Below are positions 1 through 64,000 of a stretch of 64,000 bases of DNA, piece by piece (position 1 is the first letter of the stretch; the number at the start of each line of letters is the position of its first letter). The translations under genes were made by a program, and so were the position numbers. The notes under the pieces are model-generated. The model saw nothing but the letters and a program-made list of their open reading frames with translations, did no database searches and had not been told where the DNA came from. Source of the DNA: Nitrosopumilus sp. (GTDB lineage: Archaea > Thermoproteota > Nitrososphaeria > Nitrososphaerales > Nitrosopumilaceae); the NCBI GenBank assembly GCA_965205675.1, contig OZ242186.1, forward strand, positions 416,001 through 480,000, written 5' to 3'.

Positions 1-8654: not shown

Positions 8655-10744
8655 TTCATTTCACCTCCTCTTGATTCAGACAAGCACAATGAATTATCAC
8701 CATCAAAACATTCAGTGATTTTTCGTGATGTTAGAGATGTTTTGTGCCATTCTAATGACTCTACAATCTTTTGTTGAGTTGTAATTACAGCATCAATCTC
8801 CTTGTTTGTCGGAGTCCTTCCAGTTTCTAGTCTGATTGATGCCTTGATCTTACCGCGATGAATAATATCATAATGTATTGATTTTACTGCATCTGGTAAG
8901 GATGAGTGGTATGGTCCAGGAACAGGAACACCATCATCATAACAGGTCATTCCACTTTTATCAAAGTACATCTGACCACGTGGGTCGCTAAAGTTCTCAA
9001 CATATTGATATATTTCACAATCGACAGAGGCAATCTCATCAAGTGGTAAATCACTGATAAATCCCCCTCCGGGGTCGATTGGTTCCATTAGACGGAGTTT
9101 TCTTGTACAGATCGGACAAATATCAGACTCTTCAAAGTCAACTAAGATAGTTTCGTATCTGTAAATTGTCTTACTTTTCTCTATAGAATAAGCGCGTCTT
9201 ATGTGTAAGAACTGGTGAGGCGGTGTTTGTTGTTGAATCTGTTGGGTTTCATCAATAAAATGAGTGCTTTTCGCTTTAGCAGGATTATCTATAGACATCA
9301 TTTCTTGAATGCGTTTTGTAACATCATTTATGGTACAATCAGAGAAATCAAAGGAATCAGAATCAATCTCATACAAGCTCTTGATGTTGTCTGCATCATA
9401 ATCATACGATACAAGAGACAGTGATATCTCATTTAATGGAATGTCCTGGATTGCTCCATTATGTTGTCGTCTTAAGATCTTCCATGCTGAGACATGACAA
9501 CTAATATCATCAATTGAAGAGATGGACCGCGCAAGTACCGTCTTTATACTAAACTTGTTATTGCCAGCTTCTCCAAAATACTTTATCCGGTGTTTATTCT
9601 GACTGATACCAGTATGAGACAATAGATACCGGACCGTAGTAAATGCAGTTTTTGAATCATTAAAGGTATTAATCGACTTTACAAACAGTCCTGTCTTTTG
9701 ATACAACGCACTAATTTCATCTTTGTCAGTGTACCCAAAACCCAAAATATGCAGATGCGGTGAAAAATATGCTTTCTCTAAATTTTTTGTAAATCTAAAG
9801 GGATGATAAATTACCGCACCGCCCTCTATTCCAACACCTTTTAATTTTTTAAAGATATATCGTTCAGCCTTTAGCCTAGTTTCATGAGTTTCAAATTTAT
9901 GATATTCTGATTTTGGAACTGATACTACCAAATGATTATAAATTCTTGATTTCTTGTTTTGCATCCATAACTTATTTTTCTTAAAACTCAGCGTTGCCTC
10001 CACTCTATCAACTGCAGAGAGAGCCTGTTTGATTATTGCATAAGTCCAGCATTTAGGACATGATAACTTGTTACATTTTTTGAGTATTCTTTTTACTCGG
10101 TCCTGGTTTATGCGATATTCTTGCCGATGAGAGACATCAGTACAGCCTTTAACCTGAAATTGCAGACATGACTTGTATGATACACCATTACCTGGTAACT
10201 GCATTTTTGAAATGAAAACATTTGCAAAGTCACCGTTTTCTATTTTTTCCTTATACTTTTCAAAACCTGATGTATAGTTAAAGACACGTGTCTCATCATC
10301 AACATCATTACCAAAATTTGATTCATCTTGTAGTTTAGGACCAATTACATCCGTGATTTCAAATCCTTTTTCATCAACAGAACAAATCAATTCATGGCTT
10401 AGAACCTCAGAATGATTTCCAAGACGGTCAATATGTCCTGCATCCCTGAGGTCTTGTTGTGAAATCAGGCCAACATCATCATAAACTGTCAGTATATCAC
10501 ACTCGAACTCTTTGGGATTTTGTGATTCATGAAATGCCTTTACACATTCAGACAATCTCTTTGATTTTTGTGATTCCGCAATGTCTTTTGTAACCTTTAG
10601 GACTTCATCAACAGTCGTACATTTTGACAGCTCCAAATCCTGGAATGACTTTTGTCGTAATCTGAACAGATATGATTTTCTTTCTGCAGCAGCTACTGAC
10701 TCTTCTTTGGATGCAGAGTTATCATCTCTAATCGTCATTTTCAA
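8651..10744 (-). CDS. HUH-superfamily rolling-circle replication initiator (Rep)
   Basis: Zn motif CNKLSCPKC, motif I HLVVSVP, GGAVIYHPFR, motif II SPHLHILG, motif III YLLSH. Confidence 0.8.
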   Translation of the reverse strand: MKMTIRDDNSASKEESVAAAERKSYLFRLRQKSFQDLELSKCTTVDEVLKVTKDIAESQKSKRLSECVKAFHESQNPKEFECDILTVYDDVGLISQQDLRDAGHIDRLGNHSEVLSHELICSVDEKGFEITDVIGPKLQDESNFGNDVDDETRVFNYTSGFEKYKEKIENGDFANVFISKMQLPGNGVSYKSCLQFQVKGCTDVSHRQEYRINQDRVKRILKKCNKLSCPKCWTYAIIKQALSAVDRVEATLSFKKNKLWMQNKKSRIYNHLVVSVPKSEYHKFETHETRLKAERYIFKKLKGVGIEGGAVIYHPFRFTKNLEKAYFSPHLHILGFGYTDKDEISALYQKTGLFVKSINTFNDSKTAFTTVRYLLSHTGISQNKHRIKYFGEAGNNKFSIKTVLARSISSIDDISCHVSAWKILRRQHNGAIQDIPLNEISLSLVSYDYDADNIKSLYEIDSDSFDFSDCTINDVTKRIQEMMSIDNPAKAKSTHFIDETQQIQQQTPPHQFLHIRRAYSIEKSKTIYRYETILVDFEESDICPICTRKLRLMEPIDPGGGFISDLPLDEIASVDCEIYQYVENFSDPRGQMYFDKSGMTCYDDGVPVPGPYHSSLPDAVKSIHYDIIHRGKIKASIRLETGRTPTNKEIDAVITTQQKIVESLEWHKTSLTSRKITECFDGDNSLCLSESRGGEMK

Positions 10745-10946
10745 ATTCCCGCTTTAATGAAAAACTCTTTAGTTCAGAATCAGTAATTTTGATGATTTTT
10801 AAATCATATTCATGACAATGCGTGATGTGCCAAGTCCTGGCATAAAAGCTTGAAAATCTTTTAGATTTTTTCTTTATCTTGATACAATACGGACATAATA
10901 TCATCTGAAAAGCAGAAAACTTTATTGGTTTACGTGTTGTACTCAT
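10728..10946 (-). CDS. Small C2H2-type zinc-finger protein
   Basis: CPYC...HITHCH; overlaps Rep start. Confidence 0.65.
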   Translation of the reverse strand: MSTTRKPIKFSAFQMILCPYCIKIKKKSKRFSSFYARTWHITHCHEYDLKIIKITDSELKSFSLKREFENDD

Positions 10947-11102
10947 ATCAATAACAATCTCCTAAACGATTGTGACGACGGCTTGAAGTCTCTCCACAAA
11001 AGTAAGACTTCAAGCATTTTCTTAATTTCAAAAAACAAAAAAGATGAGGATTTTTTCTTTGGAACTAAAAACCAATGTTGTAAATGCACAGTTTTCATTT
11101 TT

Positions 11103-11438
11103 TCAGGTTTTTATCCTTAACAGTAAAAAAAAGAATTCAAAAATAGGTTCAATTAAAAATCTACAACAAATTAGAGGATGGATAACCCATCGCTCTAACT
11201 TGGTTGCAGTCTCATACCCAATAATTTGTACCTTTTTAGGGGTGTAATACCTGTCAAGTATTTTTGGGTCATGAACTGAAAGACCGTCTCGAGGGACTTT
11301 ACTCTTTTCGGCACATTTTTTACAATTTGCGTTTGAGGATTTGTTTAATCCTTTCATGCAGAATTTTTTAGATTCTGTCATGGGATTTTTTGTATGGTTT
11401 GAAGAATCAGTCAAAAACGGTTGTTCCAGTAAAATCAT
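11103..11438 (-). CDS. Hypothetical Cys-containing protein
   Basis: ATGA-coupled to upstream ORF; CKKC. Confidence 0.5.
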   Translation of the reverse strand: MILLEQPFLTDSSNHTKNPMTESKKFCMKGLNKSSNANCKKCAEKSKVPRDGLSVHDPKILDRYYTPKKVQIIGYETATKLERWVIHPLICCRFLIEPIFEFFFLLLRIKT

Positions 11439-11602
11439 TTTACGGCCTCAGTAAATCCGCCAATGGGCGATCCTAATGCCATATCCGCACAGATATCACA
11501 GCAAAGGATTTCATACTTGGTATTCTGTAAAATCTGAGATATCTTTCTGGAATGGTTTTTCTCATGTCGGCATTGCCACTCTTCAACAAAAACAGGAGTC
11601 AT
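11435..11602 (-). CDS. Small Cys/His-rich protein (55 aa)
   Basis: Manual translation MTPVFVEEWQCRH...CCDICADM...; GGAGG upstream; ATGA overlaps on both sides. Confidence 0.6.
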   Translation of the reverse strand: MTPVFVEEWQCRHEKNHSRKISQILQNTKYEILCCDICADMALGSPIGGFTEAVK

Positions 11603-11760
11603 TTTTTAGAAGCCTCCAAATTTTCAAGTTCACGACGAACCACAGAGGAAATATAATCAGAAACATTACGATAAAGAGAATCAGATTTCTGTGTCTCTTT
11701 TTCTATTCTGTTCACTAAATTTATTGGCAATTGAACAGGCTTCCAATTAGTTCGATTCAT
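11599..11760 (-). CDS. Ribbon-helix-helix regulator (53 aa)
   Basis: Manual translation MNRTNWKPVQLPINLVNRIEKETQKSDSLYRNVSDYISSVVRRELE. Confidence 0.8.
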   Translation of the reverse strand: MNRTNWKPVQLPINLVNRIEKETQKSDSLYRNVSDYISSVVRRELENLEASKK

Positions 11761-11836
11761 GTAATAGTATTGTAATACACATTATATAAAAACTGTTACA
11801 ACACTATTACAACCTAACTTGTAACAAATTTATAAC
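11760..11836. promoter_or_regulatory. Divergent promoter/operator region
   Basis: 16-bp inverted repeat TGTAATAGT(A/G)TTGTAA at 11760-11775 and 11796-11811 flanking a TATA box; further TTGTAAC next to TTTATA. Confidence 0.7.
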
Positions 11837-11859
11837 ATTTCAAAGGAAAAATACAAAAT

Positions 11860-12270
11860 GTGCTTAAAACCATGGTAAGAAAAAAGAGTAATTCAGGATG
11901 GAGACCGGTACAGCTTCCTAAAGATTTAGTAGACGAAGTAGAAAAAGTGATTGAAACATCAGAAGTTAAAAAAACAGGTGTTACAAGCATAAGTCAATTT
12001 ATTTCAAGAATCATAGATGATCATTTAGAATCATCCAGATTCTCTCATCAAAACACCTATGAGGATAAGGTAAGAATACTAGATAACAAAATAGGTAAAC
12101 TAGGAGATATTGTAACAATATTCCTAAAAGAAGAATTGAAGAAAGGATTTTGTGATTATTGTGAAAGTGAGAACTGTGTACACGTAAAGTACATGTGGGA
12201 ATTAGAAGATGTTGTTAAAATTTTGAAAAAAAGAGGTTTCCAATCACCATATAACGAACCATCAAAATAA
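11860..12270 (+). CDS. RHH regulator with C-terminal CxxC-x4-CxH zinc motif
   Basis: WRPVQLPKDLVDEV..SISQFISRII; CDYCESENCVH. Confidence 0.8.
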   Translation: MLKTMVRKKSNSGWRPVQLPKDLVDEVEKVIETSEVKKTGVTSISQFISRIIDDHLESSRFSHQNTYEDKVRILDNKIGKLGDIVTIFLKEELKKGFCDYCESENCVHVKYMWELEDVVKILKKRGFQSPYNEPSK

Positions 12271-12309
12271 AAGACATTTAGTTTCCAGGTTCCAGTCAAT
12301 ACAAGGCTT

Positions 12310-13377
12310 TTATTTTTTCAACTCAAACATCAGTTTTCTCATTTCATACTGAATCATTTCTTTAACTTCTTCTTTAGCAACGTGTGTTTTTTCCAATTCT
12401 TCATTACGTTTAGTTATTTTATCAAGCTCCAATTGCTTTCTTAGAGAACCATCAACGGTTAATTCGGGAACTGCTTTTTTGAATTCTTCAAACAATTGTT
12501 CAATAGTCGGGTCAAGATAAACATTATCCAACACAACAGTAACAGAATGACCCATCATTTTCTCTGCAAGTGAAATATTCAGGTCATGAGTAGTTTTCAG
12601 AATAGTATTAAATCGTTTTCTAAATCCATGATCAGCTTGTTTATTGTATCTCACACCCGTTTTGACCTGATTGATTCTCAATCCTGTTTTGTTGATAAGC
12701 AATCGTGTGATTTCTTGTAGTGATGATCTGGTACTAGGTTTGACCTTAGCAAATCCTACATTATACGATGAACGAAATGCAGGACTTTCAGGAGTTATTT
12801 TTTCTCCATCAGATTCTCTTTTCTGTATATAAGCATCAAACATTTGACTTGCTTCAGGTGTTAGAAATGTAGTATACTCATCAACAGTTCCTTCATAAAC
12901 CAGGACCGATTTGCAATCTTCAATCTGATTAATGTTTCTTAGTTTGATATCTTGTAATGCACCTATTCTAATTCCTGATGATGCGATAAAATGAATGAAT
13001 GTTTTAGTTCGTAATTTAGTCGCAAAAGAAACCATTTTAGCCACCTCTTCAGTAATCCATGCCTCACCGCCTGTCTTTTTTATTCTTGCAGGCTTAAGCC
13101 TGTTAATTTTACTCCATCTCAATTCTATATCATTACAGTCAAAAAATGCCTTCATTGACGCAATTGGTATATTTATTGAGTTGGGAGACATTGTTTTTTT
13201 AAGATACATAACAAAATCTTCCATCATAATTTGTAATTTTTCTTGAGGTATCGTTATTAATCTATCATAGTCTTCTATCTCAAAACATTTGAGAAATTTA
13301 TCCAAATGTCTAACATATGTTTTTCTTGTTTCTTCCGACTTGATAGAATTCTCAAAAATTAACATACTTCTTTGCAT
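12310..13377 (-). CDS. Tyrosine recombinase/integrase
   Basis: SGIRIGAL (R), HGFRKRF (HxxR), MGH...Y catalytic set. Confidence 0.95.
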   Translation of the reverse strand: MQRSMLIFENSIKSEETRKTYVRHLDKFLKCFEIEDYDRLITIPQEKLQIMMEDFVMYLKKTMSPNSINIPIASMKAFFDCNDIELRWSKINRLKPARIKKTGGEAWITEEVAKMVSFATKLRTKTFIHFIASSGIRIGALQDIKLRNINQIEDCKSVLVYEGTVDEYTTFLTPEASQMFDAYIQKRESDGEKITPESPAFRSSYNVGFAKVKPSTRSSLQEITRLLINKTGLRINQVKTGVRYNKQADHGFRKRFNTILKTTHDLNISLAEKMMGHSVTVVLDNVYLDPTIEQLFEEFKKAVPELTVDGSLRKQLELDKITKRNEELEKTHVAKEEVKEMIQYEMRKLMFELKK

Positions 13378-13424
13378 GTCATATTATAAAAAACGGAACT
13401 ATTTTAACCAAATAATGTCAGGTT

Positions 13425-13436
13425 AGAATTTATATT
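13425..13436 (+). repeat. attR core, overlapping probable BRE/TATA box of downstream gene
   Basis: AGAATTTATATT ends 24 nt before ATG 13461. Confidence 0.7.
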
Positions 13437-13460
13437 ATATCCAAAGTCAGTTGACTTCAC

Positions 13461-14276
13461 ATGGCTACAAGTCCTACAATTTTAGATTCAGATTTTCGTT
13501 ATATCGACAAAAAAGGAAGCTTGCTCAAAACTAGAACCGAGTTAACAGTAGCACAAATGCTTACTTTTCTTGAACAAGAATATGAATACGGTCACAAAAT
13601 TACTTTAAAGAATGGAAATGAGGTCACAGTTGATTTTAAAACAGAAAAAGGGCTGATCGAAGTAATTGACACAGATGATGATATTGAAAAATATAAACAA
13701 ATCAAAGAAGATTTCCCTCAAGAAAAAATGATGGCGATAGGACATGCCAAATATGTTGCACAAATTAAAGAATTACAAGATATAGTATTTTATGATAAAA
13801 CACCACAAACAGGTTCTATATTTTTAGAAGATGCATCATTTTCATTTGATTATGCACACATTCTTCCATTAGTAGAAAAATGCTCTATATTACATGGACA
13901 CACATCGTCTGTAATGGTAGAGCTTATAGGACAAATGAAAGATAATTTACTTTTAGATTTTGGTGAAGCCAAAAAAATTATCAAAGAAGTAGTAAATGTA
14001 TTTGATCATAAATTTTTCATTAATAAGAAATATCTAAAAAAAGAAGATGATTCACATTATCAAATTCAGTTTGAAGGACCTAAAGGAATGTTTGAATTAC
14101 AAGTTCCAAAGAATACAACTTATCTATTAGAAGGAGAAGCTACAGTAGAAAATCTTTCAAGTGAAATTATCAAACTACTAGCACCAAAAATGCCATCAAA
14201 TGTAGAAGCTGTAGGAGTTTACATCTATGAAGGTTACAATAAAGGCTCTCACATTATTTCAAATATTTCAAGATAA
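13461..14276 (+). CDS. 6-pyruvoyl-tetrahydropterin synthase/QueD family protein with N-terminal extra domain
   Basis: FDYAH, CSILHGH, DFGEAK, FDH, TVENL motifs. Confidence 0.85.
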   Translation: MATSPTILDSDFRYIDKKGSLLKTRTELTVAQMLTFLEQEYEYGHKITLKNGNEVTVDFKTEKGLIEVIDTDDDIEKYKQIKEDFPQEKMMAIGHAKYVAQIKELQDIVFYDKTPQTGSIFLEDASFSFDYAHILPLVEKCSILHGHTSSVMVELIGQMKDNLLLDFGEAKKIIKEVVNVFDHKFFINKKYLKKEDDSHYQIQFEGPKGMFELQVPKNTTYLLEGEATVENLSSEIIKLLAPKMPSNVEAVGVYIYEGYNKGSHIISNISR

Positions 14277-14283
14277 TTAAGAA

Positions 14284-16608
14284 ATGGATCCTAAAATATC
14301 AGAAAAAACATGGAATCCAGAGTTAGAAAAAGAAATTCTAAAACAATGGGAATCAGAAAAAATTTATGAATTTACTCCACAAGATGATAACTATACAATA
14401 GATACACCGCCTCCATATCCATCAGGTAGACCATGGCATATTGGAGCCGCAGCACACTATTCGCAAATTGACATGATTGCACGTACTGCAAGAATGACTG
14501 GAAAAAATGTCTATTTCCCAATAGGAATTGACAGAAATGGCCTTCCCGTAGAGCTGTACACTGAGAAAAAACACAAAATCAGAATGAGAGAAACAGAAAG
14601 AGGCGAATTTCTAAATCTTTGTAGAGGTGCACTAGACGACTTGGAATCTGAAATGATTCTCATTATGAAAAGTTTAGGTCTTAGTGGAGATTTTGCTAAT
14701 TACTATAGAACAGATTCAGAAGAATACAGAACACTTACTCAGTCTACGTTTATTGATTTATGGAAAAAAGGACAGGTGTATCTTGCAAATAGACCTAACA
14801 ACTATGATTGGGTATCAGGTACAACTATTGCAGATGCAGAAATAATATATCAAGATTTAGCTACCAAGCTTGTTTACATGAAATTCAAAATCAAGAATAC
14901 CGATAAAGAAATAATCATTGCAAGTACAAGACCTGAATTACTTTGTGCATGTAGAACAATCATTGTAAATCCTGAAGATGAAAGATATGCACAATATATT
15001 GGAAAAAAAGTAATTGTTCCAATCACCAATGCAGAAGTAGATCTTAGAACTCATCATTCTGTTCAACAAGAATTTGGTTCAGGGGCTGTTATGGTATGTA
15101 GTTATGGTGATCAAAATGACGTAGCATTGTTTAGAGAATTAGAATTAGAAGAAATTGTTGCAATTGGATTAGATGGAAGAATGACCGAAGTTGCAGGAGA
15201 ATGCACAGGATTAAAACCAAAACAAGCTAGAACAAAAATCATAGAAGATTTAGAAACAAATGGATTTTTGGATAAGGTTGAAAATATTGTTCATAGAACA
15301 CCAGTATCAGAAAGAAGTAAGACTCCAATTGAGATTATTCCGATGGAGGAATATTATCTAAAACAAAAAGAAGCAATTCCTAAAATGAAAAATTTAGGCC
15401 AAGAAATTATATTCCATCCATCAATGCACAAGCAAATTCTCATGAATTGGCTTGAATCTATCAATATTGATTGGCCCATTTCAAGAAGAAGATATTATGG
15501 TACTGAAATTCCAATATGGTATTGTAAAAATTGCTCAGAGGCATATGTTCCTGAGCCTGGAAAATATTATAGGCCTTGGGAAGAAAAATGCCCAATTACT
15601 AATTGTACAAAATGTGATTCCACTGAATTTGTAGGAGAAGAACGAACATTTGACACATGGATGGATTCTAGTGTATCTCCACTTTTCATTAGTAAATTTA
15701 ACGGAGACGGTGAATTTTTCAAGAAAGTGTATCCTGCTTCAATTAGACCACAAGCAAAAGATATTGTTAGAACGTGGTTATACTATACTCTTTTGAGATG
15801 TGAGCAACTTACTGGAGAAAAACCATGGTCTGAAGCTTGGGTCATGGGATATGGTTTGGATGAAAAAGGAATGAAAATGAGTAAAAGTAAAGGAAATGCG
15901 ATAGATCCCTTACCAATAATTGAAAAGTTAGGTGCTGATACTTTTAGATTTTGGAGTGCGAGTGAAATTAATCATGGACATGACTTTAGATGCAATGAAC
16001 AAAAAATTGAATCAACAAAAAAATTTCTTAGTAAATTATGGAATGTATCAAGATTTTTGTCTAGTTTTCCAGTAATTGAATCTGGGAATCTATCCGCATC
16101 TGATGAATGGATTTTATCAGAATTAGACAAACTAGTAAAAGAATGTAAAAAAGGATATGAGGATTATAACTTTTTCATCCCGGCAATAGCAATTAGAGAA
16201 TTTACATGGAATGTGTTTGCAGCACATTATATCGAAATGGTAAAAGCAAGAGCATATGGAATTAAATTTTCTGACGAAGAAAGAGATGGTGCTATTTTTA
16301 CACTACACAAAACCTTGTCAACTATTTTGAAATTATTAGCGCCAATCACACCATTTATCACAGATTATCTTTGGAAAGAATTGTATTCAAAAAATAGCAT
16401 ACACAAAGAACAACAAATAATACCAGAAAATATTGAGGAACAAGATAATATTACAAAAGAAATTTCAAAATTTAATTCAAAAGTATGGAATGAGAAAAAA
16501 GCTCAAAACCTATCATTAAAAGACCCAATTAAAATAGAAATTCCTAAATCATTAGAGTCATTTAAAAAAGATTTGAAATCAATGCACAACTTGTTAGATT
16601 ACAACTAG
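14284..16608 (+). CDS. valS: Valine--tRNA ligase
   Basis: DTPPPYPSG..HIGA, STRPE, DWPISRRR, KMSKS. Confidence 0.95.
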   Translation: MDPKISEKTWNPELEKEILKQWESEKIYEFTPQDDNYTIDTPPPYPSGRPWHIGAAAHYSQIDMIARTARMTGKNVYFPIGIDRNGLPVELYTEKKHKIRMRETERGEFLNLCRGALDDLESEMILIMKSLGLSGDFANYYRTDSEEYRTLTQSTFIDLWKKGQVYLANRPNNYDWVSGTTIADAEIIYQDLATKLVYMKFKIKNTDKEIIIASTRPELLCACRTIIVNPEDERYAQYIGKKVIVPITNAEVDLRTHHSVQQEFGSGAVMVCSYGDQNDVALFRELELEEIVAIGLDGRMTEVAGECTGLKPKQARTKIIEDLETNGFLDKVENIVHRTPVSERSKTPIEIIPMEEYYLKQKEAIPKMKNLGQEIIFHPSMHKQILMNWLESINIDWPISRRRYYGTEIPIWYCKNCSEAYVPEPGKYYRPWEEKCPITNCTKCDSTEFVGEERTFDTWMDSSVSPLFISKFNGDGEFFKKVYPASIRPQAKDIVRTWLYYTLLRCEQLTGEKPWSEAWVMGYGLDEKGMKMSKSKGNAIDPLPIIEKLGADTFRFWSASEINHGHDFRCNEQKIESTKKFLSKLWNVSRFLSSFPVIESGNLSASDEWILSELDKLVKECKKGYEDYNFFIPAIAIREFTWNVFAAHYIEMVKARAYGIKFSDEERDGAIFTLHKTLSTILKLLAPITPFITDYLWKELYSKNSIHKEQQIIPENIEEQDNITKEISKFNSKVWNEKKAQNLSLKDPIKIEIPKSLESFKKDLKSMHNLLDYN

Positions 16609-16609
16609 A

Positions 16610-17227
16610 TTAATTCTTGAATAAAGTAACAAGATTAATGAAATATTTGTGTAATGATGTATCCGTAGTTAATTCAGGATGAAATGCAGTACCAATAACA
16701 TTTCCTTTTTTAACTGCGACTATACGATCGTTGAATTTTGATAAGATTTCTACATCAGATCCTACATTAGAAACAGAAGGAGCTCTAATGAATACTCCAT
16801 TGAATTTTGGAATATTAATAGAATCCATAGAAATATCAGATTCAAAAGAATCTTTTTGACGTCCAAATGAGTTTCTCTCTAATTTAATATCCAGGATATT
16901 CAATAGCGGTTGATCAATTTTACCTACAACACGATCATTCGCTGTATTTGATAGCATAATCATTCCAGCACAAATTCCAAGTACAGGCATTCCATTTTGA
17001 ATTTTTTCCTTTAGAATCTTTAGTGAACCATTTACTAAAGATAGCTGACCAATGGTGGTACTTTCACCACCTGGAATTATCAAACCATCTAATTCTGAGA
17101 GTTCTTCAGGGGTTTTTACATCGATAATCTTTCCGTCAATTCCTAATTCATCAATTGCAGCTTTGGTGGACAAAAGATTTTCTTGTACGTCGCCTTGAAT
17201 AGATAAAACACCAACAGTAAAACTCAT
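16610..17227 (-). CDS. pdxT: PLP synthase glutaminase subunit
   Basis: PGGESTT, GICAG, FIRAP, FHPEL. Confidence 0.97.
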
Positions 17228-18192
17228 GCTGAACCACCACGATCTTGCATACGTAATTCAAGAGTGTTTACATCTAATCCAACCATAGATCCTCGTTCAT
17301 CAATCATTTTTTGTGCTTCTTTAACTTTATCAGATTCATTCCAAAAGGTAGTAGCTAAAACTATTGCTCTTGCTCTCTCTTTTGCATCATCAGAATTAAA
17401 AATCCCAGAACCAACAAAAATACCATCACATCCAAGAGACATTAAATATGCTGCATCCGCAGGTGTTGTAATCCCACCTGCGGCAAAATTTACAACAGGT
17501 AGCCTTCCAAGTTTTGCAGTCTGTTCAACAATATCATATGATACTTTGAATTCTCTTGCCATTCTAACTAAATCTTGATTATCATTCGAATCATAAATTG
17601 ATTTTATACTTCGTAACTCCTCATTTACTTTTTTAACATGTTTGATAGCTTCTGCAACATTTCCAGTCCCAGGTTCTCCTTTTGTTCTAATCATTGATGC
17701 ACCTTCTTCAATTCTTCTTAAAGCTTCATCTAAAGATCTTGCTCCGTTAACAATAGGAGTAGTAAAATCCCATTTCCAAACATGACGAAGTTCATCAGCA
17801 GGTGTTAAAACTTCAGATTCATCAATCATATCAACATTCGTTTCTTGTAACACTAATGCTTCATTGACATGTCCAATTCTGCATTTAGCCATTACAGGAA
17901 TTGTTACAGAATCCATAATTTCCTCAATAATTCTAATGCTTGCAGTACGTGCAACACCGCCAGCTTTTCTAACTTCAGATGGAAGTTTATCTAATACCAT
18001 AACAGAAACGGCACCAGCTTCTTCAGCAATTTGAGCTTGCTCTACAGTTGTAACATCCATTACAACTCCATTTTTTAACATATGGGCAAATCCACGTTTG
18101 ACAGTAGATGAGCCACGTAAAGTATCAGCCGAATTAATTTTGTCAGTAATTATTCCTCTGGCATTTTTTCGTTCACCATCTAATGGAAGCAT
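17224..18192 (-). CDS. pdxS: PLP synthase lyase subunit
   Basis: [39 protein letters not shown]. Confidence 0.97.
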
Positions 18193-18222
18193 GTCATAAT
18201 TTTTTCTAAAGACTATTTGTAT

Positions 18223-18756
18223 CTATTCACTAAATTCAGACATAATCAAATCTAGTTCAGATTCAACCATAGTAATTATTGGTGGAATAAAATCTACAGT
18301 TACATTTTGTTGAGGCCAGTGAATTTGATTAACACGTCCATTAAGAGTTACTTTGACATTTGATTTTTGATATTCAGTTGCATTATCTAAAACTTTAAAA
18401 GATTCAGAAGGAATTGAAATAAAACCTGTTTCTTTGATTAATGCTTTAATCTTCTCAAGTTTACTCTCATCTAGTTTTGAGCGAACGTCCGGTTTCAGAT
18501 AACCATTATCCGTTACAGAATATTTTAGTTCGCCATCATTTTTGATGTAAAGAATTTCAGTTTTTTGTGCTCCCACTCTCTCTGTTACACCATACGAGAT
18601 TTTTTTTAATTGATGTTTAGTATATTCAATCTCAATATGATCAGTATAATTTGCTGCAGATGTGGGAATTTCATTTTTGAGTAATAATGGAGTAGCAAGT
18701 AAAAGGGCAACAATTACAGGAATAGCGCCCAATACCAAGTAAGCAGGTTTCACCAT
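18223..18756 (-). CDS. Membrane-anchored hypothetical protein
   Basis: N-terminal hydrophobic helix, 177 aa ORF. Confidence 0.75.
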   Translation of the reverse strand: MVKPAYLVLGAIPVIVALLLATPLLLKNEIPTSAANYTDHIEIEYTKHQLKKISYGVTERVGAQKTEILYIKNDGELKYSVTDNGYLKPDVRSKLDESKLEKIKALIKETGFISIPSESFKVLDNATEYQKSNVKVTLNGRVNQIHWPQQNVTVDFIPPIITMVESELDLIMSEFSE

Positions 18757-18846
18757 AACAGATTAACAATTACAGATTGATGATTATTGCAAATAAATCT
18801 TAGTTAAAAATAACTTAAAATTCAAGTCTATTTTATTCTTGTTTGT

Positions 18847-19002
18847 GGGGTCGTAGCCTAGCCTGGTAGGGCGACAGTGTCTACGAAAAAGATCACCGCT
18901 AAGGGCTCCAAAGGTTAACTAAGCTATACACTGACTCACGGATGATGTAAGTTTGGAGCTGTAGTGACCCGTAGGTCGCCGGTTCGATTCCGGTCGGCCC
19001 CA
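18847..19002 (+). tRNA. tRNA-Trp(CCA) with two introns (18876-18902 at 28/29; 18912-18966 at 37/38)
   Basis: Removing both introns gives GGGGUCG/CGGCCCC acceptor, ACGGG-CUCCAAA-CCCGU anticodon arm, GCCGG-UUCGAUU-CCGGU T arm; bulge-helix-bulge-like junctions. Confidence 0.88.
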
Positions 19003-19014
19003 CGTTAAAAAAAT

Positions 19015-21330
19015 CTATCTATCTCTTAGCACATTAAGTGCTGATCCAGATTTGAACCATTTAATTTGAGATTGATTGTAAGAGTGATTTAACAAAATTT
19101 CGTCTTTGTTTCCATTAGCATGGGAAACTATGCATTTAACTTGTTTGTTTGGGGATAATTCGTTTAGATCAAGTAAGCTAATTTTATCATCTTCAAGAAT
19201 TTTTTCATAATCATCAGGATTGCTAAATGTTAATGCTAAGATACCTTGTTTTTTGAGATTTGTTTCATGGATTCTAGCTAAACTCTTGGTAATTACTGCA
19301 GCACATCCCAAAAAGCGAGGAGTCATCGCTGCATGTTCTCTACTACTTCCTTCACCATAATTATTATCACCAACAATTACCCACCTCATCTGATTTTCTT
19401 TGTATTGTCTTGCAATTTTTGAGAAAGACTCCAAGTTGTTGTTTAAAACATTCTTGCCTTGACCTACTTGATCATTAAATGCATTAACTGCACCTAAAAG
19501 CATGTTATCACTAAGATTATCTAAATGTCCACGTAAAGAAAGCCAAGCACCTGCAGGAGATATGTGATCTGTAGTGCACTTACCTTTAGCTTTCACCATT
19601 ATGGGGATATTTTCAAAATCTTCCCCATTCCATTTTGGAAATGGTTCTAAACGTTGGAGTCTCTTACTATTAGAATCAATTAGTACTTCAATATCATCAG
19701 AGTTATCAGGAGGTCCAACAAAAATTCCTTCGGGTCTCATAAAACCTTCTTCAGGTACTTCAGGGGCAGGTTTAGGTGGTTCAAGTTTAAACTTTGTTCC
19801 ATCAGATGCAGTCAATTCATCTTTTAATGGATTAAAAGATAATCGTCCACTCAGTGCTAATGCAATAATCATTTCAGGACTGCCAATAAAGTTTAGAGTG
19901 GATCTATGTCCATCATTTCGACCTGGGAAGTTTCTGTTAAATGTCGTAACAATAGTATTTTGTTGATCATTTTCTAATTCAGGCCTATCCCATTGACCAA
20001 TACAAGGACCGCATGCATTGGCTAGAACAATTGCCCCTATGTCTTTGAGTGAATCCATTTGCCCATCTCGTTCAATAGTTCCACGAATTTGTTCAGAACC
20101 TGGAGTTACCAATAATGGAACTTTTGCTTTAATGCCTTTGGCCTTTGCTTGTTCAGCTAAGCTTGCTGCTCTTGACATATCTTCATAAGACGAATTTGTA
20201 CAACTACCAATTAATGCAACAGAGATTGGATCTGTATAGTCTTTAATTTGTACATCCTCCGATAATTCTGTGATTGTTCTTGCCAAGTCTGGAGTGTGTG
20301 GACCAACAATGTGTGGTTCTAATGTTGAAAGATTAATCTCAATAACTCTATCAAAGAATTTTTCTGGGTTAGATTCTACCTCCATGTCTGCAACAAGTGA
20401 TTCTTTGTTTTGGTTGGCTAGTTCTGCAATGTCTGTTCTGTTAGTGTATTTCAGATAAGTTTCCATTCTTTCATCGTATGGGAATACAGAACATGTCGCT
20501 CCAATTTCAGCACCCATATTTGTTATGGTTGCTTTACCTGTACAACTGATAGATTTTGTTCCAGATCCAAAATATTCAACAATTGCGTTTGTACCTCCAG
20601 ACACTGTCAATTCATCAGCAACTTTCAGTATGATATCTTTAGGAGCAGTCCATCCATTTAACTCACCAATTAATTTTACACCAATTTTTTTAGGATAAAG
20701 TAATTCCCAATTCATACCAGCCATAGTTTCTGCTGCATCTAATCCTCCAACACCAATTGCAATCATGCCAAGACCACCTGCATTTGGAGTATGAGAATCA
20801 GTACCAATCATCAATCCCCCTGGAAATGCATAGTTTTCAAGAACAACTTGATGAATAATCCCCGCACCTGGTTTCCAAAAACCACATCCATATTTTGCAG
20901 ATGCTGATTGTAAAAATTTGAAAACCTCTCTGTTTTTATCAAGAGAAGATTTCATATCAACATCACCTCGAACTTCAGCTCGAATTAGATGGTCACAATG
21001 TACAGTTGTTGGTAATGATACTTGTTTTAATCCAGCTTGCATGAATTGAAGCATTACCATTTGACCAGTTACATCTTGCAATGCAACTCTATCTGGTTTT
21101 AAAAAGACATAATCCTTTCCGCCAGTGAAAACTGTATCGTCAATTTTATTAAGATGACCAGAAAGTATTTTCTCAGTAAGTGTTAATGGTCTGCCAATTA
21201 CATTTCTATATTTTACAATGTTTTCTTTTAATTTCAGATAAACATTAGAAACAAGTTCAGGAGTAGTATTTATTTCCACAGTATGTGATGAATTAATCCC
21301 AAATTTAATATTTACAATTAGAAATTTCAA
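19015..21330 (-). CDS. Aconitate hydratase (start probably GTG at MEINTT)
   Basis: QDVTGQM, HCDH, GTDSHT, GSCTNSS, CGPCIG, NYGEGSSREHAA. Confidence 0.95.
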   Translation of the reverse strand: MKFLIVNIKFGINSSHTVEINTTPELVSNVYLKLKENIVKYRNVIGRPLTLTEKILSGHLNKIDDTVFTGGKDYVFLKPDRVALQDVTGQMVMLQFMQAGLKQVSLPTTVHCDHLIRAEVRGDVDMKSSLDKNREVFKFLQSASAKYGCGFWKPGAGIIHQVVLENYAFPGGLMIGTDSHTPNAGGLGMIAIGVGGLDAAETMAGMNWELLYPKKIGVKLIGELNGWTAPKDIILKVADELTVSGGTNAIVEYFGSGTKSISCTGKATITNMGAEIGATCSVFPYDERMETYLKYTNRTDIAELANQNKESLVADMEVESNPEKFFDRVIEINLSTLEPHIVGPHTPDLARTITELSEDVQIKDYTDPISVALIGSCTNSSYEDMSRAASLAEQAKAKGIKAKVPLLVTPGSEQIRGTIERDGQMDSLKDIGAIVLANACGPCIGQWDRPELENDQQNTIVTTFNRNFPGRNDGHRSTLNFIGSPEMIIALALSGRLSFNPLKDELTASDGTKFKLEPPKPAPEVPEEGFMRPEGIFVGPPDNSDDIEVLIDSNSKRLQRLEPFPKWNGEDFENIPIMVKAKGKCTTDHISPAGAWLSLRGHLDNLSDNMLLGAVNAFNDQVGQGKNVLNNNLESFSKIARQYKENQMRWVIVGDNNYGEGSSREHAAMTPRFLGCAAVITKSLARIHETNLKKQGILALTFSNPDDYEKILEDDKISLLDLNELSPNKQVKCIVSHANGNKDEILLNHSYNQSQIKWFKSGSALNVLRDR

Positions 21331-21434
21331 TAAATTATTTCAATAGACATGTCAATTCTTAACAATTATAAGCCAAAAGAGGCTTTTCAATACAGTGTTG
21401 GTTAGCAGTAAATTTTCTAAACAGAGGTATAACT

Positions 21435-22067
21435 ATGGTCAATAAAGGATTTCCAAAATTTGGCATGTCACAAGCAGGCGCATTTGTTGCAGCTCTCAAA
21501 AATTATAATTTGCCCGATTTTATCCTAGTTTTAGTTGCAAAAGAATGCAAATCAGATTTACTTGAAAGAGGAAGAATAGATGATAGATTACAAAGTATGA
21601 ATGATGATGCTTTAGAATTATTACACAAGGTTTTTGTTGGTTGCGAAGAAGATACTGCAGGAAAATATGCACAATACAGATTTTTTGCATATGTATCAAG
21701 TATGTATCATAAATGTGAAGTAATAGTCAACGATACTATTCCAGGCGCATCAGGTAAAAATCATAAAATTCCTGTTGCAGTAAAAAACAATGGAATGTAC
21801 ATAGCAATTGCATATAACAAAGCAACTGGAAATCCAGTGAATAAAAAAGAAACAATCCGTTTTTATGATATGGTAGATGATATCAAAAAAGGTGATCATG
21901 GTACGATGTTAACTGATGGGATTTATGGGTCTTCAGTAGGATTTAGAGGAGATGCACTTGTAGAACTTGAAATATTAAGTAAATCACGAACTAATGATCC
22001 TGAAAATAAATTAGATTTCAAAACTGCAAATTTTGAAAATAATATTTATTCAGTTACAAAATGTTAA
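21435..22067 (+). CDS. Hypothetical protein (restriction-endonuclease-like C-terminal region)
   Basis: 210 aa ORF; IPGASGKNHKIPV resembles Mrr-like GxSGxxH motif. Confidence 0.7.
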   Translation: MVNKGFPKFGMSQAGAFVAALKNYNLPDFILVLVAKECKSDLLERGRIDDRLQSMNDDALELLHKVFVGCEEDTAGKYAQYRFFAYVSSMYHKCEVIVNDTIPGASGKNHKIPVAVKNNGMYIAIAYNKATGNPVNKKETIRFYDMVDDIKKGDHGTMLTDGIYGSSVGFRGDALVELEILSKSRTNDPENKLDFKTANFENNIYSVTKC

Positions 22068-22648
22068 TTACAAAAATTTTTTTCTAAATAAAATTGCGAA
22101 GTATCCATTGTTAAAAACATGGGTTTCCCATCAGTTTTTTGGAAGTCTTCGCCATATTGTTCAAATTCTAACTGTTCAAAAAGATGTTTAGTCCATACGT
22201 CATGAACATCTTGAATGAATCTCTTATGGCCATTAATTCTCAACATTTCATGAATTAGTTCATGAGATGCAGTAGTACAATTTTTTTCTGCAAGAAACAA
22301 AGTATCACTAGTTTCTTTTGGAGATTGCCAAAGTATCATTCCAAAATTTTCAGCATGATATCCTTCACATGTACAATCAGTCCACAAAGGTCTGAAATGA
22401 GTCAAATAGAAATGGTAAATATCGCTCCCTCTTTGTTGATGATCACGAATCAATGTATGTGTATCAAGACGTTGAAGAACACTTCTAGGTGTTGTAATCA
22501 TTTCATCACATTGAATTTCATAATCTTTTCCAAATTTTTTTTTTAGCCAAGACTGATAAAATTTACTCATTTTTTTAACATACTCAAATTCAAATTGTCG
22601 TTTTTCACGATCTTTTTCAGGTACTACAAAAATAAAATGTAGAATCAT
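22064..22648 (-). CDS. Zincin-like hypothetical protein
   Basis: HELIH (HExxH). Confidence 0.7.
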   Translation of the reverse strand: MILHFIFVVPEKDREKRQFEFEYVKKMSKFYQSWLKKKFGKDYEIQCDEMITTPRSVLQRLDTHTLIRDHQQRGSDIYHFYLTHFRPLWTDCTCEGYHAENFGMILWQSPKETSDTLFLAEKNCTTASHELIHEMLRINGHKRFIQDVHDVWTKHLFEQLEFEQYGEDFQKTDGKPMFLTMDTSQFYLEKNFCN

Positions 22649-22666
22649 AATAAGAAAAAAAGGTGT

Positions 22667-22906
22667 TTATGTTTGGCCTTCAATACCCATTAGGGTCAGA
22701 GTTGAACGAATCTTTTCAATTTTTCTGATTTTCCAGGTAATTGTCTCTCTAAGTTTTTCAACAGTATTTGATTCGATCTTGGCCAAAATATCGTATGCGC
22801 CAAAAGTTCCATGAACTTCTTTAACACCCTCCAAGCCCTTTAGTTGCTGAATAATAGCTTCTTCAGAACCTAATTCACAGTTTATTAAAACATAAGCTGT
22901 TGCCAT
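22667..22906 (-). CDS. Lrp/AsnC ligand-binding domain protein
   Basis: AYVLIN..GTFGAYDILAK..STLTL. Confidence 0.9.
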   Translation of the reverse strand: MATAYVLINCELGSEEAIIQQLKGLEGVKEVHGTFGAYDILAKIESNTVEKLRETITWKIRKIEKIRSTLTLMGIEGQT

Positions 22907-23377
22907 ATAGAAATTAAATAAATCGACTATATCAATAAAGCTAATTCAAACAATCAGTTTATGGGATTTATTAACTAAATATTGGGTTTTAGGCTCATAG
23001 ATTAGCGGTTCTTTTGGTTCAATGATTATAAGCAGTTTTTATGCATAAAATAGGATCTATTGAATTCTTAATTATGTCGTAACAGATTAATGAAATATTA
23101 GGGATTTACAAAATTTCAAATAAAAGAAGTTTAGATAAATTTATGATTAATTTTTTGTTTTTTCTTGAACCCTGATATATTCTTCTAAGAAATCATGATT
23201 CTGACAGCCTAGGATAATTTTTCAATTTCAGTAGATGGGAAAGTATTTAATTCGGATCATAAAATAACAATCATTTCCTCAAATTATTCAGATAGAAAAA
23301 GCTTGATGAATGTGTCCAATTCCGGCTTCCTAGAAATCATCAACGAAACAAACAGAAATCAAACACATTCTGTGACA

Positions 23378-23472
23378 ATTCCAAGTCAACAATCGATAGA
23401 GTAACTCAATACACTGCCATGAATATGTCTGGAGAAGGATACATTCCAAGTCAACAATCGATAGAGTAACTC
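23378..23472. repeat. 30-bp direct repeat separated by 35-bp unique insert
   Basis: ATTCCAAGTCAACAATCGATAGAGTAACTC at 23378-23407 and 23443-23472. Confidence 0.9.
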
Positions 23473-23734
23473 TCTTGTTTTTATGGCACCATTATATGAT
23501 TTGATTTCAGAATCAAACCTTCTTTTTACTTCAGAAAATATTCTCACAGTTTTATTCTGTTCATGGTACAATGTTTCTTCATCAAATTCATTTCTTATCT
23601 GTTTTCTATACTTGTCATGTGTATCTAAAATTGAATTGTCTCCTCTAACTGGAATTCTTGAGAGAATATTCTCATATCTCTAATTTGCTTATGAATTGAT
23701 TCTGTATTGTTGTATCCCAAAATCAGTTCGTCCC

Positions 23735-24470
23735 TTATTTGACATCGTATTCTTCTCCTGTCTGCTCATCAATAACTCTTGTTCCTTTCTCTGGCATCTT
23801 TCTTGCATATGCCTTTACAGGGGTCTCAAGATTATCCCAGTCAAGTGACATGTGTGGCTTTATGTGGTTGTACCAGTGGACCAGCTCATCAATGGTGCCA
23901 AACCATTTCTGCTTTCTCTGAATCTCGCCGTGAAATCTTTCGAGCTTGCCATTGGTTTGAGGATGGTTCACTCTTGCCATGATGCGTTTTATTCCAAGTC
24001 TAACCAGTTCTTGCTCAAACTGTGATGCTCCTTTTCTCTTGTATTCTGATTGGTTTGCATAAAATTGGGAGCCATGATCAGTTAGAATTGATGCAGGCCT
24101 ACCGTGCTTTGCAATTGCCTCATGTAATACTACAAGTGCGTTATCTGTTGTTGCCTCTGCAAACACTCCATGAGAAACGATAAACCTTGATGCGTCATCC
24201 TGGTAACACAGAAACCATCTGCCATCGTCTAACTGCTTCCAGTCAGTATGCCACATGGAGTTTGAATATGTCCTTTCATATCTAACCCACTTTCGCCTTC
24301 TCCTCTTCTTTGGCTGATCTTCTGCCAACCCCTCATCTCTCATAATTTTGTGTATGGTATTGTGAGGTATGTGTGTTCCAGTGGTATCAATTATTTTCTC
24401 CAGGAATACTGCAGAACACCTGAACTTTTCAAATGTAGACTGGACAGTCTGTACCATCTGCTCTGTAATT
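23735..24470 (-). pseudogene. IS481 transposase, C-terminal integrase-core part
   Basis: WHTDWK, LTDHGSQF, PQTNGKLERF. Confidence 0.88.
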
Positions 24471-24519
24471 ATCCATGTGAATTGTTTTTATACATTTCCT
24501 CTCTTTCCATACATCAGGG

Positions 24520-24680
24520 CATGGCTTTCGCTAGAGAATGGTTTCAATCAAAAGATGGCAGACATGTATCCATACGAGACTATTCTCTCAATGCTATCTT
24601 CATCCTAGTTAGGATTGTTCGCAGTTATTAGACGAGGCCTTGTCCCTCAATAATTACAACGCGACTTGCAGTCCTAACTA
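24520..24680 (-). ncRNA. Putative bridge/seek RNA of IS110-B (ends approximate)
   Basis: Scaffold shared with IS110-A RNA; loop TGTAATTAT equals target flank 24464-24472; second loop ATGGATA equals element end. Confidence 0.75.
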
Positions 24681-25787
24681 TAATTTTGTACAAATTCTCT
24701 CCTCTCCTTTAACATCCAATAAATCACCCTCAGGATCTTTGATGCACCAGCTACTGCAGCTTTGGATGATCCTCTTTTCTTTTTAATGCGATTGTAAAAT
24801 TTTGTAATGTCACTATCCTTGGCATGAATTGCATGAGTGTGTATGCATTCTGTTAGAACCCATCTCAATGTCATGCTTCCCCTTTTTGTTATTCTGCCAT
24901 GGTGTATTGTATCTGCAGAGTTTCTAACTGATGGTACAACTCCTGCATATGCACACAGTTTGTGAGAATCATTGAATCTCTCAATATCTGCAATCTCTGA
25001 TGCAATGACAAGCGAAGAATAATGCCCAATTCCCGGAATCGAGTTTATCAAAATTGCATCAGGATTAACTTTTACAGCAGCATACACTTTGGAATTAATC
25101 TCTGCAATCTGTAAATTAAGGTGGCTGATTTGTTGCAAGAATCCGTCTATTCTGTAATCTCCTAGTGCCTTGAGTCTTCTGTTGTATGTTTCAGTGAATG
25201 TAACTCCTGGAATCCTGATTCCTTCCTGTAACAATATTCCATGAACTGAATTCTTGACAGATGTTCTCCATTGGATTAGTTTTTTCCTATATCTTACAAG
25301 CTGTCTTTGTTGTACAATCTTTTTGTCTGGAACATAACATGTGGCAATGTATCCTCCTCGTAAAAGATCTGCCAATATCTTGGCATCAATCTTGTCTGTT
25401 TTCTTTTTTGATGTAGCAATTGCCTTTGTCAAATATGGGTTTGAGAGTGTGACGTTTTTGTATCCCAAAGTATCTGTGAGAAATCGATACGTGTCATACC
25501 AGACTGATGAGGATTCCATTACAATATTTGCAGAAATTGGTATTTTTGCAAAATGCTTTTTGATGGATTCATGAGTGTTATCCACTTTGTCATTTTGTAA
25601 TACTTTGCCTGCATCATCCATTTATTACTTGAAGAAACTTCTTGTGCAGGTCAATGCCCACAAACATGCCTTTCTTTGGATTTTTTCTAATCTGTTTGTT
25701 TGTAATCTTTTTTGGAGCCGAGTATTTACGAACCTTGGAACTAGATTCATTTTTTATGCTATCTGATTTCCTTGCTTTCTTATTCAC
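24674..25787 (-). pseudogene. IS110-B recombinase, frameshifted near 25625
   Basis: GIDLHK in one frame, then VMESS, KTDKIDA, SIPGIG, YAGVVPSVRNSA in another. Confidence 0.85.
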
Positions 25788-25859
25788 ATATCCATGTGAA
25801 TCCCTTTTAACTATTGTCGGTATTTTTGCCATATTAATTACAGCTTACGCTAATACACT

Positions 25860-26008
25860 CATACTTTCAATCACAGATGAAACCAGACACATATCCATTC
25901 GGGGTTCTCCCCCAGTACCATCTTCATCCATTTATTAGGTGAAACCGCGGTTATAGTTTCGAGGTATTATGCATCCTCAATGTGAAAACGCGGCCAAACT
26001 CCTAACTG
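25860..26008 (-). ncRNA. Putative bridge/seek RNA of IS110-A (ends approximate)
   Basis: Guides TTTTCACAT and AAACTAT match flanks TATTCACAT and TAACTAT; donor loop ATGGATAT. Confidence 0.75.
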
Positions 26009-26022
26009 TAATGTTTTACAAA

Positions 26023-26700
26023 TTATTGATGACATTGAACAAATTCTCTCCTCTCTTTTAGCATCCAATATATGACACGCAATAACTTTGATGCAGCAGC
26101 AACTGCTGCCTTTGAGGTCCCTCTCTTTTTCTTAATGCGATTATAAAATTTTGTAATGTTGCTATCTGGTGCGTATCTAACATGTGCATGAATTGCCTCC
26201 ACTAGCAACCATCTTAGCATGGTGCTTCCTCTCTTTGTAATTCTTCCGTGATGTATTGTATCTGCAGAATTTCTCACCGATGGAACAATCCCTGCATATG
26301 CACATAACTTGTGAGAATTTGAAAATCTACTAATCTCTGCAATTTCTGAGAATATGCTCAATGCAGTGTATGGTCCAACTCCAGGTGTGGATATCAAAAT
26401 ACACACACCAGGATTATCATTTACCATGCGACGTATCATGGAATCTATCTTTGCAACCTCCTTTTTGTGAAATTTTATGCTTTGTAGGTACGAATCTATT
26501 CTATAACTCTCCAATTTTCCAAGTGCACGTATGTGTTCTGAGGAAAATGGTGTTGCTTTGATATGGATTCCCTCCTGTAGTGTAATACCATGTATGGAAT
26601 TCTTCATCTTTACAATAATGCGTATAATCTTGTGTCGATGTCTTACAAGCTGTCTGTATTGCACAATTGTGTGATCTGGCACAAATGATTCTGCAATGTA
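26023..26700 (-). pseudogene. IS110-A recombinase, C-terminal part
   Basis: STPGVG, YAGIVPSVRNSA; joins in frame to the N-terminal part (RGGY|IAESFVP). Confidence 0.88.
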
Positions 26701-27798
26701 TACTCTCTAACAAAATTTTATGATCTGTTGATCTGATTTATTTTACCAAATGCCATATTGATCAAAACATTACACATCAAACCATGAATAATCAAAAATT
26801 AATTCAAGCATACAAAGATGAAAAGAACGTCAAGGTAAAAGAAAGGCTATTTTTGATAAAGCGAGTATTACTTGAGAACCAAATTGCATCACATGTTGCA
26901 AAGAATCTTGGACGTGTACGTTCATGGGCATACAAATGGTTAGATAGATTTGCAGAATATGGAATTGCAGGACTGCAAGACTTGCCTAGAACTGGCAGAC
27001 CAACTAGTATACCAAAAAAGAAACTAGTCAGCATTCAACTACAAATTGCAGAAAAACAATCCGGCTGGAGTGCAAAGCAAGTGATGAATCTGATTTATCA
27101 AAAATCAGGTGTAAAATATCATGAGGTTCATGTGTACAGATTATTACACAAATGGGGATTTGTTCCAAAGGTTGCAGCAAAGAGATTTGTAAATTCAGCT
27201 AGTGTTGAGGAAAAACTCTGGTTTAAAAAAACTCCAAAGAACAAATAGCCTCAAAAATAGCAAAAGGCTTTACAGTTCTTGCACAAGATGAGTCCATCTT
27301 TACTGCTGATGCGATATTTAGAAAAAAGATGTGGGTAAAGAAAGGAACCCGTCCAATTATTCTAGTAAACGGGTCACATCAAAAAACAATCATTTTTGGT
27401 GCACTGACTCATGACGGCAGGCAATTATTCAGACAATATGAAAAATTTGATCAGTACTGTTTTTTGGATTATCTAAAGGAATTGCACAGAAAGTTTGGCA
27501 AGATTCTAGTCTATGTAGACCGAGCACCACAACACAGATCAAAACTAGTACAAAAATATCTTGATGAGAATGCAGATGATGTTCTATTGAATTGGTTTCC
27601 AAAAGGCTCACCACAGCTCAATGCAGTTGAGGAAGTATGGAAGCAAGGAAAATACAATTTGTTGGTGTCACAGTATCAACCATCTCTAAGTAATCTGAAA
27701 AATAACATCTCCAAATATTACAGAACCAGACGATTCAATTTAGACATTCTCAAGTATATGCAACGAGAGGATGGTTGACGAACTTATGTTAGGAAGTA
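26701..27798 (+). mobile_element. IS630-family element
   Basis: TA target duplication at 26699-700 and 27799-800; TIR TACTCTCTAACA / TGTTAGGAAGTA. Confidence 0.92.
26784..27778 (+). CDS. IS630 transposase (orfA HTH 26784-27248 + orfB DDE, joined by frameshift at TTTAAAAAAA ~27222-27231)
   Basis: GLQDLPRTGRP; QDES, VDRAPQH, SPQLNAVEEVW. Confidence 0.88.
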
Positions 27799-28214
27799 TA
27801 TCCTCCTCGTAGCAAATTTGCAAGATGGTACGCATCAATTTTATCAGTCTTTTTGAGTGATGATGCTATTATCTTTGTGTTGTATGGATTAGATAGTATA
27901 ACATCAAGATGTAATTTGTCTGTCATGTGTCTATAAAGGCCATACCAGACAGATGATGACTCTAAAACATATTTTGCGTTCTTTGGAATTTTGGATGTAA
28001 TTTTGCTAATAGCAGAAAAATCACTGGAAATCTTTTTGTTAAATAATAATTTGCCAATCTCATCTACTGCTGCCACCTGTACAGAGTTCTTGTGAACATC
28101 CAATCCTACAAACATCAAATATTTTTTTTCAGGAAGGGTAGTGTGTTTGTTTGCATTTCTTACTTTCTTGATACGAATGCAAGTACCATCTAATTTCCTA
28201 GCTGATTTTGGCAC
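27799..28214 (-). pseudogene. IS110-A recombinase, N-terminal DEDD RuvC part
   Basis: GLDVHK, VLESS, KTDKIDA. Confidence 0.88.
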
Positions 28215-28228
28215 ATATGGTTATAGTT

Positions 28229-28410
28229 ATTCCCTTTGGCCTTCCAGGCTTGCCTAGAATCGGAATTGCACCAGTACGGCGATACCGTGAGTAGAGTTTC
28301 TGCACCCACCGAACAGATATCTTCATGGATGAGGCTACGTCTGCGTTCTTGGCACCATCCTCTTTTGACTTGATTATCCAGAATATCTGGATTGGATCTA
28401 ACTTTTGCAT
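28229..28410 (-). pseudogene. IS481 transposase, N-terminal HTH part
   Basis: NADVASSMKISVRWVQKL..KPGRPKGI, in frame with ITEQMVQ after removing IS110s. Confidence 0.85.
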
Positions 28411-28802
28411 AATCTTGTGATTCTTTCCTCTTTTCCAAACGTATCTTGACTTTAGTCTGGAAATGATGGGGTGAACTAATTTGAGGATAATAGAATTGTA
28501 TTCGTTGGAGTAACATCATACATTTGAGAGAATGATTTTGGGAAAATGTTTTATGATGTCATGAGATACGAGATGATGGTGCTGAATCACAACTGCACAA
28601 ATCAACTGGGATTTCATATCAAAATCTACTGACATTTTTGTAAATGCGTGCCCGAGATTGCATCTGCAAGAATAGTATGGTGTATAGCAGCAACTGTCTG
28701 TTTTTAAATTTTGTTGCATCTACTCCTGCAAATATTGCATCCGAAGATATTATTCCAATAAATCTACTAATTGCAACATTATCCAATTACAACTCAAAAC
28801 TA

Positions 28803-28928
28803 TACTCAATAACAAAAATTCGTCACCCTATTCTAAACTCGATTTACGTACATTGTAGATTCAAGTTTAAATTTCAAGAATTAGCATAATTTGGAAGATT
28901 TTGGGTCATGAATATTTGTTAGACAGTA
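28803..28928. mobile_element. 126-bp IS630-type MITE, copy 1
   Basis: Nearly identical to 39988-40113; TIR TACTCAATAACAAAAATTC / GAATATTTGTTAGACAGTA. Confidence 0.85.
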
Positions 28929-29436
28929 TCTCCTATTTTACAACACTTCAAAAGATAGCAGCAGTTAGATTAAGTGACATTTTCCTGTGTGATTTCTGTT
29001 GCCACATCTAACCATTCAACAAAACTCTCATAACTTTTGACTCGTACTGCCTAAGGACTAGCGGTATGTTGTGTGTTGGTGTATTGAAAATGTATATTCT
29101 GATTTGGAATGCAAAAACAGTGGAACATTGATTTTCTTTAGAATATACAGCAGCAGGAGGGAAATCATGCGTTGGTATTTGTTTTTCATAGAATAAAATG
29201 ATTATCAATAATTGATGATTAGTTTGATGTATGATTAGGTAAAATATTGATGATTTCTAGAAAGCCTAAAAAATAAAGTTATTTTTAATTGAAATGTAAG
29301 CTACAAAGTTATAATTGGGATGATGAAAATATTTCAATTGTCAAATCAAATATGCAAAATTTTTAGGAATTGTAAATTTGTATTTAATCTTTGACCAAAG
29401 TTTAATATACAGAGTTTTGATTTTACCGATCGAACT

Positions 29437-31554
29437 ATGGCTACTGTTAAGAAAATTTTTGAAGAAATTATTCAAACCGATCATAAAGTTATCACTGAAG
29501 AATCGTCAAAATCTATCCTCAAAACTTATGGCGTTAAAGTTCCTTCTTATGCACTTGCCACTTCTGCAGATGATGCAGTAAAGCAAGCAAAGAAAATGGG
29601 TTTTCCTCTTGTCATGAAAATTGTATCTCCACAAATTTTACACAAAACTGATGTTGGTGGAGTTAAAGTTGGAATTGATAATGTCAGTGATGTAAAAAAG
29701 ACATTCAATGATATGCATGGTCGTCTTTCTAAAAAGAAAGGTGTTGAAGTTAAAGGAATTCTTTTAGAAAAGATGGTTCCAAAAGGTGTTGAACTAATTG
29801 TAGGTATTCAAAATGATCCACAATTTGGTCCAATGATTATGGTTGGATTGGGTGGAGTAATGACTGAAGTTTTCAAAGATGTTTCATTTAGAATGTTACC
29901 TATTACAACTTCTGATGCAAAATCAATGTTAAATGAACTCAAAGGTTCCAAACTTCTCAAAGGGTTCAGAGGAAGTATCCCTATTGATCTTAACATGGTA
30001 GCAAAAATGTTAGTTCAAATTGGAAAATTAGGCGTAGAAAATGCAGATTATATTAATAGTATTGATTTTAATCCTGTGGTCGTTTACTCAAAATCATATT
30101 TCGTAGTTGATGCAAAAATCATTCTAAATAATCAATTAAAGGAAAATTCTATCTCAAAAACAAAACCTATCATTACTTCAATGGAGTCGTTCTTTACTCC
30201 CAAATCTGTTGCACTAGTTGGTGCATCTGCAACTCCTGGCAAAATTGGTAATTCTGTATTAGATGCACTTGGAAAACAAGATTACAAAGGTAAAGTATAT
30301 CCAATTAATCCTAAACAAAAATCAATTCTTGGTATCAAATGTTATCCATCATTAGATGCAATAACTAAAAAAGTTGATCTGGTTGTTGTTTGTATTGATC
30401 TTTCATTATGTGGACCAATAATGAAGACTTGTGCCAAAAAAGGCATTTACAATGTTGTAATTGTTTCGGGTGGTGGTAAAGAGCTTGGTGGTGATCGAGC
30501 CGCAATGGAAGCTGAAGTAAAAGAATTATCTCTAAAACACAAAATTCGTGTAATTGGTCCTAATTGTATTGGAATGTTTAACGCAGCAAATAGACTTGAT
30601 TGTGCATTCCAAGGACAAGAAAGAATGGTACGTTCAAAATTAGGCAATGTTGCATTCTTCTCACAAAGTGGAACTATGGGAATTAGTATGTTAGAAAGTG
30701 CTGATTTATTTGGTTTATCAAAAATGATTAGTTTTGGTAATCGTTCTGATGTTGATGAAGCAGATATGATATGGTATGCTGCAAATGATCCTCAAACTAA
30801 GGTAATCGGATTATATGTTGAAGGGTTTGGTGATGGCAGGAAATTCATCAATACTGCAAAACGTGTAATGAAAGAAAAAAAGAAACCTATCGTTATTTGG
30901 AAGAGTGGTAGAACTACTGCAGGGGCAAAACAAGCTGCATCACACACTGGCTCACTTGGAGGCTCGAATGCAATGATTATGGGTGCATTCAAACAAGCAG
31001 GAATTATTTCAGTTGACAGTTATCAAGAACTAGTTGGAGTCTTAAAGGCACTAGCCTGGCAACCTCCTGCAAAAGGCAATCGTGTTGCAATGACTAGTAA
31101 TGGTGCAGGTCCAATGATTGGCGGAATTGATCAATTAGAAAGATTGGGTCTTACAATAGGAGAATTGTCTCCATCGATACTCAAAAAAATAAAATCTCGT
31201 TTTCCACCTACTGTTCCCATTCATAATGGTAATCCAGCAGATGTTGGTGGTGGTGCAACTGCAGATGATTATCGATTTGTCATTCAACAATTCATAGATG
31301 AAAAAAATATTGATATTGCCATGCCATGGTTTGTTTTCCAAGATGATCCGCTTGAAGAAACCATTGTAGGTTATCTTGCAAATCTCTCAAAGAAAAAGAA
31401 GAAGCCTATTTTGGCTGGTGGTAATGGTGGTCCATATACTGAAAAAATGATAAAATTGATTGAAAAACACAATGTTCCAGTTTATCAAGATCTTCGAACT
31501 TGGGTTGCAGCAGCATCTGCATTGGCTCAATGGGGCAAAATACGCGGAAAATAG
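29437..31554 (+). CDS. 3-hydroxypropionyl-CoA synthetase (ADP-forming), HP/HB cycle
   Basis: ATP-grasp N-terminus (HKTDVGGV) + CoA-binding (GPNCIG, SHTGSL); adjacent crotonase as in Nmar_1309/1308. Confidence 0.85.
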
Positions 31555-32352
<798 letters not shown>

Positions 32353-32975
32353 CTGTTTCTAATTTCTTTCTTATTTTATTATTTTAAAAGAAGCAAACAT
32401 TGCAGGGACATTAGAGAAATGCAAAGCAAAGTACTCAATTGCATCTAAATTCATTGTGACAGTTACAAATTCAGAATCATCAGATACATAATTACTAATT
32501 ATGATTACAACATATTTTTTGTAATCTAAATTTTCAAGAAAGATAATTCCATCCATTTTAAGTATTTTCAAATCTAAAAGTATCATATCAAGCGTAGTTT
32601 CAAGTTATTTAAGGCCAAGTCTTGCATCAAAATAAGATCCAACAACTTTACAATTATGATAAAAACTTGTTGTATTCTCAAGAAACAATCTCATAGATTG
32701 AGAATCATTAATGATCATGATTTTCATTTTAATCATATCTTAAATTCAGTATAATTGAATGTGTAGTCATGTGTGTTTGATTTGAACTCATGCTAGGGTA
32801 TTAAGAAAATATGATTATCAGTATTATAATAAAAGCGTGTAGAGATCCTGAAAAATATCAGATCCCATAATTTTATTTGGATCTGATGTTTTTCTCTATT
32901 GATTTTAAACCGGATATATGATCAGAAAAACTAGATAATATGATAGGAATGAAAATTATAACTTCCTGAAAAGAA

Positions 32976-33434
32976 TTAATCTTTCTCTGGTGTTTCTTTA
33001 GCTGGTTCTTCTTTAGCTGGTTCTTCTTTCTCTGGTGTTTCTTTAGCTGGTTCTTCTTTCTCTGGTGTTTCTTTAGCTGGTTCTTCTTTCTCTGGTGTTT
33101 CTTTAGCTGGTTCTTCCACTGTGTCAGAAACAGGTTCTGATTCTTTTTCAGGAATTACAGTAGTAGGTTCTATATCTTCATCATATCTAGAAACAAGAAC
33201 ATATCCTTTATCGGTTTTACTCATTCTAACTCTAACTTTCCTCGGAGGATTTCTAACACCCTTTGCCCAAACTTCATGAGCTAACTCTTCTTCTATTTTG
33301 ATTGTTTCAACTTTCATGTGATGTTGAGCAAATTCTCTAATCATGTTAATTGCTCTAACAGCTCTATGTTGAGGTTGTGAAAGTTTTACTTTACCAAGAT
33401 TAATTGTGTAAACTCGTTCTAATTCCTGAGACAT
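32976..33434 (-). CDS. rpl31e: 50S ribosomal protein L31e with acidic repeat tail
   Basis: ERVYTINL..RAVRAI..PPRKVRV. Confidence 0.95.
   Translation of the reverse strand: MSQELERVYTINLGKVKLSQPQHRAVRAINMIREFAQHHMKVETIKIEEELAHEVWAKGVRNPPRKVRVRMSKTDKGYVLVSRYDEDIEPTTVIPEKESEPVSDTVEEPAKETPEKEEPAKETPEKEEPAKETPEKEEPAKEEPAKETPEKD
32981..33116 (-). repeat. 30-bp coding tandem repeat (EEPAKETPEK)
   Basis: ~4.5 units within rpl31e 3' end. Confidence 0.9.
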
Positions 33435-33593
33435 CTATCCGACCTCCACATCAGTTGATCTCCAAGCTCTACGTTTTGGATTGGTTCTAACACTTCTTTT
33501 AGTTTTGAGAATTATCCATGCGGGTACCGGCGAAGCCTGCCTGGTCTTTTTGAGTAGACGAATTTTCCTTGGAGATGACTTACGTGCAGCCAT
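33435..33593 (-). CDS. rpl39e: 50S ribosomal protein L39e
   Basis: Manual translation MAARKSSPRKIRL..PVPAWII..NPKRRAWR. Confidence 0.95.
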   Translation of the reverse strand: MAARKSSPRKIRLLKKTRQASPVPAWIILKTKRSVRTNPKRRAWRSTDVEVG

Positions 33594-33630
33594 AGATCAT
33601 GAGGCACGGAAAGCTCTTTTTAAATGAATC

Positions 33631-34179
33631 TCAGGATTTAATGCAATCTTGAATCTGTTTTAGTATTCTAGCAGAAGCTCCCCAAACAATTTGATTTTGA
33701 TATTCAAACGTATACATTTCTTGGATAATATTATGAGTAGGATCTGGATCGAGAGATGCAGTTTTCAGAAAGGATTCTAAAGGAATCTGAAGAATTTTTT
33801 CCACTTCAAAATTTGCTGAAAGTGTAGGGATTTTTTCGATAATTGAGATGAATGGTAAAATTAGAAAACCAGAATTCAATGTAACTACAGGTTCTAGTTG
33901 ACCAATAACTTGTTCTTTAGAAATTGAAAGTCCCACCTCTTCACGAGTTTCACGTAATGCAGTATCCAAAAGATTAGAATCATTAGAATCTAATTTTCCA
34001 CCAGGAAAGGAAATTTCTCCAGCATGGAATTTCATATGTTTTGGTTTTTCAGTCATCAAAACAACTGGATCATCACCATAAATCACTACAAGAATTGATG
34101 CCAATCTATATTCTTCAGGATTTGGAATTAGAGGATTAATAGCGCTAGAAAGGTTAGATTTTAAATTATCTAAAAGCAT
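33631..34179 (-). CDS. Nudix CoA pyrophosphatase-like hydrolase
   Basis: HAGEISFPGG, ALRETREEVG, VWGASA. Confidence 0.9.
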   Translation of the reverse strand: MLLDNLKSNLSSAINPLIPNPEEYRLASILVVIYGDDPVVLMTEKPKHMKFHAGEISFPGGKLDSNDSNLLDTALRETREEVGLSISKEQVIGQLEPVVTLNSGFLILPFISIIEKIPTLSANFEVEKILQIPLESFLKTASLDPDPTHNIIQEMYTFEYQNQIVWGASARILKQIQDCIKS

Positions 34180-34253
34180 TGTAGTTCTTTCCTACTATTC
34201 CATATGGGTTTTGGTATTCAAAGGTTTTAATCGAGAAGAGAAGAAATTAAAAT

Positions 34254-34988
34254 ATGACAATTAGATACGAGGCAAATCCTCCAAAAATTTTACCCAATAC
34301 AGATACAAATGAATCAATTCAAAAATTTGTAGAAAAGATAAAGATTATTTCAGAAAAATGTGATGCAATTCATCTAACTGAAAATGTTCTAGGATTTCAA
34401 AGAGTCTCACCCATCAAAGCAGGAAAAATAATCAAAAAAGAAATTCCAGATATTCCAATAACGGTAAGTCTAAGAGTTAGAGACAAAACTGAAAATGAAA
34501 TTTCAGAGTTTGTAAAAGATTGTATTTCAATAGGCTTTTCAGGGATTTTGATACTAATGGGAGACTCATCACAAACAGGATGGAAAGATTCAGGACAAAT
34601 TCCTAGCTTGACGGTAAAACGATTAAGAGAACAAGGAGTAGATTCAAAAATTGATTTGTATCTATCTATATCAAACAAGCCTAATTTTGCCAAAATGAAC
34701 AAAAAGATAGATGCAAATCCCAAGGGGTTCATTACCCAGGTGATTCAAAACATAGAGCAGGTCAAAGATTTGTCAGATAATCTCAAAGGATTTACAATAA
34801 TACCTATTCTTTTATATCCATCATCCAAAAATGAAAAATCTGCAAAATTTTTGAATTTAAATTTGGCAAAATATACTCAAGAGTTTGAAACATTATTACA
34901 AAAAACACAAGAAATTACTGGAGACGTTTTACTTACATCCCCAAATGATTTCACGGGTGTGGATGAGTTTTTAAAAAAATCTACTTAG
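34254..34988 (+). CDS. Methylenetetrahydrofolate reductase-like protein
   Basis: EANPPK, LRVRD, ILMGD, FITQ; adjacent to metH. Confidence 0.7.
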   Translation: MTIRYEANPPKILPNTDTNESIQKFVEKIKIISEKCDAIHLTENVLGFQRVSPIKAGKIIKKEIPDIPITVSLRVRDKTENEISEFVKDCISIGFSGILILMGDSSQTGWKDSGQIPSLTVKRLREQGVDSKIDLYLSISNKPNFAKMNKKIDANPKGFITQVIQNIEQVKDLSDNLKGFTIIPILLYPSSKNEKSAKFLNLNLAKYTQEFETLLQKTQEITGDVLLTSPNDFTGVDEFLKKST

Positions 34989-37483
34989 AGCGTAAAATAT
35001 TTTGCATCTGGATGATGAACTACAATTGCTGCAGTGGATTGTTCAGGAATAATCTGGCCCGATTCAGTCAAGGTCATGCCAGATTTTTCAGGATGTAACA
35101 ATTTCCAAACTAGATGATGTTGAGCGACATCAGGACAACTAGGAAAGCCCCAACTATACCTTAAACCTCCTTTTTCTAAATTAAGTTCAGATTTGATTCT
35201 GCGATTTACCCATTCAGCTAGAGCATCTGCAACTTCAACTGCCAACCCATGAAGATAATATGCATCTGTATACCTGTCTTCCTTATTCCATTGTTCAATG
35301 ATATCTGCCACTTTATTTCCTACAGTTACAGATTGAAATGCAACAACATCATCATCACCAAAATAATCAGTCAAACACAGATGATCTGGTTTTGTAGAGC
35401 GTGGGAATTCTAATTCCACATCATCACCGTTAAGATTCTCAACGAGTAATTTTCTATCCTTATTATGACATTTAAAATAACCATACACAATTTCAGGCTC
35501 AAATAGTTTTTCTCTAATAATTCGAATTTTCCACTCAGATAGTAATTGTTCATGTTCAGATTCGGATTCAAATCCTGCCTTTCCTCTCAAACCCCAAGAC
35601 AGTTTGAAAAGGGATTTTTTATCAATCATAGTCCAAACTTCGGCCATATTGATTTGAACTTGTTTTAATCTAATTGACTCCCCAATTTTTTCAGGTGTTG
35701 GAGCTTGTATTGGTTTAACATCACTTCTTGGAAGAGTATCAGGATCAATAGTTACAGTAGACTTTTCTTTCCAATTTTCTAGTTTTGCTTTCCAATCAGA
35801 TAAAAGTTGAGGTTTTTGATCAGAAATCAGAATATCCATTGTTTTAAGACCTTCAAACATAGTATTGCAATAAAATACACCAGAGTCATAAATTCCATCT
35901 TCTTTTGCTATTCGATTAATGTAATTGCTGTTAATTGCAGCACCACCGCAAAGAATTGGAATAGCCATATTGTTTTTTCTTGCATGCTCTACAAAGAATT
36001 TCATTTGTTTTGATGTAGATACTAACAATGCAGATAGTCCTATTGCGTCAGGTTTTGTTTCATCAATTTTTTCAAGAAATTTCTGTAATGGTACTTGTTT
36101 TCCTAAATCATGTACAGTATATCCATTGTTTTGAAAAATTGTCTTTACAAGATTCTTTCCAATATCATGTACATCACCATAAACAGTACCTAAAACAAGA
36201 ACGCCTTTACTGGTTCCCTCTTCTTTGATTAAATATTTTTCTAATTCGCCAACTGCAGCTTTCATACATTCAGCAGATTTTAAAACAAAAGGCAAAATCA
36301 GTTCACCTGCACCAAATTTATCACCAACTTCTTTCATAGCGGGAAGTAGATCTTCATTGAGAGTTCTAATAGCACTGTCATGAGTAACTTCTTTTGGAGC
36401 ATCAATAGAGAGAGTTCCTTCTGTATCTTTGATAATGTTATTTTTATCAAGTTTCTCTACAATTGCAGATACTACATCATTTCCAATTCCATCTTTGAGT
36501 CTATTTACAATTCTAAAATTAGCGCGTTTTCCTGCAAGCCAGAGAGGGTTAACATCTACCTTCTTTGACGCAGTATTACTCTGAAGTCCAGCATCCTCAA
36601 AATAAGCAATCAAATCAGACAAAGCATCTGAATGAGTATTAAAAATTAGATCTTCTGCAAGTTTTTTCTCTTTCTCATCAACTTCACCGTATGGAATAAT
36701 CTCTTTAGCGTTAACAATTGCAGTATCAAGACCAGTTTTGACTGCATGATATAGAAACACTGAATTTAAAATTTTTCGAGCATAAGGTGCTAACCCAAAA
36801 CTAATGTTACTCAGACCTAAAGTAGTGTACGAATTTGGAAATTTTTCTTTAACAAGCCTAATTCCGTCCAACGTATTTTTTCCTGCATCAAGAAACTCAT
36901 CTTCACCTGTTGCTAAAGTAAATGTAAGAACATCAAAAATAAATTGTTCAATTTTTAATCCATATTTTTTTCCTGTTTCATATAATAATTCAGCAGTATC
37001 AACTTTTTGCTGGGCAGTTTTTGCCATACCCGCAGGGCCAATACACAATGCAATTGCAGGTAAACCATATTTTACCATCAAAGGAGCAAGTTTTTCAAAT
37101 CGACTACCATCACCTTCAAGATTTATGGAATTAATTATAGGTTTACCAGGAATTTGTGTGACAGAGGCTTCAATAACTTCAGGATCTGTAGAATCAATTA
37201 CCAATGGTGCATCAATTTCCAAGCTTAGTCGTTTAACTAAATTTAACATGAATGCTTTTTCATCAGCACGTTCAGTTGTAGCAACACAAATATCAAGACA
37301 ATGTGCACCATTTTCTACTTGGATTCTTCCTAAATCAACTAAACCATCATAATCATCATCAAGTACGAGTTTTTTAGCTTTACGAGAACCCTGGGTGTTG
37401 ATTCTCTCTCCAATAATTAGAGGGGCAGGAATTTGTTTTAGATCAACTGCTTTCAGTGCGGAACTCACTCTAGGAACTGTCAA
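34985..37483 (-). CDS. metH: Cobalamin-dependent methionine synthase, pterin/B12/activation domains
   Basis: IIGERIN, GDVHDIGKNLV, RYSWGFPSCPD. Confidence 0.93.
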   Translation of the reverse strand: MTVPRVSSALKAVDLKQIPAPLIIGERINTQGSRKAKKLVLDDDYDGLVDLGRIQVENGAHCLDICVATTERADEKAFMLNLVKRLSLEIDAPLVIDSTDPEVIEASVTQIPGKPIINSINLEGDGSRFEKLAPLMVKYGLPAIALCIGPAGMAKTAQQKVDTAELLYETGKKYGLKIEQFIFDVLTFTLATGEDEFLDAGKNTLDGIRLVKEKFPNSYTTLGLSNISFGLAPYARKILNSVFLYHAVKTGLDTAIVNAKEIIPYGEVDEKEKKLAEDLIFNTHSDALSDLIAYFEDAGLQSNTASKKVDVNPLWLAGKRANFRIVNRLKDGIGNDVVSAIVEKLDKNNIIKDTEGTLSIDAPKEVTHDSAIRTLNEDLLPAMKEVGDKFGAGELILPFVLKSAECMKAAVGELEKYLIKEEGTSKGVLVLGTVYGDVHDIGKNLVKTIFQNNGYTVHDLGKQVPLQKFLEKIDETKPDAIGLSALLVSTSKQMKFFVEHARKNNMAIPILCGGAAINSNYINRIAKEDGIYDSGVFYCNTMFEGLKTMDILISDQKPQLLSDWKAKLENWKEKSTVTIDPDTLPRSDVKPIQAPTPEKIGESIRLKQVQINMAEVWTMIDKKSLFKLSWGLRGKAGFESESEHEQLLSEWKIRIIREKLFEPEIVYGYFKCHNKDRKLLVENLNGDDVELEFPRSTKPDHLCLTDYFGDDDVVAFQSVTVGNKVADIIEQWNKEDRYTDAYYLHGLAVEVADALAEWVNRRIKSELNLEKGGLRYSWGFPSCPDVAQHHLVWKLLHPEKSGMTLTESGQIIPEQSTAAIVVHHPDAKYFTL

Positions 37484-37515
37484 TGTTGTAAAATCACATC
37501 TGTTTTTCTAAATAC

Positions 37516-38478
37516 TTAACCCTCGACAGAGTTGGCCTTTTCGTCAATTACTTTCCTCAAGACTCGAATATGTTCAGGGTTTGTTCCACAACAACCACCA
37601 ATTATTCGGACTTTTTTGTAGTTATTAAGAAAATCGCCTAGGGCAGTTCCCATTTTATCCGGAGTCATTTTGTAAACTGCTTGTCCACCATCATTTTCAG
37701 GCATGCCCGCATTTGGGATTACCAGTACACTATGTTCATTTTGTTCATCAAGCCACTGTACACTGGGAGTCATCTCAATCGGACCAGTAGAACAGTTCAA
37801 CCCAAATACATCAATTCCCATATCAGAAACAGTTGTGTATGCAGCTTGAATGTTTGTCCCAAGCAACATCTTTCCATATTGATCCAAAGTAGTATTTGCG
37901 ATTATTGGAATTTTTTTCCCAGTTTTGGCTGTAATATTATGACATGCTTCAATTACTAATTTTACTTCAAGGATATCCTGACTAGTTTCAATAAGCAATG
38001 CGTCAACTCCTCCTAAAATCAATCCTTTAGATTGTAGCTCAAATGCATTCCTAATTTCATCAAGAGATTTTTGTCCTAAATCAGGATCATTTGAACTTGG
38101 AAGATATCCAGTTGGTCCCATAGAACCAATCACATAACGAGGTTTGTCAGCATACTCAGCACATACATCAGATGCAAGAGTGGCGATTTTTTTATTAAAA
38201 TCAATAGTTTGATCACCAAAACCGTATTCATCAAGTTTAATTTTATTTGATCCAAAAGAATTAGTTTCAATACAATCAGAACCGGCATCTAAATAATTTC
38301 TATGGATTTGTTTAATCCATTCAGGATGTGTCAATACTAGACCATCATTAAATCCATCTTGATTGTTTGGAAAATCTTCAGGTTTGGGGTCATGTCTTTG
38401 AATCTCAGTTCCCATAGCACCATCAAAAAGTAAAATTCTATTTTTCATTGCGTCGAGAAATGGTTCTTTTTTTGTCAA
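37516..38478 (-). CDS. metH: Methionine synthase homocysteine-binding subunit
   Basis: DGAMGT, GLNCSTGP, GGCCGT. Confidence 0.93.
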   Translation of the reverse strand: MTKKEPFLDAMKNRILLFDGAMGTEIQRHDPKPEDFPNNQDGFNDGLVLTHPEWIKQIHRNYLDAGSDCIETNSFGSNKIKLDEYGFGDQTIDFNKKIATLASDVCAEYADKPRYVIGSMGPTGYLPSSNDPDLGQKSLDEIRNAFELQSKGLILGGVDALLIETSQDILEVKLVIEACHNITAKTGKKIPIIANTTLDQYGKMLLGTNIQAAYTTVSDMGIDVFGLNCSTGPIEMTPSVQWLDEQNEHSVLVIPNAGMPENDGGQAVYKMTPDKMGTALGDFLNNYKKVRIIGGCCGTNPEHIRVLRKVIDEKANSVEG

Positions 38479-38578
38479 CTTGATTTCAGAATATTCTTGG
38501 ACAGTTTAACTCTTTTCAGAAAAAACCACAAGAAAGGGTGATTTTGATACGTATATTGAAATTAGGCAAAAATTAATT

Positions 38579-39691
38579 TTGTATACATTTATGCAAAAGT
38601 TACATGTTAATAATCTAGTTCGTAGTGCGACATTTTTTCAACATGCAGGAATTTCAATAGTCTTTGTTTTCATGCCTATAATTGCAAGAGATGTAACAGA
38701 ATCAATTTTTGAGATTGGTCTTTTAGTAGCCTCATTTAGTTTTGCTCAAATTTTATCTGAAATCTATTTTGGGAGACATTCAGACAAAAAAGGAACCAGA
38801 CTCAAATTCATCAGAATTGGTTTCATAGGATGTGCCATTGCATTTGGATTACATTATTTTGCAGATGATCTTAGCATGTTTTTCCTAGTAAGGATTGTAG
38901 CAGGAGTTGCGAGTGGAATCATGATTCCAGCCATGATTGCTTACACATATGAAGCAAATATTGACAAAAAGATGGCAGCCACAGTAATCTCATTTCATGC
39001 ATTAGGATGGTTAGCAGGAATAGTAGCTGCAGGACTTGCAAATGATTTAAAATTGATTTTTTTGATTAGTGCAACATCATTTGTGATAGGATTAATCTTT
39101 ACAATAAAACTACCAAATCCAGGACAGAAAAAAGAAGTAGAGCCAGGAACAACAACAAAAATTATTTCAAAAAATAAATTTCTCTTTTTGTCATTATTAC
39201 TAAGACATATTGGAGCAGCAGCAGTGTGGACTATTCTTCCAATAATGATTGTTGAAAGATGGGGAGGAGATCTTTATCACATTTCAATCGTATATGTTGC
39301 AAACACGCTAACTGCATTTATTTTGATGAATGTGATGGCAAGCAGAATTCACTTATCTAATGTAACTAAATTCAAAATTGGAATAGGGTGTACAACATTT
39401 GTGTTTGTAGGATTATCTTTAGTTACAGAGTGGTGGATGGCAATGCCATTTATGTCACTTGTTGGAGCTACATGGGCATTTTTGTTCATAGGTGGAAATT
39501 TTCATCTGATGGAAAATAATCCAAAATCTACATCAACGGGAATATTTAGCTCAACATTATCTATTGCTACTGTAATCGGACCTGTAATTGCAGGAAGTAT
39601 TGCGTTTGCATTTAATTATGTTACAGTAATGTATTTTGCAATTGCAATTATCATATGTGCATTTATAGTATCATTAAAAATTAGGAAATAG
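38579..39691 (+). CDS. MFS transporter
   Basis: Multiple TM helices, GRHSDKKG motif A. Confidence 0.88.
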   Translation: MYTFMQKLHVNNLVRSATFFQHAGISIVFVFMPIIARDVTESIFEIGLLVASFSFAQILSEIYFGRHSDKKGTRLKFIRIGFIGCAIAFGLHYFADDLSMFFLVRIVAGVASGIMIPAMIAYTYEANIDKKMAATVISFHALGWLAGIVAAGLANDLKLIFLISATSFVIGLIFTIKLPNPGQKKEVEPGTTTKIISKNKFLFLSLLLRHIGAAAVWTILPIMIVERWGGDLYHISIVYVANTLTAFILMNVMASRIHLSNVTKFKIGIGCTTFVFVGLSLVTEWWMAMPFMSLVGATWAFLFIGGNFHLMENNPKSTSTGIFSSTLSIATVIGPVIAGSIAFAFNYVTVMYFAIAIIICAFIVSLKIRK

Positions 39692-39714
39692 AAACAGAAA
39701 GTTTGAAGTTATAC

Positions 39715-40158
39715 TTAATCGTCATCTTTGTAGTTATCTGGATTAGAGGATTGAAATGTTTTTTTCAAAGCTTTGAGATATTTGATGATTTCATCATCGG
39801 ATAACTCAGATTTGAATTTTTCATTTTTAATAGACCTCTTGCGTAATTATAGAGATTTTTTCTCAAATTTTGTATTTTAACAGAATTCATACCTGAAAAT
39901 TCAAATTTCTCAACCAATTTGAAAAATCCTGCAGCAAAATTCACGCCTAGAAATAATTACGCAAGACGTCTAATATCTTTTTGAGTATACTCAATAACAA
40001 AAATTCGTCACCCTATTTTGAACTCGATTTACGTACATTGTAGATTCAAGTTTAAATTTCAGGAATTAGTATAATTTGGAAGATTTTGGGTCATGAATAT
40101 TTGTTAGACAGTATATGATGATCGTATAGATTCATATGGTATCATGATAGAAACCATG
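39715..40158 (-). pseudogene. Degraded small ORF interrupted by MITE
   Basis: MVSIMIPYESIRSSY|TQKDIRRLA continues across MITE; internal stop/frameshift. Confidence 0.4.
39988..40113. mobile_element. 126-bp IS630-type MITE, copy 2
   Basis: TA on both sides; nearly identical to 28803-28928. Confidence 0.88.
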
Positions 40159-40179
40159 AAAATATATTGCAATAAAAAA

Positions 40180-40947
40180 TTATCTTAATCCCCAACGAGA
40201 CATCACTTTATTTTCTAGTCTTTTGAAAATTATTCCATCAACTATCAATCCAATCATCATAATTACCACCATAATTCCGATTACTTGAGAAACATCAGTA
40301 AGAGAGCGACCTGCATTGAGTAGGAATCCCAATCCTAGGAATGAAAACAAAATTTCTGCACCAATTACACCTCTCCAAGCAAATGCCCAGCCTTGCTTAA
40401 AACCAGAAATCATGTAAGGGAAAGCTGCAGGGATTAAAACAGATGTAATTAATTGACTACCTTTAGCACCCATGTTTCGAGCAGCTTCAATAAAATGTGG
40501 ATCGATATTTTTGACACCAGTGTAAGTATTGATAGTAACTGCAAAAATCGCACCAATTGCAGTAACGAAAATAATTCCTCCATTAGTTAAACCAAACCAA
40601 AGTATAGCCAATGGAACCCAAGCAATTGATGGAATTGACTGCAACCCCAAAACCAAAGAACCAACAGTTTGGTTGATGACTTCTATTCTTGCCATAAAAA
40701 TCCCAAGTGTAATTCCTCCGCCAATAGCAATACCTAATCCAATAGATAATCTCCACATACTAGTTGCAATGCCATAAAACAAACTACCATCAGTTGCACC
40801 ATATGCTAAATCTTGAGCTACTTCATATGGAGATGGAAAAATATTATTAGGCCAGATTCCAGAAATTGCAATAACTTGCCAAACGACAACAATACCTACA
40901 TAGAATCCAATTCGATGAAGAGTGTAGTTCTTTCTCATAATTATCAC
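40180..40947 (-). CDS. Nitrate/sulfonate/bicarbonate-type ABC permease
   Basis: QSIPSIAWVP, EAARNMGA. Confidence 0.9.
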   Translation of the reverse strand: MIIMRKNYTLHRIGFYVGIVVVWQVIAISGIWPNNIFPSPYEVAQDLAYGATDGSLFYGIATSMWRLSIGLGIAIGGGITLGIFMARIEVINQTVGSLVLGLQSIPSIAWVPLAILWFGLTNGGIIFVTAIGAIFAVTINTYTGVKNIDPHFIEAARNMGAKGSQLITSVLIPAAFPYMISGFKQGWAFAWRGVIGAEILFSFLGLGFLLNAGRSLTDVSQVIGIMVVIMMIGLIVDGIIFKRLENKVMSRWGLR

Positions 40948-41810
40948 TCTTTAGCTTTCTTTACCTCGGGTCGAAGCTCAGTTAAGATATCTTGTTGCAA
41001 TTTCAATAAAGATTCATCGTCAGAAATTCTAGGTCTTGGAAAATCATTGTCAACTTCTTTTTTAATTACTGATGGACGATTACTAAAAATTGCAACCTTG
41101 GTTCCAAGAACTGTAGATTCTGGAACACTATGAGTTACAAACAAAATAGTTTTTTTTGTTTTCTCCCAAATTAATTGCATCTCAACTAATAACAAATCAC
41201 GAGTTTGTGCATCAAGTGCGGCAAAGGGTTCATCCATAAGTAATACATCAGGATCCATTACAAGAGCTCTGGCAATAGCTACACGCTGTTTCATCCCAGT
41301 TGAAAGTTGATAAGTATAAGAATCTGCAAATTTGGTAAGTTGCATCATATTTAGATATCTATGAGAGATTTTTACTCGTTCTTCTTTTGGGATGCCTGCC
41401 ATCTTTAATCCAAATTCTACATTATCTTGAACTTTGAGCCAAGGAAATAATGCACCTTCTTGAAATACCATAATTCTCTCAGGGCCAGTTTCAGTTACAT
41501 TATGACCATCAAAAAGAATTTGACCATCATCAGGCTTCTCCAAGCCTGCAACTATGCGTAAGAAGGTAGATTTTCCACATCCAGAAGGACCAACTAAGCA
41601 TACAAAATCACCAGCCTCAACTTTTAGATTTATCCCTCCAAGTGCTTTGAGTTTGTGAGAATCATGATTGAAATATTTTACAATATTTTTTGCCTCAAGT
41701 TTGATCATGTGGTGTATCTCCTTTAACAGAATTTGTATCATAGTAAAAAATACCAAACAAATCATATCCATTTCGTCCCAGATATCCCAAAAGATCTGCT
41801 TTTTCAGCAA
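40944..41810 (-). CDS. ABC transporter ATP-binding protein (start probably MIKLEAK)
   Basis: GPSGCGKS, LSTGMKQR, LLMDEPF. Confidence 0.92.
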   Translation of the reverse strand: MLKKQIFWDIWDEMDMICLVFFTMIQILLKEIHHMIKLEAKNIVKYFNHDSHKLKALGGINLKVEAGDFVCLVGPSGCGKSTFLRIVAGLEKPDDGQILFDGHNVTETGPERIMVFQEGALFPWLKVQDNVEFGLKMAGIPKEERVKISHRYLNMMQLTKFADSYTYQLSTGMKQRVAIARALVMDPDVLLMDEPFAALDAQTRDLLLVEMQLIWEKTKKTILFVTHSVPESTVLGTKVAIFSNRPSVIKKEVDNDFPRPRISDDESLLKLQQDILTELRPEVKKAKE

Positions 41811-42729
41811 AGGAATGAACAGAATCAGGTATCGGATCTGCCGTGATTACAAGATTAGATAAAGCAATGTCAACTACATCATCAGAAAGAGATTGTCCCA
41901 GATGTGAATCTAAAAAATTATTAAAAATAATTTTAGTTTCTCTAGGATTCTCATTAATCCAAGCAGATGTCTTGTGATGAGAATCTAACAAATTAGAAAT
42001 TAGCAGAGGGTTTTTTTCTACATAATCAATATTTGCAATTAAAAGAACTGATGCAAATTCATGGTTAGGCCATAAATCTTCTTCATGGAATAATCGTTTT
42101 CCATTTAATTCAATTTCTAAAATAGTAGCCCAAGGTTCTGCAATCCAAGCTCCATCAATATCGCCTTTAACAAATAATGTGTAGATATCAGGATTTGAAA
42201 TATTATAAATTATTACAGAACCACCTTTTTCAGCAGATTGTAGATTATTTTCAGATAAATAATGTCGCAAAGATACATCTTGGGTATTGCCAATTTGAGG
42301 AACAGCAATTTTTTTTCCACTAAAATCTGAAACAGAATTTATTTCAGAATCAGGATGAACAATAAAACTGGCACCTCCACTTGCAGCACCTGCAAGAATC
42401 TTTACATTATGATTTTCTGAGTTTAAAAACCCATTAATTGCAGGGCCAGGTCCAACATATGCTAAATCAATTGAATTGGCAAAAAGAGATTCTATTGCTT
42501 GCGGACCACTATCAAAAACTCTAGTCTCAATGTTTACTTCATCTCCAACATTATTTTGAAAAAATCCTTTCTCCACACCAACTATTGGAATAGCATGTCC
42601 GATATTTGAAAAGTATGCGATTCGGAGTTTAGGAGCATTATCCATGTCATTGGAATTAAATATAATCCCTAACGCAGATAGTAAAATAACCCCTACAATA
42701 CTTGCAGTAATCACCGAACTAGTTTTCAT
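41695..42729 (-). CDS. SsuA-like ABC substrate-binding protein
   Basis: AYVGPGPAING, PQIGNTQDV. Confidence 0.88.
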   Translation of the reverse strand: MKTSSVITASIVGVILLSALGIIFNSNDMDNAPKLRIAYFSNIGHAIPIVGVEKGFFQNNVGDEVNIETRVFDSGPQAIESLFANSIDLAYVGPGPAINGFLNSENHNVKILAGAASGGASFIVHPDSEINSVSDFSGKKIAVPQIGNTQDVSLRHYLSENNLQSAEKGGSVIIYNISNPDIYTLFVKGDIDGAWIAEPWATILEIELNGKRLFHEEDLWPNHEFASVLLIANIDYVEKNPLLISNLLDSHHKTSAWINENPRETKIIFNNFLDSHLGQSLSDDVVDIALSNLVITADPIPDSVHSFAEKADLLGYLGRNGYDLFGIFYYDTNSVKGDTPHDQT

Positions 42730-42861
42730 AAAACAGCGTTATATCTGGCGGTTAAATAATCATCGAATTTTAGCTCAAGCTAGTCAGAAATTCTCTAAAA
42801 ATAATTTATTTTGAGCCCATCACAAAAGATAAATTCCAAATTGTGACGAAAAAGATGTTTT

Positions 42862-44061
42862 ATGACTCAAAAAGGAATTCTTGCATTTTCTGGAGGATTA
42901 GATACCTCAGTAGTTGTAAAATATCTACAAGATGAACATGATATGGATGTCATCACAGTTACTGTAGATGTTGGTCAAGACGATAATTGGAAAAAAATTG
43001 CAGCAAAAGCAAAGAAACTGGGGGTAAAAAAACACTACAACATTGATGCAAGAAAGGAATTTGTCAAAGATTACATTTTTCCATCAATTAAAGCAAATGC
43101 CCTTTATCAAAAAAAATACTGTCTTGCTACAGCACTCGCCAGGCCATTAATTGCAAAAAAAGTTTTAGAAATTGCAAAGAAAGAAAAAGTAACATCACTT
43201 GCACATGGATGTTCTGGAAAGGGGAATGATCAAGTTAGATTTGATATTACATTACGTTCAGGATCTGATCTTCCAATCATAGCTCCGATAAGGGATAAGA
43301 ATTTGGATAGAGATACAGAATTAAAATTTGCAAAAAAACATGGAATTCAAATTGATACAGTAGCAAAAAAATTTAGCATTGATCAAAATCTATGGGGACG
43401 TGCAATAGAAGGAGGAATTTTAGAGAATCCGTACAATGAACCCCCAGATGATGCATTCATTTGGGTTAAAACAAAAAATCTACCAGACAAACCAACATAC
43501 TTGGAAATTAAATTCAATAAAGGAATTCCAGTGGAAGTTGATGGAAAAACAATGGAGTCATTAAAATTAATTGAATACATTAACAAAAAAGCAGGAGATG
43601 CAGGTGTTGGAATAGCTGATCATATTGAAGACAGAGTTGTAGGAATTAAATCTCGAGAAGTATATGAAACACCAGCAGCAACTTGTTTAATTGAAGCACA
43701 TGCAGATTTAGAAAAAATGGTTCACACTAAACATGAAAATAAATTCAAATCAGTGATTGACGATGAATGGGCATATTTGATCTACTCAGGACTTTGGCAA
43801 GATCCTCTAAAAACAGATCTGGATGGATTTATCGAAGCAGCACAAAAACCAGTATCAGGAACAGTCAGACTAAAGATGTACAAAGGAAATCTCAGAGTAG
43901 TTGGAAGGAAATCCAACAATTCATTGTATAGTCACGATATTGCAACTTATGGAGTAGAATCCACATTTGATCAAAGACTGGCTAAAGGATTTATCGAATT
44001 ATGGGGAATGCAGTCAACAGAAGCTAATAAATTACAAAAGAAAAGGTCAACAAAAACATGA
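42862..44061 (+). CDS. argG: Argininosuccinate synthase
   Basis: AFSGGLDTS, GKGNDQVRF, KSREVYE. Confidence 0.97.
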   Translation: MTQKGILAFSGGLDTSVVVKYLQDEHDMDVITVTVDVGQDDNWKKIAAKAKKLGVKKHYNIDARKEFVKDYIFPSIKANALYQKKYCLATALARPLIAKKVLEIAKKEKVTSLAHGCSGKGNDQVRFDITLRSGSDLPIIAPIRDKNLDRDTELKFAKKHGIQIDTVAKKFSIDQNLWGRAIEGGILENPYNEPPDDAFIWVKTKNLPDKPTYLEIKFNKGIPVEVDGKTMESLKLIEYINKKAGDAGVGIADHIEDRVVGIKSREVYETPAATCLIEAHADLEKMVHTKHENKFKSVIDDEWAYLIYSGLWQDPLKTDLDGFIEAAQKPVSGTVRLKMYKGNLRVVGRKSNNSLYSHDIATYGVESTFDQRLAKGFIELWGMQSTEANKLQKKRSTKT

Positions 44062-44225
44062 ACTGCCCAGAATGTGATGCAACACTAAACATCCCAGATG
44101 ATGCCTCAGTAGGAGAAATTGTCTCCTGTCCTGATTGTGGCGCTGACTTTGAAATCGCAAAAAAAGACGGATCAAATGTTGAGCTTAAACAAGCAGAAAA
44201 CGTAGGCGAAGACTGGGGAGAGTAA
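44058..44225 (+). CDS. lysW: Amino-group carrier protein LysW/ArgW, copy 1
   Basis: CPEC..CPDC..EDWGE. Confidence 0.95.
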   Translation: MNCPECDATLNIPDDASVGEIVSCPDCGADFEIAKKDGSNVELKQAENVGEDWGE

Positions 44226-45082
44226 TGTCAAAAGTTTGTATCGTTTTTGACCGCCTAAGAGCGGAAGAAAAAATGCTTCAAAAAGAAGCATTTGACCTAG
44301 GACACGATACATTGATGTTAGATGCAAAAATCACTCAAATCAATACAGATAGTAAAAAAGAAGATTTTGATTTAGGAGATGTTGTTTTAGAAAGATGTGT
44401 TAGTTATTTTCGTGGACTTCATTTTACATCTAGTTTAGAATTTATGGATATTCCTGTATTAAACAAATTTGATGTTGCAAATATTTGTGGAAATAAAATG
44501 TTCATGACTTTATTTCTAAAAAAAAATAATATCCCAACACCTAAAACATATTTTTCATTTTCAAGTGAAAGTGCAGCAGAGAATTTAGAAAAAGTAGGAT
44601 TTCCGCTAGTGATTAAACCCGTGATTGGAAGTTGGGGAAGAGGAGTAATGTCTCTCAAAGATAAAGATACCATGGAGGCAGTTTTTGAAATAAGAAACAC
44701 TACAGATGGTCCACATGACAGAATCTATTATTTACAAAAATTAATCAATAGACCACCAAGAGACATCAGAGTGATTACTGTAGGTGATGAATCTATTGCA
44801 GCAATGTATAGAAAATCTTCAGGGGGTTTTAAAACAAATATTGCATTAGGTGCAGAACCTGAACTTTGTGAGATCACAAAAGAAATGGAAGATATAGCAG
44901 CAAAAGCATCAAAAGCTATGGGAGGGGGAATATTAGGAATCGATATGATGGAAGATGAGAAAAATGGGTTAGTTGTTCATGAAGTAAATAATACAGTAGA
45001 ATTCAAAGGGTTGGCAAGAGTAGCACAACGAAATATACCAAAGGAAATGGTAAAATTTGCTCTAAACTACGTTAGGAAATAA
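44225..45082 (+). CDS. LysX/ArgX ATP-grasp ligase, copy 1
   Basis: KPVIGSWGRG, RDIRV, HEVN. Confidence 0.92.
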   Translation: MSKVCIVFDRLRAEEKMLQKEAFDLGHDTLMLDAKITQINTDSKKEDFDLGDVVLERCVSYFRGLHFTSSLEFMDIPVLNKFDVANICGNKMFMTLFLKKNNIPTPKTYFSFSSESAAENLEKVGFPLVIKPVIGSWGRGVMSLKDKDTMEAVFEIRNTTDGPHDRIYYLQKLINRPPRDIRVITVGDESIAAMYRKSSGGFKTNIALGAEPELCEITKEMEDIAAKASKAMGGGILGIDMMEDEKNGLVVHEVNNTVEFKGLARVAQRNIPKEMVKFALNYVRK

Positions 45083-45110
45083 ATTATACTCCATTTGGAA
45101 GTGTTTTATC

Positions 45111-46157
45111 ATGAAAGTAGGTGTTGTCGGTGCATCAGGATACGTAGGTGGAGAAACACTTCGTCTTTTGATTAATCATCCAAAGGTAGAGATCTCCACA
45201 GTTACATCAAGACAGCATGTAGGAGAATATCTACATAGAGTTCAACCAAGTTTGAAAGGATTTACCGATCTTACATTTTCAGAATTAGATTATGATAAAC
45301 TAACAGATCAATGTGATTTAGTGTTTACAGCAGTGCCACATGGAACTGCAACAGAGATTGTAAAAGCACTGTATGATAGAGGAGTCAAAATTATTGATTT
45401 AAGTGCAGATTATAGATTACACAATCAAGACGCATATAACAAATGGTATGGATGGGAACATCCACATCCAGACTATTTAGAAAAATCAGTATTTGGAGTA
45501 CCAGAATTACATAGAGAACAAATTAAAAATGCACAACTAGTATCATGTCCTGGTTGTATGGCAGTAACATCAATGTTAGCACTTGCACCATTAATTCGAA
45601 ATGATATTATTGATACAGAACATATCATAGTAGATTCAAAAATAGGTTCATCGGGTGCAGGTTCAGGTTCAGGAACTGCACATGCAATGAGAGCAGGAGT
45701 CATCAGACCATACAAACCAGCAAAACACAGGCACACAGGTGAAATTGAACAAGAGCTTAGTGAAATTGCAGGAAAGAAAATTCATGTATCAATGAGTCCA
45801 CATGCAGTAGATGTAGTTAGAGGAATTTTATGTACAAATCATACATTTATGAAAAAAGATATTGAAGAAAAAGAATTGTGGAAATTATATCGTCAAACTT
45901 ATGGTGAAGAAAGATTTGTTAGATTGATTAGGGATAAAAAAGGATTATACAAATTCCCAGATCCAAAATTCTTAGTTGGTTCAAATTTTTGTGATATTGG
46001 ATTTGATTTAGATGAAGATAACAACAGATTGATTGCATTATCTGCATCAGATAATTTAATGAAAGGTGCAGCTGGTTCAGCTATTCAAAACATGAATGTA
46101 ATGTGTGGTTTTGATGAAATGGACGGATTAAGATATACCCCACTAACTCCAGTGTAG
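45111..46157 (+). CDS. argC: LysY/ArgC reductase
   Basis: GASGYVG, DLSADYRL, PGC, DNLMKGAAG. Confidence 0.93.
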   Translation: MKVGVVGASGYVGGETLRLLINHPKVEISTVTSRQHVGEYLHRVQPSLKGFTDLTFSELDYDKLTDQCDLVFTAVPHGTATEIVKALYDRGVKIIDLSADYRLHNQDAYNKWYGWEHPHPDYLEKSVFGVPELHREQIKNAQLVSCPGCMAVTSMLALAPLIRNDIIDTEHIIVDSKIGSSGAGSGSGTAHAMRAGVIRPYKPAKHRHTGEIEQELSEIAGKKIHVSMSPHAVDVVRGILCTNHTFMKKDIEEKELWKLYRQTYGEERFVRLIRDKKGLYKFPDPKFLVGSNFCDIGFDLDEDNNRLIALSASDNLMKGAAGSAIQNMNVMCGFDEMDGLRYTPLTPV

Positions 46158-46159
46158 AA

Positions 46160-46963
46160 ATGATTACAATTAAAATTGGTGGAAGTGTGGTAGATGATTT
46201 ACATCCATCAACAATTTTAGATATTAAAAAAACAGCAGAAACTGAAGGGATAATCATAGTTCATGGAGGGGGAAAAGAAGTCACAAAAGTTTGTGAGCAA
46301 CTTGGAAAAGAACCAAGATTTGTAACATCTCCAAGTGGCATCAAAAGTAGATATACAGACAAAGAAACAGCAGAAATTTTCACCATGGTGATGTCAGGTA
46401 GAGTAAATAAAACAATTGTACAAATGCTTCAAAAAAACGGCATTAATGCAATCGGTCTTTCAGGTGTAGATGCCAAAATCATAGAGGCAGATAGAAAAAA
46501 GAAATTATTCATAGTTAATGAAAAAGGTAGAAAACAAGCTATAGATGGTGGTTATACAGGAAAAATAAGAGAAGTGAATTCGAAATTTATCAAATCCCTC
46601 TTAGAGCAAGGGCTTACACCTGTGATTTCCCCAATAGCCATAAGTGAAGAATCAGAATTTCTCAATATTGATGGAGATCGAGCAGCAGCATATGTTGCAG
46701 GTAAAGTAGGATGTGATAAAATATTATTTATCACAAATGTTGATGGATTATTGATAGATGATAAACTTGTTCCAAGATTAACATTGGCAGAAGCAAAAGA
46801 AATTAGGCCAAAAATTGGGCCAGGAATGGAAAAAAAAATTTTAGCATCTACTGAAGCATTAGATATGGGTGTTAAAGAAGCATTAATTGGGAATGGACAA
46901 AAAGAAAATCCAATATCTGCATCTATTGCACATGATAATTGCACGGTGATTGAACATGAGTGA
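46160..46963 (+). CDS. lysZ: LysZ/ArgB kinase
   Basis: IKIGGS, VHGGG, NIDGD. Confidence 0.9.
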   Translation: MITIKIGGSVVDDLHPSTILDIKKTAETEGIIIVHGGGKEVTKVCEQLGKEPRFVTSPSGIKSRYTDKETAEIFTMVMSGRVNKTIVQMLQKNGINAIGLSGVDAKIIEADRKKKLFIVNEKGRKQAIDGGYTGKIREVNSKFIKSLLEQGLTPVISPIAISEESEFLNIDGDRAAAYVAGKVGCDKILFITNVDGLLIDDKLVPRLTLAEAKEIRPKIGPGMEKKILASTEALDMGVKEALIGNGQKENPISASIAHDNCTVIEHE

Positions 46964-48137
46964 AGACCAATTTATGGGGAATCTCTATCAAAGATTTCCA
47001 GTTACAATTGAAAAAGGAGTAGGCGCTCATGTATGGGATGTAGATGGGAAAAAATACATTGATTGTATGGGGGGATATGGAGTAGCTTTAGTTGGTCACA
47101 AAAATGATAAAGTTAACGATGCAATAAAAAAACAAATCGATAAGATTATCACAGTACATAGTTCATTATACAATAAAACAAGAGAAGAGTTTTTGACAAC
47201 ACTTATTGGGTTAGCACCAAAAGGACTAACACAAGTTCATCTAAACAATAGTGGAGCTGAAGCAATTGAAGCTGCAATGAAATTTGCCAGAAAGTTTACA
47301 GGTAAAAAAGGAATGGTTGCAATGAAAGGATCATACCATGGAAAATCGTTTGGAGCTTTATCAATAACATTTAATCCAAAATATAGAAAAGCATTTGCGC
47401 CATTGGTAGAGAAAGTTTCATTTGCATCATATGGGGATATAGAATCTTTACATAAAGTAATTGATGAGGATACTGCATTTGTGATTTTAGAACCAATACA
47501 AGGTGAAAGTGGAATTATTGTTGCACCCGAAGGATTTTTGCAAAAAGTTCGAAAACTTTGTGATGAGAAAGGAATCGTGTTAATATTTGACGAAATACAA
47601 GCTGGGTTAGGTAGAACGGGACGATTATGGGCTTGCGATCATTGGAATACTACGCCAGACATTCTATGTCTTGCAAAAGGGATTGCGGGAGGAATACCAA
47701 TGGGAGCTACACTTGTAAAACCGGATATTTTAGATGCAATGGGTAAAGGAGAACATTCATCAACATTTGGAGGTAATCCAATATCTTGTGCAGCAGGCAG
47801 TGCATCACTTAAAACAATTACCGAAGACGGGTTAATTGAAAATTCAGACAAGATGGGGAAATTATTCCAGAAAGGACTAGAAGAACTAAAAGAAAAACAC
47901 ACAATGATTAGAGAAATACGTGGTAAAGGACTCATGATAGGAATCGAGATGAAATTTGAAGTTAGGGATATTTTAATGGGATTAATCAAAAAAGGTGTCT
48001 TGATGTTATATTCTGGAAGAAACATTTTAAGAATTCTTCCACCACTAGTAATATCGGAAAAGGACGTAACAGAAGTTTTACATGCTCTTGATTCTGTACT
48101 AACTGAAGAGGAAGAAAAAAGAAATGTACAAGGATAA
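46950..48137 (+). CDS. lysJ: LysJ/ArgD aminotransferase
   Basis: NSGAEA, DEIQAGLGRTG, LAKG, STFGGNP. Confidence 0.9.
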   Translation: MNMSEDQFMGNLYQRFPVTIEKGVGAHVWDVDGKKYIDCMGGYGVALVGHKNDKVNDAIKKQIDKIITVHSSLYNKTREEFLTTLIGLAPKGLTQVHLNNSGAEAIEAAMKFARKFTGKKGMVAMKGSYHGKSFGALSITFNPKYRKAFAPLVEKVSFASYGDIESLHKVIDEDTAFVILEPIQGESGIIVAPEGFLQKVRKLCDEKGIVLIFDEIQAGLGRTGRLWACDHWNTTPDILCLAKGIAGGIPMGATLVKPDILDAMGKGEHSSTFGGNPISCAAGSASLKTITEDGLIENSDKMGKLFQKGLEELKEKHTMIREIRGKGLMIGIEMKFEVRDILMGLIKKGVLMLYSGRNILRILPPLVISEKDVTEVLHALDSVLTEEEEKRNVQG

Positions 48138-48543
48138 GATAGATGAAAAAATTATAGAGTATTTAAAAGATGATTCTAGAGAATCGTTTGTGGATATTGG
48201 TAAAAAGCTAAAACTATCAGAATCAGCAGTACGAAGACGTGTAAAGAATTTAGTGGACAGTAGGACCATCAAAAGATTTACTTTAGAGTTGGGTGAAGAG
48301 AACACAACTAGCGCAATTGTTTTAGTTTCAGTGGATTCTGCAACAGATACATCAAAAGTGTCATTGAAGCTTGCAAAACTAGAAGGAGTGAAAACAGTTT
48401 ATGAAATTACTGGCCAATATGACATTACAACAATAATGAGTGCAACAAACATTGCAGAAATTAATAATAGCATTGACGCTCTAAGAAAAATCCCAGGAGT
48501 AGTTGATACCAACACAGTAATTATTTTAAGAAAAATAATCTAA
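48124..48543 (+). CDS. lysM: LysM (Lrp/AsnC family) regulator
   Basis: HTH LSESAVRRRV + RAM domain within lys cluster. Confidence 0.85.
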   Translation: MYKDKIDEKIIEYLKDDSRESFVDIGKKLKLSESAVRRRVKNLVDSRTIKRFTLELGEENTTSAIVLVSVDSATDTSKVSLKLAKLEGVKTVYEITGQYDITTIMSATNIAEINNSIDALRKIPGVVDTNTVIILRKII

Positions 48544-48660
48544 TTACGACTTTCGTTTTAAAAATTAATTTCAAAACTAGTTTAGGATCATTTTTACTTT
48601 TTCTCAACGAATTTAGTACGAATATGTTTATATCATCAACTTATAACAACGATATTAGTA

Positions 48661-49827
48661 ATGAAAGATCCGAATCACTATGCAAATATATACAACGCAT
48701 ATGAAAAAAATCCAAAGAAAATTAAAATTTTAGATAGTACATTAAGAGAAGGTGAACAACACCCAGGTGTTTCATTTACAAACAAACAAAGAATTCAGAT
48801 TGCATGGATGCTAGATTATTTTGGAGTTGATCAAATTGAAATTTCACCAGTTGTATCAAATGATCATAAAGAAGCAACTAAAACAATCATTAAACAAGAA
48901 CTAAATGCAGATATTATTTCTCATGGACGTGCATTAAAATCAGACATCGACATCTCATTGGATTGTGATGCAAAATGGTGTGCAGCATATTTAGGAATTT
49001 CAGATATTCATCTAAAAGATAAACTAAGGATTTCAAGAGAGGAGGCTCTTAGCAGAGCAGTAGAAACAGTAGAGTATGCAAAATCTCATGGACTTAAAAT
49101 TAGATTTACAGTGGAAGATGGAAGTAGAGCAGAACCAGAATTTCTGGTAAAAGTTTGTAAGGCTATTGAAAAAGCAGGAGTTGATAGAATCAGTCTTCCA
49201 GATACTGTTGGAATTTTACGTCCAATTGGAATGTATAATTTTGTTAAAAAAATAAGAGATGTTGTAGATACACCATTAGATGCACATGTTCACAATGACA
49301 TTGGATTTGCAGTTGCAAATGCATTTTCAGCATGTGATGCAGGAGTTGATCAAATTCACACTACAATTGATGGGATAGGAGAAAGAACAGGAATTCCACC
49401 TCTTGCAGAAATTGCAGTGGCATTAACTTATCTTTACAAGTCACCAAATGATTTCAGATTAGACATGTTACTTGATTTATCCAGATTGATTGAGGAATAC
49501 ACATCAATCAAACCATATGATTCCAAACCTATTGTAGGTACATCAGCTTACAAACACAAGGCAGGTACGCACCTTGCAGCAATTCTTCGAAATCCTGCAG
49601 CCTATGAGCCAATTCCACCCAGAGCAGTGGGAAATAGAAGAAGAATCGTCTTCGGAGAACTAGCAGGAAAAACAGGTGCGGCATATTTGATGTCTCTTTT
49701 AGGATTAGAAAAAAGCGATGAAGGTGCAAAAGCCGTTGCCGCAGGATTAAAGGGTCTAAGAATGGGGGATTTGATAGAGATCCCTCTAGAAGACAGACTT
49801 GAAAAAAAGATAATTAATGATAAATAA
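48661..49827 (+). CDS. Homocitrate synthase (LeuA family)
   Basis: DSTLREGEQ, HVHND, GIGERTG, HKAGTH; lys cluster context. Confidence 0.85.
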   Translation: MKDPNHYANIYNAYEKNPKKIKILDSTLREGEQHPGVSFTNKQRIQIAWMLDYFGVDQIEISPVVSNDHKEATKTIIKQELNADIISHGRALKSDIDISLDCDAKWCAAYLGISDIHLKDKLRISREEALSRAVETVEYAKSHGLKIRFTVEDGSRAEPEFLVKVCKAIEKAGVDRISLPDTVGILRPIGMYNFVKKIRDVVDTPLDAHVHNDIGFAVANAFSACDAGVDQIHTTIDGIGERTGIPPLAEIAVALTYLYKSPNDFRLDMLLDLSRLIEEYTSIKPYDSKPIVGTSAYKHKAGTHLAAILRNPAAYEPIPPRAVGNRRRIVFGELAGKTGAAYLMSLLGLEKSDEGAKAVAAGLKGLRMGDLIEIPLEDRLEKKIINDK

Positions 49828-49850
49828 AGAGGGAGTAATGAAGAGAAAGT

Positions 49851-50018
49851 ATGTCAAAATGTGAAGAATGTGATGCAGATATTTCTATACCAAGTGATGC
49901 ACTTGAAGGAGAAATTGTAACATGTCCGGAATGTGGCGCGAGTTTTGAATTAGCTAAAGGTTCAAACGGTTTCGATCTAAAGCCAGCACAAACAGTTGGC
50001 GAGGATTGGGGACAGTGA
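49851..50018 (+). CDS. lysW: LysW, copy 2 (C-terminus EDWGQ)
   Basis: CEEC..CPEC..GAG GAT TGG GGA CAG TGA. Confidence 0.92.
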   Translation: MSKCEECDADISIPSDALEGEIVTCPECGASFELAKGSNGFDLKPAQTVGEDWGQ

Positions 50019-50857
50019 ATCCTGACGTTACCATTCTTTACGATTCCATCCGTTGGGAAGAAAAAGCTCTGTTAGAAGCAGGTAAAAAAAAGAATATCAA
50101 CATTCAGATGGTCGATTGTAAAAAATTGGCAATAGATTTAGAAAAAAAACCAGAAGACTATGGTGTAGTTATTCAGAGATGTGTAAGTTATTATAGGAAT
50201 TTACATTCTACTGCAGCTCTTGAAGGATTAGGAATCAAAGTAATTAATTGTCTTAACACAGGAGTGTATGCTGGAAATAAATTATTTACACATATGTTGC
50301 TAAAGAAATTTGGAGTTCCAACACCAAATGCTACTGTAGCATTTTCAAAAAATGCAGCATTAGATGCATTGGATTTGCAAGGTTATCCAAAAGTTATCAA
50401 ACCAACGGTTGGTAGTTGGGGAAGACTAATCTCAAAATTAAATGACAGGGATGCAGCTGAAGGAATTATTGAAAGTAGAGAAAATATGTATCCAATTTAT
50501 CAAGTTCATTATTTAGAAGAATTTGTAAAAAGACCGCCACGAGACATTAGAGCAATTATGGTAGGAGATAAAATAGTTGCAGCAATTTACAGAACATCAA
50601 AGCATTGGAAAACAAACATGGCATTAGGAGGAGTAGCTAAGCCGTGTAAAGCTACGCAAGAGATGGAGGAAATGTGTATTAAAGCAAAACATGCAATTGA
50701 AGGAGATATCGTAGGTGTAGATTTGATGGAAAGCGATGAGAAAGGACTAGTTGTACATGAAGTAAACAACACAACAGAATACAAAAACACTGTAAGAGTG
50801 TGCAATGTAGACATTCCTTCCTTAATGCTAGATTATGCACTAAAGGTAGAAAAGTAA
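50006..50857 (+). CDS. lysX: LysX ATP-grasp ligase, copy 2 (start probably GTG 50015)
   Basis: IRWEEK, KPTVGSWGRL, HEVN. Confidence 0.92.
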   Translation: MGTVNPDVTILYDSIRWEEKALLEAGKKKNINIQMVDCKKLAIDLEKKPEDYGVVIQRCVSYYRNLHSTAALEGLGIKVINCLNTGVYAGNKLFTHMLLKKFGVPTPNATVAFSKNAALDALDLQGYPKVIKPTVGSWGRLISKLNDRDAAEGIIESRENMYPIYQVHYLEEFVKRPPRDIRAIMVGDKIVAAIYRTSKHWKTNMALGGVAKPCKATQEMEEMCIKAKHAIEGDIVGVDLMESDEKGLVVHEVNNTTEYKNTVRVCNVDIPSLMLDYALKVEK

Positions 50858-50860
50858 GAA

Positions 50861-51988
50861 TTGGATACTCATTTTATAGTAACACCAAGATTTGCAGTAA
50901 AGATGCTAGAGAAAGCACTCAGACTATACACACCATCACTAAGCGAAAAACCAATGGCAGAATTTTTAGCCGATAAATGCGATGATCTAGGATTTGAAGA
51001 TATTCAGATAGACGAAGTTGGTAATATGATAGCAAAGAAAGGTTCAGGTTCCCCCACAATCATGTTATGTGGACATATGGATGTAGTACCAGGTAAAGTA
51101 AAAGTTAGAAAAGAAGGGGATGCACTTTATGGTAGAGGTGCATCAGATGCAAAAGCGCCATTAATGGCAATGTTATTTGCTGCAGCATCAATTCAAAACA
51201 ATAATGGGACAATAATTTTTGTTGGTGCAGTAGATGAAGAGGGAAATGCAACTGGAATTAAAAATTTAGTTAAGAAAAAAATGGATATTGATTATGCAGT
51301 GTTTGGAGAACCAAGTGGAATCAAAAAAGTCACTATTGCATACAAAGGAAGATTAGCTATAAATCTCAAAATAAGCGTAGAAGATAGCTCTCATGCAAGT
51401 GCGCCATGGTTATCAAAGAATGCAATTTTAGAATCAATGGTTTTTGCAAGAGAGTTAAAAGAAAAGCTAGAAACAAACCAAGAAGAGAAGACAAAAGGAA
51501 TGTTGTTGACTGCTACCATAACCGAAGTAAAAGGAGGAACTAGTCATAATGTTACTCCAAAAGAATGTGAAACAACCTTTGATATCAGAATCCCCGTAGA
51601 TATGAATTGTAAAGCAATTGAGCAGAAAATTGCAACACTAGTCAAAGAAATATCTCGAGAAAGAGAAGTTGAGGCATTTTATTCAATTTTAGATGAAACT
51701 GAGCCATTTGAAGCTCCTCACAACTCACCACTAGTTAGAGCATTTACATTAGGAATTATGGAAACAGAGCATTCAAGACCAACATTAATCAGAAAAACAG
51801 GTACAGGAGACATGAATGTACTTGGAAATCAATGGGGAATTCCAGTAGTGACATATGGGCCAGGGGATCCTCATGAAGCACACACAATTGATGAAAAAGT
51901 TTCAGTGAATGAATATCTTAGAGGAATAGAAATTCTCAAGAAAACACTACAGCACTTAAAAAGACTTCACGATAGAAATATTCAGTAA
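50861..51988 (+). CDS. lysK: LysK/ArgE M20 hydrolase
   Basis: GHMDVVPG, GRGASDAK, DEEG, YGPGD..AHT. Confidence 0.9.
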   Translation: MDTHFIVTPRFAVKMLEKALRLYTPSLSEKPMAEFLADKCDDLGFEDIQIDEVGNMIAKKGSGSPTIMLCGHMDVVPGKVKVRKEGDALYGRGASDAKAPLMAMLFAAASIQNNNGTIIFVGAVDEEGNATGIKNLVKKKMDIDYAVFGEPSGIKKVTIAYKGRLAINLKISVEDSSHASAPWLSKNAILESMVFARELKEKLETNQEEKTKGMLLTATITEVKGGTSHNVTPKECETTFDIRIPVDMNCKAIEQKIATLVKEISREREVEAFYSILDETEPFEAPHNSPLVRAFTLGIMETEHSRPTLIRKTGTGDMNVLGNQWGIPVVTYGPGDPHEAHTIDEKVSVNEYLRGIEILKKTLQHLKRLHDRNIQ

Positions 51989-53025
51989 TGCTGTGGTTTG
52001 TAGGGTTAGGAATTTCGGGATTTAGATCAATTCCAAATGAGGCATTAGATGTTTTATCAAAAGCAGATATTGTGTATTTAGAACAATTTACCAGTCCAAT
52101 AGAAAAATCAGATCTAATAAAAATTGAAAAAGCAACAAAAGGGGAATTCAAACTTGCAAAAAGATGGCTAGTAGAAGATGGTAATGAGATTTTAAAAAAT
52201 GCAAAAAAAAAAGAAGTGGTACTATTAGCATATGGAGATCCTTACATTGCAACAACACACATTGAATTACGAGCAAGAGCAATTGAGGATAAAACAAAAA
52301 CACGTTCTATTCATGCATCTTCATCACTTACTTCAATGATAGGAGAATGTGGTTTGCATTTTTACAAAATAGGAAGAATTGCAACAATAATGAGTGAGAT
52401 GAAGTCATTGACAACCCCATATTATGTAATATACAAAAATATCATTGAGGGAAATCACACCGTACTTTTATTAGAATATAATCAAGACAAAGATTTTTTC
52501 TTAGATCCTAAAGATGCATTAAATGGACTTTTAGAAACCGAAAAAGGTCAAATAAGAAATGTCATCAGTCCATCAACATATGTTATTGTGGCATCAAGGA
52601 TAGGGTTTAAAGATCAAAATATTATTTCAGGTAAGATATCTAGTTTGAAGAAGACAGATTTTAAAAAACCTCCACATACCATAATTATTCCAGGTAGACT
52701 ACACTTTACCGAATCAGATGCCTTGAAAATATTTGGTCAGTGTATAGATAAACCATTTGATAATGCTGAAAAAACAAAGAAAATTTCTGTTCAAATGATG
52801 AAAAAATATGTGCCAATGGTCAAAGAAGCACTAGAAGAAGTGGAACCACTATACAAAGAACAAAAACAATTTCAAGGGATTTTAGAAAACGCTGAATTGT
52901 ATATTAGAGATGCAGAAAAATTCCTTGAAGATGGTCAAGATGAAGTGGCAATACTGAGTATAGGATATGCAGATGGTCTTGTTGATGCATTAAGATTAGC
53001 AAAAGGTCTTGAACCAAAGATGTAA
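51988..53025 (+). CDS. dph5: Diphthine synthase with C-terminal helical domain
   Basis: FVGLG, GDPYIATTH, HTVLLL. Confidence 0.9.
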   Translation: MLWFVGLGISGFRSIPNEALDVLSKADIVYLEQFTSPIEKSDLIKIEKATKGEFKLAKRWLVEDGNEILKNAKKKEVVLLAYGDPYIATTHIELRARAIEDKTKTRSIHASSSLTSMIGECGLHFYKIGRIATIMSEMKSLTTPYYVIYKNIIEGNHTVLLLEYNQDKDFFLDPKDALNGLLETEKGQIRNVISPSTYVIVASRIGFKDQNIISGKISSLKKTDFKKPPHTIIIPGRLHFTESDALKIFGQCIDKPFDNAEKTKKISVQMMKKYVPMVKEALEEVEPLYKEQKQFQGILENAELYIRDAEKFLEDGQDEVAILSIGYADGLVDALRLAKGLEPKM

Positions 53026-53069
53026 TTTTTAGCGATGAATTAAAGAGAGGGTCAAAAATAGAAAAAATA

Positions 53070-53687
53070 GTGGAGCGAATCGAAAAGACCATACTTTCCA
53101 TCATGTATGTATGCCAAATTGAAGGAAAAAAATCATTGAAAATAATTAAAGAAAGAAATATGCTTCCAGAAGATACCATTAATTCAAAAATTAATGAATT
53201 GATTGAAAATCAACTAGTCAATAAAGATAGAAACACTCTGACTGAAATGGGAAGAGATTCATTAAAAGTAGTATTAGCAGGAGGAGTTTTCGACATTATA
53301 CATCCAGGACATATTCATACATTAAATGCTGCAAAAGAATTAGGAGACGTTTTGGTTGTTGTAGTTGCAACTGACAATACAGCAGTAAAAATGAAGAAAC
53401 GTAATCCATTACACAGTCAAGAGCAAAGACAAGAGTTAATTAATTCATTATCAATGGTAGATCTTTGCCTAATTGGACAAGAACGGGATATGTTTAAAAC
53501 AGTAAATCGTGTCAGACCACAAATAATTGCATTAGGTTATGATCAAATTCATCAAGAGAAATTTATCACAGATGGATGTAAAAAAATACAACTTGATGCA
53601 AAAGTTGCAAGATTGCAATCCCCAATTCCTGAAAGTTCTAGCTCTAAAATTCAAAAAGAATATGGTGAATCAATTCATGGGATTTAG
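53070..53687 (+). CDS. ribL: FAD synthase (cytidylyltransferase family)
   Basis: GGVFDIIHPGH, LGYDQ; convergent with riboflavin kinase. Confidence 0.82.
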   Translation: MERIEKTILSIMYVCQIEGKKSLKIIKERNMLPEDTINSKINELIENQLVNKDRNTLTEMGRDSLKVVLAGGVFDIIHPGHIHTLNAAKELGDVLVVVVATDNTAVKMKKRNPLHSQEQRQELINSLSMVDLCLIGQERDMFKTVNRVRPQIIALGYDQIHQEKFITDGCKKIQLDAKVARLQSPIPESSSSKIQKEYGESIHGI

Positions 53688-54367
53688 GAATTAATTGAAA
53701 TTTTAATTGAAATTTTAGAACCATCTTTTAATTTTGCAATTTTTCTTAAACAAGATTTCGAAATTAACTCTATGATCGAATCATCATGATGTGTACGCTC
53801 AAGAATAATCAATTCACAGTTTGCAGAGTTGTTAAGTTTAGCAGTAAAGCATTTTACCCATCCATAAGTTCTCTTTCCATCAGAAAAACTTTTAATTTTT
53901 ACACCATCCAAAGTTTCAAATTGTTTGATCGCTTCTTGATGGATTTTTTGATCTAACCTAACATTAAGAGTTCCAGGATATGGTACATAACCAATTTTTG
54001 ATTTGAATTGTTTTGTATATCCCTTTAGTCCCATATAGTATGCACCTTCACCCATTCCAGAAACTAACGTACCTCTCAATTCAACATGAGAGGGAGATGA
54101 ATCAAGACTTTTTTGTAGAACGGATGAGAGTTTTACCATTTCAAAAAATCCTCTAGGAGTAATCTTAACAGAGATATTTCTACCATTAATAATTCTCTCG
54201 ATAAATTGATTTTGCTCTAATTCAACAAGATGTTTTGATGCAGATTGTTGAGATTTTCTTATACTTTTTCCAAGCGAAGATGTAGTAATAGAGACGTAGT
54301 TATATTTTGCCCCTTTAGAAAGTAAATATGAAAGAGTTAGAATATGTTGAATCTTTATCTCAGACAT
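53684..54367 (-). CDS. ribK: CTP-dependent riboflavin kinase with N-terminal HTH
   Basis: SQQSAS HTH, SGMGEGAYY, PYPGTLN, ERTHH. Confidence 0.92.
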   Translation of the reverse strand: MSEIKIQHILTLSYLLSKGAKYNYVSITTSSLGKSIRKSQQSASKHLVELEQNQFIERIINGRNISVKITPRGFFEMVKLSSVLQKSLDSSPSHVELRGTLVSGMGEGAYYMGLKGYTKQFKSKIGYVPYPGTLNVRLDQKIHQEAIKQFETLDGVKIKSFSDGKRTYGWVKCFTAKLNNSANCELIILERTHHDDSIIELISKSCLRKIAKLKDGSKISIKISINS

Positions 54368-54372
54368 CTATG

Positions 54373-55515
54373 TTAAGATACACCCAAGTCGCCAAATGTT
54401 TTTAGTTTTATTCCATCTGAATTAGATAGTTTTGCAACTCTATGTCCAATGACATATTCAACATCAGCGTTTTTTGCACCTTCTAAAAGTCTTTGAGTGA
54501 TAATGCCATCCAATAGAAGATATTTGATTCCAGATTGTGAAGATAATTTACTGACAACTTCACTTATTGGAACTTTGAATACTTCATTTTGATCATTATC
54601 CAATGCTACTGCTTCAAGTGTTTCATTTAGATTTACAAATACTTTGGTTGCCATTTCTGCAATAGGTTTATCATCTTCATTTTTTAGTTCAGGTGTGGGT
54701 TTTCCATTTTTAATCTCATCAGCAATAGGTCTTAGAATTTCATCTAATCTTTGTGGAGTTAATTCTTCAACTTCAACACCATTATCTGCTTGGATTTCAT
54801 AATCTAAAGTAACAAAAGATTTGAGTTCTCTGAGAATAAATCCACCGGCTCTATCCCCATCAAGGAAAGCAACTACATTATCTTTAGAATTACACAATTC
54901 TTTTATTGATTCATCAATTTTTGCACCTTCAATTGCAAGTACATTATCATATCCAGCTCTTAGAAGATTAATTACATCAGCTCTCCCTTCGACTAGAATT
55001 ACCCAATTAGAATCAAAAACACCAGAACTACAAGTTAGTTTAGATGCACCATATGTAGATAATTTTCCACCATCACCTTGGTGAACATCATTAAGCATAC
55101 TTTCACCTTCACTAACAGTTTTAGTTGCCCATTTTTGTTTGATTTCTTTTGCACGTTTTACAATATCATCTTTCTTTGCAGCTCGTACATCATCAATGGC
55201 TTCTAATTTGAAGGTACAATCAAATGGCCCTACTTTATCAATGCTTTCGATACCTGCTGCAATTAATGCACATGTATCAATATCAGTACTCATTGGAATT
55301 AACGCATCACCACTAGTAGTGTTAGATGTAGATTTTGCATTAATTTCAATACGGCCTACTTTAGAAACTCGTTGCAGTTCATTCAAATTCATCTCTGGGC
55401 CTAACAGTCCTTCTGTTTGGCCAAAGATAGCTCCGATTATATCTGCTCTTTCAACGAGTCCATCGACTTCATAGGAAAGCTTAACATGATATTTGACAAT
55501 TCCTGATTGAGGCAT
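54373..55515 (-). CDS. dnaG: Archaeal DnaG
   Basis: GAIFGQTEGLLG, VEGRADV, DGDRAG. Confidence 0.95.
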   Translation of the reverse strand: MPQSGIVKYHVKLSYEVDGLVERADIIGAIFGQTEGLLGPEMNLNELQRVSKVGRIEINAKSTSNTTSGDALIPMSTDIDTCALIAAGIESIDKVGPFDCTFKLEAIDDVRAAKKDDIVKRAKEIKQKWATKTVSEGESMLNDVHQGDGGKLSTYGASKLTCSSGVFDSNWVILVEGRADVINLLRAGYDNVLAIEGAKIDESIKELCNSKDNVVAFLDGDRAGGFILRELKSFVTLDYEIQADNGVEVEELTPQRLDEILRPIADEIKNGKPTPELKNEDDKPIAEMATKVFVNLNETLEAVALDNDQNEVFKVPISEVVSKLSSQSGIKYLLLDGIITQRLLEGAKNADVEYVIGHRVAKLSNSDGIKLKTFGDLGVS

Positions 55516-55660
55516 AAACTATTCATCTCCTTTATTATCATATTTTGAATTCCTGATTGCAATATATGAGGGTATCGCAAAAAATGGCATTAACAAATGA
55601 TATTGTTAAAAAAATAGGAAATTCTAGAAGAGTCTAAAAATGAAAAATAATGATATGTGT

Positions 55661-56011
55661 TTATTCAGTACTAAATGAGTGACCACATGAACAGGATTTT
55701 GTAACATTTGGGTTGTTAATTTTGAATCCAGAGCCCATTAGGCTTTCAATATAGTCTACGTTTGCACCTTGTAGATGGTCAACACTGTAGCTATCAACTA
55801 GAAGTTTAACGCCATTTTCTTCTAAGACAATGTCGTCTTCTTCTGGTGCTTTCTCAAATCCCATTCCATAAGATAGACCAGAACAACCACCGCCTTGAAC
55901 ATATACTCTAAGGTATTCAGGTGATTCTGCTTCTTCTTTCATGAATTCATGAATTTTTTCAGCTGCTTTTGCGGTAACTGTGACCATTTTTTGTGTTTGT
56001 TCAGTTGCCAT
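55661..56011 (-). CDS. erpA: Fe-S cluster insertion protein (ErpA/IscA)
   Basis: GGCSG, CSCGHSF. Confidence 0.9.
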   Translation of the reverse strand: MATEQTQKMVTVTAKAAEKIHEFMKEEAESPEYLRVYVQGGGCSGLSYGMGFEKAPEEDDIVLEENGVKLLVDSYSVDHLQGANVDYIESLMGSGFKINNPNVTKSCSCGHSFSTE

Positions 56012-56109
56012 TATAAATAAAAATGACGATTCAAATTATAATAATCTTTTCACACCTGACACAGTGGGAATTAATGAAAATAGTGTATTTTTGTTAAGAT
56101 TATAATTGT

Positions 56110-56476
56110 CAGTGATCAGCAATATGCGTGATTCAATCACTTGAAGTGATTATTCCAACGACTTTGTCATCTTCAATTACAGGTAATTTTCAGACATTTC
56201 AAATAGGCATTAAATCAAACGCCATTTACAAATCAAAGTTTAGATCTATTGGATTAAAGGTAATGCATTATTCGTTTGACAGGGATATATTAATAGAATA
56301 AAAATGTGTGATAATTTTAATTGCAAAATTTCTATTAGTTGTGATTCCAACTGAAAGACTATTTTCCAAAACTACAATCGCATCAATTACAAGGTAAAAT
56401 ATTGATGACTTCTAGGAAATCTGTATTAGATAACACAGAAAATGTTTTTGAAATTATAGAATGGTGAATTGGCATA
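56110..56476 (-). pseudogene. CBS-domain protein remnant
   Basis: KLPVIEDDKVVGIITSSD fragment amid stops and frameshifts. Confidence 0.6.
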
Positions 56477-56613
56477 GTTACTGTGAAATAAAAAATATAT
56501 CAAAAATGATTTTCAAAAATACACTTCACCACAAAATAATAAAAGATGCTTTGTATTCAAATCAATTCTATCATCTGTACTCTTGAAATAGATAAAAGAC
56601 AATAATTAATTTC

Positions 56614-56729
56614 TAAAATCTTTGTTTTTGATATTTTTGTATGTATGTTGTCTAGTTTTATTCTAATTGATAAAATCTTTGTTTTTGATATTTTTGTATG
56701 TATGTTGTCTAGTTTTATTCTAATTGATA
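56614..56729. repeat. 57-bp tandem duplication covering the FtsZ-like stop codon and downstream DNA
   Basis: Two exact units starting 56614 and 56671. Confidence 0.9.
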
Positions 56730-57662
56730 CAAGTCTAATTCACAGTCAATACTACAATCTGATGTTGACCAATCAAGAGTATTTTCTTGTGGAATCGTTC
56801 CTAAAGGATCATAATTATCAAACTTTGTCATTCCTTGAATTGATGATAGCATTACTACTTTGGATTCTTCTGATGAACTCATATCGATCTGAGAATTGCT
56901 TCCACTAACAATCCCTGTTGTAAGATTTGTAATTGAATTGATTACTCCTACCGGTATGTTGTTTCCCCCAACGACATACAAAATTGAGCGTTTAACTGAA
57001 TTTGGTACTGCATTTTCATATAGCATTTTGAGTGAATCTCTTAGCGAATCTTCAATATTTTGACCATTTTTGCTTGTAGATAGAATGCTTGTTTCATCAG
57101 ATATTTCTGATGATCCTAGGGATTTCACAACATGCATCATTGCAGAATTTGCTATTTCATAACATGCTTTAGGACTTAGATCTGGATTGCTTTCAAGTAG
57201 TGAATCATTATCAAGTACTATGGTACATTCTGAGTTTTCTCTTATTCTTTTTAGAGATATACCAGAATTGAAAATTCTATCTTTTTCATATTTGAAAGGC
57301 ATAATTGCAAATGAAACTAATCCTGTTTCCACTTCTTTGCATATTTCTGATACTACAGGAGCCATAGCTGAGCCTGCTTTACCTGCTAAATTACTCATTA
57401 AGACAACTGTGGAATATTTTGAAACTTTTGATTTGATTTCTTCGAATACTTTGTATGTTGAGCCCTTGATTAACTGAACTGATGGGTTGACAACTGAATC
57501 TGTTGTAACATGTATTGATGTATTCCCTGCTGAGAAATCTTTTTTATTATTGCTAATTATTAGACAATCTGAATTTAGGAACTCTTTTGTTTGAATTGCT
57601 AATTTTGAGCCTACGCCCCCAAGACCTACAACTAAAATTGGTTCTTTAACTTGAAAACTCAT
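56715..57662 (-). CDS. ftsZ: Divergent FtsZ/tubulin-like protein
   Basis: VVGLGGVG, MPFKYE, LDNDSL; signature loop degenerate (LAGKAGSA). Confidence 0.8.
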   Translation of the reverse strand: MSFQVKEPILVVGLGGVGSKLAIQTKEFLNSDCLIISNNKKDFSAGNTSIHVTTDSVVNPSVQLIKGSTYKVFEEIKSKVSKYSTVVLMSNLAGKAGSAMAPVVSEICKEVETGLVSFAIMPFKYEKDRIFNSGISLKRIRENSECTIVLDNDSLLESNPDLSPKACYEIANSAMMHVVKSLGSSEISDETSILSTSKNGQNIEDSLRDSLKMLYENAVPNSVKRSILYVVGGNNIPVGVINSITNLTTGIVSGSNSQIDMSSSEESKVVMLSSIQGMTKFDNYDPLGTIPQENTLDWSTSDCSIDCELDLYQLE

Positions 57663-57734
57663 TCTGATCTTGTTTTCTGATTTAGATAAAAAACCTTCTT
57701 ACGTTTTTTTAATCAAATTTTAGATCGAAAAAAA

Positions 57735-59003
57735 TTAGCTTGCGATCTTACCAGTTAATCTCTTTACTGTAGCATCTGTGATCTCAACTATATATGATTG
57801 CCCTAATTTTACATCTTCTTTAATGGCTATAGGCTTGTAGGCAAAATTTCTACCCTTTATTCCTTCATCTGTCATCTCATCGAATAGGACTTTGCCTTTC
57901 CATCCGATCCACTTTTGATTGCTTTCCATTGATATTTTACTGATCTGTTCAAAAATTATCCTACTTCTGCGTTTAACTTCTGCCGTGTTAATTTGTTCCA
58001 ATTCTGCAGCATCTGTTCCTGGCCTTGAACTATACTTTGATAGATTGACAGAATCTGGTTTTGTTTCATCTAACAATGTTATTGTTTTTTGAAATTCTTC
58101 TTCTGTTTCAGAAGGAAAACCTACAATGATATCTGTCGAAATAGTAAATTTCTCAAATCTTTCTTTTACCCTATTCACGATTTTTCTAAACGTTCCAGAC
58201 GTGTGCCCTCGTTTCATATCATAAAGTACTTTATCACTTCCGCTTTGCACTGGAATATGTAAAAATTTGAACACTTTTTCATTATCAAAAGATTTGATTA
58301 AATTTTCTTTGATTCTTGGCATGTACATTGGATTCATCATGCCAACCCTTATCATGAAATCATTTGGAATTTCTGAAACTGCACTTATCAGTGATGGTAG
58401 ATCAGTACCAATATCAAACCCATAACATCCATTATCTGTTGATGTTAACCATACTTCTTTACATCCTTCTTTGATTTCAGTATGAACTTGTCTTACAATA
58501 TCCCCTAATCTATAACTTGAAAGATTTCCTTTTGATAATTTAGTTTGACAAAACGTGCATTCACTTAAACAGCCACTTGCAATTTCTACAATCCCCACTG
58601 TTGGATTTAGTCTAACTTTTGGCAGTCCAACTTTTGATACATCTGAATCTTCTAATGCTATTTGTTTTCTTCCTCCTAACGTTGAATTAATCACTTGAAG
58701 GGTTTTGCCTAATGAATTCGGCCCTAACAAACTAGCATTTTTTGAGAATTTCTCAACTGTTTCTTTTTCTGCTTTAGGTAAACATCCTGCTACTATGAGT
58801 GGTTTTGATTTTAATGAATTTATTCTATGCATCATTTTATTTGCAGTCGAATCTTTGACTGAACATGTAACTACAATATTTAGATCAGAATCTGAAGAAT
58901 TATCTGCTAATACGTGTCCTCCATTTTGAATCAATCCTGAAATCATTTCTGAATCTGCAAAACTGGCAGAACATCCATAAGCTTCTACAAAAATTTTCGC
59001 CAT
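57735..59003 (-). CDS. tRNA t6A methylthiotransferase (MtaB/MiaB-like radical SAM)
   Basis: GCSAS, CLSECTFC, HIPVQSGS, DIIVGFP, TRAM-like C-terminus. Confidence 0.9.
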   Translation of the reverse strand: MAKIFVEAYGCSASFADSEMISGLIQNGGHVLADNSSDSDLNIVVTCSVKDSTANKMMHRINSLKSKPLIVAGCLPKAEKETVEKFSKNASLLGPNSLGKTLQVINSTLGGRKQIALEDSDVSKVGLPKVRLNPTVGIVEIASGCLSECTFCQTKLSKGNLSSYRLGDIVRQVHTEIKEGCKEVWLTSTDNGCYGFDIGTDLPSLISAVSEIPNDFMIRVGMMNPMYMPRIKENLIKSFDNEKVFKFLHIPVQSGSDKVLYDMKRGHTSGTFRKIVNRVKERFEKFTISTDIIVGFPSETEEEFQKTITLLDETKPDSVNLSKYSSRPGTDAAELEQINTAEVKRRSRIIFEQISKISMESNQKWIGWKGKVLFDEMTDEGIKGRNFAYKPIAIKEDVKLGQSYIVEITDATVKRLTGKIAS

Positions 59004-59006
59004 GTT

Positions 59007-60368
59007 CTATCCAAATAGAGCGTCAATCTCTTTGTTATTCATTAGTCTCTTTGAAATTACTATCTCTCTGATAGTTTTTCCAGTTTTTAATGATTCTTTG
59101 AAAAATTCTGCAGATTTTAGATATCCGATTCTTGGAGTTAACAATGTGACAATTACTGGGCTGTTCTCAATATCTGCACGTAGTTTGTTTTTGTTAGCTG
59201 TTAACCCATCAATTAGATTTGCAGAAAATATTGGTAAGAAATTTTTAATCATATCTGTTGACTCTAACATACACTTTAGCATTCCTGGAAGCATGACGTT
59301 TAATTCAAACTGTCCACCTTGTGCCGCATAAGACACTGCTGTATCATTTCCAATTATGTTAAAACAAATCATGTTCATGCATTCAGCTAAAGATGGGTTT
59401 ATTTTTCCAGGCATGATTGATGAGCCTGCATGCACTGCAGGAATTCCTAATTCTGCCAATCCTGCAATTGGTCCTGATGCCATCAATCTAATGTCATTGG
59501 CAATTTTTCCTATTTCTAATGCCAAATTTCGTAATGCACTTGATAAATTTACAATTGCAAATTTACTTTGTAAACTATGCTGCATGTCTTTTTCCAGTTT
59601 TAGTGATAATTTTGAAATCTTTCCTAGTTCTGATACTGCAATCTTTCTGTAACCTTTTGGAGTATTAGCTCCTGTACCTACAGCTGTTCCTCCCAATGCG
59701 ACATATTGTAATTCTTTTTGTGCATCTGTGATTTCTCTCCTTGCTTTTGTCAGTGATGTTACATATGCGTCAAATTCACTACCCAATGTAACTGGTAATG
59801 CATCCATGAGATGGGTTCTCCCTATTTTCTTAAATGATGAAAATTGTTTTGCTTTTTTGGATAATGATTTTATCAAAATATCTATTGCAGGAATTGTCTC
59901 TTTTAGATTCATCAAAATTGCAACATGCATGGCAGTGGGATATGTGTCATTGCTTGATTGTGACATATTGACATGATCATTTGGGTGTAAGAATTCGTAT
60001 TGTCCTTTCTTTTTGTGAAGTACTTCTAATGCCACATTGGAAATAACTTCATTAGAATTCATGTTAAAAGCAGTACCTGCTCCAGAATTTATCATATCTA
60101 CAACAAATTGATCAGTATATTTTCCTGACAATATCTTGTCACATGCTGAAACAATTGCTTTTCCACGTTTTGCATCGATAGCTTTTGTCTTCATATTTGC
60201 AACTGCTGCTGAGCGTTTTATCATTACAAACGACTTTATCAAATTCTCGTGACTTTTGTTGCCTGTTACGTGATATTGTTTGATGGCTCTTCCTGTGAAT
60301 GCCCCATAATATGCATCAGATGGGATTTTGACTTTTCCAAGTGAATCTTGATCTAATCTAAATTTCAT
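59007..60368 (-). CDS. Class II fumarase / aspartate ammonia-lyase family
   Basis: HPNDHVNMSQSSND, GSSIMPGKINP. Confidence 0.92.
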   Translation of the reverse strand: MKFRLDQDSLGKVKIPSDAYYGAFTGRAIKQYHVTGNKSHENLIKSFVMIKRSAAVANMKTKAIDAKRGKAIVSACDKILSGKYTDQFVVDMINSGAGTAFNMNSNEVISNVALEVLHKKKGQYEFLHPNDHVNMSQSSNDTYPTAMHVAILMNLKETIPAIDILIKSLSKKAKQFSSFKKIGRTHLMDALPVTLGSEFDAYVTSLTKARREITDAQKELQYVALGGTAVGTGANTPKGYRKIAVSELGKISKLSLKLEKDMQHSLQSKFAIVNLSSALRNLALEIGKIANDIRLMASGPIAGLAELGIPAVHAGSSIMPGKINPSLAECMNMICFNIIGNDTAVSYAAQGGQFELNVMLPGMLKCMLESTDMIKNFLPIFSANLIDGLTANKNKLRADIENSPVIVTLLTPRIGYLKSAEFFKESLKTGKTIREIVISKRLMNNKEIDALFG

Positions 60369-60479
60369 GTTATCTCTACTCTATTTCCCCCCATTATTCA
60401 TTCTTTTATTGATAAGAACATTTTGACACATTCAATAAAAAGGGGAATTATTATATAGGAATTGTAAGGTCGTTGGGTT

Positions 60480-61901
60480 ATGAATAAGCGTGTTAGTATG
60501 CTCTTTACAATTACAGCAGTAGCTGTAATGGGAGCAACCTTATTCGGAAGCACATACACACAAACCCAGATTACTGGACAATCACTTGACATTACAAAAA
60601 TGGATGCCGATGTAATTGAACAAATCCATCAAATGGGTGGTTTACAGCTTGTAATGCCTCAAGCATTCGCAGAAACTGATTGTGGTGTACTTGAATCTTC
60701 TGGACGCACTGTCGTCGAGTTTGATTTGACTGGTGAAAGTGTTGAACTCCCAATTATGGGAGGGAAAACTTACAATGCCATGACCTTTAGTGGACAAGTC
60801 CCAGGACCAACACTAAGAGTCACACAAGGCGATGTTGTAAAAATGACACTTACAATTCCAGATGATGAAGTTACTGGACACGGTAATGACATGCATGCAT
60901 CACAATTGTCCTCAAGCAATTTTGAATCCGTTAATCCGGGTGAAACAAGTCAATATTGTTACATTGCTGAATCTGCTGGTGTTTTCAAATACCACTGTTC
61001 TGGTGTCAAACTAATTGGTATGGACCAACACGTTCTTTCCGGCATGTACGGAATTGCAATCGTTGATCCTATCAATGGCTATAAGAAACTCATGGTAGAG
61101 AAAACTTCAGTTAGTGGCGGCGAAGTTTCATTAGATAGGATGTTCTACGATGCAGATGCATTAGAGTTCCAACTCCAATACAATCAATTGTATTTGAATG
61201 ATGATGGCAATTATGATGCAACAGCAATGTTCCAACATCATAACACTGCAACAGTTGTTAATGGGATGCAATTTGGTTATGTACCAAACATGGCCCATAA
61301 TTTACTCGTCAATGGCGATGTAAACAGGAACATCTTTGTTGCACAACCATGGAATGGAATTGAACACAAACAATACCAATCACAACTCTTGTTTGTTGAA
61401 AATGATCAACATGTCAGACTCTTTGTTGAAAACCACGGTAACGAACCAGTATTTTTCCACATTGTTGGAGAAATTTTAGATAGAGTTACTCAAGGTAACA
61501 GAGTACAATCCGCAGCAACTGAAACATGGTTACTCGGAGGTTCACAAAACATGATTGTTGACTTGGTCTTTGATGAACCAGGTGCATATGCAGCAGTAAA
61601 CCATGATTATGCAGCAATTTACACTGGCGCTGCTACAGTATTTGTAGCAGGTGACCCATTCGGCTTGAACTCTGTTCTAGTTGAAAAAGGAGTTATCCCA
61701 GCACCAGTGCCATCTTATGCATATGCTTTAGGTAATCCAAGTGATGCTGTCCCACCAATGGGAATGAACAGTATTGCTCATCCTGCCCAAAACATTCACG
61801 GTTTAATGACTGATGATGTAGCTTCTGAAATGCAAGCAAGTGGCGATTATCTTGCATTATGGGAAATAATTCCTGTAGTGGCAGAAATCCTTACTTCTTG
61901 A
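60480..61901 (+). CDS. nirK: Copper-containing nitrite reductase (archaeal NirK)
   Basis: HGNDMH, YHC, HVLSGM, FHIVG, NH copper ligands. Confidence 0.92.
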   Translation: MNKRVSMLFTITAVAVMGATLFGSTYTQTQITGQSLDITKMDADVIEQIHQMGGLQLVMPQAFAETDCGVLESSGRTVVEFDLTGESVELPIMGGKTYNAMTFSGQVPGPTLRVTQGDVVKMTLTIPDDEVTGHGNDMHASQLSSSNFESVNPGETSQYCYIAESAGVFKYHCSGVKLIGMDQHVLSGMYGIAIVDPINGYKKLMVEKTSVSGGEVSLDRMFYDADALEFQLQYNQLYLNDDGNYDATAMFQHHNTATVVNGMQFGYVPNMAHNLLVNGDVNRNIFVAQPWNGIEHKQYQSQLLFVENDQHVRLFVENHGNEPVFFHIVGEILDRVTQGNRVQSAATETWLLGGSQNMIVDLVFDEPGAYAAVNHDYAAIYTGAATVFVAGDPFGLNSVLVEKGVIPAPVPSYAYALGNPSDAVPPMGMNSIAHPAQNIHGLMTDDVASEMQASGDYLALWEIIPVVAEILTS

Positions 61902-61969
61902 TCTTTTAATCTCTTTTTTTCTTTTTATTTTCTTAATGAATTATATTCCGTTGGTCATTTTATTTTGTT

Positions 61970-62902
61970 ATGGGATTTGAAGACTCTGTACTAATTTGTG
62001 ATGAAGTAGATCCTATATTGAATAAGATTTTGATGGATAATGGATTCAAAGTTTCATACGAACCTAAAATTACTAAGGAGCAAATTCTTGAAAAAATTAT
62101 CACTTTTAATATTGTAATTGTAAGAAGTAGAACTACAATAACAAAAGAGATGATCGATAAAGCTGACAATTGTAAAATAATTGCACGTGTTGGAGTTGGA
62201 TTAGATAATGTTGATCAGGAAGCAGCTAAAATTAGGAACATTAGAGTAATTAATGCAGTTGAAGGTGCAATGAATGCAGTTGCGGAATTAGTTTTAGGCT
62301 TGATGTTATCTCTTGCAAGACAAACTACAAGAGGAGATAGAGCAATTAGAAATAAACAATGGCTTAAAAAAGAACTAAAGGGAACAGAACTTAGAGGAAA
62401 ATATCTAGGAATCATTGGTTTAGGTAATATTGGAAAAAGATTAGGCAGACTTGCACGAGCATTAAACATGAATATCATTGGTTATGATGTAATGCCAATT
62501 GATGAGGAATTTACAAAAGAAGTTGGTTTGATGAAAGCTGATTTGAATACTCTTTTACAAAGTTCTGATTATATCTCTATACATGTCCCACTTTTGGATT
62601 CTACATACCATCTTTTAGATGAAGAAAAAATATCTACTATGAAAAAAACTGCAAAAATTATCAACACTTCTAGAGGTGGTGTTGTCGATGAAGATGCTCT
62701 TTACAATGCTCTCAAAAATGGTATGTTGGGTGGTGCTGCATTAGATGTATTTGAAAAAGAACCTGCAATTGGAACAAAATTAGCAGAACTTGACAATGTA
62801 ATTTTAACGCCTCATATTGGTGCCCAAACAAAAGAGGCACAATCTTTAGCTGCCAATGTGATTGCTGAAAAAATTATCCAGATTCTCCGTGGTGTAATCT
62901 AA
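61970..62902 (+). CDS. D-2-hydroxyacid (3-phosphoglycerate-like) dehydrogenase
   Basis: RVGVGLDN, GLGNIG, INTSRG, TPHIGAQT. Confidence 0.9.
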   Translation: MGFEDSVLICDEVDPILNKILMDNGFKVSYEPKITKEQILEKIITFNIVIVRSRTTITKEMIDKADNCKIIARVGVGLDNVDQEAAKIRNIRVINAVEGAMNAVAELVLGLMLSLARQTTRGDRAIRNKQWLKKELKGTELRGKYLGIIGLGNIGKRLGRLARALNMNIIGYDVMPIDEEFTKEVGLMKADLNTLLQSSDYISIHVPLLDSTYHLLDEEKISTMKKTAKIINTSRGGVVDEDALYNALKNGMLGGAALDVFEKEPAIGTKLAELDNVILTPHIGAQTKEAQSLAANVIAEKIIQILRGVI

Positions 62903-63007
62903 TCTAATTCATGTGCATTTACTAAAAATAAGTAAAAAAGCTTGACTTTTACGTGATTAATTGTCGTCTCTTCGTTTTTAAGGTCTATTTGGAGGTCGAT
63001 TATTATA

Positions 63008-64000: not shown

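Follow-up and report, generated by a model that had tools for sequence, protein, structure and literature searches.

Two IS110-family insertion sequences of IS1111-type architecture with predicted seek/bridge-type guide RNAs in a Nitrosopumilus chromosome

Within the window (the whole stretch of 64,000 nucleotides that was analysed), one region of an archaeal chromosome is best read, with a probability of about 0.87, as two IS110-family insertion sequences of IS1111-type architecture, each with a guide RNA of the seek/bridge type. The reading draws on the anatomy of the elements, their empty sites, covariation within the RNA structure, and covariation of the RNA arms with both the flanks and the ends of the elements, all of which were observed. 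The two elements, A and B, lie head to tail on the minus strand (window positions 24473-28228), with A at 28222-25792, interrupted by an IS630-like insert, and B at 25789-24473; together they sit within a single rve transposase gene.

Layout of the locus, element ends and recombinases

Features of the region, in window coordinates:

23735..24457, minus strand: rve (IS481-like) transposase gene, C-terminal part, host target of the composite (Pfam rve, 1.1e-11)
24464..24472, minus strand: right junction of B, AT (24472-24471) and right target AATTACA (24470-24464)
24473..24537, minus strand: right end of B, with a conserved tail, a TATA-like box ∼20 nt from the end, the inverted repeat ATTCACAT and the 2-nt extension GG
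24538..24683, minus strand: predicted B guide RNA, two-domain and seek/bridge-like (covariance model R1, 163 bits)
24658..24650 (5' arm) and 24632..24623 (3' arm, TCTAATAACT), minus strand: loop 1 of the predicted B guide RNA
24597..24594 (5' arm, ATAG) and 24573..24567 (3' arm, ATGGATA), minus strand: loop 2 of the predicted B guide RNA
24674..25789, minus strand: B recombinase gene and left inverted repeat ATGTGAAT (25789..25782) (PF01548, 3.8e-19; PF02371, 3.5e-21)
25790..25791, minus strand: AT crossover dinucleotide between the A right end and the B inverted repeat; the same junction follows 9/9 A copies
25792..25860, minus strand: right end of A, with a tail, TATA-like TTAAAAGGG, the inverted repeat and GG
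25861..26011, minus strand: predicted A guide RNA (covariance model R1, 108 bits)
25988..25980 (5' arm, TTTTCACAT) and 25959..25949 (3' arm, AAACTATAACC), minus strand: loop 1 of the predicted A guide RNA
25921..25918 (5' arm, ATGG) and 25898..25892 (3' arm, ATGGATA), minus strand: loop 2 of the predicted A guide RNA
26023..26698, minus strand: A recombinase gene, C-terminal part (PF02371, 1.1e-21)
26699..27798, plus strand: IS630-like element at a TA inside the A gene (ORFs 26784-27248, HTH, and 27329-27778, DDE_3)
27799..28222, minus strand: left end of A, AACCAT + ATGTGCC (28222..28210), and recombinase N-terminal part (PF01548, 3.5e-14)
28223..28228, minus strand: B left extension AACTAT (6 nt), separated from the B inverted repeat by A; stand-alone B copies read flank-AT-AACTAT-ATGTGAAT
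28229..28519, minus strand: left junction, AT (28230-28229) and left target GGGA (28234-28231), then the rve gene N-terminal part

The rRNA operon scores as archaeal SSU/LSU, in agreement with the archaeal origin proposed in a first-pass annotation of this DNA, and the record titles of relatives name Nitrosopumilus, Nitrosopumilaceae and Cenarchaeum. Removal of A and B places 23735..24457 in frame with 28190-28519, and the rve gene occurs free of the tandem in public contigs (4 runs from 3 studies), where 24468 is joined to 28227 with 4 letters in common; the empty form of the window site in public contigs is GGGAATAATTACAG. A search of the rve paralogues in the genome for an empty site returned only 78%-identical copies. 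The IS630-like insert, an element with 8 near-full copies in the genome, is skipped in contigs of 4 public runs over exactly 1100 nt (26698 to 27799).

Element boundaries were taken from empty sites found both within the genome and among public contigs, which resolve filled sites as flank-AT-[AAC(T/C)AT + ATGTG...CACAT + GG]-AT-flank. At three sites the genome has the empty form CCAATAATTACA where the filled form is CCA-AT-[AACTAT..GG]-AT-AATTACA, and 8 empty sites were found for the G039 family. From the empty sites it follows that the 6 nt AAC(T/C)AT are part of the element. The extensions are thus 6 nt on the left (AACTAT or AACCAT) and GG on the right, and, counting one copy of AT, the repeats of a circle would be 10 nt apart. 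The inverted repeats are perfect over 8 bp in B (ATGTGAAT and ATTCACAT) and over 5 bp in A (ATGTG), and the donor crossover dinucleotide is AT in both elements. From stop codon to right end there are ∼200 nt in B and ∼230 nt in A, and among 54 unique right-end tails, 48 have a TATA-like box 16-20 nt ahead of the end. Two other boundary models were discarded: one with a flank AATAACT, a core AT and an element starting at ATGTG (with a 10-nt left target for A, AACTATAACC) was refuted by the empty sites, and another, in which A recombined at the second AT of ATAT, did not reproduce the left junction.

Assignment of the recombinases to the IS110 family, likewise proposed in the first pass, was borne out by Pfam (PF01548 and PF02371 on B and, in two pieces, on A), by NCBIfam, where the intact B protein scores 228.8 bits on NF033542 (“IS110 family RNA-guided transposase”; cut-off 140), and by alignment to ISCro4. 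Relatives in the PDB are ISCro4 (4.8e-12) and IS621 (2.9e-9), and the GIDLHK, MESSS, KTDKIDA and P....S motifs of the intact B protein align with the D, E, D, D and Ser positions of ISCro4, which we take to be the catalytic residues, C-terminal Ser included. The recombinases are ∼330-370 aa in size, and outside the family they are closest to haloarchaeal genes annotated “IS110 family transposase” (33-37% identity). The B gene of the window is frameshifted (ORFs 24674-25621 and 25614-25832); across the genome, 8 of 10 B copies are short of 2 nt and the other two are intact with 371 codons, one of them at genome positions 615808-617127. Deleting the IS630-like insert at the 26698|27799 joint opens an A frame of 365 codons, so the A protein can be rebuilt in the way the first pass had suggested; the window copy is without an extra G that is present in other copies. 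The genome has no copy with an intact A gene (8 with small lesions at one TA site, 1 with the IS630-like insert). A programmed frameshift in A was ruled out, with an in-frame site and the 365-codon frame found in 9 of 13 A-type left ends from other genomes.

Element A at the left ends of sibling elements

All 9 A copies in the genome sit at the left end of a B- or C-type sibling. By analogy with guided elements, A appears to be aimed at AAC(T/C)AT|ATGTGAATA, where the left extension of B- and C-type siblings meets their inverted repeat; this would account for the position of A immediately upstream of B in the window. The crossover dinucleotide of A is formed by the final two letters of the B left extension AACTAT. 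The 5' arm of loop 1 at 25988..25980 matches the flank 25782-25790 at 8/9 positions, and the 3' arm at 25959..25953 (AAACTAT) matches TAACTAT (28229..28223) at 6/7, with 6/6 over the AACTAT portion. Both scores had been reported in the first pass and are upheld, but the flank matched by the 5' arm is the B inverted repeat and not host DNA, and TAACTAT is the displaced left extension of B. Nor are A and B directed at two separate host sites, A being apparently aimed at the B left end. The same placement at a sibling left end was found in G039 and in five further locus rows (L103, L107, L117, L145 and L066, the last being the G039 element again).

It is possible that the A-B tandems instead represent one ancestral composite copied as a unit, either by transposition through the A left end and the B right end with the B RNA or by recombination. 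The internal junction is identical in five A-B tandems, the outer flanks fit the B arms, and there are hybrids in which an A left part is followed by a B-like one on the right; moreover, three tandems have a left flank in common, one of them with a different right flank, which points to recombination between copies. We nevertheless consider this explanation quite unlikely: A also stands at the left ends of three truncated B copies and one C-type element, all with other outer flanks, an 88%-identical A precedes a C-like element in G039, and A precedes B in one other genome. Furthermore, the A 5' arm matches the sibling left-end site at 9/9 positions in G039, besides the 8/9 seen here, and the A 3' arm matches at 6/6 in 4 and at 5/6 in 4 of 8 unique sites.

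Targeting of sibling left ends might be taken one step further, to a reading that we hold as doubtful, in which A acts as a hyperparasite within its family, its RNA homing to a resident B or C left end and splitting that end between extension and inverted repeat. As the genome has no intact A gene, A would then spread by a B or C recombinase borrowed in trans, together with its own RNA. Its insertion would also bring the outward-facing TATA-like box of A to a position ∼20 nt ahead of the recombinase gene of the resident element.

A conserved scaffold of the predicted RNAs and its guide arms

An RNA of ∼150 nt with two internal loops is predicted 3' of the DEDD recombinase gene in both A and B, on a common scaffold that reads AGTTAGG..CGCG-[arm]-TGAGG..CCTCG-[arm]-AAC.GCG..CCTAA..GGATGAAGAT..hairpin..ATGGATA..TGTCTG..TGATTGAAA. 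Covariance model R1 found 30 copies in the genome, and 12 of 100 relatives also yielded copies. Folding of 11 variants (RNAalifold) gave 30 pairs, of which 8 show compensatory changes; among 47 distinct sequences, 96.6% of cells were paired compared to 34-45% with the partners slid, and 13 pairs showed changes on both sides compared to 3.8 in shuffles (observed value reached in 0 of 500). In the RNAalifold structure a GUU within the RNA offers the conserved 3'-arm AAC an alternative pairing partner, so reading AAC as a match to the left extension is not secure. Rfam held no matching family, giving only two unrelated sub-threshold matches, and R1 run on the 3' regions of the nearest homologues (two haloarchaeal, one Sphingobium) gave nothing better than E 1.7.

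The conserved 3' region might also work as DNA, that is, as a structured end bound by the recombinase, the arm matches arising through DNA-DNA pairing or protein reading. Such a role would suit its position inside the right end of the element, where transposases usually bind DNA, and the guide RNA is here a prediction from DNA sequence, no RNA run having turned up among the public runs. However, the helices are maintained by G-U pairs, four of which are nearly invariant and compatible with the recombinase-sense strand only; on the other strand these become A-C mismatches, which are weak in DNA, and one pair has gone from G-C to G-U in 13 sequences. RNAs co-purifying with IS1111 transposases also have this architecture and order of matches (available text of PMC11187229), and the arms pair with opposite strands on either side of the crossover as bridge RNAs do (available text of PMC11208160). 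We regard a role as DNA as very unlikely, and favor a guide RNA.

The 5' arm of loop 1 and the right flank are reverse complements (45 arm variants at 91 unique guide/flank sites; 10 of 124 matches, without recognisable hairpin or right end, were left out). The longest exact match was ≥7 nt at 45 of 91 own flanks compared to 93 of 7494 mismatched pairings, and its mean (5.59, against 3.67 ± 0.14 permuted) was reached in 0 of 2000 label permutations. Individual matches include 9/9, 10/11, 9/9 and 10/10, the longest match is only 3 nt at 14 of the 91 sites, and the register of the arm relative to the dinucleotide shifts by 1-2 nt among families. The 3' arm of loop 1 repeats the left flank together with the crossover dinucleotide (14 arm variants at 47 sites; matches with no left end found, or with the right end of another element before it, were left out). 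At least 5 of 6 positions agreed at 24 of 47 own sites compared to 73 of 1956 mismatched pairings, and the mean (4.13 of 6, against 2.43) was reached in 0 of 5000 permutations; agreement was ≤2 of 6 at 8 of the 47 sites, four of which are recombinant hybrids. Short matches are common in AT-rich DNA (mismatched pairings average 3-4 nt), but there is a negligible chance that the arm matches are fortuitous inverted or direct repeats, or target-site duplications taken for guides, given the permutation results, the empty sites, where the repeat is the dinucleotide only (here within 4 shared letters), and the variation of the matches with the flank over >40 arm variants in several genomes.

The scaffold, guide and flank sequences listed in the first pass were all located where it had placed them, and the covariation of guides and flanks that it had proposed looking for, with a covariance model and homologues, was found in both permutation analyses. 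Its claim of one scaffold whose different guides track their own sites extends from A and B to dozens of further variants. In B, the 5' arm 24658..24650 (TGTAATTAT) and the minus-strand flank 24472..24464 are perfect reverse complements (9/9). That the second B guide matches AAT only is correct at the window left flank (TCTAAT and GGGAAT, 3/6) but not in general, with 5, 5, 3 and 6 of 6 positions matched at four stand-alone B sites. Similarly, the proposed AT core describes the donor dinucleotide of A and B but not all targets: CT, GT and TT are seen in relatives, and the G039 family has the target TTTGCT|TGATTCATAC. This points to a target dinucleotide that can differ from that of the donor.

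Loop 2 follows the ends of the element. The ATGGATA of both B (24573..24567) and A (25898..25892) equals the right-end extension plus AT plus A; among variants, ATGG|AT, ATAG|AT, ATGG|GT, AAGG|TA and ATGG|CA follow the right end and dinucleotide, and ATAG/CTAT versus ATGG/CCAT follow the left extension, in each case with few, phylogenetically correlated states.

By analogy with seek and bridge RNA systems, the RNA would be transcribed and bound by the recombinase, and the element would leave as a circle with the junction ...CACATGG-AT-AAC(T/C)AT-ATGTG.... The internal loop of domain 2 would hold this donor junction, its 5' arm AU(A/G)G pairing with C(T/C)AT on the top strand of the left extension. 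The internal loop of domain 1 would hold the target, with its 5' arm paired to the top strand right of the crossover and its 3' arm to the bottom strand on the left, crossover dinucleotide included; the 3' arm would then run on with 4 nt identical to the left extension of the element itself. Catalysis of strand exchange would take place at the dinucleotide, and B would be aimed at ..TCTA-AT-AATTACA... The “programmable recombinase” of the first pass is a label that rests on the same analogy.

Comparison with known seek and bridge RNA systems

Seek/bridge RNAs encoded 3' of the gene in IS1111-type elements have already been published (available text of PMC11187229 and PMC11208160), and characterisation of the mechanism has so far come from bacteria. 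The present elements are no new kind of system; they are an archaeal instance of a known mechanism, and provide sequence-level evidence that it also occurs in Nitrosopumilaceae. A literature search found no paper on these Nitrosopumilus elements or RNAs, although ISfinder-wide supplementary tables may already list archaeal elements together with predicted RNAs. The natural retargeting series (at least 45 5'-arm and 14 3'-arm variants on one ∼150-nt scaffold) could inform design rules for AT-rich targets, and element A suggests that RNA-guided insertion sequences can be aimed at sibling ends, yielding tandems, hybrids and rearrangements in IS-rich archaeal genomes.

In common with IS1111 elements carrying a 3' seekRNA (ISEc11, ISPa11, ISKpn4 and ISPst6), as these appear in the available text of Siddiquee et al. 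2024 (PMC11187229), A and B have a DEDD recombinase, a long non-coding region 3' of the gene (here the 5' non-coding region is <130 nt), asymmetric terminal extensions, 10 nt in all, beyond the inverted repeats (7+3 or 6+3 bp in the IS1111 group, 6+2(+2) nt here), a top-strand match 5' of a bottom-strand match that meet at the insertion point, and natural retargeting by swapping of the matching bases on a conserved scaffold. The host, in contrast, is archaeal, and the subterminal inverted repeats are short, at 8 bp (B) and 5 bp (A) against a usual 11-13 bp (PMC11187229); of the wider range of 7-17 bp (PMC11208160), B lies inside and A falls below. The recombinase has the C-terminal motif G..P....SA instead of SG/TG, the junction promoter of the bacterial elements is replaced by a TATA-like box, and the predicted RNA has no sequence-level match to curated families.

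With the bridge RNAs of IS621 and ISCro4, whose recombinases are homologous to those found here (Durrant et al. 2024, PMC11208160, available text; PDB 8wt6 and 9t56), the predicted RNAs share bispecificity, with target and donor internal loops that each pair with opposite strands on either side of a core dinucleotide. According to the same text, the IS621 and ISCro4 RNA lies 5' of the gene with the arm order reversed, whereas here it lies 3'. In addition, and unlike IS621 and ISCro4, the 3' arm of the target loop has 4 extra nt equal to the element's own left extension, and the target dinucleotide may differ from the donor AT (CT, GT or TT). A known IS1111-type element is, like A, aimed at the end of another mobile element, but A would target siblings within its family, at the point where their extension meets the inverted repeat, giving head-to-tail tandems and recombinant hybrids.

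Organization and ends of elements A and B

The host genome is archaeal by its rRNA operon, whose score against the archaeal SSU model was 1467 bits; clan competition retained the archaeal SSU and LSU models. Elements A and B, two IS110-family elements of the IS1111 type, lie head to tail on the minus strand within an interrupted transposase gene (window 23735-28519).

Features of the window region (window coordinates)
23735-28519, minus strand: interrupted rve (IS481-like) transposase gene, pieces 28190-28519 and 23735-24457 (Pfam rve, 1.1e-11)
28228-28223, minus strand: left extension of B, AACTAT, severed from B by A
28222 down to 25792, minus strand: element A, IS110-family
27789-28214, minus strand: first piece of the A recombinase gene (PF01548, 3.5e-14)
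26699-27798: IS630-like element splitting the A gene (HTH domains and DDE_3, 7.6e-20)
26023-26682, minus strand: second piece of the A recombinase gene (PF02371, 1.1e-21)
25805-25815: TATA-like box of A
25789 down to 24473, minus strand: element B (PF01548, 3.8e-19; PF02371, 3.5e-21)
24490-24500: TATA-like box of B

A 30-nt direct repeat occurs in two perfect copies, 65 nt apart (35-nt spacer), just past the rve gene on its 3' side (23378-23472), with no third copy in the window (chance expectation 0); the pair could represent a mini repeat-spacer unit or belong to the end of the rve element. Another B-type left-end fragment (86.6% identity over 118 nt) lies at 6749-6866, preceded by ..GACAACTAT.

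Empty sites were used to delimit the elements. Three uninterrupted paralogous sites in this genome read ..CCAATAATTACA..., and their filled counterparts read CCA-AT-[AACTAT ATGTGAAT ... ATTCACAT GG]-AT-AATTACA. Public contigs from four runs (three studies) pass straight from window 24468 to 28227, the two sides sharing four letters, and carry the uninterrupted rve gene (..GGGAATAATTACAG..). Comparison of empty with filled sites shows that each element has a 6-nt extension, AAC(T/C)AT, beyond its left inverted repeat and GG beyond the right one, and that the crossover dinucleotide is AT. A circle would hold ten letters between the repeats, as in the “7 + 3” rule that PMC11187229 gives for elements of the IS1111 type. 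Eight empty sites of the main family of G039, the genome of an IS-rich relative, read TTTGCT|TGATTCATAC and filled sites read TTTG-CT-[AACTAT...CACATAG]-AT-TGATTC, so that the target dinucleotide (CT) is unlike that of the donor (AT). The target of this family sits in a repeated sequence of ∼45 nt (..ATAGGCATAAAACATGTTCTTTGCTTGATTCATAC..) that is empty in eight places among the loci collected (L091, L095, L100, L122, L126, L134, L136 and L140), making a short repeat family its landing pad. One copy of C, a third family in the Nitrosopumilus genome, has as its right flank an 86-nt sequence (genome 1157550-1157639 and 16 other places) with at least 16 identical copies, itself a further repeat or small mobile element.

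Predicted RNA structure and covariation of the loops with the flanks

RNAalifold on 11 sequences gave two stem-loop domains, in each of which a hairpin caps an internal loop, with 30 pairs and compensatory changes in 8. Across 47 distinct RNA sequences, whose alignment was fitted to a covariance model and so somewhat favors the structure, 96.6% of cells were paired, versus 34 to 45% with partners slid by 1 to 3 columns; both-side changes occurred in 13 pairs (3.8 in shuffles), and none of 500 shuffles reached any of the five structure measures. Four G-U pairs were nearly invariant and changes from G-C to G-U were frequent, a pattern that fits an RNA read on the recombinase-sense strand, not its complement.

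The first-pass annotation had proposed two bridge-like RNAs sharing one scaffold, with guides matching their own flanks, and every match it listed was recovered where it had been placed. The first arm of B (24658..24650) is the exact reverse complement of 24472..24464, and that of A (25988..25980) matches 25782-25790 at 8/9 positions. The second arm of A, AAACTAT, matches TAACTAT at 28229..28223 at 6/7, while that of B has AAT alone in common with its window flank. ATGGATA of the second loop, listed there as a match to the element end, equals the right extension followed by AT and A.

These matches extended to the homologues. The 5' arm of loop 1, the target loop, is the reverse complement of the right flank, matching 9/9 in B, 10/11 in the main G039 family, 9/9 in both the A-like and the C-like element of G039, 10/10 at L036 (dinucleotide GT) and L083, and 9/9 at L108 and L113. 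Arm and right end were recognizable in 114 of 124 RNA hits, which reduce to 91 unique arm/flank pairs (45 distinct arms). Of these 91 own pairs, 45 had a longest exact match of ≥7 nt, compared with 93 of 7,494 pairs with a different arm; the mean longest match was 5.59, versus 3.67 ± 0.14 when arms were permuted among families, and 0/2000 permutations reached the observed value. The match fell to 3 nt at 14 of the 91 sites, most of which are copies that have diverged or been truncated or rearranged. The 3' arm runs in the order of about 4 nt of left flank, the dinucleotide and AAC(T/C), and its dinucleotide (AT, GT, CT or TT) tracks that of the target. Its six variable positions matched the six letters preceding the element at a mean of 4.13/6 (foreign pairs, 2.43), with ≥5/6 at 24 of 47 unique sites versus 73 of 1,956 foreign pairs; 0/5000 permutations gave so good a match. 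Four of the eight worst sites are accounted for by hybrid elements. The window copy of B matched at 3/6 (GGGAAT versus TCTAAT), and four stand-alone B sites at 5, 5, 3 and 6 of 6.

In loop 2, the donor loop, the right extension and dinucleotide are repeated in the 3' arm, which covaries with them (ATGG|AT, ATAG|AT, ATGG|GT, AAGG|TA and ATGG|CA). The 5' arm carries ATAG with left extensions ending in CTAT and ATGG with those ending in CCAT, the exceptions being hybrids. Since the states are few and the sequences related, we regard this covariation as supporting evidence, not proof.

Probable insertion of A into its siblings, hybrids and state of the genes

After each of the nine A copies come AT and a left inverted repeat belonging to a B-type (five full, three truncated) or C-type (one) element; before each comes AAC(T/C)AT, which is that resident element's left extension. 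The A 5' arm matches ATGTGAATA at 8/9 here and 9/9 in G039, and the 3' arm AACTAT matched 6/6 at four and 5/6 at four of eight unique sites. In G039 an 88%-identical A precedes a C-like element in the same arrangement, which recurs in another genome (L103, L107, L117 and L145). A thus inserts into its siblings, separating their extension from their inverted repeat. Hybrids with the left end and recombinase of A, a B-like RNA and right end, and the displaced AACTAT still upstream were found in this genome (v754, genome 754384-755684) and elsewhere (L137, L111 and L115); in all four, the loop-2 5' arm is mismatched to their own left extension, and these elements most likely arose by deletion within A-sibling tandems. 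The A-B tandem at genome 996436-999101 is flanked on the left by the rve gene but on the right, compared with the window tandem and that at 927344-930009, by sequence from another repeated locus, which is evidence that IS copies recombined and so rearranged the genome.

Eight of ten B copies, including that of the window, are two letters short near codon 55; an intact 371-codon frame is present in two B copies and in three of four C copies. The eight uninterrupted A copies carry small lesions, all at one site: an added G in six (and in v754), and two different 2-nt deletions in the other two. This is the same TA that holds the IS630-like element in the window copy, which has an in-frame version of the site. 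The suggestion that the A protein can be rebuilt by removing IS630 held: read across the joint 26698|27799, which public contigs show, the window copy has one open 365-codon frame, like 9 of 13 A-type left ends in other genomes. The IS630-like element has eight near-full copies in the genome, and the lesions resemble the footprints that repeated insertion with imprecise excision would leave, or else a mutational hot spot.

An outward-facing TATA-like box (TATAAA, TTTAAA or CTTAAAA) lies at a fixed 16 to 20 nt from the right end in 48 of the 54 unique tails among the loci. As archaeal TATA boxes lie ∼26 nt upstream of the transcription start, transcripts would begin just past the right end, across a circle junction or into the downstream element of a tandem. 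In archaea the box may take the place of the junction promoter that bacterial IS110/IS1111 circles carry.

Distribution and relation to known systems

On its single contig of 2.01 Mb, the genome has full copies of A (9) and of B (10), 4 copies of C, several diverged or truncated copies, and hybrids. A covariance model built from 11 RNA variants found 30 copies of the predicted RNA in it and matched 13 of 101 genomes searched, its own included: 10 of 60 of the same genus, and one genome in each of two other families of the order. G039 alone had 24 matches. A protein-based scan of the genomes of 185,579 species gave 77 distinct loci, with record titles of Nitrosopumilus, Nitrosopumilaceae, Nitrososphaerota or Cenarchaeum except for two loci of one “bacterium” record; the RNA model applied to 61 of them yielded 55 further RNAs.

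A literature search found no published description of these elements or RNAs in Nitrosopumilus, one genome of which is called very IS-rich in a passage of the survey PMC13343696. Archaeal IS110 recombinases are already known (662 by the count quoted from 10.1101/2024.06.21.599552), and the NCBIfam name for the protein family is “RNA-guided transposase.” As in the IS1111-type elements and seekRNAs of PMC11187229, the noncoding region is downstream, a top-strand match is placed 5' of the bottom-strand one, and a conserved scaffold is naturally retargeted. The repeats are likewise subterminal and bear asymmetric extensions, although at 8 bp in B and 5 bp in A they are shorter than the usual 11-13 bp. 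The two-loop logic is that of the bridge RNAs in PMC11208160, which predicts that 93% of ISfinder IS1111 elements carry bridge-type RNAs in their right end. On this anatomy and logic, the known archaeal IS110 and the family name, the elements and their predicted RNAs belong to an already known kind of system; their more interesting sides are the sibling-targeting A, the mismatch between target and donor dinucleotides, and the many arm variants, which form a large natural series.

Follow-up and report, generated by a model that had tools for sequence, protein, structure and literature searches.

Two related insertion sequences of the IS110 family, here called A and B, lie head-to-tail in the DNA of Nitrosopumilus sp., and their arrangement raises the question of whether A was directed by a guide RNA of its own into the end of its sibling. 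The window, the whole stretch of DNA analysed, comprises 64,000 nt (GCA_965205675.1, contig OZ242186.1, positions 416,001-480,000 of the forward strand). Read on the minus strand, Pfam and BLAST reveal four nested layers: an IS481-like element contains B, B contains A, and A contains an IS630-like element. The genome is crowded with insertion sequences, and B is found in others too. The features of the locus are as follows.

23707..28495, minus strand: IS481-like element, the outermost host (Pfam rve and HTH; boundaries by BLAST of other copies), split by B plus A into an rve part (24457 to 23735) and an HTH part (28410 to 28231)
24473..25791, minus strand: body of IS110/IS1111-type element B (Pfam DEDD_Tnp_IS110 and Transposase_20; ends from empty paralogous sites)
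24473-24482, minus strand: 3' subterminal repeat of B, ATTCACATGG
24554..24659, minus strand: predicted guide modules of B, with target loop strands TTGTAATTATT (24649-59) and TCTAATAACT (24623-32), a predicted hairpin (24634-48) and a predicted donor module (24554-24604)
25618-25631, minus strand: frameshift in B, a 2-nt deletion
25785-25787, minus strand: GTG start of B
25792..28224, minus strand: IS110/IS1111-type element A, head-to-tail in the 5' tip of B (Pfam; nine copies with identical junctions)
25876..25928, minus strand: predicted donor-binding module of A, with 5' strand GATGAAGATGGTACT (25914-28), hairpin (25901-13) and 3' strand GAATGGATATGTGTCTGGTTTCATC (25876-25900)
25943..26006, minus strand: predicted target-binding module of A, whose loop strands match both strands of the sibling 5' tip; outer 5' stem arm 25999-26006, inner stem 25989-95/25943-48, 5' loop strand TTTTCACATT (25979-25988), hairpin (25961-25978) and 3' loop strand AAACTATAACC (25949-25959)
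26023-26025, minus strand: stop of A
28212-28214, minus strand: GTG start of A
26702..27801, plus strand: IS630-like element within the A transposase gene, with TA duplication (Pfam DDE_3 and HTH)
28225..28230, minus strand: displaced 5' tip of B, AG at 28225-28226 (sense CT) plus TTAT, common to the B end and the B target

B carries the domains of the IS110 family (PF01548, E 3.8e-19; PF02371, E 3.5e-21), and both domains are also found in the two halves of A, which are divided by the 1,100-bp IS630-like insert, itself present in about nine near-identical copies. The two are distinct siblings with 60% identity over 240 aligned amino acids. B has 8-bp subterminal inverted repeats (ATGTGAAT / ATTCACAT) with extensions of TAACTAT on the left and GGA on the right, counting the TA core on the left, which fits the 7-bp and 3-bp IS1111 pattern in the accessible part of PMC11187229; the subterminal repeat of A is weaker (ATGTG). 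In both elements the main non-coding region (NCR) lies downstream of the transposase gene, with 201 nt in B and 231 nt in A (from the stop at 26023 to the end at 25792), and only about 10 nt precede the start.

The order in which the layers were assembled can be read from their flanks. A interrupts B and not the reverse, because the outer flanks of the composite are the two halves of a B target and the CT tip of B lies beyond A. Contigs from four public runs pass from 24468 to 28227 through a 4-nt overlap, giving the IS481-like element without interruption, and in three runs contigs join 26698 to 27799, giving A without the IS630-like insert. The insertion series from empty site to B to B plus A is found in an IS1595-like context and in an IS5-like context.

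At base level, on the plus strand, the 5' part of B ends in ...CTTATTCACATAT at 25779-25791, A spans CCATGTG (25792) to ...CACATATGGTTAT (28224), and beyond A lie AG (28225-28226), TTAT (28227-28230) and then the IS481-like TCCC.... Intact solo copies of B end in ...TTCACATATAGTTAT (all 7 matches to the 15-mer at no more than one mismatch are B ends), also given as ...CACATATAGTTAT, and by comparison with these ends A splits B between CACATAT and AG. A thus sits 2 nt plus the crossover inside the 5' end of B, a few bases upstream of its GTG. A reading made earlier from the sequence alone had proposed this nested arrangement, with a target for A covering the subterminal repeat and start-codon region of B, and both points are borne out by the base-level junctions and by the GTG at 25785-25787. 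The ambiguity of register that it saw in ATAT is real, but extends over 3 nt (TAT, 25789-25791 being identical to 28222-28224) and not 2. It also assigned to B the few bases beyond A (28225-28228); AG is unambiguously B, but TTAT is the 4-nt overlap of the B end with the B target, as the empty paralogous sites and the contigs of four runs indicate.

B itself occupies T[GA]TAAT-TA-TT at all ten of its full copies, with empty sites known and no true target duplication; ten copies have at least 99% identity, and an intact 371-aa B protein is present elsewhere. A first guess at an empty site, TRTAATTATAGTTAT, had no match, and the real empty sites were recovered through paralogues of the flanking DNA. 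An 11-nt identity between the B guide and the empty B site is reached in 2 of 2000 shuffles. The proposal that B targets IS481 was too narrow: IS481-like sites are used, but the 11-nt match, TGTAATTATTG, is also present at IS1595-like and IS5-like sites and at unique ones, and copies of B are found there as well.

A recurs in the ends of its siblings. All nine copies with a complete 3' end in this genome adjoin a sibling 5' end, five at a full B, three at truncated B copies of different lineages and one at a C-type end, where C is a further sibling family. A scan of 151 genomes of the genus with the 3' loop strand and stem as query gave 13 sites in three genomes, every one of which continues as a sibling 5' end, so that the 13 elements with an A-type guide (nine here, three in genome G145 and one in genome G157) each lie head-to-tail within a sibling 5' end, with the nucleotide of insertion and the orientation identical throughout. 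An unrelated site would have counted against the earlier proposal, and none was found among these 13 elements; one contig of run X6 has an A-like 3' end beside a flank that is not recognised as a sibling end. As a DNA query the A NCR matched only three genomes among 41 relatives, the window's own included, and in genome G015 the contigs break inside the element and the flanks are not sibling ends. Among the contig pieces listed from the four runs, none extends 31 nt past the B-A junction in both directions. A 19-mer across the tandem junction had five matches in metagenome contigs, none with A or B homology, and these were set aside as chance matches to a near-palindrome.

Every A transposase gene of this genome is broken, by an additional G in seven copies (including a hybrid at 755k), by 2-nt deletion variants in two, and by the IS630-like element in the window copy; an intact 365-aa A-type open frame exists elsewhere. 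To judge from these genes, A has no autonomous movement in this genome at present. Some A copies have additional GGTTAT units next to them, which resemble insertions of A into A.

The number of entries is a separate matter. The five full tandems are not five independent events, since their B parts carry six SNPs in common, none of which occurs in any of the five solo B copies. It is possible, although we doubt it, that A entered siblings only once or a few times and that most B-A loci are composite copies made through the B machinery or by block duplication and recombination, such that recurrence would say little about targeting. The six SNPs and a frameshift held in common by the five tandem B parts would fit, as would the IS481 flanks common to three tandems, the composite outer 5' end CTATAAC, which retains 5 nt of the CTATATG of B, and the chimeric flanks at 996k, IS1595-like to the left and IS481 to the right, a combination that shows recombination between copies. 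However, B copies of three other lineages and a C-type end also carry A, as do two more genomes, and the A elements of the window and of the 928k locus belong to different lineages with about 13 differences, whereas their B parts differ at two sites; a history in which old B copies became saturated and young B copies then burst fits the SNP split equally well. When the A and B halves of the tandems were compared for co-phylogeny, few variable sites were available for distinguishing composite movement from separate entries. This account is compatible with RNA-guided targeting and concerns only the number of events.

We turn to the guide that would target A to siblings. The 3' NCR of A folds computationally into two internal loops like those of bridge RNAs and seekRNAs. 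The 5' strand of the first loop, UUUUCACAUU, is identical to the bottom strand of the sibling subterminal repeat (TTCACAT), and the 3' strand, AAACUAUAACC, to the top strand of the sibling terminal extension and crossover (AACTATA) followed by the first bases of A itself, CC; in the relative from G157 (88% identical) the match is longer, TATTCACAT. In the predicted donor loop, GATGG in A and GATAG in B covary with the ends CCATATG and CTATATG, and the loops as modelled are complementary to both target strands and to the donor ends. Four families, A, B, C and that of the G018 element, each have guide loops of their own, which vary in step with the flanks of the family, and a matrix of loops against targets for the four is diagonal-dominant. 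Random loops reach at least 7 and at least 7 nt in 29 of 200,000 draws. Over the whole A NCR the longest match falls short of significance in DNA so rich in AT (both 7-mers are reached in 291 of 2000 shuffles), so that it is the position of the loops and the comparison between families that carry the guide argument. The fold is kept, with 84 of 84 cells paired (slid alignments reach 52.4% at most), compensatory changes in 7 of 14 pairs, and an agreeing alifold consensus. An Rfam scan of 23000-29500 at E<=1 returned only two sub-threshold chance matches (a lncRNA and U6), which says nothing on the function of an RNA from the NCR.

The target loop can be separated from the rest of the guide in the three G145 elements. 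These are mosaics with the A target loop, a C-type donor loop and a C-type 3' end, and all three lie in B ends; C elements with the C-type target loop do not. They bear on another explanation, which we consider very unlikely, namely that a circle of A joins the resident sibling 5' end through its donor-binding loop by donor-end ('half-match') recombination, without use of the target loop. The 5' ends of A and B are indeed alike (ACCATATGTG and ACTATATGTG), preprint work of 2026 describes, in its accessible parts, IS110 modules in tandem and one-sided matches to the donor (10.64898/2026.08.14.744561; 10.64898/2026.08.31.748434), and the GGTTAT units beside some A copies resemble A-into-A events. 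Such recombination predicts ...CACATGG-ATAA-CTATATGTG with B intact, but the sequence seen is ...CACATGG-ATA-TGTGAAT, with the CT of B shifted to the far side of A. Moreover, the first loop matches with both of its strands and not with one half, and the G145 mosaics lie in B ends despite their C-type donor loop and end, whereas C elements with their own target loop lie elsewhere. Recombination between donor ends, raised in the sequence-only reading as a possible origin of the tandem, is disfavoured by these mosaics and by a crossover that falls inside B (ACTA-TA-TGTG) and not at the B junction core. Random insertion with survival only inside other insertion sequences, to which the IS-packed genome and the similar placement of B might point, can be dismissed as virtually impossible, since selection for harmless sites cannot yield the single-base precision and single orientation of 13 out of 13 junctions.

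The reading that we prefer is RNA-guided insertion of A into sibling ends, as proposed at the outset. The anatomy, the recurrence, the correspondence of loops and flanks in four families and the conserved fold, all of which the sequence comparisons show, argue that A is very probably an IS1111-type member of the IS110 family with a bridge- or seek-type guide RNA encoded in its 3' NCR, the first loop of which is written for the sibling 5' terminus. From the sequences and the modelled fold we infer that the NCR yields this RNA, that the recombinase is guided by it, and that crossover occurs at TA. B, with a loop written for T[GA]TAAT-TA-TT, would have entered the IS481-like element first. A, if it forms a circle, would have its ends abutted as ...CACATGGA-TA-ACCATATG..., and would recombine at the TA inside ...AACTA-TA-TGTGAAT... 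of a sibling 5' end (target site form AACTATATGTGAA). It would thereby come to lie head-to-tail, 4 nt inside the sibling and a few bases upstream of its GTG, with the last bases of the sibling left on the far side of A, and the IS630-like element would have entered A later. The sibling would lose its exact 5' donor end, but the outer ends of the composite are still B-like, so a B plus A composite could move, and tandem siblings could recombine into mosaics. The sequence-only reading spoke of parasitism, of disruption of the donor end and of a composite unit, terms that go further than the sequences themselves do. A promoter arising where the A 3' end meets the B 5' end was considered but is not claimed here; the A/T-rich box of the A 3' end would be 6 nt nearer the B GTG in the tandem than in a circle junction.

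A broader interpretation is offered tentatively, and is perhaps more apt to fail than to hold. It envisages, in an archaeon of ammonia-oxidising type, a food chain of mobile elements that is encoded in their guides, in which one RNA-guided lineage redirected its target loop, which probably arose from recognition of its own similar end, on to the donor termini of its siblings, landing just upstream of start codons and removing the exact 5' end, and so both disabling rivals and using them as harmless landing pads. Head-to-tail pairs would then serve as a workshop in which target and donor loops are reshuffled into mosaics, the G145 element and the 755k hybrid being examples, and this, if true, would be a natural route by which new bridge-RNA specificities evolve. 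Bridge RNA and seekRNA recombinases are under development as programmable genome-writing tools, and the natural evolution and targets of their guides are still little known. The locus offers siblings from a handful of related genomes (three of the siblings are in this one) with target loops and insertion sites that differ in step, and a natural chimera that separates target loop from donor loop, a ready-made specificity experiment. That an element guided by RNA should aim at the ends of its relatives would bear on how mobile elements conflict and hitch-hike, on the build-up of nested IS stacks in small archaeal genomes, and on the exchange of guide modules between tandem siblings.

A is a variant of a behaviour that is already known, that of IS4321 and IS5075 in aiming at transposon termini. 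As Partridge and Hall reportedly described in 2003, these are IS1111-type elements with a fixed target, the terminus of Tn3-family transposons. Like A they are IS1111-type, have subterminal repeats, and use the terminus of another mobile element as a fixed target in one orientation. The target of A differs in being the terminus of a sibling IS110/IS1111-type element that resembles its own, whereas theirs belongs to an unrelated Tn3-family transposon; the host of A is an archaeon, and the guide loops of A are readable and allow comparison across siblings.

The accessible part of PMC11187229 sets out the IS1111 pattern of a downstream NCR, subterminal repeats, 7-bp and 3-bp extensions, and a top-strand complement placed 5' of a bottom-strand match, and gives a linear site, attC sites or REP sequences as targets of ISEc11, ISKpn4, ISPst6 and ISPa11. 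With these elements A and B have in common, as far as that part of the source describes them, the DEDD transposase, the NCR after tnp, subterminal repeats with 7-bp and 3-bp extensions, the order of guide strands and natural reprogramming between relatives; a sibling IS end as target is a feature of A that it does not describe for them. The literature searched, as far as accessible, holds no IS110 or IS1111 element with a target loop for a sibling end, and the supplements of PMC11187229 and PMC11208160 may list such targets. The bridge RNA of IS621, according to the accessible part of PMC11208160, has two internal loops with central hairpins, one for target and one for donor, a dinucleotide core and 'handshake' bases. 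A resembles it, to that extent, in its two hairpin-bearing loops, one target and one donor, its dinucleotide core and its junction-spanning bases, whereas the IS621 RNA, on the same source, is encoded upstream of the gene, within the left end, and has the loop-strand order reversed. The half-match IS110 loci, in the accessible part of 10.64898/2026.08.14.744561, resemble the present ones in their head-to-tail arrays and in insertion into occupied loci, but consist of copies of one element with one-sided donor matches, whereas here the partners are distinct siblings and both strands of the target loop match.

The AT-rich window (33.9% G+C; C1:416001-480000) is part of a 2.01-Mb single-contig genome whose SSU and LSU rRNAs are archaeal, and from 28495 to 23707 on its minus strand four mobile elements lie one inside another.

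Mobile elements nested in the window (domains from Pfam)
28495 to 23707, minus strand: IS481-like element, outermost; HTH part 28410 to 28231, rve part 24457 to 23735
24473-25791, minus strand: B, an IS110-family element within the IS481-like element; DEDD_Tnp_IS110 and Transposase_20 domains
25792-28224, minus strand: A, a second IS110-family element, in the 5' tip of B; gene pieces 28214 to 27789 and 26682 to 26023
26702-27801, plus strand: IS630-like element of 1,100 bp splitting the gene of A; DDE_3 and HTH domains

In both A and B only about 10 nt precede the start codon, and 201-231 nt follow the stop. Insertion sequences are unusually numerous in this 2.0-Mb genome, and the flanks of A and B match repeat families of 10 to 30 or more copies; chimeric flanks at several loci point to recombination between IS copies.

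BLAST against this genome finds ten full copies of B at 99% identity or more. Solo copies end, on the plus strand, in ...TTCACATATAGTTAT, and comparison of occupied copies with empty sites in paralogous flanks, one in an IS1595-like element (L001; Pfam DDE_Tnp_IS1595; ...AATTTTATGTAATTATTGGAAAAAAC...) and one in an IS5-like remnant (L002; ...CAATTGTAATTATTGGATTT...), gives the target T[GA]TAAT-TA-TT with a 4-nt overlap, TTAT. Contigs from four public sequencing runs, from four studies, carry the IS481-like element uninterrupted, with 24468 joined to 28227 over a 4-nt overlap; together with the empty sites these establish that B plus A occupy exactly one B-type site, with A interposed between the ...CACATAT of B and its final AG (28225-28226). 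The sequence-only reading, which placed A in the end of B with a few B bases beyond, was thus correct to within details, and the register ambiguity it noticed is present but spans 3 nt (TAT) rather than 2. Its statement that B targets IS481 is too narrow, as the same short motif is used in the IS1595-like and IS5-like elements and in unique DNA, and the guide is not IS481-specific. The IS1595-like and IS5-like contexts occur empty, with B only and with B plus A, but A alone was not seen in either; seven intact B ends are still unoccupied. The IS1595-like target lies at a TTG start codon (L001 2466-2520, C1:1994465-1994520; copies at 203k, 999k and 1108k), paralleling the landing of A a few bases before the GTG of B, and both landings part a transposase gene from upstream sequence.

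A recurs at sibling ends throughout the genome. Nine copies with complete ends were counted by BLAST (eight uninterrupted, plus that in the window), and on the sense strand all nine with a complete 3' end read ...GGGATTCACATGG-ATA-TGTGAATAA..., the 3' end of A running into a sibling 5' end without its first bases; the sibling tip persists on the far side of A as ATAACT or TAACC. The other copies of A therefore do adjoin sibling-type ends, as had been proposed for checking. At five of these loci the sibling is a full-length B, at three it is a B fragment of 117, 178 or 251 bp (the fragments represent at least two further B lineages), and at one it is the 5' end of an element from a third family, C. 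The fragment at 570k is followed by an unrelated multi-copy repeat. At 39k (C1:38834-40889) a deletion has removed B from nt 118 to its 3' end, with the endpoint close to the B crossover; compared with paralogues at 497305-497908 and 1789290-1789893, the B-type site, which belongs to a repeated element, is otherwise intact and contains A and the remaining 117 bp of B. Full C copies number four (178k, 482k, 1157k and 1402k), and the one at C1:482761-484654 borders directly on the TA at the end of an IS630-like element (...TTATGTTAGAGAG-TA-ACCATATG...). Excess GGTTAT units (GGTTAT-GGTTAT-AGTTAT and similar) lie beside the A 5' end, in the plus-strand right flank, at 63659, 566147, 571883, 953074 and 1407694, consistent with A entering the similar end of another A, with one copy then lost.

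The non-coding regions 3' of the A and B transposase genes align with conserved stems and variable loop strands between them. The first internal loop of B consists of TTGTAATTATT and, beyond a hairpin, TCTAATAACT; the former equals the bottom strand of the empty B site over 11 nt (equalled in 2 of 2000 shuffles), and the latter corresponds to the left flank, core and first bases of B. The homologous strands of A are TTTTCACATT and AAACTATAACC. Within them TTCACAT reproduces the sibling subterminal repeat as read on the bottom strand, AACTATA reproduces the sibling terminal extension and crossover as read on the top strand, and AACTATAACC is the exact left junction once A has inserted. Loop strands of C (TTAAACATATT / TTTTGTAACT) and of an element in another genome, G018 (TGCTCTGATT / TTCATCTAAAT), match their own, different flanks, and in a matrix of loops against targets the best pair of every element is its own target. 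The 7+7 nt match to the A target is reached by 29 of 200,000 random loops of the same composition; a match test over the whole non-coding region is non-significant for A (291 of 2000 shuffles), so the guide argument depends on position within the fold. In that fold, for which an alifold consensus was also computed, 84 of 84 cells across six sequences pair in three helices, with compensatory changes in 7 of 14 pairs, against at most 52.4% of cells when the partners are slid. A second internal loop, taken to be the putative donor loop, has GATGG in A and GATAG in B, tracking the ends CCATATG and CTATATG, and also holds ATGGATA, the 3' end common to both. A TA crossover would fit the junctions of all four families.

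A search of 185,579 species genomes gives a single match to the 19-nt tandem junction, in a Nitrosopumilus MAG (L019). The A-like element there (88% identical, internally deleted, the sole copy in its genome, with loop strands TATTCACATT and AAACTATAACC) leads directly into the 5' end of a C-like sibling and has the scar TAACT on the opposite side. The 3' loop strand plus stem occurs at 13 sites in 3 of 151 genomes scanned in the genus. Three of these, in genome G145, are mosaics in which a C-type predicted donor loop and 3' end follow an A-like part that comprises the 5' end, the gene and the target loop (98% identity to A); their 365-aa reading frame is intact. A B-type 5' end directly follows all three (full B in two, a fragment in one), so the insertion site tracks the target loop and not the donor loop or 3' end. 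In a contig of public run X5 (at window 25800) a B 5' end and CCATGTGA run into C-type 3' sequence (ATCTTTAAAAACATTTGCAC...); a different organism therefore has a sibling with a C-like 3' region in a B end, like the G145 mosaics. A 293-nt contig of run X6, from another organism (at window 25788), resembles the A 3' end with 1 mismatch in 198 nt; the sequence in front of this, ...TTCATAATATTCAGT, looks like a sibling tip with an indel.

All A transposase genes in the window's genome are broken at one spot, between CGAGGAGG and ATAC: seven copies (counting a hybrid at 755k) have an additional G, two have different -2 variants, and the window copy, without a frameshift, has its IS630-like element at that same spot. 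The form intact there is found in G145. Movement of B plus A as a composite unit may also have contributed to the recurrence, given that the B parts of the five full tandems have six SNPs in common which none of the five solo B copies carries, and that the composite outer end retains 5 nt of the B donor end. A single founding event is opposed by the occurrence of A across further B lineages, C-type ends and other genomes, and by the differing A lineages of the window and 928k, whose B parts differ at two sites only. The same data fit an alternative history: A first saturated the older B copies and then died, as its broken genes indicate, after which a young B lineage, which has two intact open frames of 373 aa (371 aa when counted from the GTG start), spread. 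Donor-donor recombination, an alternative that the sequence-only reading had itself raised, is a most improbable source of the tandems, for half-match recombination of this kind, reported for tandem IS110 modules in the available text of a preprint (10.64898/2026.08.14.744561), predicts core-to-core joins with B intact, unlike the observed junctions, and leaves the G145 mosaics unexplained. In hybrid elements at C1:754374-755692 (L004) and 60278-61238 the 5' 1,097 nt are those of A and the remainder is B-like (87%), with the fusion point in the conserved C-terminal region. An ATAACT scar borders them 5' and a B-type flank 3', the layout expected from homologous recombination inside an A/B-like tandem.

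The presence of A in a sibling end is confirmed, and the core of the sequence-only reading, RNA-guided targeting of such ends, is supported; its 'parasitism' and 'disruption of the donor end' are overstated, though both would be reasonable readings of the anatomy. A and B share the tested features of the IS1111 group, as far as these are set out in the available text of PMC11187229 and PMC11208160. No IS110/IS1111 element targeting sibling ends was found in the literature searched, whose supplementary tables might list one. IS4321/IS5075, which are of IS1111 type, reportedly target another mobile element at its terminus, in the Tn21-family repeats. New here are the target, which is the terminus of siblings within the same family, the guide loops readable against the own flanks of several siblings, the natural loop chimera, and the archaeal host.
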